Position numbers and translations under genes: made by a program. A model generated the notes under the pieces. The model worked only from the letters and a program-made list of their open reading frames with translations, was not told where the DNA came from and did not search any database. DNA of 32,000 nucleotides, from positions 270,001 to 302,000 of the forward strand of contig NZ_JBHSTI010000002.1 of NCBI RefSeq assembly GCF_042660085.1. The letters are read 5' to 3'. The DNA comes from Longivirga aurantiaca (lineage in GTDB: Bacteria > Actinomycetota > Actinomycetes > S36-B12 > CAIYMF01). This document shows, piece after piece, positions 1-32,000 of the stretch (its first letter is position 1; the number at the start of each line of letters is the position of its first letter).

Positions 1-518
1 TTGAGCGCCAGCCACTCGTCGTCGTCCAGGCCGGGGAGGAACGAGCGCAGCCGGACGCCGTCGGGGAGGCTCGCCGCGGGGAGCGCTGCGAACAAGGAGC
101 GGCGCATCTGCCACAGGACGCGGCTGCGGACGAACCCGAGCGAGGCCGCCAGCGGCGCGGCGCCCCCCTGCTCGCCGTGCGACCAGAGGCGCAGGCGCCC
201 GTCCGGGCTCTCGTCCAGGAGGTGCTGCACGATGCCGTGCCCGACTCCCTGGCGGCGCGCGTCGGGGGTGACGGCGAGCTCCGCGCTCGACCCCGCGACC
301 TTGTCGGTGACATCGAGGTGCGCGTAGCCGACGAGGCGGCCCTCGGACCGTGCCAGCACATGCCGGACGTCGACGTCGCCGCCGTACCGGAGGTGCAGCA
401 TCACGTGCTCGGACAGCGGACGCGTGCCGTCGGACTCGGTGACCTGCTCGACGAGCAAGCCGACCTCACGCACGTCGGTCTCGTCGAGATGCCGGAGCAC
501 CTCCCACTGCACATCCAC
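1..518 (-). CDS. mshD: Mycothiol synthase (mycothiol acetyltransferase) MshD, N-terminal ~172 aa; 3' end runs off the window
   Basis: Own reverse-strand translation from GTG at 518 (in-frame TAG at 528-530 just upstream): VDVQWEVLRHLDETDVREV..LSEHVMLHLRYGG..AELAVTPDARRQGVGHGIV..RLWSHGEQGGAAPLAASLGFVRSRVLWQMRRSL..LPDGVRLRSFLPGLDDDEWLALN. This is colinear with tandem-GNAT MshD. The gene is adjacent to glnR, as Rv0819 is to Rv0818 in M. tuberculosis. Confidence 0.8.
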   Translation of the reverse strand, partial: MDVQWEVLRHLDETDVREVGLLVEQVTESDGTRPLSEHVMLHLRYGGDVDVRHVLARSEGRLVGYAHLDVTDKVAGSSAELAVTPDARRQGVGHGIVQHLLDESPDGRLRLWSHGEQGGAAPLAASLGFVRSRVLWQMRRSLFAALPAASLPDGVRLRSFLPGLDDDEWLAL

Positions 519-573
519 GCGCCGACCCTACGGGTCGTCCTCGCCCACGGCCCCCGCAGCAGCCCCGGGCGGG

Positions 574-1299
574 TCAGCCGACGGGCGCGGGCGACGGCTC
601 GGGGACGACGCTGACCTCGTCGCGCGGCGGCGCGATCACGAAGCGGTAGCCGACGTTGCGCACGGTGCCGATGACCGACTCGTGCTCCGGGCCGAGCTTG
701 GCGCGCAGGCGGCGGACGTGGACGTCCACGGTCCGCGTGCCGCCGAAGTAGTCGTAGCCCCAGACCTCCTGCAGCAGCTGGGCGCGGGAGAACACGCGGC
801 CCGGGTGCTGGGCGAGGAACTTGAGGAGCTCGAACTCCTTGTAGGTGAGGTCGAGGATCCGGCCGCGGACCCGTGCGGTGTACGTGGCCTCGTCGATGGC
901 GACGTCGCCGCTGCGGATCTCGTCCGGCACGTCGTCGTCGACGGCGCGGGCCAGCCGTCCGATCGAGAGGCGCAGGCGGGCGTCCACCTCGGCGGGACCG
1001 GCGGTCTCGAGCACGACGTCGTCGACGCCCCACTCGGCAGTGACACCGACGAGGCCGCCCTCGGTCGTGATGAGCAGGACGGGCACGTCGACACCGGTCG
1101 TGCGCAGGAGGCGCGTGAAGCTGCGCACCTGGGGCAGGTCGCGGCGGCCGTCGACCAGGATCGCGTCGCACGCAGGAGCGTCGAGCAGGGCGGTCGCCTC
1201 GGCAGGCAGGACGCGCACATGGTGCGACAGGAGGCCGAGCGCGGGGAGCACCTCGGACGAGGGCAGCAGGGCGTTGGTCAGCAGCAGCAACGTGGGCAC
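574..1299 (-). CDS. glnR: Orphan OmpR-family response regulator GlnR (global nitrogen regulator)
   Basis: C-terminal part of ORF 574..2430(-). (V)[75 protein letters not shown] matches the Streptomyces GlnR N-terminus almost residue for residue, and is followed by a winged-helix domain ([53 protein letters not shown]). GTG at 1299 is preceded by GGGAGGAGG with a 4-nt spacer. The in-frame ATG at 1314 is an alternative start. Confidence 0.85.
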
Positions 1300-1337
1300 G
1301 CGGCCTCCTCCCATCGGCGCCGGGGTCCGGGTTCTCC

Positions 1338-1360
1338 GGTCCTCAAAGCGCGTGAGGACC
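1338..1360. promoter_or_regulatory. Inverted repeat GGTCCTCA-N7-TGAGGACC in the glnR / hydrolase divergent intergenic region (candidate operator)
   Basis: Perfect 8-bp arms read directly from the sequence, lying between the divergent starts at 1299(-) and 1405(+). Confidence 0.3.
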
Positions 1361-1404
1361 CGTACGGCGTCGTCGCCGGGGTCCTCGTGGGAGAGACTAG
1401 CAAG

Positions 1405-2289
1405 GTGGATCTGCGTCCCTCGTCCCGGCACCCCGTGCACCCGCCCGAGCGGGTCGTCACCCTGCTGACGGCCGACGGCCAGCGCGTGTCCGCGGCGTAC
1501 GACGCGCCCCTGCCCGGAGCGGTGGACGGGCTGACGATCGTGGTGGCCCACGGGTTCACCGGGAGCTGGCGGCGTCCGGACAACCGCGCGATCGCGCAGG
1601 CGCTCTCTGCCCACGCCGCCGTCGTCTCGTACGACGCGCGCGGGCACGGCCGGTCGTCCGGGGCGACGACGCTCGGCGACGACGAGGTGCTCGACCTGGA
1701 CGCCGTGGCGGCGTGGGCGCGCTGGCTCGGCGCGACGTCGGTGGCGACGGTCGGCTTCTCGATGGGCGGCTCGGTGGTGCTCCGGCACGCGGCGCTCACG
1801 GGCCGCTCGACCCGCGAGGGCGCCGACGCCGTCGTGTCGGTGAGCGCTGCGGGCTTCTGGTTCTACAAGGGCACGGCTCCGATGCGGCTCCTGCACACGG
1901 CGGTGGCCTCGCCCGTCGGCCGCGGGATCCTGCGGCACGGGTTCGGCACCCGGGTGACCGCCACCGAGTGGCAGGAGCCGTACCCGCTGTCGCCGTCGGA
2001 GTCGGCCTCGCTGCTGGCTCCGCTGCCGCTGCTCGTCGTCCACGGCGACCGCGACACCTACTTCCCGCTCGAGCACTCGCGCTCGATCGTGCGGGCCGCC
2101 AGGGCCGGAGCGGCGGAGCGCGGCGTGGCCGACCGCGCCGAGGAGTGGGTGGAGCGAGGGTTCGCGCACGCGGAGTCGGCAGCGACCCCGGACCTCGTCG
2201 ACCGGATCGGCCGGTGGTGCACAGGCGCCGTGGGGCACGATGCACGCGGAGCGGCCGACGGCGCCGTCGCGAGAAGGAGCACCCCGTGA
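1405..2289 (+). CDS. Alpha/beta-fold hydrolase
   Basis: C-terminal part of ORF 424..2289. [29 protein letters not shown] (GxSxG nucleophile elbow)..[20 protein letters not shown] at 1405 is preceded by GGGAGAG; the start is uncertain (GTG at 1387 is an alternative). Confidence 0.75.
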
Positions 2290-2588
2290 GCGTGACGGTC
2301 CGCTACTGGGCGGCCGCCAAGGCGGCGGCCGGGGTCGCCGACGAGCAGCTCGACAGCGGAGGCACCCTGGCCTCCCTCCTCGACGGCGTCCGTGCGGCTC
2401 ACGGCACCGAGCTCGCCACCGTCCTGGCACGCTGCTCGTACCTCGTCGACGAGGTGAGCCCGGGCAGGACGCCGCACGCCGAGGTGGTCGTGGCCGACGG
2501 CTCGGTCGTGGACGTGCTCCCGCCCTTCGCCGGCGGCAGTGGCGCGACGGAACAGACGGAGACCCCCGCGGCGTTGGTAGCCCCGTGA
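2286..2588 (+). CDS. MoaD/ThiS-family sulfur-carrier-like protein with a 16-residue extension after the Gly-Gly
   Basis: [73 protein letters not shown]. The GTG start overlaps the upstream stop (GTGA) and the stop overlaps the next start (GTGA). Confidence 0.75.
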
Positions 2589-3058
2589 CCGGTGTCTACG
2601 TGGTGCTCGGCGTGCTGGTGCTCGCCACGGCGTTCGGGCTCTACCGACGCCGTACCGACGGCACGATGCGCGAGGTCGAGATCCCTGCCGACACGCAGGA
2701 CTCGAAGAAGGTGCCAGGAGCTCCGATCGGCTCGGGCCACGCGCACCAGGGCGACCGCATGGACACCGCCGACCTCGGGGTCGAGCTCGGCGACCGCGCC
2801 ACGCTCGTGCAGTTCTCGAGCGCCTTCTGCGCCCCGTGCCGCACCACCCGCGTGATCCTCGACGAGGTCGCCGGCCAGGTCGAGGGGGTCACGCACGTGG
2901 AGATCGACGCCGAGGAGCACCTCGACCTCGTGCGCCGCATGGACGTGCGGCGCACCCCGACCGTGCTGGTGCTCGACGCCTCGGGGGCCGTCCGGGTGCG
3001 TGCCGCGGGCGCCCCGCGCAAGGCCGACGTCGTCGCGGCCCTGGGCACGTTCCTGTGA
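2585..3058 (+). CDS. Membrane-anchored thioredoxin-like protein (ThiX-like, CxxC = CAPC)
   Basis: N-terminal TM segment [17 protein letters not shown], followed by a thioredoxin fold: [49 protein letters not shown]. It occupies the position of Rv0816c thiX. Confidence 0.75.
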
Positions 3059-3073
3059 GCGGCGCTGGCACGC

Positions 3074-3100
3074 GGGTGTTGCGAACGATTCGCAACACCC
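3074..3100 (+). terminator. Stem-loop GGGTGTTGCGAA-cga-TTCGCAACACCC downstream of the thioredoxin-like gene
   Basis: Perfect 12-bp inverted repeat starting 16 nt after the stop at 3058; there is no U-tract. Confidence 0.45.
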
Positions 3101-3174
3101 CGACCGGTGGCGGAGCAGTCTCACGATCCGGCACCGGGTGTCCAACTCGTGGACCGGCACCTATCCTCGACCCC

Positions 3175-3252
3175 ATGCAGACGGTGGTTCTCACCAAGCG
3201 ACGCGCAGTGGACTTCTGCCGCGTCGGGTCCTGCATGTGTCGAGCCTCCTGA
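3175..3252 (+). CDS. Candidate leaderless Cys-rich leader peptide (25 aa: MQTVVLTKRRAVDFCRVGSCMCRAS)
   Basis: The ATG at 3175 lies 7 nt downstream of a TANNNT hexamer (TATCCT, 3162-3167) with no SD sequence. Three Cys codons fall in the last 11 codons. The sORF sits 80 nt upstream of the DUF4395 gene, and CATGCAG (3174-3180) is complementary to CTGCATG (3231-3237), which spans Cys20/Met21. Confidence 0.4.
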   Translation: MQTVVLTKRRAVDFCRVGSCMCRAS

Positions 3253-3331
3253 ACCGGTAGCCCGGGTGCCCATGGCACCCCCGCGGATCCGGTCGAACGC
3301 AGCCCTTCCGTGCCGCTTCGTAGGAGACACC

Positions 3332-3808
3332 GTGACCACGCTCGACTCCCGCCCCACCGCGACCGCCCGCCCGCGTCAGATCGACGCGCGTGGTCCCCGG
3401 TTCGCTGCCGCGATCACCGTCGTGGTGCTCGCCGCCACGCTCGTGACCATCGACTCCACGCTCTCGGTGGTCCTGCTGGCGGTCCAGGCGGTCGCGTTCG
3501 CGCTCGGCTCGCTCGTGGGCCTGCACGCGCAGCCGTACGGCTGGATCTTCCGCTCGCTCGTCCGCCCGCGGCTCGCGCCGCCCACGAAGTTCGAGGACGT
3601 CGCACCGCCGCGCTTCGCGCAGACCGTCGGTCTCGTCTTCGCCGTCGTCGGTCTCGCCGGTCTCCTCACCGGCGCGACCGTCGTCGCGTACGTCGCGGTG
3701 TCGTTCGCTCTCGCGGCCGCGTTCCTCAACGCCGCGTTCGACTTCTGCCTCGGGTGCGAGATGTACCTGCTCGGCAAGCGCGTGCTCGGCTCGCGCGCCG
3801 CAGCCTGA
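3332..3808 (+). CDS. DUF4395 domain membrane protein
   Basis: GTG at 3332 with AGGAGA at 3322-3327. IDARGPRFAAAITVVVL..PYGWIFRSLVRPRLAPP..EDVAPPRFAQTVGLVFAV..AAFLNAAFDFCLGCEMY is typical of DUF4395. Confidence 0.8.
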   Translation: MTTLDSRPTATARPRQIDARGPRFAAAITVVVLAATLVTIDSTLSVVLLAVQAVAFALGSLVGLHAQPYGWIFRSLVRPRLAPPTKFEDVAPPRFAQTVGLVFAVVGLAGLLTGATVVAYVAVSFALAAAFLNAAFDFCLGCEMYLLGKRVLGSRAAA

Positions 3809-3905
3809 CCCACCCGGTCCTCGCGGCGCCGGCCGCCGTCGTGCAGCTTCGCCGCGACCGGCGACGGCACGAACGTCCCTCCGCCCTCACCTCGAAGGAC
3901 TCCTC

Positions 3906-4154
3906 ATGGCTCCTCAGGCCGTCATCCAGGGCACGGTGTCGCAGGCCGGCCGGCCGGTCGGCGGCGCGTACGTGCGCCTGTCCGTCCCCGGTGGCCGGCT
4001 CGCGGCCGAGGTGCCCACGAGCAAGACCGGGACGTTCCGCTTCTTCGCCGCCCCGGGCAGCTGGACCCTGACGACCCTGGCGCCGGGCTCGACCGTCGAC
4101 CGCACGGTCGCCGTCGAGCAGGACCAGGTCTCCGAGGTCCACGTCGCGATCTGA
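3906..4154 (+). CDS. DUF1416 domain protein (SseC-like)
   Basis: 82 aa: IQGTVSQAGRPVGGAYVRL..GRLAAEVPTSKTGTFRFFAAPGSWTLTTL matches the DUF1416 pattern (M. tuberculosis SseC2, Rv0814c). Confidence 0.8.
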   Translation: MAPQAVIQGTVSQAGRPVGGAYVRLSVPGGRLAAEVPTSKTGTFRFFAAPGSWTLTTLAPGSTVDRTVAVEQDQVSEVHVAI

Positions 4155-4217
4155 CGCGACCCACCGTCCACACTCCCGACCCTCACCGCACCACCGAAAC
4201 CGACAGGAGATCCACCC

Positions 4218-4850
4218 ATGTCCATCCGCCTCGGCGACGTCGCCCCCGACTTCAGCGCCGACACCACCGCCGGCCCCATCAGCTTCCACGACTGGAAGGC
4301 CGGCAGCTGGGCCGTGCTGTTCAGCCACCCGGCCGACTTCACCCCCGTCTGCACCACCGAGCTCGGCCGCACCGCCTCGCTCAAGGGCGAGTTCGACAAG
4401 CGCAACGTCAAGGCCATCGCGGTGTCGGTGGACGGCGTCGAGAGCCACAACGCATGGGCCGGCGACATCAAGGACGTCAGCGGCAGCGAGCTCAACTTCC
4501 CGATCATCGGCGACGAGAGCCGTGAGGTCTCGCTGGCCTACGACATGATCCACCCGGGCGAGGGCGACACCTCCACCGTGCGCTCGGTGTTCATCATCGA
4601 CCCCAACAACAAGGTGCGCCTCACGCTCACCTACCCGAAGTCCGTCGGCCGCAACTTCGACGAGATCGTCCGCGTCATCGACGCCCTGCAGCTCACCGAC
4701 AAGGCGACCGTCTCGACGCCGGTCGACTGGACGCCGGGCTCGCGCGTCATCGTCGCGCCGACCATCTCGACCGAGGACGCCAGGGAGAAGTTCGGCGAGG
4801 TCGAGGAGGTCAAGCCGTACCTGCGCTGGACCCCGCAGCCGAACGTCTGA
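4218..4850 (+). CDS. 1-Cys peroxiredoxin (Prx6 subfamily)
   Basis: LGDVAPDFSADTT..WAVLFSHPADFTPVCTTELG..FPIIGD..VRSVFIIDPNNKVRL..YPKSVGRNFDEI.RVIDALQ; AGGAGA RBS upstream. Confidence 0.9.
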   Translation: MSIRLGDVAPDFSADTTAGPISFHDWKAGSWAVLFSHPADFTPVCTTELGRTASLKGEFDKRNVKAIAVSVDGVESHNAWAGDIKDVSGSELNFPIIGDESREVSLAYDMIHPGEGDTSTVRSVFIIDPNNKVRLTLTYPKSVGRNFDEIVRVIDALQLTDKATVSTPVDWTPGSRVIVAPTISTEDAREKFGEVEEVKPYLRWTPQPNV

Positions 4851-4895
4851 CCCGCCTCACCCCTCAGTCTCCCCGGCTCCCGCCGGTGAGGGTCG

Positions 4896-4931
4896 GAACG
4901 GCCGTGGACCTCTCGAGGTCCACGGCCGTTC
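4896..4931. terminator. Bidirectional hairpin terminator between convergent genes
   Basis: GAACGGCCGTGGACC-tctcga-GGTCCACGGCCGTTC, a perfect 15-bp stem. Confidence 0.6.
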
Positions 4932-4946
4932 TTACGTCCTCCGTGG

Positions 4947-5465
4947 TCAGGCGGCGGCGGGCCAGTCGGCGATGGGGTCGAGGGCGAGCGTGGCTGTGCG
5001 GATCATCTCGCTCAGGTCGCGCGGGGAGTGCCGCAGGTAGAGCGGGCCGCTGCCGTCGACGAGCATCTCGTGCACCAGCGCGACGCCGCGGGCGGACACC
5101 GGGACGGGCGCGACGAGCTGGTCGACCAGCTCCGCGAGGTCGCGCTCGACCTCGCGCACGGCGGGCAGGTCGGCAAGCGGGGGCTGGCGACGTCGCAGCG
5201 GGCTGGACGCCTCGTGCAGCACACGGCTGATCGCGCGGGCGAGCGCGAGGCGGGTAGAGGGCCGGGCGAGACGCTGGGCGCGCAGCGACAGCAGCGGGTG
5301 CGACTCGGGGCTGCGACCTGCGGCGAGCTGGCGGTCGAGCCGTGCGGCGAGGATCCGGGCGAGGACGCGCTCGCGCCGGGTGGCCTCGCGGGCCTCGACG
5401 CCCCACGGCCCGGTCTCGACCACGCAGGGCACCGATCGACGACCGTCACTCCGCCTCGCGATCAT
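4947..5465 (-). CDS. Hypothetical protein (Arg/Leu/Ala-rich, helical; no family recognised)
   Basis: ORF 4947..5498(-). G/C-ending codons dominate from about codon 20 onward. The ATG at 5465 has GGGGAG 8 nt upstream. Confidence 0.55.
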   Translation of the reverse strand: MIARRSDGRRSVPCVVETGPWGVEAREATRRERVLARILAARLDRQLAAGRSPESHPLLSLRAQRLARPSTRLALARAISRVLHEASSPLRRRQPPLADLPAVREVERDLAELVDQLVAPVPVSARGVALVHEMLVDGSGPLYLRHSPRDLSEMIRTATLALDPIADWPAAA

Positions 5466-5598
5466 CGCGACCACTCCCCGGCCCGGCACTCTGGGCATCC
5501 ATCCGGTGCGTACCCGATGGTTGTCGGCAGTCGGAGCCCCCGTCCTTCGCCTCGTCCAGTGTCACCCTTGCCACAGGCCCACGCCACCGATCGGCGCC

Positions 5599-5961
5599 TC
5601 AGTAGACGAGGGCCTGGGTGTCGTCGGAGAGGGCTTCGGCCAGGAAGGTCGCAGCGCCGGCGATGCGCGCGCCCGGCGCGAGGTCGCCCTCGGCGATGCC
5701 GCGGCGCACGGCGCACTGCGTGCACACCGTCACCTGCCCGCCGGCGAGCACGGCCTCCACGAGGTCGGCGAGGGGTGTGGAGTGCGCGAGCGCGAGATCC
5801 GGCACCCGACCGGTGACCCCGAGCCAGACGGCATCGCCGGTCAACCACAGCGAGGTCTCGACTCCGGAGGCCACGGCGGTCGCGGCGACGGTGAGGGCTT
5901 GGGACAACCGCTCCGGCGCCTCGGCGCCGCAGGTGACCTTGACGACCAGACGGCGTGCCAC
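5599..5961 (-). CDS. DsrE/DsrF-like sulfur-relay family protein
   Basis: GTG at 5961 preceded by GAGGAGG with a 5-nt spacer. RRLVVKVTCGAEAPERLSQALTVAATAVASG..SLWLTGDAVWL..VTVCTQCAVRRGI..GARIAGAATFLAE. Confidence 0.75.
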   Translation of the reverse strand: MARRLVVKVTCGAEAPERLSQALTVAATAVASGVETSLWLTGDAVWLGVTGRVPDLALAHSTPLADLVEAVLAGGQVTVCTQCAVRRGIAEGDLAPGARIAGAATFLAEALSDDTQALVY

Positions 5962-6070
5962 GACTGCCTCCTCGGGGTGGGTACCGGCCACGGTAACGCG
6001 GACGGTGGCGGTGCGGCTCCGAGGGTCGTGGGGGAGGCGCAGATACGATGCGCGCGTGGTGGAGACCGTC

Positions 6071-6151
6071 ATGACCGTGCTGCTGGTGCTGGTCATCGTC
6101 GCCGTCGTCGGCGTCGCCGGCACCGTCGTCGTCCGCCTGTACCGCGGCTGA
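6071..6151 (+). CDS. Candidate 26-aa hydrophobic micro-protein (MTVLLVLVIVAVVGVAGTVVVRLYRG)
   Basis: ATG with GGAGA 5 nt upstream. It encodes a single TM-like helix with a basic C-terminus, and ends 24 nt before the nitrobindin start. Confidence 0.3.
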   Translation: MTVLLVLVIVAVVGVAGTVVVRLYRG

Positions 6152-6175
6152 CCCCGCCCGATCGAGAGGCCCGCG

Positions 6176-6736
6176 ATGAGCACCCCCGACGAGTCCGCAG
6201 CGCCCGCACCGGACCTGCCCGACCTCGGCTACCCGATCGAGCTCGCGCACCTGTCATGGCTCATCGGCAGCTGGGTCGGGGTGGGCCTCGGGCAGTACCC
6301 GACGATCGAGGACTTCCGGTTCGGCCAGGAGGTCACCTTCGCGACCGACGGCCGCCCGTTCCTGTCGTACTGGAGCCGCAGCTGGGAGCTCGACGACGAC
6401 GGCAACCGCATCAAGCCGCGGGCCACGGAATCGGGCTTCCTGCGGCCGCGGCCGGACAACGGCGTCGAGATGCTGCTCGCGCACCCGAGCGGATACGCCG
6501 AGGTCTGGGTCGGGAAGGTCGTCGTCGACGCCATCGAGAACGCCGTCATCACCGGCGCCCACGCCGAGCTGCACACCGACGTCGTCGCGCGCACCGAGTC
6601 GGCCAAGGAGGTCACCGGTGGCGGCCGGCTCTACGGCCTGCGCGAGGGCGACCTGCTCTGGACGTACGACATGGCAGCGGTCGGCCAGCCGCTCACCAAC
6701 CACCTGTCGGCGCGCCTCAAGCGGGTGACCCCGTGA
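6176..6736 (+). CDS. Nitrobindin / FABP-like protein (UPF0678, DUF1794; Rv0813c/Rv2717c-like)
   Basis: LSWLIGSWVGVGLGQYPTIEDFRFGQEVTF..GRPFLSY.S.SW..E.GFLRP....VE.LLAHPSG..EVW.G. Confidence 0.8.
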   Translation: MSTPDESAAPAPDLPDLGYPIELAHLSWLIGSWVGVGLGQYPTIEDFRFGQEVTFATDGRPFLSYWSRSWELDDDGNRIKPRATESGFLRPRPDNGVEMLLAHPSGYAEVWVGKVVVDAIENAVITGAHAELHTDVVARTESAKEVTGGGRLYGLREGDLLWTYDMAAVGQPLTNHLSARLKRVTP

Positions 6737-7170
6737 CCCAGTCCGCCGAGTGGGAGCAGCGCCTGCGTCGGGGCGGGTACCGCATCACGCCCCAGCGCCA
6801 GCTGGTCCTCGAGGCCGTCGAGCGGCTGCGGCACGGGACGCCGGAGGAGATCCTCGCCGAGGTGCAGCGCACCGCCTCCGGCGTGAACCTCTCCACGATC
6901 TACCGCAACCTCGAGGTGCTCGAGGAGGTCGGACTGGTCACGCACGCGCACATCGGGCACGGAGCACCGACGTACCACGCGGTCGACGACCACGTGCACA
7001 TCCACCTGGTCTGCGACACGTGCGCCGCCGTGCAGAGCATCGGCGCGGGCATTGCCGAGGACTTCCTCGACGAGCTGCGCCGCACGACCGGGTTCGTGAC
7101 CGATATCAGCCACGTCGCCCTGCACGGCACCTGCGCCGACTGCAGCGCCAAGGGCGTCGGCACCCACTGA
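6733..7170 (+). CDS. Fur-family metalloregulator
   Basis: The GTG overlaps the nitrobindin stop (GTGA). GYRITPQRQLVLEAV..GTPEEI...V......VNLSTIYRNLEVLEEVGLV.H...G.....YH..HVHIHLVCDTC..HGTCADC, with two CxxC pairs. Confidence 0.85.
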   Translation: MTQSAEWEQRLRRGGYRITPQRQLVLEAVERLRHGTPEEILAEVQRTASGVNLSTIYRNLEVLEEVGLVTHAHIGHGAPTYHAVDDHVHIHLVCDTCAAVQSIGAGIAEDFLDELRRTTGFVTDISHVALHGTCADCSAKGVGTH

Positions 7171-7216
7171 CCCGAGCCGGGGGAAGGATCTCGCCCCCCG
7201 GGTCGTTGGAGACGCT

Positions 7217-8257
7217 GTGACCACCTACCGCAGTCCGCTGCTCGAGCTGCCCGGCGCGTGCCCCGCGCCCGAGGGGTCGCCGGACTCCGGCGTGCCGTGG
7301 CACTACGGCGACCCGCACGGCGAGCAGCGGCTGCTGGCATCGGGTGAGGGCTGGGTCGACCTGTCGCACCGCGGGGTCATCTCGGTCACGGGCCCTGACC
7401 GGCTGACGTGGCTGCACTCGCTGACGACCCAGCACGTCGAGTCGCTCGTGCCGGGGGAGTCCGCGCTCGACCTCGTCCTCGACCCGCACGGCCATGTGGA
7501 GCACGAGCTGCACCTGGTCGACGACGGCGAGACCACGTGGATCAGCGTGGAGCCCGCCTCGACCGCGCCCCTCGTGGCGTACCTCGACCGGATGCGGTTC
7601 ATGCTGCGCGTCGAGGTCGCAGACAGAACCGACGAGTATGCCGTCGTCGCCGAGCCGGTCGGCGAGCCGCACGGCTCGCTCCCGACGTACGTGATCCCCC
7701 GCGAGTTCGGGGTGCTCGTCGCGGGCGACGCGGCGTCGGAGAAGTACGTGCCGCTGCGGCCCGACGTCCTCATCGGGCGGGAGGTGCTCGTGCCGCGGGC
7801 CGACCTGCTCGCGTACGTCGACGGACGCCGCGGCGCCGGCACCTGGGCCTGGGAGGCGCTGCGCGTCGCTGCGGGCGTGCCCCGATTCGGTCTCGACACC
7901 GACCACCGCACCATCCCGCAGGAGCTGGGCTGGGTGCCCTCGGCGGTGCACCTGCAGAAGGGGTGCTACCGCGGGCAGGAGACGGTCGCGCGGGTGCACA
8001 ACCTCGGCCGTCCTCCGCGCAGGCTCGTGCAGCTGCACCTCGACGGCAGCGCCGCGCGCACACCGTCACCCGGTGACCCGGTGCTCGCCGACGGCCGCGA
8101 GGTAGGTCGGCTCACGTCGGTCGCGCTGCACCACGAGCTCGGCCCGGTGGCGCTCGCCGTGGTGAAGCGGTCGGTGCCGCTCGACGCCGAGCTCGTCGTC
8201 GGACCGATCGAGTCAGGCGCTGTGTCGGCGTCGCAGGAGACCGTCGTCACCGCCTGA
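7217..8257 (+). CDS. ygfZ: YgfZ-type folate-binding protein (GcvT-like fold, Fe-S cluster maintenance / tRNA modification)
   Basis: HYGDPHGEQRLL.SG.G.VDLSHRGVISVTGPDRLTWLHSLTTQHV..; C-terminal KGCYRGQETVARVHNLGRPPRRLV motif. Confidence 0.8.
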   Translation: MTTYRSPLLELPGACPAPEGSPDSGVPWHYGDPHGEQRLLASGEGWVDLSHRGVISVTGPDRLTWLHSLTTQHVESLVPGESALDLVLDPHGHVEHELHLVDDGETTWISVEPASTAPLVAYLDRMRFMLRVEVADRTDEYAVVAEPVGEPHGSLPTYVIPREFGVLVAGDAASEKYVPLRPDVLIGREVLVPRADLLAYVDGRRGAGTWAWEALRVAAGVPRFGLDTDHRTIPQELGWVPSAVHLQKGCYRGQETVARVHNLGRPPRRLVQLHLDGSAARTPSPGDPVLADGREVGRLTSVALHHELGPVALAVVKRSVPLDAELVVGPIESGAVSASQETVVTA

Positions 8258-8500
8258 CCGACACGTCGGCCTATCCCGCTGATCCGTTGCAGGACAATGG
8301 ATCCACGGGTTCCCGTCCGGCAGCGGACGACGTGGGAGCGTGATCACGACGGTCGGCGCCGAGCCTCGAGCAGCGCGGTCGGCGAGCGTGCCGATCAACC
8401 AGTGTCCGTCGTCACAGCCAGGAAACGCCCGCGGAACGTCGTCTTTGGCATGCTGTGGGTCCGAGCCGCGACGTCGTGGCCCGACTTGGGAGGAGCACCG

Positions 8501-9400
8501 ATGACGAAGGTGACGAAGGCGGTCATCCCGGCAGCAGGTCTCGGCACGCGGTTCCTGCCCGCGACCAAGGCGACTCCCAAGGAGATGCTCCCCGTCGTCG
8601 ACACCCCCGCCATCGAGCTGGTGGTGCAGGAGGCCGCCAACGCCGGCCTCACCGACGTGCTCATGGTGACCGGCCGCAGCAAGCGCGCGCTCGAGGACCA
8701 TTTCGACCGCGCCGCCGAGCTCGAGACCACGCTCGAGGCCAAGGGCGACCTGGAGAAGCTGGCCCTGGTACGCCACAGCACCGACATGGCGACGGTCCAC
8801 TACGTACGTCAGGGCGAGCCGCGCGGCCTCGGGCACGCCGTCCTCTGCGCCTCCCGGCACGTCGGCAAGGAGCCGTTCGCGGTCCTGCTCGGCGACGACC
8901 TCATCGACCCGCGCGACCCGCTGCTCACCCGCATGGTCGACCTGCGCGAGCAGCTCGGCGGCAGCGTCGTCGCGCTCATGGAGGTGCCGCGCTCGCAGAT
9001 CCACCTGTACGGCTGTGCGGCCATCGAGGCGATCGGGGACGACCCCGACGTCGTGCGCATCACCGATCTCGTCGAGAAGCCGGCGACGGACGAGGCCCCC
9101 AGCCTCTACGCCGTCATCGGCCGGTACGTGCTCGACCCGCACGTGTTCGACATCCTCGAGCGCACCGAGCCCGGCCGCGGTGGAGAGATCCAGCTGACCG
9201 ACGCGCTGCGCGTGCTCGCGGCCGACACCCCGTCGGCGATCGGCGGCGGAGTGACCGGCATCGTGTTCCGCGGCCGCCGCTACGACACGGGCGACCGGCA
9301 GTCGTACCTCCAGGCCGTCGTCCGCCTCGCCTGCGAGCGCGACGACCTCGGCCCCGAGTTCGCCGCCTGGCTCAAGGAGTTCGTCCCCACCCTCCCCTAG
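8501..9400 (+). CDS. galU: UTP-glucose-1-phosphate uridylyltransferase
   Basis: KAVIPAAGLGTRFLPATKATPKEMLPVVDTPAIELVVQEA..GRSKRALEDHFD..VRQGEPRGLGHAV..VLLGDDL; GGGAGGAG RBS before the ATG at 8501. Confidence 0.9.
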   Translation: MTKVTKAVIPAAGLGTRFLPATKATPKEMLPVVDTPAIELVVQEAANAGLTDVLMVTGRSKRALEDHFDRAAELETTLEAKGDLEKLALVRHSTDMATVHYVRQGEPRGLGHAVLCASRHVGKEPFAVLLGDDLIDPRDPLLTRMVDLREQLGGSVVALMEVPRSQIHLYGCAAIEAIGDDPDVVRITDLVEKPATDEAPSLYAVIGRYVLDPHVFDILERTEPGRGGEIQLTDALRVLAADTPSAIGGGVTGIVFRGRRYDTGDRQSYLQAVVRLACERDDLGPEFAAWLKEFVPTLP

Positions 9401-9410
9401 CCCGGGGTTT

Positions 9411-9502
9411 GCGATGAGGGGGTGGGCCCCCGCCGGGCGAGAATGGCCGAAGGCCCCGCCCGGTAGGGGCCTTCGTTGCTCAGAGCGCAACAAGGTCGGC
9501 CT
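9411..9502 (+). repeat. Copy A of a split intergenic repeat (GCGATGAGGGGG ... GGCCTTCGTTGCTCAGAGCGCAACA..TCGGCCT) carrying a 45-nt insertion relative to copy B
   Basis: Direct comparison with 20938..20983. Confidence 0.6.
9448..9475 (+). terminator. Hairpin downstream of galU
   Basis: CGAAGGCCCC-gcccggta-GGGGCCTTCG, a 10-bp stem followed by TTGCT. Confidence 0.55.
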
Positions 9503-9574
9503 CCATGCTCACCGGGTTGATTCTTCGCCAGGCATCGGGCCGTGGTTCCGACGGTCCCGCCGCAGCGCGTCCGG

Positions 9575-10045
9575 CTAGTCGGCGTCGACGTCGATCACGA
9601 GGGTGATCGGGCCGTCGTTCACCAGCGCTACCGCCATGTCGGCGCCGAACACGCCGGTGCCGACGCTCGCGCCGCGGGCACGGAGCTCGGCGACGACCGC
9701 CTCCACAAGTGGTTCGGCCACGGGGCGCGGGGCAGCCGCCGTCCAGGTGGGTCGGCGACCCTTGCGTGCGTCGCCGTACAGCGTGAACTGGCTGACGACG
9801 ATGAGCGGGAGCCCCAGCTCGGCGGCGGACAGCTCGCGACGGCCGTCGGGCACCTCGCCGTTCGCGTGCCCGGGGTCGAAGATCCGCAGCTCGTGGATCT
9901 TGGCGGCGAGGCGGACGGCACGGGCGGGGGAGTCGTCGTGCGTGACTCCGACCAGGACGAGGAGCCCAGGCCCGTCGAAGGCGGAGACGACGTCGCCGTC
10001 GACGGTCACCGACGCACCGCGGGCACGCTGCACGATCGCTCTCAC
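9575..10045 (-). CDS. dtd: D-aminoacyl-tRNA deacylase
   Basis: (V)RAIVQRARGASVTVDG..GPGLLVLVGVTHDD..KI.ELRIF......LSAAELGLPLIVVSQFTLYGDARKGRRPTW..A.P..AEPL..GVFGADM.V.LVNDGP.TL. Confidence 0.9.
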   Translation of the reverse strand: MRAIVQRARGASVTVDGDVVSAFDGPGLLVLVGVTHDDSPARAVRLAAKIHELRIFDPGHANGEVPDGRRELSAAELGLPLIVVSQFTLYGDARKGRRPTWTAAAPRPVAEPLVEAVVAELRARGASVGTGVFGADMAVALVNDGPITLVIDVDAD

Positions 10046-10070
10046 GCGCTGATCGTGCCAGGCGTGGCCT

Positions 10071-13046
<2,976 letters not shown>

Positions 13047-13110
13047 CTACCCCCTCGGATTGAGCGCTCGCGGCCGACTCGTCGCCGCGGGTGGCGCCTG
13101 ACGTGCCACG

Positions 13111-13965
13111 ATGGGCGTCGTGCCCGCTGAGACCCTCATCACCGTGGCCCCGACCGGGGCCGAAACCGACAAATCGGACGCTCCGGCCCTGCCCGTGACG
13201 CTCGACGAGCTCGTGGCCACCGCGAAGGCCTGCGAGGCGGCTGGCGCCGGCCTCATCCACGTCCACATCCGCGACGCCGATGCCCGGCCCACGCTCGACC
13301 TCGGGCGGCTGACCGACACGGTCCAGGCGCTCCGCGAGGGCACCGACCTCGTCGTCCAGCTGAGCACGGGCGGAGCGGTCACCGACCCCTTCGAGCACCG
13401 TCTGCGGGTCCTCGACGCCGACCCCGACTCGTGCTCGCTCACGTGCGGCACGGTCAACTTCGGGTCCGACGTCTTCATGAACCCCTGGGACTTCATGGTC
13501 GAGCTCTACCGCAAGACCCAGGCTCTCGAGGTGGTGCCCGAGTTCGAGCTCTTCGACCTCGGTCACGTGGCCGCGCTCAACCGGCTGCTGGACAAGGAGG
13601 GCCTCCCGTACGGCGGGAAGGTCCACTGCGACCTCGTGCTGGGCGTCCCGGGCGGGGCTCCGGGAACGACGGAGTCGGTCGTGACCATGGCCCGGATGCT
13701 CCCCGAGGGCGCGACCTGGTCCGCCACCGGTGTCGGCCGGTCGACCATGCCGGTGGCCCTCGCGGCCCTCTCGGCCGGCGGCCATCTGCGCGTCGGCATG
13801 GAGGACACGCTCACGTACGCCCCGGGCCGCCCGGTGCGTGACAACGCAGAACTTGTAGAAAGAGCCGCTGAGCTCTCAAGGTTGGCCCTGCGCGTGCCGA
13901 TGACCGTGGAAGGGGCGCGTGCAATGCTCAACATCAAGGACCGAAGGACTGGGGTGGCCGCATGA
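13111..13965 (+). CDS. 3-keto-5-aminohexanoate cleavage enzyme family (BKACE, DUF849)
   Basis: LITVAPTGAE..P.LPVT.DELV..AKACEAAGAGLIHVHIRD....PTLD..RL..TV.ALRE.TDLVVQLSTGG..CSL.CGTVNFG.DVF.N..EFELFD.GH...GGHLRVGMEDT. Confidence 0.85.
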   Translation: MGVVPAETLITVAPTGAETDKSDAPALPVTLDELVATAKACEAAGAGLIHVHIRDADARPTLDLGRLTDTVQALREGTDLVVQLSTGGAVTDPFEHRLRVLDADPDSCSLTCGTVNFGSDVFMNPWDFMVELYRKTQALEVVPEFELFDLGHVAALNRLLDKEGLPYGGKVHCDLVLGVPGGAPGTTESVVTMARMLPEGATWSATGVGRSTMPVALAALSAGGHLRVGMEDTLTYAPGRPVRDNAELVERAAELSRLALRVPMTVEGARAMLNIKDRRTGVAA

Positions 13966-14519
13966 CCAAGCCGATGCCGGGTGGACGCCGTCGCGTCGAC
14001 CGAGTGCTCGACCCCGCGTTCGTCCAGGGCGTCGAGGACCTGACCATGGCCGAGGTGCGCGAGCGTCGCGCCGACGCCGATCAGGAGGAGACCGACCTCT
14101 CGCACAACCGCTCCAAGCTGATCGCGCGCATCGACCTGCTGAAGGCGGAGCAGTCGCGTCGCGCGGGCACGATGGAGGGCTCGATCATCGACGCGCTCCC
14201 GCAGATCCTCGCCGGCCCGGGCCAGCGTCGGACCCACGGCAGCGGCCGGCACATCCACACCGAGCCGAGCCGTCTCGACGAGCACCGTCGCAAGGAGGAG
14301 GCGATCGTCGCCGACACCGAGCTGTCGGACGTCTCGCACCTGACCGACGACGAGCTCGTCGCTGGGATCGCGGCGCTGCAGGAGGCCGAGCACGAGGTGT
14401 CCGAGGTCCGTCACGACGTCCAGCAGGTCATGGACTTCTTCCAGGCCGAGATCGGACGTCGCTACCGCGAGGGCCTCGCGAACGTCGACGACCTGCTCAC
14501 CGCGCCTCCCGGTGCCTGA
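13962..14519 (+). CDS. RsiG-like protein (candidate c-di-GMP-binding anti-sigma factor of the WhiG/FliA-type sigma)
   Basis: E143-HEV-S147-EV-R150-HDV-Q154-QVM-D158 is a perfect E(X)3S(X)2R(X)3Q(X)3D motif. E43-TDL-S47-HN-R50-SKL-I54-ARI-D58 is the same motif with Q replaced by I, exactly 100 residues earlier. The start ATG overlaps the BKACE stop (ATGA). Confidence 0.6.
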   Translation: MTKPMPGGRRRVDRVLDPAFVQGVEDLTMAEVRERRADADQEETDLSHNRSKLIARIDLLKAEQSRRAGTMEGSIIDALPQILAGPGQRRTHGSGRHIHTEPSRLDEHRRKEEAIVADTELSDVSHLTDDELVAGIAALQEAEHEVSEVRHDVQQVMDFFQAEIGRRYREGLANVDDLLTAPPGA

Positions 14520-15474
14520 CCGCTCGTCGGTCGTCCTCGCCGAGGTCGTCCGGAGCGGTTTCGTCGAGGGCGTCCACCGGGGCTCCCTCGTCGTCCTGGA
14601 CGCCGACGGCACCCTGCTGCACGCGTACGGCGACATCACGTCGCCGGTGTTCCCGCGCTCGTCCAACAAGCCGATGCAGGCCGCGGGCCTGGTCGAGCTC
14701 GGCTACGCCGGGCGCGACGCCCGGCTCGCGATCGCGGCGGCGTCCCACTGGGGCGAGCCGCACCACCTCGTGACGGTCCGCGAGGTGCTCGCCGCCGCCG
14801 GGCTCGACGACTCCCACCTCCGCACGCCGGCGGACTGGCCCGCGGGCGACGCCGCACGGGACGAGCTCGTCCGGGCGGGCGGGCACGCCGCTCCGATCTT
14901 CATGAACTGCTCGGGCAAGCACGCGGCGATGCTCGCGACCTGCGTGGCGCAGGGCTGGCCGCTCGACGACTACCGCGCCGCCGACCACCCGCTGCAGCAG
15001 CACCTCGCCGGCACCGTCGCGCGGATCGCGGGCGAGACGCCGTCGGACGTCGGCATCGACGGCTGCGGCGCCCCCGTGCTCTCGCTGTCCCTGACTGCCC
15101 TCGCCCGAGCCTTCTCCCGGTGCGTCACGGCCGAGCAGGGCTCCCCGGAGAGGCTCGTCGCCGACGCCATGCGGGCCCATCCCGCCCAGGTCGGCGGCCA
15201 CGGACACGACGCCACCCTGTTCATGCAGGGCGTGCCCGGGCTCCTCGTGAAGGACGGCGCGGAGGGTGTATACGCCGCCGCTCTCGGCGATGGCCGTGCG
15301 GTGGCGCTCAAGGTCGACGACGGCGCAGCGCGTGCGCGGCCGCTGCTCCTCGCTGCGGCGCTGCGCTCGCTCGGGGTGCAGGCGCCAGTGCTCGAGGAGT
15401 TCGTCGAGCTCACGCTGCTCGGCGGCGGCGTGCCTGTCGGCGCCGTCCGCGTCGAACCCGCTCTTTTCGCCTGA
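14512..15474 (+). CDS. Asparaginase II-type (asparaginase_II family) protein
   Basis: LAEVVRSGFVEGVHRGSLVVLD..G......G.....VFPRSSNKPMQA..........HWGEP.H...V........CSGKHAAML..GIDGCGAP..DGAEGV. The GTG at 14512 overlaps the upstream gene by 8 nt. Confidence 0.8.
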   Translation: MPDRSSVVLAEVVRSGFVEGVHRGSLVVLDADGTLLHAYGDITSPVFPRSSNKPMQAAGLVELGYAGRDARLAIAAASHWGEPHHLVTVREVLAAAGLDDSHLRTPADWPAGDAARDELVRAGGHAAPIFMNCSGKHAAMLATCVAQGWPLDDYRAADHPLQQHLAGTVARIAGETPSDVGIDGCGAPVLSLSLTALARAFSRCVTAEQGSPERLVADAMRAHPAQVGGHGHDATLFMQGVPGLLVKDGAEGVYAAALGDGRAVALKVDDGAARARPLLLAAALRSLGVQAPVLEEFVELTLLGGGVPVGAVRVEPALFA

Positions 15475-15523
15475 CGCACGGATGTGCCCGAGAACCCTGA
15501 GGTTCTCGGGCACATCCGTGCGT
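15474..15523. terminator. Bidirectional hairpin terminator (perfect 23-bp stem)
   Basis: ACGCACGGATGTGCCCGAGAACC-ctga-GGTTCTCGGGCACATCCGTGCGT, between convergent genes. Confidence 0.7.
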
Positions 15524-15531
15524 GCGGTCGC

Positions 15532-16026
15532 TCAGCAGCAGGCAGGGGCTCCGGCGGTGGCGGGCTCCGGCTCGGTCGCGGCGGCGTCGGGAGCGCAGCA
15601 GCCGGCCTCGGTCGACGTCGTGATGTCGTCGGCGAAGAAGGTCGGGCTGTCCGACAGCACCGTGTAGATCTCCCAGCGCTCGCCGTCCGGGGAGCCCTCG
15701 ACCCAGAACTTGTCCTGCTTCGCGTAGCAGCAGGTCGTGCCACGCTCGTCGATCGAGGCCAGCCCGCCCTCCGCGAGCCGGGTCTGGGCGGCATCCACGT
15801 CGTCCACGGACGGCATCTCGACACCGAGGTGGTTGAGCGTGCCGCCCTGGCCCTTGTTCTCGAGCAGCACGAGCTTGAGGGGCGGGCTGGTGATCGCGAA
15901 GTTGGCGTATCCCGGTCGCGTCTTGGCGGGCTCGACGCCGAAGAGCTTGGAGTAGAAGGCGGTGGCGGCCTCGACGTCGTCGACGTTGAGAGCGAGCTGC
16001 ACGCGGGCGGGGGCGGTCGTTCCCAT
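15532..16026 (-). CDS. ArsI/CadI-family VOC (glyoxalase-fold) metalloenzyme with a Cys-rich C-terminal tail
   Basis: RVQLALNVDDVEAATAFYSKLFGVEPAKTRPGYANFAI..PPLKLVLLEN.G.GGTLNHLGVE..GTTCCYAKQDKFWV..GERWEIYTVL is very close to M. tuberculosis CadI and to ArsI C-As lyases, including the vicinal CC pair. The tail carries GCCAPD...APACC. The ATG at 16026 is preceded by GGAGGA. Confidence 0.85.
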   Translation of the reverse strand: MGTTAPARVQLALNVDDVEAATAFYSKLFGVEPAKTRPGYANFAITSPPLKLVLLENKGQGGTLNHLGVEMPSVDDVDAAQTRLAEGGLASIDERGTTCCYAKQDKFWVEGSPDGERWEIYTVLSDSPTFFADDITTSTEAGCCAPDAAATEPEPATAGAPACC

Positions 16027-16045
16027 GGTGTCCTCCGAGAGTTTC

Positions 16046-16077
16046 ATCGATGTTCATCAATATCGATCTGTATCGAT
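16046..16077. promoter_or_regulatory. AT-rich divergent promoter/operator region with three ATCGAT palindromes (candidate ArsR operator)
   Basis: ATCGAT occurs at 16046, 16062 and 16072 within TTCATCGATGTTCATCAATATCGATCTGTATCGATG. This is the only strongly AT-rich stretch between the ArsI/CadI gene and arsR. Confidence 0.4.
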
Positions 16078-16114
16078 GTTGCCCCGAAGGATCGACCCAT
16101 GTCAATATTCATGC

Positions 16115-16489
16115 ATGTCGAAGAATGCAGCGGTGCCGGCCAGCCCCGCACTGGAGCTGCCGGTGCTCGACCTGGCCGACTGCTGCGCGCCCATCCGGCG
16201 CGAGCCGATCGACGCCGATGGCGCGGTGACGCTGGCCGAGGCGTTCAAGGCCCTGGCCGATCCGGTGCGGTTGCAGCTGCTCAACCTCATCGCTACCGCC
16301 GACACCGGCGAGGCCTGCGCGTGCGACCTCGTCGAGCCGGTCGGCAAGAGCCAGCCCACCGTCAGCCATCACCTCAAGGTGCTGCGCGAGGCCGGCCTCA
16401 TCGAGGGCGAGAAGCGCGGCACCTGGGTCTGGTACTCCGTCGTTCCGTCCCGGCTCGACGAGCTGCAGCGTGTCCTCGGCCGGCGCTGA
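16115..16489 (+). CDS. arsR: ArsR/SmtB-family metalloregulator
   Basis: LAEAFKALADPVRLQLLNLIA....GEACACDLVEPVGKSQPTVSHHLKVLREAGLIEGEKRGTWVWYSV. The start is ATG 16115; ATG 16076 is an alternative. Confidence 0.85.
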   Translation: MSKNAAVPASPALELPVLDLADCCAPIRREPIDADGAVTLAEAFKALADPVRLQLLNLIATADTGEACACDLVEPVGKSQPTVSHHLKVLREAGLIEGEKRGTWVWYSVVPSRLDELQRVLGRR

Positions 16490-16539
16490 CCCACCGACGA
16501 ATCCGCACCTCACCAACCCCTCAGACCGCTGGAGCCCAC

Positions 16540-16962
16540 GTGTCGACCAAGCCCTCCGTCCTGTTCGTCTGCGTGCACAACGCGGGCCGTTCCCAGATGG
16601 CGGCGGCCTACCTCACCCACCTCGCGGGCGACCGCATCGAGGTGCGCTCGGCGGGATCCGCGCCGGCCGACTCGGTGAACCCGGCCGTGGTCGAGGCGCT
16701 GCTCGAGGAGGGCATCGACATCTCGGCGGAGACCCCCAAGGTGCTCACCACCGAGGCGGTCCAGGCGTCCGACTACGTCATCACCATGGGCTGCGGCGAC
16801 GCGTGCCCGTTCTTCCCCGGCAAGACCTATCTCGACTGGGTCCTCACCGACCCGGCCGGCCAGGGCGTGGACGCCGTGCGCCCGATCCGCGACGAGATCC
16901 GCGGTCGCATCGAGGGGCTGATCGCCGAGATCGACGCGGCTGCGGCCTCCTCGGCGTCGTGA
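16540..16962 (+). CDS. arsC: Arsenate reductase, LMW-PTPase type
   Basis: VLFVCVHNAGRSQMAAA (CX5R P-loop)..IEVRSAGSAP...VNP.VVEAL.E.GIDIS...PK.L......SDYVITMGCGDACP. Confidence 0.9.
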   Translation: MSTKPSVLFVCVHNAGRSQMAAAYLTHLAGDRIEVRSAGSAPADSVNPAVVEALLEEGIDISAETPKVLTTEAVQASDYVITMGCGDACPFFPGKTYLDWVLTDPAGQGVDAVRPIRDEIRGRIEGLIAEIDAAAASSAS

Positions 16963-17672
16963 CGCCGCTGCCCCTTCCCCGGCGCCTGCTCGCCGAGGGC
17001 CTCGGCACGCTGCTGCTCGTGGCCACCGTCGTCGGGTCCGGGATCGCGGCGGCGTCCCTCTCTCCGGGCAACGTCGGTCTGCAGCTCCTCGAGAACGCGC
17101 TCGCCACGGGTGCGGTCCTGTTCGTGCTGATCGCCACGCTCGGCCCGGTGTCGGGCGCGCACTTCAACCCCGTGGTCACCGGCATCGACGCCTGGCTCGG
17201 CGGCCTCCCCAAGCGGGATGCGCTGCCCTACGTCGTGGTGCAGGTGGTCGGCGCCTGCCTCGGTGCGGTGCTGGCCAACCTCATGTTCGGGCTCGCCGCC
17301 GTGTCGGTCTCGACGCACGAGCGCACCGGCTCGGCGCTCTGGCTGTCGGAGGTCGTGGCCACCTTCGGGCTCCTGCTCGTCATCCTCGGCCTCGTGCGCG
17401 CCGGCCGATCGTCGTGGATCCCGGCCGCCGTGGCGTCGTACATCGTGGGCGCCTACTGGTTCACGGCCTCGACGTCGTTCGCGAACCCGGCCGTCACCAT
17501 CGGACGCACGCTGTCCGACACGTTCGCCGGTATCGCGCCGGCGAGCGTGCCCGGCTTCGTCGTGGCGCAGGTGCTCGGAGCGGTCCTCGCGACGGTCGTC
17601 GTCCTCGTGATCTGGCCGCGCCACTCGGCGGCGGTGGCGGTGGCCATCGACGTCCAGGAGGAGACGCGCTGA
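16959..17672 (+). CDS. MIP-family channel (aquaglyceroporin, AqpS/GlpF-like) within the ars operon
   Basis: The GTG overlaps the arsC stop (GTGA). LAEGLGTLLLV..SGAHFNPVVT (first NPx box)..FANPAVTIGR (NPA box); six predicted hydrophobic segments. Confidence 0.85.
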   Translation: MTPLPLPRRLLAEGLGTLLLVATVVGSGIAAASLSPGNVGLQLLENALATGAVLFVLIATLGPVSGAHFNPVVTGIDAWLGGLPKRDALPYVVVQVVGACLGAVLANLMFGLAAVSVSTHERTGSALWLSEVVATFGLLLVILGLVRAGRSSWIPAAVASYIVGAYWFTASTSFANPAVTIGRTLSDTFAGIAPASVPGFVVAQVLGAVLATVVVLVIWPRHSAAVAVAIDVQEETR

Positions 17673-17753
17673 GCGTCACGCCCTGAGCACGCGACTCAGC
17701 CGGTCGCGCGGACGAGACCGGCGCTGACGCCGTGGTGGCGCCGTGGAGGTGCC

Positions 17754-18308
17754 ATGAACGACCGCCACGCCGACGACGAGGCAGCGGTGGTCGGCAGGCT
17801 CCCGCCTGGACCGCTTCCTGCCCGTGCGGATCCTGCTGGCCCTGGCCGGCGGTCTCGCGCTGGGACGGCTGCTCCCCAGCGTGCTGGGTGCGCTCGACGC
17901 CGTGAAGATCGGCCAGACGTCCTTGCCGATCGCGCTCGGGCTGCTGCTGATGATGTACCCCGTCCTGGCCAAGGTCCAGGGCGAGGCCATCACGTCCGAC
18001 CCGCTCGCGGTGGTGAGCATCGCCGTCCCGCTGCTCGTCTACTTCGCGATCATGTGGGGGTCTCGTTCCTCGTCGGATCCCGGTCGGGGATGACCTACCC
18101 GAAGACGGCGGCCCTCGCGTTCACCGCGGCCGGCAACAGCTTCGAGCTCGCGATCGCCGTGAGCATCGGGGTCTGGGGCGTCACGTCGGGCCAGGCGCTG
18201 GCCGGTGTGATCGGCCCGCTCATCGAGATGCCCGCGCTGGTCGCGCTCGCGTACGTGAGCCTCGCCCTCCGTCGTCGCTGGCACCGGCCGCTGGTCCGAT
18301 CCGGGTGA
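17754..18308 (+). pseudogene. acr3: Decayed acr3 (arsenite efflux permease ACR3 family) remnant
   Basis: ATG at 17754 with a GGAGG RBS. ACR3 signatures appear in two frames. Frame of 17754: MNDRHADDEAAVVGRL. Frame +1: SRLDRFLPVRILLALAGGLALGRLLP..KIGQTSLPIALGLLLMMYPVLAKV|QGEAITSDPLAVVSIAVPLLVYFAIMWG. Back in the first frame: VSFLVG..YPKTAALAFTAAGNSFELAIAVSIGVWGVTSGQALAGVIGPLIEMPALVALAYV. About 180 central codons of a normal ACR3 are missing. Confidence 0.7.
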
Positions 18309-19543
18309 CGGCGGCGGCCACCTCGCGCTGGCACGATGAACGCGTGACGTCGGACTCCGTGCCTCGGCTCGAACGCAGGCTCGGGCTGGGCGGCGCGGTC
18401 GCGATCGGCCTCGGCGCGATGCTCGGCACCGGTGTGTTCGCCGCGTGGACACCGGCGTACCGGCTGGCCGGCCCCCTGCTGCTGGTCTCCCTCGGCATCG
18501 CGGCCCTGGTGGCCGGCCTCAACGCGTGGTCCACCGCCGCGCTGGCCCGCGTGCACTCCGAGTCCGGTGGTGCGTACGCCTACGGTCGCGCCCGGCTCGG
18601 CCGTGCGGCCGGCGTCCTCGCCGGCTGGGCCTTCGTCGTCGGGAAGATCGCGTCGGCGGGAGCGGCCGCGTTGACCATCGGCGCGTACGTCGCCCCCGCG
18701 TACCAGCGACCTCTCGGGGTCGCGGCGATCGCGCTCGTCCTGCTGCTCGACCTGCGCGGTGTCACGAAGACGGCCGCGGTCTCGGCGGTCGTCTCGGGTG
18801 TCGTCATCGCGGTGCTGCTGTGGCTGTCGCTCGCGGCCCAGGTGGGTCGCGCGTCGCTCGCGTCGTCCTCCATCGCCCCCGGCGTTCCCGGGAGCGGCGC
18901 CGGCGGCGTGCTCGGTGCCGCCGGCCTTCTCTTCGTCGCCTTCGCCGGGTATGCGCGTATCGCGACCCTGGGCGAGGAGGTGCGCGAGCCGCGGCGCACC
19001 CTGCCGAGGGCGATGGCCATCTCCTTCGCCGTCGTCGTGTCGGTCTACGTGCTCGTCGCCGTCGCGCTGCTCACGCTCCTGGCGGCCCTGCCGGTGCAGG
19101 AGTGGACCGCCGCGCCCCTCGAGACGCTCGCCCGCTTAGCCGGGGGCGGACTGCTCACCCCTGCGGTTCGCCTTGCCGCGGTCCTGGCCGCCGGCGGCGC
19201 CCTGCTCTCCCTGCTGGCAGGCGTGGGTCGCACGCTGTTCGCGATGGGCCGGGGCGCAGACGCCCCCGCGGCGCTTGCCGCGGTCTCCCGGCACGGCGTA
19301 CCGCACCGGGCCCAGATCGTGGCCGCGGTCGGGGCCGCGGTCGTCGTGCTGGTCGGCGGGATCGGCGCCGCCCTGGCGCTGTCGGCGGTCTCGATCCTCA
19401 CCTACTACGGGGTGGCCCACCTGGCCGCGCTGCGGCTCGGCACCGAGGAGGGCCGGCCCCCGCGCATCGTCCCGCTGGCGGGCCTCGCCGGATGTGCGGC
19501 CGTGGCTCTGAGCCTGCTGCTACTGGTCAGTAACACTGGGTAG
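18305..19543 (+). CDS. APC-superfamily amino acid/polyamine permease
   Basis: About 12 hydrophobic segments. LGLGGAVAIGLGAMLGTGVF..SESGGAYAYGR..FAGYARIATLGEEVREPRRTLPRAM. The GTG at 18305 overlaps the acr3 remnant stop (GTGA); GTG at 18344 is an alternative. Confidence 0.8.
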   Translation: MTAAATSRWHDERVTSDSVPRLERRLGLGGAVAIGLGAMLGTGVFAAWTPAYRLAGPLLLVSLGIAALVAGLNAWSTAALARVHSESGGAYAYGRARLGRAAGVLAGWAFVVGKIASAGAAALTIGAYVAPAYQRPLGVAAIALVLLLDLRGVTKTAAVSAVVSGVVIAVLLWLSLAAQVGRASLASSSIAPGVPGSGAGGVLGAAGLLFVAFAGYARIATLGEEVREPRRTLPRAMAISFAVVVSVYVLVAVALLTLLAALPVQEWTAAPLETLARLAGGGLLTPAVRLAAVLAAGGALLSLLAGVGRTLFAMGRGADAPAALAAVSRHGVPHRAQIVAAVGAAVVVLVGGIGAALALSAVSILTYYGVAHLAALRLGTEEGRPPRIVPLAGLAGCAAVALSLLLLVSNTG

Positions 19544-19544
19544 A

Positions 19545-19616
19545 GCAAGCACTCACGCACCGTCCTGTGAGGGAGCACACCCTCAGAATGCTTGCTCCCC
19601 GCTTGCTATAGCAAGC
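19545..19616. promoter_or_regulatory. Array of four GCAAGC/GCTTGC half-sites, including the perfect 16-bp palindrome GCTTGCTATAGCAAGC (19601-19616), upstream of the XRE regulator
   Basis: GCAAGC at 19545 and 19611; GCTTGC at 19590 and 19601. The palindrome centre TATAGC could double as a -10 element about 25 nt upstream of the ATG at 19639. Confidence 0.45.
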
Positions 19617-19638
19617 ACCCAGGGTGCATGGTTAAGTC

Positions 19639-20049
19639 ATGGCCACCATCGACGTCCGCAGCCTCGGGGAGTACATCCGCGAGCAGCGCACGTCTGCCGA
19701 GGTCTCGCTGCGACAGCTGGCGAAGAGCGCCGGGGTCTCCAACCCCTACCTCTCCCAGGTGGAGCGAGGGCTGAAGAAGCCCAGTGCCGAGATCCTCGGG
19801 CAGATCGCGGGGGCCCTGCGCATCTCCGCCGAGACGTTGTACGTCAAGGCGGGGCTGCTCGAGGCCCGCGACGGCGACGCTGCCGTCACCGAGGCGATCA
19901 GCACGGACGAGACGCTCTCCGAGCGTCAGCGCCAGGTCCTTCTCGAGATCTACGCCGCCTTCCAGAAGGAGAACGCCGTGATCCGTGAGGCCACCACCCC
20001 GAGCCCCGACGATGCCGGCACCATCCCCGCCGACGTCACGACCAGCTGA
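19639..20049 (+). CDS. XRE-family helix-turn-helix transcriptional regulator (Rv0474-like)
   Basis: LGEYIREQRTSAEVSLRQLAKSAGVSNPYLSQVERGLKKPSAEILGQIAGALRISAETLYVKAG. Confidence 0.85.
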   Translation: MATIDVRSLGEYIREQRTSAEVSLRQLAKSAGVSNPYLSQVERGLKKPSAEILGQIAGALRISAETLYVKAGLLEARDGDAAVTEAISTDETLSERQRQVLLEIYAAFQKENAVIREATTPSPDDAGTIPADVTTS

Positions 20050-20062
20050 AGGAAGAAACGAC

Positions 20063-20833
20063 ATGACTGAAAACATCACCCCCCAGGTCGACGAGGTCGT
20101 CGAGGCCGTCGTCGAGACCACCGCCGCTGCGAAGAAGACGGCTGTGAAGAAGACCACGGCCGCCAAGAAGACGGCTGCGAAGAAGACCACCGCCGCCAAG
20201 AAGACCGCGGCGACCAAGACCACGGCTGCGAAGAAGACCGCTGCGAAGAAGGCCACGACCGCGAAGAAGAAGGTCGTCGTCGCCGCCGAGGCCGTGACCG
20301 AGAAGGTCGCCCCGAAGCCCGAGCACCACACCGCGATGGACGAGGCCGCGAAGATCTTCGAGGCCCAGGTCGCCAAGGTCCGCTCGCTCCTCGAGCGCCC
20401 CGAGGTCGTCGAGGTCAAGAGCCGCGTCGAGGGCCAGATCGCCGTCGCCGCCAAGACCGTCGAGCCCTACGTCGCCGACGTGACCGAGAAGGTCACCGAG
20501 GGCTACAAGGCCGCCGAGAAGGTCGTCGCGCCGTACGCCACCGAGGTCTCGACCAAGGTCGAGGACGCCGTCGGCCCGTACGTCTCGGTCCTCACGGTGA
20601 AGGCCGCCAAGGCTGCCAAGACCGCCGAGGAGGCCGTGAAGCCGTACGTCGCCACCGTGCAGAACTCCGCCGAGGACGCCGTGAACGCGGCCGAGCGCGT
20701 GGTCGTCGACCTCCGCGCCCGTGCCGACGCCCGCGCCGCCTTCGCGACCGACACGGTCAAGCACGGCACCGACGAGCTGAAGCTGCGCGCCGACGAGGTC
20801 GTGGCCCGCGTCCGCAAGGTCGCCGGTCTCTGA
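20063..20833 (+). CDS. Lys/Ala/Thr-rich repeat protein, possible HbhA-type / histone-H1-like basic protein (function uncertain)
   Basis: AAGGAAG RBS. The N-terminal region carries (AAKKT/TAAKKT)n. The C-terminal region carries four ~20-aa repeats with a V-x-P-Y-[VA] core. Its position downstream of the Rv0474-like regulator mirrors hbhA (Rv0475). Confidence 0.65.
   Translation: MTENITPQVDEVVEAVVETTAAAKKTAVKKTTAAKKTAAKKTTAAKKTAATKTTAAKKTAAKKATTAKKKVVVAAEAVTEKVAPKPEHHTAMDEAAKIFEAQVAKVRSLLERPEVVEVKSRVEGQIAVAAKTVEPYVADVTEKVTEGYKAAEKVVAPYATEVSTKVEDAVGPYVSVLTVKAAKAAKTAEEAVKPYVATVQNSAEDAVNAAERVVVDLRARADARAAFATDTVKHGTDELKLRADEVVARVRKVAGL
20122..20271 (+). repeat. Coding tandem repeat encoding (K-K-T-[TA]-A-A)n
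   Basis: Reiterated gccaagaagacggctgcgaagaagaccac units read directly from the sequence. Confidence 0.7.
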
Positions 20834-20867
20834 CCCACCCGCTGCCGATCCGGCAGCAGCACGAACT

Positions 20868-20904
20868 CACGAGCCCCTCGCAGTGATCCTGCGGGGGGCT
20901 CGTG
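20868..20904 (+). terminator. Hairpin terminator after the Lys-rich repeat protein gene
   Basis: CACGAGCCCCtCGCAG-tgatc-CTGCGgGGGGCTCGTG, a ~16-bp stem with one G.U position. A smaller hairpin (GCTGCCG-atc-CGGCAGC) lies at 20841-20857. Confidence 0.6.
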
Positions 20905-20937
20905 TCACGTCCGATCCCGACGCCGGAGCGGCGGTGG

Positions 20938-20983
20938 GCGATGAGGGGGGCCTTCGTTGCTCAGAGCGCAACACACTCGGCCT
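20938..20983 (+). repeat. Copy B of the split intergenic repeat (contiguous form)
   Basis: GCGATGAGGGGGGCCTTCGTTGCTCAGAGCGCAACAcacTCGGCCT, compared with 9411..9502. Confidence 0.6.
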
Positions 20984-21027
20984 TCACGGACGTCGTTGTC
21001 CACAGGAGAGGGTCGGCGGATCCGACC

Positions 21028-21882
21028 TCAGACGAGCTCGAGGCTGCGGCGGGAGAGTCCCATCATCTGGCCCTCGATGACGGTGCGCGCTGAGCTGAGA
21101 TCCGTGGCGGCACCCAGCGTGACGAACAGCGGTATGAAGTGCTCGACCGTCGGGTGCGCGTACGGCAGCCCCGGCGCCGACTGGCGGAAGCCGGCGAGGG
21201 CGTCGACGTCGCCGGCGGCGATCGCGCCCCAGGCCCAGGCGTCGAAGTCGCGCGACCAGCCCGGCACCTTGCCCTCGATCATGGCCGGCGTGATGAACGG
21301 CAGGCCGTGGGTCATGAAGCCCGAGCCGATCACGAGCACGCCCTGCTCGCGCAGGTCGCGAAGGCGGGCGCCCATCCGCAGCAGGATGTCGGCGCGGTCG
21401 GTCGGCAGGCTGAGCTGCACCACCGGTACGTCGGCCAGCGGGTACATCACCTTCAGCGGCACCCAGGCGCCATGGTCGAGGCCCCGCGGACGGTTGACGA
21501 CCTCGCCGATGCCGGACAGCCGCTTGGCGACGTCGGCGCCGAGGGTCGAGGAGTCCGGCGTCGCGTACTCCATCGAGTAGTAGCGCGGGTCGAAGCCGCC
21601 GAAGTCGTAGACCAGGCGCGTCGACGGGTCGGGCGTGGTGATGGTGATCGGGGCCGTCTCCCAGTGGGCGCTCACGATCACGATGCCCGTCGGCTTGGGC
21701 ATCGACGTCGACCAGGCGAACAGCTCGTCCATCCAGCCGGCGTCGTCGAACAGCGGCGGGGCGCCGTGGCTGAGGTAGATCGACGGGAGGGCGGCGTCTC
21801 CGGGCTGCCAGACGACCTGCTCGGCGCTCGCGGCGAGTGCCGCCGGCTCGAAGGCGTCGAACGCCGCTGCTGCGCGTGCCAT
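21028..21882 (-). CDS. Class III extradiol ring-cleavage dioxygenase (LigB/YgiD, 4,5-DOPA dioxygenase-like)
   Basis: PSIYLSHGAPPL......W..........PKP.GIVIVSAHWE.......LVYDFGGF....Y...Y..PG..GLDHGAWVPL..MYP.ADVPVVQLSL..GVLVIGSG..TH. The ATG at 21882 has a GAGGAG RBS. Confidence 0.85.
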   Translation of the reverse strand: MARAAAAFDAFEPAALAASAEQVVWQPGDAALPSIYLSHGAPPLFDDAGWMDELFAWSTSMPKPTGIVIVSAHWETAPITITTPDPSTRLVYDFGGFDPRYYSMEYATPDSSTLGADVAKRLSGIGEVVNRPRGLDHGAWVPLKVMYPLADVPVVQLSLPTDRADILLRMGARLRDLREQGVLVIGSGFMTHGLPFITPAMIEGKVPGWSRDFDAWAWGAIAAGDVDALAGFRQSAPGLPYAHPTVEHFIPLFVTLGAATDLSSARTVIEGQMMGLSRRSLELV

Positions 21883-21996
21883 GGGGGTGCTCCTCGGGTG
21901 GGGTCTGCGGTGAGTCTGTCCCACTTAAGATTGAAGCGTCAACTAATATTCCTGAGCCCGGTCGTGGGGCCGCCGTCCGCTGCTTATGCTGGCGCA

Positions 21997-22281
21997 GTGC
22001 TGACCGCGGCCTTCGGGCTCACCCAGATCCTGTCGCTCGCGTGCATCGCGCTGGCCATCTGGGGGCTGGTCGACGCCGCGCTTCGCAAGCCCGACGCCTT
22101 CGCCGCCGCCGATCGTCAGACCAAGCAGTTCTGGCTCCTGATCCTCGGCGTGGCGATCCTCGTCCTGGTCTTCTTCGGAGTCATCTCGTTCTTCGGGGTG
22201 CCGGCGGTGGTCGCCGCGATCGTCTACATCGTCGATGTGCGACCGAAGGTCGCCGAGGTCTCGCGCGGCCCGCGGTACTGA
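21997..22281 (+). CDS. DUF2516-family small membrane protein
   Basis: IALAIWGLVDAALRKPDAFAAADRQTKQFWLLILGVAILV. The start is uncertain (GTG 21997 or GTG 21964). Confidence 0.6.
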   Translation: MLTAAFGLTQILSLACIALAIWGLVDAALRKPDAFAAADRQTKQFWLLILGVAILVLVFFGVISFFGVPAVVAAIVYIVDVRPKVAEVSRGPRY

Positions 22282-22291
22282 CCGCACGGGC

Positions 22292-23113
22292 ATGACGCGT
22301 CGTCGCCCGGCGGTGCGGCCGCTGGGCGCGATCACCCGGGGCACCACCCATCCGAACCGGCTGCGCCGCGTCGACCGCTGGATCGCGCACGCGCTGGCCG
22401 CGCCGCTGCGGGCGGCGTCCGACCCCGTCGTCGTCGATCTCGGCTACGGCGCCGCCGCGTGGACCCCGCTCGACCTGCGTGACCGGCTGCGGGCGGTGCG
22501 GCCCGACGTCGAGGTGGTCGGCATCGAGATCGACCCTGCTCGCGTCGCCGCGGCTGCGCCGTACGCCGACGGCACGCTCTCGTTCCGCCGCGGCGGGTTC
22601 GAGGTGCCGCTCGACGGACGGTCTCCCGTGGTGGTCCGCGCCTTCAACGTGCTGCGCCAGTACGACGAGGCCGAGGTGCCCGGTGCCTGGCAGGCGATGA
22701 CCTCGCGCCTCTCCGCCGGCGGCGCGCTGGTCGAGGGCACCTGCGACGAGCTCGGCCGGCACGCGTGGTGGGTCGTCCTGCGCGCGGGGTCGAGCGTGCC
22801 GGAGTCGCTCACCCTCTCCACCCGGCTCGCCGGGCTCGAGCGGCCCTCGGACCTCGCCGAGCGGCTGCCCAAGGCGCTCATCCACCGCAACGTGCCGGGC
22901 GAGCCTGTGCACGCGTTCCTGCAGCAGCTCGACCGCGCCTGGGCGGCCGCGGCGCCGCAGGGCTCGTTCGGCGTGCGCCAGCGCTGGATCGCCGCGGTGC
23001 GGTCGCTGCGCGTCACCGGCGTACCTGTCCTCGACGGCCCGTCGCGCTGGCGCCTCGGCGAGATCGCCGTCCCCTGGTCGTACGTCGCCCCCGCTGCGTT
23101 GTCGCACCCCTAG
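22292..23113 (+). CDS. Probable class I SAM-dependent methyltransferase
   Basis: VVDLGYGAAAWT (degenerate motif I)..VVGIEID..RAFNVLRQY. The family call is tentative. The TAG stop (23111-23113) lies inside repeat copy 1. Confidence 0.55.
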   Translation: MTRRRPAVRPLGAITRGTTHPNRLRRVDRWIAHALAAPLRAASDPVVVDLGYGAAAWTPLDLRDRLRAVRPDVEVVGIEIDPARVAAAAPYADGTLSFRRGGFEVPLDGRSPVVVRAFNVLRQYDEAEVPGAWQAMTSRLSAGGALVEGTCDELGRHAWWVVLRAGSSVPESLTLSTRLAGLERPSDLAERLPKALIHRNVPGEPVHAFLQQLDRAWAAAAPQGSFGVRQRWIAAVRSLRVTGVPVLDGPSRWRLGEIAVPWSYVAPAALSHP

Positions 23114-23167
23114 GGTCGAGCACGGCAGTTGAACTGCGCCCCGTGACCCGTACTCGTGATCTTGGTC
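23107..23167 (+). repeat. Copy 1 of a ~60-bp structured intergenic repeat
   Basis: CCCCTAGGGTCGAGCACGGCAGTTGAACTGCGCCCCGTGACCCGTACTCGTGATCTTGGTC. Confidence 0.85.
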
Positions 23168-23237
23168 GGCGGCCGACGCGCCTCCATCGCCCATCGCGCG
23201 GTGCGCAGGTCCAGGATGGCGGGCAGGAGGTACGACG

Positions 23238-23789
23238 ATGACGCTCATCGAGACCGAACGCGGTGACCTCACCGAGCAGCACGTCGACGTGATCGTGAAT
23301 GCGGCGAACTGGTCGCTGCTCGGCGGTGGAGGCGTCGACGGGGCGATCCACTCGCGCGGCGGCGACGAGATCCTGCGCGCGTGCGAGGAGGTACGCCGTA
23401 CGACGTGGCCCGACGGCCTGCCCGTCGGCGAAGCCGTCGCGACGACCGCGGGCCGCCTGTCGGCGCGCTGGGTCGTGCACACCGTGGGGCCGCGCTACCG
23501 CGAGCCGCACGGGCACGAGGAGACGCTGCTGACGTCGTGCCACCGGCGTTCGCTCGAGGTGGCGCACGGGCTCGGCGCACGCACGATCGCGTTCCCCGCC
23601 ATCTCCTGCGGCATCTTCGGCTACCCCGCTGCCGAGGCTGCGCCCGTCGCCGTGCGCGCGGTGCGTGCCTATGCGCGCCAGCACCCTGATGCGTTCGACG
23701 TGATCCGCTTCGTGCTCTTCGCTGCCGACGTCGATGCCGAGTTCCGCACCGCCGTCGCCGATCTCGCCGGCGACGCCCCCAAGGGCTGA
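23238..23789 (+). CDS. Macro domain protein (O-acetyl-ADP-ribose deacetylase, MacroD/YmdB type)
   Basis: GDLTEQHVDVIVNAAN.SLLGGGGVDGAIH..GG..I...C.......G.AV.T.AG.L.A.WV.HTVGP..AFPAIS.GIFGYP. Confidence 0.9.
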   Translation: MTLIETERGDLTEQHVDVIVNAANWSLLGGGGVDGAIHSRGGDEILRACEEVRRTTWPDGLPVGEAVATTAGRLSARWVVHTVGPRYREPHGHEETLLTSCHRRSLEVAHGLGARTIAFPAISCGIFGYPAAEAAPVAVRAVRAYARQHPDAFDVIRFVLFAADVDAEFRTAVADLAGDAPKG

Positions 23790-23806
23790 CCCGCTCGCTC
23801 CTCAGA

Positions 23807-23867
23807 CCCCTGGGGTCGATCAGGGCAGTTCAACTGCACTCGATGACCCGTACTCGCGATCTTGATC
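23807..23867 (+). repeat. Copy 2 of the ~60-bp structured intergenic repeat
   Basis: CCCCTGGGGTCGATCAGGGCAGTTCAACTGCACTCGATGACCCGTACTCGCGATCTTGATC, exactly 700 bp after copy 1. Confidence 0.85.
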
Positions 23868-23884
23868 CGAGGGCCCGCCGCGGG

Positions 23885-24424
23885 TCAGAGCGCGAGGACG
23901 TGGTCGACGAGCTCGACGCCGTACCACTGGTCGGTGACGCCGAGGCGCGTCATGCCGAGGCGGTCGCAGACCGCGAGCGACCGCACGTTGTCCGGGTAGA
24001 CGACGGCGTGCACCTCGCCGAGACCGTTCGCGCGCGCCTGGCCGATGAGGGCGCGGGCCGACTCGGTCGCGATCCCGAAGCCCCACGCGTCCGGGTGGAA
24101 GTGCCAGCCGATCTCACGCGTGTCGGACTTCTCGCCGGACGACGTCGTGAGCGGCACGAGCAGCGCCGTGCCGCACGGCTGCGGCGAGATCCCCGAGATC
24201 CCCGGCGTCTCTACGGCCCAGAGACCTTCGCGCGCCGACGTCGAGAGGGCGTTCCAGCGAGCGATGCGCGCGCGGGCGGCGTCGAGGTCGGGGCACGGCG
24301 TCGGCGGGTTGCCCAGCCAGCGGTAGACGTCCTCGCGCGAGTAGATGTCGAGCACTGCGTCGGCATCGGAGTCCTCCCACGCGCGGAGCAGGAGCCGTTC
24401 GGTGCGCAGCGGCGTCACGGGCAT
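23885..24424 (-). CDS. GNAT-family N-acetyltransferase (RimJ/RimL-like)
   Basis: LRTERLLLRAWEDSDADAV..IYS...V.RWL...IGW.FHPDAWGFGIATE.ARALI......GL.EVHAVV.PDN..S..V..RLGM. The ATG at 24424 has an AGGA RBS. Confidence 0.85.
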   Translation of the reverse strand: MPVTPLRTERLLLRAWEDSDADAVLDIYSREDVYRWLGNPPTPCPDLDAARARIARWNALSTSAREGLWAVETPGISGISPQPCGTALLVPLTTSSGEKSDTREIGWHFHPDAWGFGIATESARALIGQARANGLGEVHAVVYPDNVRSLAVCDRLGMTRLGVTDQWYGVELVDHVLAL

Positions 24425-24472
24425 GGGCCGATCCTGCGCCGTACGCCGCCCCACGTCGAGCGCGTTTGGCGT

Positions 24473-24532
24473 CCATGATCGCGAGTACGGGTCATCGAGT
24501 GCAGTTGAACTGCCGTGATCGACCCTAAGGGC
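24473..24532 (-). repeat. Copy 3 of the ~60-bp structured intergenic repeat (inverted relative to copies 1 and 2)
   Basis: Reverse complement reads CCCTTAGGGTCGATCACGGCAGTTCAACTGCACTCGATGACCCGTACTCGCGATCATGGAC. Confidence 0.85.
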
Positions 24533-24539
24533 GCCAAAG

Positions 24540-25256
24540 TCAGGGGGCGAGGGCGATGCGGATGCGGCGGAAGCCCTTGCCCTTGTTCTCGATCTTCGTC
24601 ACGCGCATCGCGCCGATCTGGCGCGTCGAGGCCACGTGCGTGCCGCCGTCCGCCTGCACGTCGAGACCTGAGATGTCCACGATCCGCACGATCTCGATCG
24701 TCGGCGGCAGCAGGTTGGTCGCCGTCCGGATGATGTCCGGGATCGCGAAGGCCTCGTCGCGCGGCAGCTCGTACGCCGAGATCGCACGGTCGGCATCGAC
24801 CTCGACGTTGCACGCAGCCTCCACGGCGTCACGGAACCCCTCCGGCACGCTCTCGAGGTTGAAGTCGAGGCGCGCCTCGAGCGGCTCCATGTTGCCGCCG
24901 GTCACGAGGGCGCCGAAGTCACGGAACACCACGCCCGACAGCAGGTGCAGGCCGGAGTGGGTGCGCATCAGCGCCGTACGCCGGTCGTCCTCGATTGCCC
25001 CGCGCACGGCCGTGCCCACCGGCGGCAGCGGGTCGTCGTCGTGCGCGACCAGGCGTACGTCGTCACCCTTCAGCGCACCCACGATGCGTGTCTGCACGCC
25101 GCCCCACAGCAGCACGCCGTGGTCCGGAGGCTGACCGCCGCCGCCGGGGTAGAACGCGCTGCGGTCGAGCACGATCCCCGTCTCGCGGTCCGACTCCAGG
25201 ACGATCGCGTCCCACTCGCGCAGGGTGGCGTCGGACAGCTCGAGGCGCTCGGTCAT
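24540..25256 (-). CDS. AlaX-type alanyl-tRNA editing protein (Ala/Thr-tRNA synthetase second additional domain)
   Basis: VLDRSAFYPGGGGQP.D.G.......R...MR.HSG.HLLSGVV......V.GG......ARLDF..I.DI...QADGGTHV..T..IG......ENKGK...RI. Confidence 0.85.
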   Translation of the reverse strand: MTERLELSDATLREWDAIVLESDRETGIVLDRSAFYPGGGGQPPDHGVLLWGGVQTRIVGALKGDDVRLVAHDDDPLPPVGTAVRGAIEDDRRTALMRTHSGLHLLSGVVFRDFGALVTGGNMEPLEARLDFNLESVPEGFRDAVEAACNVEVDADRAISAYELPRDEAFAIPDIIRTATNLLPPTIEIVRIVDISGLDVQADGGTHVASTRQIGAMRVTKIENKGKGFRRIRIALAP

Positions 25257-25298
25257 CCCGACATCCTGCCGCCCATCGCCGGCGACGACCCCAGGAAC

Positions 25299-26510
25299 TC
25301 AGGAGACGACGATGCGGAGGCCGGCCGACCTACCGCCGCCCACGCCGCCACCGGTCGGCGACGTCACGTACACCGTCCAGGTCCCTCGCGGGAGGCTGCC
25401 GCGGATGCCGTAGGTCGAGTCCGCGGCGACCCGCGCCGTCCCGAGCGGGGTGGCGGACCCGACCCGCCGCAGCGTGACGGTCGTCCCTGCGAGCGACGGC
25501 GCGACCTTGCCGAAGACCCGCACCGGCTCGGACCCCGCGATCGTGGTGTCGGACGGCGTCGCCCAGATCCTCGCCGTCACGTCGACGCGTCGGGTGGCCG
25601 ACACCGCCGCGGCGTAGCCGGGCTCGTCCACGCGCCACCGCACGTACGTCTGCCTGACCGGCGTGAACGTCGTGGTGAACCGGCCCTCCGCACCCGTCGT
25701 CACGGTCCGCGCCTTCACCCAGGTGCCGGTGCCCCAGACCTTGGTCCAGAGCTCCACCGGCAGCGAGGCGACGGGGTCGCCCGAGGGCCGCTGCACCCGT
25801 CCCGAGAGCGGCGTCGACGCGCCCGCCTTGAGCGACACGGTGGCTGTGCTGGAGGTGATCACGGGGATGGGGTCGGTGTCGAGGTCGATGGTGGTCACGT
25901 CGCCGGCGGTGCCGTACCGGACGGCGTCGACGTACGTCGTCTGCACGGTCAGGTTGGGCATCACGAGGAGCCCGAGGGAATCGATGGTTGCCCCCGGGAA
26001 GGCGGCCTTGAGCGCCGCCCACGTGAACGGGCTGCCGGGCGCCTCGCTCTGCTTCGGATCGACGAGCTGATGGATCGGCTGGTCGAGCAGGTCGACCGTC
26101 GTCCACGTGGCGGTCGCCGGCAGGTCGACGACGGCCTGGCCCTCGAAGGTCGGCGTGTAGAAGCCGAGGTCGAGCGAGAGCGGCGCGGTCGAGCGGTAGG
26201 TGATCTCGTAGGTGGAGAGCGTCGCCGCGGGGAGGGCCGCACCCAGGCCCATCAGCAGCTGCATCGTGAACGTGTGGACGCCGGAGGTCATCGCGAGGCT
26301 GCCGAGGCCGGTGGGCACCGACGCCGGTCCCTCCACATGGGCGTACGACGCGTCTGCGGGCTTACCGTCCCTGCGCGTGCTGGTGAACGACCAGCCGGCC
26401 GGGAGCCCGGCGTCGGACACCACGGTGGTGTCCGCCTGGGCCGGCGGTGCCACGACGACGAGCAACCCGGCGAGGAGCGCCGGGACGAGTGCGAACGGCA
26501 GACGGCGCAT
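25299..26510 (-). CDS. Secreted protein of unknown function with two C-terminal beta-sandwich-like repeats
   Basis: Signal peptide MRRLPFALVPALLAGLLVVVAPPAQA/DTT. The ATG at 26510 has a GGAG RBS. No family was recognised. Confidence 0.65.
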   Translation of the reverse strand: MRRLPFALVPALLAGLLVVVAPPAQADTTVVSDAGLPAGWSFTSTRRDGKPADASYAHVEGPASVPTGLGSLAMTSGVHTFTMQLLMGLGAALPAATLSTYEITYRSTAPLSLDLGFYTPTFEGQAVVDLPATATWTTVDLLDQPIHQLVDPKQSEAPGSPFTWAALKAAFPGATIDSLGLLVMPNLTVQTTYVDAVRYGTAGDVTTIDLDTDPIPVITSSTATVSLKAGASTPLSGRVQRPSGDPVASLPVELWTKVWGTGTWVKARTVTTGAEGRFTTTFTPVRQTYVRWRVDEPGYAAAVSATRRVDVTARIWATPSDTTIAGSEPVRVFGKVAPSLAGTTVTLRRVGSATPLGTARVAADSTYGIRGSLPRGTWTVYVTSPTGGGVGGGRSAGLRIVVS

Positions 26511-26620
26511 GACGACCACTCCGATCGGTCCAGGAGCCTCCACCCTGGCACTCGGCAGCGGGCTCATGCGTGCCCGTCCGCCCTCGTGCCGTGGCAGGTC
26601 ACCAGGTATCGGACGTCACG

Positions 26621-26660
26621 ACGAAGGCCCGCGTTCCGCGGAGCGGACGCGGGCCTTCGT
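26621..26660 (-). terminator. Hairpin terminator downstream of gpmA
   Basis: ACGAAGGCCCGCGT-12 nt-ACGCGGGCCTTCGT, a perfect 14-bp stem. Confidence 0.6.
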
Positions 26661-26682
26661 CGAGCGGGCGTACGTCGATGCG

Positions 26683-27441
26683 CTACTTCTTGCCCTGGTT
26701 GGCGACCGCGGCCGCGGCGACCTTCGCCGCCTCGGGGTCGAGGTACTCGCCGCCGGGCACGATCGGCTTCAGGTCGGCGTCGAGGCGGTAGACCAGCGGG
26801 ATGCCGGTGGGGATGTTGAGGCCCGCGATGTCGGCGTCGGAGATGCCGTCGAGGTGCTTCACGAGGGCGCGCAGCGAGTTGCCGTGCGCGGCGACGAGGA
26901 CGGTCTTGCCGGCGCGCAGGTCGGCGACGATGACGTCCTCCCAGTACGGCAGGAGGCGGTGGACGACGTCCTTGAGGCACTCGGTCGCCGGCAGCACCTC
27001 CGGCGGCATCCAGGCGTAGCGGGGGTCGTGCGTCTGCGCGAACTCGTCGTCGGGCTCGATCGCCGGCGGCGGGACGTCGTACGACCGGCGCCAGAGCATG
27101 AACTGCTCCTCGCCGTACGCCGCGAGGGTGGCCTTCTTGTCCTTGCCCTGCAGGGCGCCGTAGTGGCGCTCGTTGAGCCGCCAGTTGCGGACGACCGGGA
27201 TCCAGTGGCGGTCGCAGCCGTCGAGCGCGATCTGGCTCGTGCGGATCGCGCGGCGCAGGAGGCTCGTGTGCACGACGTCCGGCAGGATGCCGCTCTCCTT
27301 GAGCAGGACGCCGCCTCGCTCGGCCTCGCCGACGCCCTTCTCGTTGAGGTCGACGTCGACCCATCCGGTGAAGAGGTTCTTGGCGTTCCACTCGCTCTCG
27401 CCGTGGCGGAGCAGGACCAGGGTGTACGGCGCGTCGCTCAT
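26683..27441 (-). CDS. gpmA: 2,3-bisphosphoglycerate-dependent phosphoglycerate mutase
   Basis: [57 protein letters not shown]. The ATG at 27441 has an AGGA RBS 8 nt upstream; ATG at 27450 is an alternative. Confidence 0.9.
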
Positions 27442-27507
27442 GGCGTCCATCCTGCCGCAGCCTGTCGCCGTGACGGGAGGCTGGTCGGGGATCGGGGCCG
27501 TGACGCG

Positions 27508-27567
27508 ACCAAGATCACGAGTAGGGGTCTTCGGGTGCAGTCGAACTGCCGTGATCGACCCTAGGGG
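27508..27567 (-). repeat. Copy 4 of the ~60-bp structured intergenic repeat
   Basis: Reverse complement reads CCCCTAGGGTCGATCACGGCAGTTCGACTGCACCCGAAGACCCCTACTCGTGATCTTGGTC. Confidence 0.8.
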
Positions 27568-27577
27568 TGCAGAAGCG

Positions 27578-28078
27578 TCAGTCGGGGTCGGTGAGGCGGG
27601 TGAAGGCGGCGAGGTTGGCCGTGGACTCGCCGCGGCTGACGCGCCAGGCGTGCTCGCGCTTGATGGCGCTCGCGAACCCGAGCTCGAGGATCGTGTTGAA
27701 CGAGCCGTCGGCGTACTCGAGCACCGAGCCGAGGATGCGGTCGACCTCGTCGGGCGTGACCGACCCGAGCGGCAGGCGGCCCGAGAGGTAGATGTCGCCG
27801 AGGTGGTCGACGGCGAACGCGACGCCGTACATCTTCAGGTTGCGCTCGAGCAGCCAGCGGTAGACGGCCTCGGCGTTCTCGTCGACGTGCCGTGCCACGA
27901 ACGCCTGCACGGTGAGCGCGTGCTCGCCGACGACGAGCGAGCAGGTGGTCTTCTGCTTGCGCTCGCCCGGCAGGACCACGACGAAGGTGCCCGGCGCGGT
28001 CTCCTCGACCTCGAGCTCATGCGCGGCGAGGACCGTGCGCAGGACGGAGGCGGCGTCCTCGCGGGCCACCGGGGTCAT
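27578..28078 (-). CDS. YbjN-domain protein (Rv0487-like)
   Basis: [59 protein letters not shown]. The ATG overlaps the mshA stop (ATGA), and the mshA-Rv0487 synteny of mycobacteria is conserved here. Confidence 0.8.
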
Positions 28079-29340
28079 GTGCCGGCGACGACGAGGCGGG
28101 CGCTGCGTCCGGCGAGGGCGTCGCGGTAGACCTCGAGGGTGGCGGCGGTGGTGGCGTCCCAGCCGAAGCTCGCGGCGTGGCCCACGGCGGCCTGCGACAT
28201 CCGCTGCAGAGCCACGGGATCGGCCACGGCACGGCAGAGCGCGGCGGCCCACACGTCCGGGTCGTGCCCGTCGACGAGCACGCCGCTGACGCCGTCGGCC
28301 ACCGCGGTCGGCAGACCTCCGACCCGGGCGGCGACCACGGGAGTGCCGCAGGCCTGAGCCTCCACGGCCACGAGCCCGAACGACTCCGAGTACGACGGCA
28401 CCACGCAGAGGTCCGCTGCGCGGTACCAGTCGGCGAGGCGCACGCGGTCGACCGGAGGCACGAACCGCACGAGGTCGGCGACCCCCAGCGAGCCGGCGAG
28501 CTCCTGCAGGGCATGCGGGTGCTCGAGGCCCGAGCCCGACGGGCCGCCGCAGATGACGACCTGCAGTGTCGAGCGGAGCGACGGCGTACGGGCGACCATC
28601 GCGGCCACGGCGCGCACGAGGACGTCGGGGGCCTTGAGCGGCTGGATGCGGCCGACGAACAGCAGCACGACGGCGTCCTCGCGCAGCCCCACCTTCGCGC
28701 GGGCGTGCGAGCGGCCCACGGGCGTGAAGACGTCGAGGTCGACGCCCGGGTGCACGACCGCGACCTTGGACGGGTGCGCGCCGTACAGCTCGACGAGCTG
28801 GTCGGCCTCGGCCGCGGTGTTGGCGAGGATGCGGTCGGAGGCGTCGACCACCTGCTGCTCGCCGATGATGCGACCCTCGGGCTCGGGGCGGTCGCCCTCG
28901 GCGAGGGTGAGGTTCTTGACCTTGGCCATCGTGTGCATCGCGTGCACGAGCGGCACGTTCCAGCGCTCGGCGGCCAGGAAGCCCACCTGGCCCGACAGCC
29001 AGTAGTGGGACTGCACGAGGTCGTAGTAGCCCTCGGGCTGCATGGCCTCCACGCGCAGGACCCCGTTGGCCACCGCGCACAGCTGGCCCGGCAGGTCCTC
29101 CTTGGAGAGGCCCTGGAACGGTCCGGCGGTGACGTGGCGGACGGTCACGCCGGGGGCCATCTCGACCGAGCCGGGGAGGTCGCGCGAGGTGGCGCGGGTG
29201 AAGACGTCCACCTCGACACCGCTGCGTGCGAGGCGCGTCGCGACCTCGGTGACGTAGACGTTCATGCCACCGGCGTCGCCCGTGCCCGGCTGGTCGAGGG
29301 GAGAGGTGTGCACAGAGAGGACCGCGACGCGGCGGGGCAT
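28075..29340 (-). CDS. mshA: D-inositol-3-phosphate glycosyltransferase (first step of mycothiol biosynthesis)
   Basis: [43 protein letters not shown]...[52 protein letters not shown]. The start is taken as ATG 29340; the ORF stays open to ATG 29490. Confidence 0.9.
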
Positions 29341-29613
29341 CGGACGGGGGCCGCGCGACGCCGGCCGCGCGGCGCGCAGACGACGGGATTCGGGCTCGAG
29401 CGGAAGGACCGCCACGCCACGCACCTCCTCGTCGTCACGCCGGCCGGGGGATGGCCCACCCTGCTCGAACGGCAACGAAGTCTCCCGCATTCCGCCCCGA
29501 TGTGCAGAGGGAGGTCTCGGGACGTCAGCAATTCTTCATCTCCGCTCAGCGCGCGGTCACCGCGCGCTCACCTCGCTGTACGCCGTGTGCACGCCGAGGT
29601 CGCCGGAACGGAC

Positions 29614-29647
29614 GTGCCCCGGGACGCCGCTCGGCGTCCCGGGGCAC
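29614..29647 (-). terminator. Hairpin terminator downstream of phoU
   Basis: GTGCCCCGGGACGCC-gctc-GGCGTCCCGGGGCAC, a perfect 15-bp stem 20 nt after the phoU stop. Confidence 0.65.
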
Positions 29648-29666
29648 GAGGTGCCGTGAGGCGAGG

Positions 29667-30347
29667 TCAGGAGAGGTTCTCGACGATCGCCTCGGGGTCG
29701 ACGGTGGCGTACGGCTCACCGGTCGCGACGTAGACGACCCGCTTGGCGATGGTGACGGCGTGGTCGGCGAACCGCTCGTAGTACCGCGACAGCAGGGTCA
29801 CGTCGACGGCTGCCTCGACCCCGAAGTCCCAGGAGGGCGCGAGGACCGTGGAGAAGAGCTCCTTGTGCAGGCGGTCCATCTCCTCGTCCGTGCGGGCGAT
29901 GTCCGCGGCGAGCGAGACGTCCTTCGTGGCGATGACCGAGCCGGTCTTGGCGACGACGTTCTGCGCCACCGCACCCATGGCCTGGAAGGTCGGCCGCAGC
30001 TGCACGGGGACGGCCGACGAGGGGTAGCGCATGCGGGCGGCCTTGGCGATGTGCTCGGCGAGGTCGCCCATGCGCTCGAGCGAGGCGGAGATGCGCAGGG
30101 CCGCGACGATGATGCGCAGGTCGGTCGCCACCGGCTGCTGACGGGCCGACACCTGGAAGCAGTCGGCCTCGACCTTGGAGGCGATCGCGTCGATGGCCTC
30201 GTCGCCCGCGATGACGCTCTCGGCCAGGGCGAGGTCGGCATCGAGCAGGGATTGCGTGGCGCGGTTCATGGCCGAGCCGACGAGCCGCGTCATCTCGACG
30301 AGCTCGTCGCTCACCTGGTCGAGCTGGGAGTGGTAGGTCTCGCGCAT
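29667..30347 (-). CDS. phoU: Phosphate-signalling accessory protein PhoU
   Basis: Two PhoU repeats: D..ID......E..C......QQPVA.DLR...A.L.I...LERMGD.A..IAK and D.E.D.L......T.L.SRYYERFADHA..IA.RV.Y. GAGGA RBS. Confidence 0.9.
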   Translation of the reverse strand: MRETYHSQLDQVSDELVEMTRLVGSAMNRATQSLLDADLALAESVIAGDEAIDAIASKVEADCFQVSARQQPVATDLRIIVAALRISASLERMGDLAEHIAKAARMRYPSSAVPVQLRPTFQAMGAVAQNVVAKTGSVIATKDVSLAADIARTDEEMDRLHKELFSTVLAPSWDFGVEAAVDVTLLSRYYERFADHAVTIAKRVVYVATGEPYATVDPEAIVENLS

Positions 30348-30453
30348 CGCTGGTCCTCGCCTCGCGCCACTGGGGCCGGTCTGCGGAGCCGGAGGGAGCC
30401 GGCTTCCCGATCGGCCATGAGCCTAGGCCCGGCTGGGTACCAGCCGGTGCCTC

Positions 30454-30553
30454 AGAGTGAACGAACCCCGACCGCCAGATGAACATCGGGTGTCGAGAGT
30501 GAACACGGGGCGAAGTCTTGCACTGCAGGCCGTTCGCCGTTCGTTCGCACTCC
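30454..30553. promoter_or_regulatory. Candidate PHO-box-like repeats in the phoU <> senX3 divergent region
   Basis: AGAGTGAAC at 30454 and 30496. TGAAC (the complement of the GTTCA core) at 30458, 30480 and 30500. Tandem 11-mers GTTCGCCGTTC|GTTCGCACTCC at 30532-30553. Confidence 0.35.
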
Positions 30554-30567
30554 CGCTCGGCCCTATC

Positions 30568-31749
30568 GTGGTCGTTGTGGACGGCGCCCTGGGCCTCATC
30601 GTGGCCTCCGTTGCGGCGTTCGCCGTCGGCGTCCTGGCCACCTACGTCGTCCTCCGACGCCGGGCCGGGCCTCACGCGGACACCGCGCGGCTGGCCCTGG
30701 AGCGGGACGACGTCCCCTCGCCGAACGTCCCCGAAGGCCTCGGGCGGCTGCTTGCGGTGCTGCCCGGTGCGGCATTCGTCGTGGGTGCTGACGACGGCGT
30801 CCTGCGCGCGTCCACCCAGAGCGCGGCGCTCGGCGTCGTGCAGGGCCGGCGCCTGGACATCCCCGAGATCCGCGCGCTCGTCGCCGCGGTGCGCCGGGAC
30901 GGCGTCATCCGCGAGGAGGACCTCGAGCTCCGGCGCCCGCCGCTGGGCAAGGGCGTCATCCATGCCCGCGTCCGGGTAGCGACGCTGTCACCGACCGCAG
31001 CCCTCGTGATCGTCGAGGACCTGTCGGAGGCCCTGCGTCTCGACGCCGTCCGCCGCGACTTCGTGGCCAACGTGTCGCACGAGCTGAAGACCCCTGTGGG
31101 CGCGCTGTCGCTCCTCGCCGAGGCTGTGCAGAGCGCGAGCGACGACCCCGAGGCCGTGCAGCGCTTCTCCGCCCGCATGCAGGTCGAGTCGAGACGGCTC
31201 ACCAACCTCATGAACGACCTCGTCGACCTCTCCCGGCTGCAGGGCGCCGAGGTGGCCCAGGCCGAGCCGGTCGAGGTCGACCGCGTCGTGGCCGAGGCCG
31301 TCGACGCCACGAAGCTGCTGGCCGGTTCCCGCGACATCGAGGTGGTGATCGGGAGCCCGGTGGGTGCGGTGGTCCTCGGCAGCGAGGCCCAGCTCGTCAT
31401 GGCGCTGCGCAACCTGCTCACGAACGCCATCGCCTACTCGCCGACGGGCACCCGGGTGGTCGTCGCGGCGCGCCGCGGCGACCAGGCCGTCGAGATCGGC
31501 GTGACCGACCAGGGGATCGGCATCCCCGAGGGCGAGCAGGCCCGGATCTTCGAGCGCTTCTACCGCGTCGACCCGGCACGGTCGCGCATCACCGGCGGCA
31601 CCGGCCTCGGCCTTGCCATCGTCAAGCACGTCTGCGTCAACCACGGCGGCGAGTGCACCGTCTGGTCCGTCGAGGGCGAGGGCTCGACGTTCACCCTCAG
31701 GCTTCCGCTGGCACCCGCCGGCACCACCGAAGGAGACACCCCCCAGTGA
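30568..31749 (+). CDS. senX3: Phosphate-sensing histidine kinase SenX3/PhoR-type
   Basis: An N-terminal TM helix is followed by RRDFVANVSHELKTPVGAL (H-box)..NLL.NAI.YSP..TD.GIGI......IFERFYRVD.ARSR..GGTGLGLAIVKH. The maximal ORF starts at GTG 30457, but codons 30457-30567 have many A/T third positions, so the likely start is GTG 30568 or 30577. Confidence 0.85.
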   Translation: MVVVDGALGLIVASVAAFAVGVLATYVVLRRRAGPHADTARLALERDDVPSPNVPEGLGRLLAVLPGAAFVVGADDGVLRASTQSAALGVVQGRRLDIPEIRALVAAVRRDGVIREEDLELRRPPLGKGVIHARVRVATLSPTAALVIVEDLSEALRLDAVRRDFVANVSHELKTPVGALSLLAEAVQSASDDPEAVQRFSARMQVESRRLTNLMNDLVDLSRLQGAEVAQAEPVEVDRVVAEAVDATKLLAGSRDIEVVIGSPVGAVVLGSEAQLVMALRNLLTNAIAYSPTGTRVVVAARRGDQAVEIGVTDQGIGIPEGEQARIFERFYRVDPARSRITGGTGLGLAIVKHVCVNHGGECTVWSVEGEGSTFTLRLPLAPAGTTEGDTPQ

Positions 31750-32000
31750 CCCGTGTTCTCGTCGTGGAGGACGAGGAGTCCTTCTCGGACGCCCTGTCCT
31801 TCATGCTGCGCAAGGAGGGCTTCGAGGTCGGCATCGCGGCGACGGGCACCGATGCCGTCGCCCAGTTCGACCAGAACGGGGCCGACCTCGTGCTGCTCGA
31901 CCTCATGCTGCCCGGCATGTCCGGCACCGAGGTGTGCCGCGCGCTGCGCCAGCGCTCGAGCGTGCCGATCATCATGGTCACGGCCAAGGACGGCGAGGTC
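31746..32000 (+). CDS. regX3: OmpR-family response regulator RegX3/PhoP-type (N-terminal 85 aa; continues beyond the window)
   Basis: (V)TRVLVVEDEESFSDALSFMLRKEGFEV..DLVLLDLMLPGMSGTEVCR.LR..S.VPIIMVTAKD. The GTG overlaps the senX3 stop (GTGA). Confidence 0.85.
   Translation, partial: MTRVLVVEDEESFSDALSFMLRKEGFEVGIAATGTDAVAQFDQNGADLVLLDLMLPGMSGTEVCRALRQRSSVPIIMVTAKDGEV

Follow-up and report, generated by a model that had tools for sequence, protein, structure and literature searches.

A short ORF of 25 codons followed by TGA (positions 3175-3252, forward strand), encoding MQTVVLTKRRAVDFCRVGSCMCRAS, precedes the gene of a DUF4395 membrane protein in the window, the 32-kb stretch of DNA analysed here. 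Judged by homology, this sORF is a real, conserved relative of Ms5788A of M. smegmatis, and would represent a further example of a known regulator whose mechanism is not new. We consider it very probable that the leader controls the DUF4395 sulfur operon at the level of translation, as a ribosome-mediated, leaderless member of the Ms5788A/Rv0815A family of attenuators. A cysteine-sensing attenuator had been proposed for this site in the initial annotation, which invoked a mycobacterial precedent. That reading gains support from the homology to Ms5788A/Rv0815A, from the same genomic position and from the match to the NCBIfam profile NF042934, and the precedent is borne out by the experimentally characterised Ms5788A/Rv0815A leaders (bioRxiv 10.1101/834739). 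The text below documents the homology together with the conservation of promoter and ORF geometry and of the predicted pairings.

The leader sORF and its gene neighbourhood

The leader lies in an intergenic gap of 273 bp (3059-3331), preceded on the 5' side by genes for a ThiS-like and a thioredoxin-like protein. The first gene under its putative control (3332-3808, forward strand) has a GTG start and encodes a 158-aa DUF4395 membrane protein (Pfam PF14340, E=1.2e-43); its start is confirmed by the N-terminus MTTLDSR, kept in relatives. The next gene on this strand codes for a DUF1416 (SseC-like) protein (3906-4154; Pfam PF07210, E=1.6e-26), found also by tblastn with the DUF1416 protein of the related locus L008. 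It is followed, after a gap of 63 nt and on the same strand, by the gene of a 1-Cys peroxiredoxin (4218-4850; Pfam AhpC-TSA and 1-cysPrx_C), which is probably the last of the operon. A first-cistron test accordingly finds the sulfur genes DUF4395 and DUF1416 3' of the leader and on its strand. The length of the gap, the position of the ATG and the order of the genes from the thioredoxin-like one onwards had been given in the initial annotation, and re-examination confirmed them.

The window DUF4395 and DUF1416 genes are likely the counterparts of Ms5788 and Ms5790, respectively. Adjacency of DUF1416 and peroxiredoxin genes is found also in the related loci L001 and L017. No rhodanese gene (cysA2) is present in the operon or elsewhere in the 32-kb window; it is also missing in the close relative L001 and is present in L008, L033 and Amycolatopsis. 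The relatives with the order leader-DUF4395-rhodanese-DUF1416 match the Ms5788-cysA2-sseC2 arrangement.

The -10-like hexamer TATCCT (3162-3167, forward strand), of the TANNNT type, sits 7 nt 5' of the ATG at 3175, and SD sequences are absent upstream of this start codon. These elements, on which the initial annotation based a leaderless-type geometry, are all present, and their arrangement is exceptional within the window: among the 461 ATGs of the 32 kb, that of the sORF alone has a TANNNT hexamer 6-8 nt before it. The sequence predicts a leaderless transcript with its start at A3175. A scan of 2900-4300 for the sigma-70 promoter consensus gave no match, as expected for actinobacterial promoters.

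The sORF stops at the TGA of 3250-3252 and has Cys at residues 15, 20 and 22, none of them adjacent. The claim that this Cys content is far above the usual level did not survive comparison with the window itself, where 7 of the 61 ATG sORFs of 20-35 codons (11%) have at least three Cys and where the 72%-GC sequence, read out of frame, gives 2.5% Cys. The Cys-richness of the sORF is unexceptional in such a GC-rich window and was rejected as evidence, being weak because 11% of comparable sORFs reach the same level. The folding energy of the leader alone is likewise ordinary (z = -0.83 versus shuffles); a longer region folds at z = -3.36, in a fold that takes in a 12-bp palindrome (3075-3101) outside the leader. 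Since the evidence from the window alone is mixed, with an exceptional geometry and an unexceptional Cys content and folding energy, the case rests on comparative data.

The unremarkable Cys content and folding energy would fit an ORF that arose by chance in GC-rich intergenic DNA and whose self-complementarity is incidental. This reading has a negligible probability, and comparison with relatives has already refuted it: at least four actinobacterial lineages keep the ORF together with its frame, start geometry and stop position, and the peptide matches a curated HMM above threshold. What is decisive against chance is that ORF, frame, promoter geometry and helices are kept together in dozens of related loci.

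The leader occurs once in the window, as an HMM scan of all six frames returned the single match 3175-3252. Two DNA motifs conserved upstream of the leaders have no additional copies in the window beyond chance. Rfam gave no matches over the whole window at gathering thresholds; at E<=10 on 2950-3450 the sole match was Twister-sister (E=1.6), with 15.8 bits versus a gathering score of 34.

Family membership and conservation of the leader

The NCBIfam profile NF042934 (cis_reg_atten, 'putative leader peptide') aligns its positions 1-19 of 19 with residues 4-22 of the window peptide and scores 31.1 bits, above the cut-off of 27. The equivalog NF042933 (leader_Ms5788A) scores 42.8 bits (E=3e-11), 2.2 bits short of its cut-off of 45; Ms5788A and the leader of locus L040 both reach 51.8 bits with this profile. 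The NCBI annotation pipeline would probably name the window product a putative leader peptide, and would not assign it to the Ms5788A family because 42.8 bits lie below the 45-bit cut-off. The segment LTKRRAVDFCRVGSC of the window peptide aligns with LTKRRAVDLCRVAGC of Ms5788A, whose full sequence is VSTRLELSLTKRRAVDLCRVAGCCCCCCCC (Table S1, upstream of MSMEG_5788; bioRxiv 10.1101/834739, Mol Microbiol 114:93), and the core LTKRRAVD[L/F]CRV..C is common to both peptides.

For the published class, a run of two or more Cys codons served as the operational criterion (Canestrari et al. 2020, bioRxiv 10.1101/834739), a feature that the window sORF lacks. We class this sORF as a divergent Ms5788A-family leader because it agrees with NF042934 and with every architectural feature that could be tested, while it departs from the consecutive-Cys definition and stays under the NF042933 cut-off. 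By analogy, such a divergent leader most likely works in the same way as the prototype, and with its C-x4-C-M-C arrangement, free of consecutive Cys codons, stalling may be weaker than in the published class. In M. tuberculosis, Rv0815A and three other such sORFs are annotated, and ribosomes stall at their Cys codons upon cleavage of tRNA-Cys (PMC13096801).

The distribution of the leader was sampled through relatives of the window DUF4395 protein, in 60 genome loci and 56 metagenome loci. A search for a Cys-rich sORF upstream of DUF4395 genes in related genomes, suggested in the initial annotation, was productive: 46 of the 60 genome loci and 28 of the metagenome loci carry a homologous leader 5' of DUF4395. 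The leader-bearing loci range over Nanopelagicales-like MAGs and the genera Herbidospora, Amycolatopsis and Prauserella. Closest to the window are MAGs of "Candidatus Nanopelagicales" (87% identity) and the metagenome contig L061, whose leader is identical. A TANNNT hexamer lies 6-7 nt before the ATG or GTG start in all 45 leaders checked for it.

Residues L6, R9, R10, A11, V12, D13, R16 and C22 are invariant, those from R9 onwards across orders. The annotation had also made its reading depend on conservation of the Cys codons in homologous leaders, and this applies to two of the three: Cys22 is kept in every family member found and Cys15 is nearly invariant (Gly in the MFCCQRR variants), but Cys20 is clade-specific. 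The family has 2-4 Cys in 24-32 residues, and many related leaders carry just two Cys codons. Consecutive Cys codons are missing in 59 of the 74 related leaders, the other 15 having CCC (10 leaders) or CC (5 leaders).

Codon choice is conserved together with the peptide. The distal Cys, corresponding to Cys22, is encoded by TGT in all 56 unique leaders, Cys15 by TGC in 50 of 51, and for Ala11 the rare GCA is chosen in 47 of 60. In the genes of the window, TGC outnumbers TGT by 10 to 1 and only 12 of 208 Ala codons are GCA. Substitutions in the core codons 8-17 are almost all synonymous and affect third positions left unpaired by the hairpin predicted there, so that both the peptide frame and the RNA appear to be constrained. 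Codon sensing alone gives no explanation for the strong conservation of the RRAVD.CRV core.

Predicted RNA structure and proposed attenuation

The first predicted helix, P0, pairs the 5' end of the transcript, AUGCAG (3175-3180), with CUGCAU (3231-3236), bringing the start codon against the Cys20 region. It encloses a small hairpin, P0a (3183-3195), found in consensus and single-sequence folds, and the hairpin P0b (3198-3224), formed by GCGACGCGCAG, a 7-nt loop and CUGCCGCGU over codons 8-17 (KRRAVDFCRV). The Cys15 codon TGC (3217-3219) is within the 3' arm of P0b and the clade-specific Cys20 codon TGC (3232-3234) within the 3' strand of P0. The Cys22 codon TGT (3238-3240), a rare codon invariant in the family, is located three sense codons 5' of the stop. 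The GCAG:CUGC segment of P0 has standard pairs in 30 of 30 sequences and gives no covariation because the pairs are nearly invariant. P0b is 100% paired in 30 sequences, also nearly invariant, and the synonymous sites in its paired columns are frozen.

Three complementarities of the leader had been noticed in the initial annotation, which inferred a possible switching role for them. CATGCAG (3174-3180) and CTGCATG (3231-3237) are indeed conserved reverse complements; GACGCGCAG (3200-3208) pairs with CTGcCGCGTC (3216-3225), with one bulged C, and is conserved; GGGTGCC-cat-GGCACCC (3264-3280) is present and conserved as well. The existence of the three pairings stands, but none of them is the gate according to the predicted fold. 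That role belongs most plausibly to a helix unreported until now, P1, which joins the end of the sORF to the SD of the DUF4395 gene.

The anti-SD strand of P1 (3239-3251) is composed of CUCCUG (3246-3251), which takes in the final base of codon 24, all of codon 25 (the last sense codon) and UG from the stop codon, and of an extension, GUCGAGC (3239-3245). Its predicted partner is the initiation region of the DUF4395 gene (3321-3346), where CUCCUG faces the SD UAGGAG (3321-3326) and the extension, on the other side of the GTG (3332-3334), faces GCUCGAC (3340-3346) inside DUF4395 codons 3-5. In the window, 3246-3250 pairs with AGGAG (3322-3326) at p=0.95-0.98, and the sixth pair, G3251·U3321, is formed in the MFE structure only. 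Partition-function folds pair the SD to the stop-codon region in 15 of 15 leaders of the clade (p=0.87-1.0). Two hairpins are predicted between the strands of P1. P2 (3253-3293; ACCGG...CCGGU, core GGGUGCC-cau-GGCACCC) follows directly the stop codon, and its apical sequence varies in relatives with its position kept. The small P3 (3294-3320), paired in 91.6% of cells, has the core GCAC...GUGC in relatives; one of its pairs is lost in the window, which reads GCAG in place of GCAC.

A search for covariation, another of the checks suggested for this site, brought positive cases but thin statistics. Changes on both sides are seen in five alignment pairs, four in P2 and one in P1, and P1 has a compensatory change of UGA/CAGGAG versus UAA/UAGGAG, with the window as a G·U intermediate. 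For the middle base of the stop codon and the base preceding AGGAG, 22 leaders have GC, 4 have AU, 2 have GU and 2 another combination. Over 30 distinct leaders, standard pairs fill 87.6% of cells, versus 30-51% when partners are slid. Between 11 and 282 of 500 shuffles, depending on the measure, reach the observed covariation values; the lack of variation in most paired columns makes these statistics weak.

Independent support comes from the Amycolatopsis clade, where GUGACCGGGCUG and CAGCCUGUGUCGC, unrelated in sequence to the strands of P0, form a helix in the equivalent position. It is 94.8% paired versus 23-54% when partners are slid, and one of its pairs changes from G-C to A-U in a compensatory way. 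The SD of this clade is predicted to pair to an intergenic anti-SD and not to the sORF end, which means that the members of the family do not all share one output stage.

The strong constraint on the peptide invites two readings in which the Cys codons lose their central place. The sensor could be the conserved RRAVD.CRV core itself, as a nascent peptide or as a hairpin that would halt or slow the ribosome upon a sulfur or redox signal, with the Cys codons secondary. R9, R10, A11, V12, D13, R16 and C22 are invariant and C15 nearly so, V12 and D13 among them although their codons sit in the unpaired loop of P0b; moreover, 59 of 74 leaders do without consecutive Cys, many having two Cys codons only, and the NF042934 profile, a domain-type model and not an equivalog, covers precisely this core (residues 4-22). 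We nevertheless find this proposal quite unlikely: recoding of only the polycysteine tract of Ms5788A abolished the cysteine response (bioRxiv 10.1101/834739), Cys22 is kept throughout the family at a Cys content of 2-4 per 24-32 residues, and a literature search found no arrest-peptide evidence for the family.

The second reading is that the sORF encodes a functional small protein, thiol- or metal-binding through C-x4-C-x-C, which would partner DUF4395 or DUF1416 and whose effect in cis would be incidental. Conservation of the sequence, including positions unpaired in the RNA, agrees with it. The number and placement of Cys vary widely among relatives (CMC, CCC, C-x6-C, N-terminal CC, eight Cys in M. 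smegmatis), which is at odds with a fixed binding site. The frozen synonymous sites of paired columns, the cis-acting role demonstrated for the prototype (bioRxiv 10.1101/834739) and the presumed instability of Cys attenuator peptides (PMC13096801) further make a small-protein function highly improbable.

Control could also be mainly transcriptional, with P2 acting as an intrinsic terminator that lacks a U-tract or with the untranslated leader recruiting Rho. Such a role would suit a stable hairpin with covariation and a conserved position next to the stop codon, and the prototype paper invokes polarity for the downstream genes (bioRxiv 10.1101/834739). The terminator scan of 2900-4300 found no terminator-like site, P2 being followed by CGAACGCAG and not by a U-tract, and P2 is predicted to lie within the SD-masking helix. 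Termination within the Ms5788A leader was excluded because a reporter with an independent SD after the leader is cysteine-insensitive (bioRxiv 10.1101/834739). A transcriptional mechanism is thus very unlikely, and translational control through P1 is the reading that we retain.

The prototype provides the template for such control. The cysteine response of Ms5788A depends on the Cys codons and on the leaderless sORF being translated, as established with start-codon and frameshift mutants; the polycysteine tract pairs with the SD region of Ms5788, compensatory mutations restoring control; ribosome occupancy of the Cys codons frees the SD, otherwise paired to the 3' end of the sORF; and regulation is translational, with polar effects downstream (bioRxiv 10.1101/834739). 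From these experiments we infer the cysteine response, the sensing codons and the downstream polarity of the window operon.

We propose that transcription starts at A3175, so that the mRNA would open with the AUG of the sORF and be translated without SD. In the free RNA, CUCCUG (3246-3251) would mask the SD UAGGAG (3321-3326), with the flanking helix 3239-3245:3340-3346 extending the pairing and with P2 and P3, lying between the P1 strands, holding both strands together. DUF4395 would be poorly translated as a consequence of the pairing of its SD to the sORF end, and polarity would probably lower the output of DUF1416 and of the peroxiredoxin too. Under a shortage of charged tRNA-Cys, a ribosome on the sORF would dwell at Cys20 and especially at the rare UGU of Cys22, covering the anti-SD strand; the SD would be freed and the operon translated. 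Ample cysteine would lead to quick termination, after which the SD-masking helix would re-form. Since P0 pairs the 5' AUG with the Cys20 region, a completed free leader probably limits new leaderless initiation, and with its start codon sequestered in this way, sensing might be largely co-transcriptional.

A footprint model was used to locate the sensor codons. The ribosome was represented as an unpaired block covering -15 to +11 nt from the first base of the A-site codon, a crude equilibrium model. The modelled accessibility of the SD is 0.02 in the free RNA, and placing the A site on Cys15 leaves this value unchanged. About 0.3 is reached once the A site is at Cys20, at Cys22 or at a later codon, whereas codon 21 gives only 0.05. 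With the A site at Cys22 the modelled footprint spans 3246-3249, most of the anti-SD 3246-3251. The idea that pausing at the Cys codons would remodel the leader, put forward in the initial annotation, is in this model consistent for Cys20 and Cys22, which raise SD accessibility, but not for Cys15, which is too far 5' to act. Crude as the model is, the direction of the change fits the published mechanism, making Cys20 and Cys22 plausible sensor codons and the UGU of Cys22 the most plausible one. The SD is freed only to about 0.3 at equilibrium.

Wider meaning and comparison with known systems

These results would extend an experimentally established mycobacterial device, Ms5788A of the "Cys ribulon", to distant Actinobacteria, among them Streptosporangiales, Pseudonocardiales and Nanopelagicales-like lineages of fresh water and soil. 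The features conserved in the family are the leaderless geometry, the RRAVD.CR core with its hairpin, one UGU Cys codon and SD sequestration, and not polycysteine. What is modestly new is the wide distribution, the finding that polycysteine is not a conserved feature, the invariant rare UGU and the helix sequestering the start codon. Annotators gain a reason to call such sORFs. The window leader, with three non-adjacent Cys codons, is a natural minimal variant that bears on how few codons a ribosome-based amino-acid sensor needs.

Outside mycobacteria, the leaders typically have two or three dispersed Cys codons, a rare UGU at a fixed position, the RRAVD.CR core and a helix between the start codon and the sensor region. 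A joint scheme can be conceived in which the eight-Cys tract is derived in mycobacteria and a single UGU, decoded by wobble, is the sensor, read once and co-transcriptionally before the AUG is sequestered, with the peptide or hairpin perhaps slowing the ribosome. Taken as a whole, we regard this combination as rather unlikely.

The attenuators trpL and hisL resemble the proposed device in that codons for the regulated amino acid read the supply of charged tRNA through the dwell time of the ribosome. They control transcription by a terminator/antiterminator switch, whereas the window leader has no U-tract terminator and the SD as its target; a trpL-type transcription-attenuation leader was rejected, a terminator with a U-tract being absent from 2900-4300. 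The ermCL and cat leaders are alike in that a ribosome stalled in an upstream short ORF opens an SD-masking helix, so that control is exerted on translation initiation. Their stall is caused by an antibiotic together with the nascent peptide, in contrast to the shortage of charged tRNA proposed here; they have an SD of their own and are not leaderless, and their sequence is unrelated to the window leader.

The relation to Ms5788A is much more detailed. In M. smegmatis the order is a separately transcribed thiX, the leader, Ms5788 (159 aa, hydrophobic), cysA2 (rhodanese) and Ms5790 (bioRxiv 10.1101/834739); unlike this operon, that of the window has no cysA2 and carries the 1-Cys peroxiredoxin gene after DUF1416. 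Ms5788A starts with GUG and has nine Cys codons, eight of them consecutive and C-terminal, whereas the window sORF starts with AUG, has a shorter N-terminus, disperses its three Cys (C15, C20, C22) and adds three codons (RAS) after the last one. The anti-SD is made by the Cys codons themselves in Ms5788A and by the last sense codon and the stop, adjoining the Cys codons, in the window. Both leaders are found between a thioredoxin-like (thiX) gene and a gene for a hydrophobic protein of about 158 aa, with the DUF1416 gene beyond, and they share the peptide core, the geometry of a leaderless promoter and a pairing between the 3' end of the sORF and the downstream SD, which is predicted for the window and taken from the published description for the prototype RNA.

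Conserved elements upstream of the leader

The region preceding the predicted transcription start site (TSS, A3175) of the Cys-rich leader sORF carries a perfect palindrome, GGGTGTTGCGAAcgaTTCGCAACACCC, with 12-bp arms (3075-3101), positioned 17 nt past the stop codon of the thioredoxin-like gene. Across relatives, including those of low GC content, both its core sequence, TGCGAA-N3-4-TCGCA, and the spacing between this core and the -10 hexamer are kept; the core lies roughly at -96 to -80 relative to the predicted TSS. No second copy of the palindrome is found in the window. It may act as a terminator without a U-tract or as an operator.

A second motif, GTCTCAcgATccGGCA (3118-3133; consensus GTCTCA-N2-AT-N2-GGAC), is maintained in the clade of the window and in Herbidospora, where it occupies positions of about -57 to -42 relative to the predicted TSS. 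Many relatives have a GAGAC-N4-GTCTC palindrome of which this motif is the right half. Its position suggests a putative transcription-factor binding site.

Codon choice in the leader

The distal Cys is encoded by the rare codon TGT in all 56 of 56 leaders (3238-3240 in the window sORF), the remaining Cys codons being mostly TGC. This constancy could be due to slow wobble decoding or to RNA pairing; the possible predicted partners are A3345 for U3240 in the window and, in Amycolatopsis, A4 at the 5' end. The rare codon GCA is used for Ala11 in nearly all related leaders (3205-3207 in the window), and in the predicted hairpin P0b, internal to the sORF, it pairs with the UGC of Cys15.

Divergent leaders and loci without a leader

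Among the loci retrieved with relatives of the window DUF4395 protein, the Amycolatopsis clade (L029-L058; e.g. L033, 2806-2983) has a longer leader of about 31 codons that starts with GTG and has two Cys codons only, in a C-x6-C arrangement. For the Shine-Dalgarno sequence of its DUF4395 gene, the predicted pairing partner is a CCUCU element in the intergenic region rather than the end of the sORF. L044, titled Streptomyces sp. MN03-5084-2B, has a leader peptide nearly identical to those of Amycolatopsis and a locus similar to theirs; this may be a mislabelled or contaminated assembly.

L025, L096, L099, L107 and L108 carry a different form of the leader, MFCCQRRDLTQRRVIDFGRITRSLC(R/H), with Cys-Cys at codons 3-4 and a Gly replacing the mid Cys; this form is not matched by the NCBIfam models NF042933 and NF042934. 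The Propionicimonas locus L010 codes upstream of DUF4395 for a non-homologous sORF, MSAHVYASLHMGARPSRMCCRR (2774-2842), whose ATG is preceded by TATCCT at 6 nt. This may be a Cys-Cys leaderless leader of independent origin at the same locus. No recognisable leader sORF of such geometry is present upstream of DUF4395 in L014-L016, L018-L024, L026, L027, L037 and L043, many of these loci coming from Nanopelagicales or acI-type MAGs. The attenuator is thus not universal for the DUF4395 gene.

Gene neighbourhood of the operon

Directly upstream of the leader region, on the same strand, two genes together spanning 2328-3058 fit a sulfur-transfer neighbourhood: one for a ThiS/MoaD-like sulfur carrier with a terminal GG, the other for a thioredoxin-like protein that is membrane-anchored and has a CAPC motif. 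Downstream, a rhodanese (cysA2-like) gene separates DUF4395 from DUF1416 in L008 and in Amycolatopsis (L033). It is missing there in L001, and in L017 the DUF1416 gene, too, seems to be absent. The window has only a 98-nt gap between DUF4395 and DUF1416 (3808-3906), with no rhodanese homologue across its whole 32 kb; instead, DUF1416 is followed by a 1-Cys peroxiredoxin gene, probably the last of the operon. The window thereby differs from M. smegmatis, where a cysA2-like rhodanese gene lies between the DUF4395 and DUF1416 counterparts.

Follow-up and report, generated by a model that had tools for sequence, protein, structure and literature searches.

The locus studied here lies within a stretch of 32,000 nucleotides of the Longivirga aurantiaca genome (referred to as the window; contig NZ_JBHSTI010000002.1, positions 270,001 to 302,000 of the forward strand), from an assembly of 3.67 Mb in 71 contigs that is 96% complete and has a G+C content of 72%. 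As shown in Table 1, a gene for a 185-aa protein, called rsiG in what follows, is found between the genes of a BKACE-family (beta-keto acid cleavage) enzyme and of an asparaginase II-family enzyme, and a gene for a large PATAN/DUF4388 protein is encoded divergently from the BKACE gene. The stop codon of the BKACE gene (TGA, 13963-13965) and the start codon of rsiG (ATG, 13962-13964) share an ATGA, and the earliest possible start of the asparaginase II ORF, a GTG at 14512, produces an overlap of 8 nt with the rsiG stop. Both overlaps of rsiG are identical in a near relative for which the genes had been called independently, and the N-terminal residues G8, R10, R11 and D13 of the protein are invariant among 28 homologues, supporting that the ATG at 13962 is the right start. 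Regarding the flanking enzymes, the BKACE protein scored 265 bits with the NCBIfam Kce model, under its cut-off of 382 bits, and the downstream enzyme was matched to the Rhizobium etli asparaginase 8cly (E 1.9e-44), with conservation of the SxxK, NCSGKHA and DGC segments.

Table 1. Genes, motifs and promoter-like elements around rsiG; positions are those of the window.
Feature	Position	Strand	Description
PATAN/DUF4388 gene, divergent from BKACE	10071..12983	-	970 aa; Pfam PF14332, E 7.5e-13
WhiG-type promoter TCAA-N16-GCCGAAGA	13036..13063	-	Predicted to drive the divergent PATAN/DUF4388 gene (sequence match)
BKACE-family enzyme gene	13111..13965	+	Pfam PF05853, 293 bits
Candidate WhiG-type promoter TCAA-N16-GCCGATGA	13876..13903	+	In the 3' end of the BKACE gene, 58 nt before the rsiG ATG
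rsiG	13962..14519	+	185-aa twin-motif protein of the RsiG family; predicted anti-sigma factor
c-di-GMP motif 1, helix alpha1	14088..14135	+	E43 S47 R50 I54 D58; Ile at the Gln/His position
Loop H92-G-S-G-R-H97	14235..14252	+	Aligned to the 6pfj_T loop His110/Ser112/Arg115
c-di-GMP motif 2, helix alpha5	14388..14435	+	E143 S147 R150 Q154 D158; canonical
Class-3 (Rhizobium etli-type) asparaginase II-family gene	14512..15474	+	Pfam PF06089, 351.9 bits

[quoted passage not shown] A regular-expression search of the translation located ETDLSHNRSKLIARID, beginning at residue 43, and EHEVSEVRHDVQQVMD, beginning at residue 143, with a spacing of exactly 100 residues, and 9 of the 10 motif residues are canonical. 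The RsiG-like profile of Pfam (PF22802) was matched in two stretches with 87.6 bits, for a cut-off of 27, and residues 23-179 were aligned to the Streptomyces venezuelae RsiG chain 6pfj_T (structures 6PFJ and 6PFV) with an E value of 2.3e-25, helix alpha1 matching also, more weakly (E 0.0035), the single-motif RsiG of Rubrobacter. An AlphaFold2 single-chain model was built from 28 homologues (mean pLDDT 77.9, pTM 0.70), in which two long helices are predicted at residues 29-67 and 129-169, each of them bearing one motif. When this predicted fold was compared with the PDB by Foldseek, the significant matches were four RsiG chains only (6pfj_T and 6pfv), with E values about 1e-6 and TM scores of 0.61-0.74, the next-best match having an E value of 0.68. 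The two motif helices are identical at 10 of 39 positions when compared at an offset of 100, which fits the internal duplication already published for RsiG (PMC8325347). The NCBIfam search of the protein produced no match to an RsiG model; its sole match, to GST with an E value of 0.096, is meaningless.

The 185-aa protein is thus a member of the RsiG family, with a homology that reaches well beyond the motifs. Its identification is routine, as publications already describe the family, its structure and its distribution in the Actinomycetota, and proteins of this kind are already named "RsiG-like" or "aerial mycelium formation protein" in databases. An unrelated coiled-coil protein in which the two motifs match by chance is ruled out for practical purposes by the homology to RsiG, both in fold and over the length of the sequence, and nothing was found in favour of it; furthermore, the E, S and R residues of the two motifs do not vary in any of 129 homologous loci, supporting that the twin motifs reflect homology and not chance. 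Two matches over the cut-off were found at the rsiG locus when PF22802 was searched throughout the genome. A second match to this profile, located in contig C31, was considered as a second RsiG and rejected, as it covers one family stretch with a degenerate motif (ExxxAxxRxxxTxxxD).

The loop between the motif helices was also compared. In the S. venezuelae protein, loop residues His110, Ser112 and Arg115 contact c-di-GMP (PMC7005675), and H92, S94 and R96 are aligned to them here. Among the 28 homologues R96 does not vary and G93 and G95 hardly do; the loop region (residues 87-102) was modelled at low confidence, with pLDDT below 50.

The genome was searched for a partner of RsiG and for c-di-GMP enzymes. 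A single sigma factor of the FliA/WhiG family was found above the TIGR02479 cut-off (279.5 bits versus 189.6), at positions 898040-898723 of contig C8, and it matched the WhiG of S. venezuelae with an E value of 4.1e-113. The RsiG-regulated WhiG2 clade has been defined by eight residues (preprint 10.64898/2026.01.14.699351), of which K57, G61 and R62 touch c-di-GMP and T235, L236, Y239, E240 and L242 touch RsiG (10.64898/2026.01.14.699351), and all eight are identical in the WhiG of this genome. Arg43 of the S. venezuelae WhiG, the salt-bridge partner of RsiG Asp142, aligns to Ala. FlhA was searched in the genome (96% complete) and gave no match, supporting that this WhiG-type sigma is not flagellar. 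Concerning the nucleotide, 19 GGDEF matches over the cut-off were detected, on the basis of which the organism is predicted to make c-di-GMP, and there are two HD-GYP homologues elsewhere in the genome.

With these data, we give a probability of about 0.85 to the reading that ORF 13962-14519 encodes an RsiG orthologue whose c-di-GMP-loaded form sequesters the WhiG2-type sigma of this genome. The binding of c-di-GMP, the RsiG-WhiG complex, the regulon and the activity of the embedded promoter described below are all inferred from sequence.

The only non-canonical motif residue, Ile54, had been pointed out before as unusual, and it is indeed real and rare: of the 120 best database homologues, 92 have His at this position, 22 have Gln and 4 have Ile, with Thr and Leu once each. 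For the equivalent position the literature gives Q/H alone (PMC8325347, PMC7005675), in such a way that the published consensus of the RsiG motif leaves Ile outside (PMC8325347). In the 129 fetched loci the residue is always Q or H, with the exception of the nearest four to six genomes, and Ile54 is restricted to the closest subclade, with 85% identity or more. The members of this subclade read SHNRSKLIARID and the others S[YF]xRR[ML]L[HQ]GR[IM]D, so that the subclade also carries His48 for Tyr/Phe, Ser for R51 and Lys for M/L52. In the S. venezuelae protein, the rotated guanine stacks against Gln75 and has its Watson-Crick face recognised by Asp79, and the Tyr that corresponds to His48 here stacks on Tyr58 of WhiG (PMC7005675).

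In 9 of 20 loci of the same genus Ala or Ser stands in place of Asp58, for which reason the outer guanine pocket of motif 1 looks relaxed in this lineage. Given the residues found in helix alpha1 (Ile54, His48, S51 and K52), the affinity for c-di-GMP or the dependence on it could differ from that of other RsiG proteins. This opens an alternative in which the protein would be an RsiG homologue with weakened or asymmetric dependence on c-di-GMP, one outer guanine pocket being degenerate (Ile54, His48), and in which WhiG would be bound with altered affinity, with another nucleotide stoichiometry, or independently of c-di-GMP. The confinement of Ile54 and His48 to this subclade, with Q/H and Y/F in 129 other loci, agrees with it, as do the loss of Asp58 in nearly half of the same-genus loci and the role of the equivalent Gln and Asp in S. 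venezuelae. However, E43, S47, R50 and D58 are retained, together with all of motif 2 and the loop residues, Ile, being aliphatic, is still able to pack on a base face, and the residues of WhiG that contact c-di-GMP are conserved, so we judge this alternative unlikely in comparison with an RsiG that requires c-di-GMP. In any case, this natural Ile/His variant of the pocket is a ready-made test of the share of the stacking residue in binding.

The preliminary description had also singled out as unusual the overlap of rsiG with both neighbours and the lack of a sigma gene in its vicinity. Both observations hold, whiG being located on a contig other than that of rsiG, but neither of them is unusual: rsiG (vnz19430) and whiG (vnz26215) are unlinked in S. 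venezuelae too (PMC7005675), and the overlapping genes belong to a conserved rsiG context. The nearest homologues come from MAGs labelled "Candidatus Nanopelagicales", and the order BKACE-rsiG-asparaginase II, whose conservation in relatives had been raised as a question, was found in 19 of 20 near-relative loci (all but one of the same genus), and also in other Nanopelagicales, in Actinokineospora and in Mycobacteriales MAGs. Without regard to BKACE, asparaginase II directly follows rsiG in most Amycolatopsis loci and in 5 of 10 Streptomyces loci. A scan for sigma-70 promoters and intrinsic terminators between 12900 and 15700 found nothing and is uninformative on the boundaries of the operon.

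The synteny was then measured in 400 evenly drawn genomes of Actinomycetota, of which 83 have listed coordinates for both genes. In 64 of these 83 genomes rsiG and asparaginase II are within 2.5 kb on one contig, with the enzyme gene downstream of rsiG and on the same strand in 63 of the 64. The gap between both genes is of 300 nt or less in 26 genomes, of 300-1600 nt in another 26 (most about 1.0-1.45 kb), and above 1600 nt in 12 (most about 2.0-2.2 kb), and in the loci that were checked the longer gaps hold a gene for an HD-GYP (HD_5) protein, in some cases together with a receiver gene. The conservation of this order in most of the sampled genomes supports that the context of rsiG is ancient and typical of the family. 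A search of the literature returned no paper tying RsiG to asparaginase and none on rsiG synteny, so the rsiG-(HD-GYP)-asparaginase order across the phylum is apparently unreported; such a linkage could reflect an unexplored input to the switch, or an output of it.

A linkage found in 64 of 83 genomes, with overlapping genes in the present locus, could also be read as a sign that the protein serves its metabolic neighbours, as a regulatory subunit or c-di-GMP sensor for BKACE or asparaginase, and not as an anti-sigma factor. The distribution of both genes among families does not follow this expectation. RsiG was found in 26/26 genomes of family f20 and in 7/10 of family f27, with asparaginase II in 0/26 and 0/10, respectively, whereas in family f17 asparaginase II was present in 4/4 genomes and RsiG in 0/4, and family f19 also has the enzyme without RsiG. 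The idea that asparaginase II is obligatory for RsiG was consequently rejected on the disagreement of f20 and f17. In addition, no gene for asparaginase II lies less than 1.5 kb from rsiG in the Streptomyces genomes nearest to S. venezuelae, and one of these genomes lacks the enzyme altogether, yet RsiG is a proven anti-sigma factor there. As the genome studied here also encodes a WhiG2 partner with all its contact residues, a metabolic role instead of the anti-sigma role is very improbable.

The putative targets of WhiG were searched through the published WhiG2 promoter consensus, T(A/C)AA-N16-GCCGATAA (10.64898/2026.01.14.699351). A loose motif, T[AC]AA-N15-17-GCCGA, gave 125 matches in the genome, mostly within coding sequence, and was dropped as too permissive. 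The strict motif TCAAG-N14-16-GCCGATG was found 8 times, for 1.08 expected from a first-order Markov model. With the looser TCAA-N15-17-GCCGAT, matches were located just upstream of genes for a PilT-like ATPase and for a PilB-like ATPase with a MshEN domain, and before a pilin-like gene (assigned by eye from its N-terminus, with no Pfam match), two GGDEF-EAL genes (in which GGDEF corresponds to Pfam matches and EAL was judged by eye), an MCP gene and a gene for a LuxR-type response regulator. These predicted targets resemble the published WhiG2 regulons (PMC8325347, 10.64898/2026.01.14.699351). Within the window, the neighbouring PATAN/DUF4388 gene is also a predicted WhiG target, and the boxes of its promoter are kept, with variable spacers, in 22 of 41 related loci.

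Of the eight strict matches, one (TCAAGGTTGGCCCTGCGCGTGCCGATGA, 13876-13903) is located within the last codons of the BKACE gene. Its codons TCA, AGG and TTG are rare in this genome, where they account for 1.2%, 3.2% and 0.8%, respectively, of their synonymous families, and the presence of an embedded promoter would explain the break in codon usage seen at 13837-13965. Where the consensus of the genus for the BKACE protein is LATLALRPPM, LSRLALRVPM is found here, and these changes create both promoter boxes. The element is present in the four genomes of the Ile54 subclade, their two substitutions being both in the spacer, and in a fifth lineage, with Thr54, TCC is found instead, resulting in TCCAGG. 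When 130 homologous loci were inspected, WhiG-type promoters 5' of rsiG were limited to the closest subclade, plus two isolated matches, so a WhiG promoter before rsiG was rejected as a general feature of the family. From these sequence features, the balance leans slightly towards the element being a WhiG-dependent promoter. A probable promoter of this kind, embedded in an upstream enzyme gene, may be of interest to specialists.

[quoted passage not shown] A drop in c-di-GMP would free WhiG, which could then transcribe, as judged from the promoter matches, the genes for the type IV pilus ATPases, the pilin-like protein, the GGDEF-EAL proteins, the chemoreceptor, the LuxR-type regulator and the PATAN protein. 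In this subclade WhiG would probably also transcribe rsiG and the downstream asparaginase gene from the embedded promoter, resulting in a negative feedback. A wider scenario is an ancestral, phylum-wide rsiG/HD-GYP/asparaginase module that feeds the WhiG switch or is co-regulated with it, and that was rewired in the Nanopelagicales subclade. We consider it doubtful; if true, amino acid changes in BKACE would have made a WhiG promoter through which the sigma drives its own anti-sigma, and the pocket of helix alpha1 would have changed in parallel, from Gln/His to Ile and from Tyr to His.

The proposed system was compared with others already known. FlgM is the classical anti-sigma-28 of flagellated bacteria and is released when the flagellar export apparatus secretes it. 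Like RsiG, it sequesters a sigma of the FliA/WhiG family, but its fold is unrelated to that of RsiG and it does not need c-di-GMP. Much closer is the RsiG of S. venezuelae (Vnz19430, formerly AmfC), which shares with the protein studied here the monomeric twin-motif architecture, about 42% identity over 155 residues, the same predicted antiparallel coiled-coil, a canonical motif 2 and the His, Ser and Arg residues of the loop, and whose WhiG is likewise encoded at a separate locus. The differences are Ile54 for Gln75 and His48 for Tyr69, an N-terminus about 20 residues shorter here (as deduced from the alignment offset, residue 23 versus residue 44), and the overlap of the gene with both neighbours. 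The predicted output also differs, with type IV pili, c-di-GMP enzymes and PATAN in this genome, and the sporulation genes whiH/whiI in S. venezuelae. The S. venezuelae WhiG is said to have vnz15005 among its targets as well. A possible WhiG-type promoter before rsiG is another distinctive feature, as the named targets of S. venezuelae are whiH and whiI (10.64898/2026.01.14.699351).

The RsiG of Rubrobacter radiotolerans (7LQ2-7LQ4) belongs to the same family, and in this unicellular actinobacterium the WhiG regulon includes type IV pili and DGC/PDE genes, as predicted here. By contrast, the R. radiotolerans protein has one motif and forms a homodimer, and the two motifs per chain found here correspond to the state described as derived in the literature. 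Our data support the published view of a switch that, outside Streptomyces, controls type IV pili and the turnover of c-di-GMP, and they extend the complete set of WhiG2, RsiG and c-di-GMP to a lineage of the Nanopelagicales type.

Seven WhiG-type promoter matches on contig C8, which also carries the gene for the sigma factor WhiG, are directly followed by genes for a PilB-like ATPase with a MshEN domain, two GGDEF-EAL proteins (the EAL part being read by eye), a secreted protein of 226 aa, an atypical response regulator of the LuxR type, a PilT-like ATPase and a pilin-like protein, the last one recognized by eye and having no Pfam match. Together, these genes plausibly constitute a WhiG regulon. 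At the 3' end of the BKACE gene, codons that are rare in the genome (CTT, GTA, AGA, TCA, AGG, TTG, CGA and ACT) are abundant within the final ~40 codons (window 13837-13965); the candidate WhiG-type promoter embedded there, together with the ribosome-binding region of rsiG, would explain them. Different rare codons, GCT AGT/ACC CTC, are used at this end in other members of the genus, and these could correspond to a TANNNT -10 element.

At residue 58 of RsiG, 9 of the 20 proteins from near-relative loci (genus loci L013-L028) have Ala or Ser instead of the motif 1 Asp, which recognizes the outer guanine, while their motif 2 is canonical; this points to a lineage-wide asymmetry of the two c-di-GMP pockets. 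The genome encodes a second PF22802 (RsiG-like) protein, which matches the family in one stretch, at 43.2 bits, and whose motif is degenerate (ExxxAxxRxxxTxxxD); it is unlikely to be an RsiG that binds c-di-GMP. Its gene is flanked by those of a Crp/Fnr-type regulator and endonuclease III.

Features located in the genome and in the window
Feature	Location	Strand	Source
Second PF22802 protein, 230 aa	contig C31:14167-14328 = fetched locus L002:1183-1875	-	Pfam
WhiG-type promoter matches	contig C8: 477728, 696294, 1374625	-	
WhiG-type promoter matches	contig C8: 710807, 809109, 1448351, 1453050	+	
Arsenic-type cluster, directly downstream	window 15532-18308		

In Actinomycetota lineages outside the class of this genome (L122:1330-3459; L143-L150), the genes next downstream of rsiG encode a receiver-domain protein, an HD-GYP protein (Pfam HD_5, a putative c-di-GMP phosphodiesterase) or both, with asparaginase II in the last place, and these inserts match rsiG-asparaginase II gaps of about 1.0, 1.3 and 2.0 kb. 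The arsenic-type cluster comprises a glyoxalase/ArsI-like gene, ArsR, a LMW phosphatase of the ArsC type and a MIP channel, and the same genes are found behind asparaginase II in near relatives.
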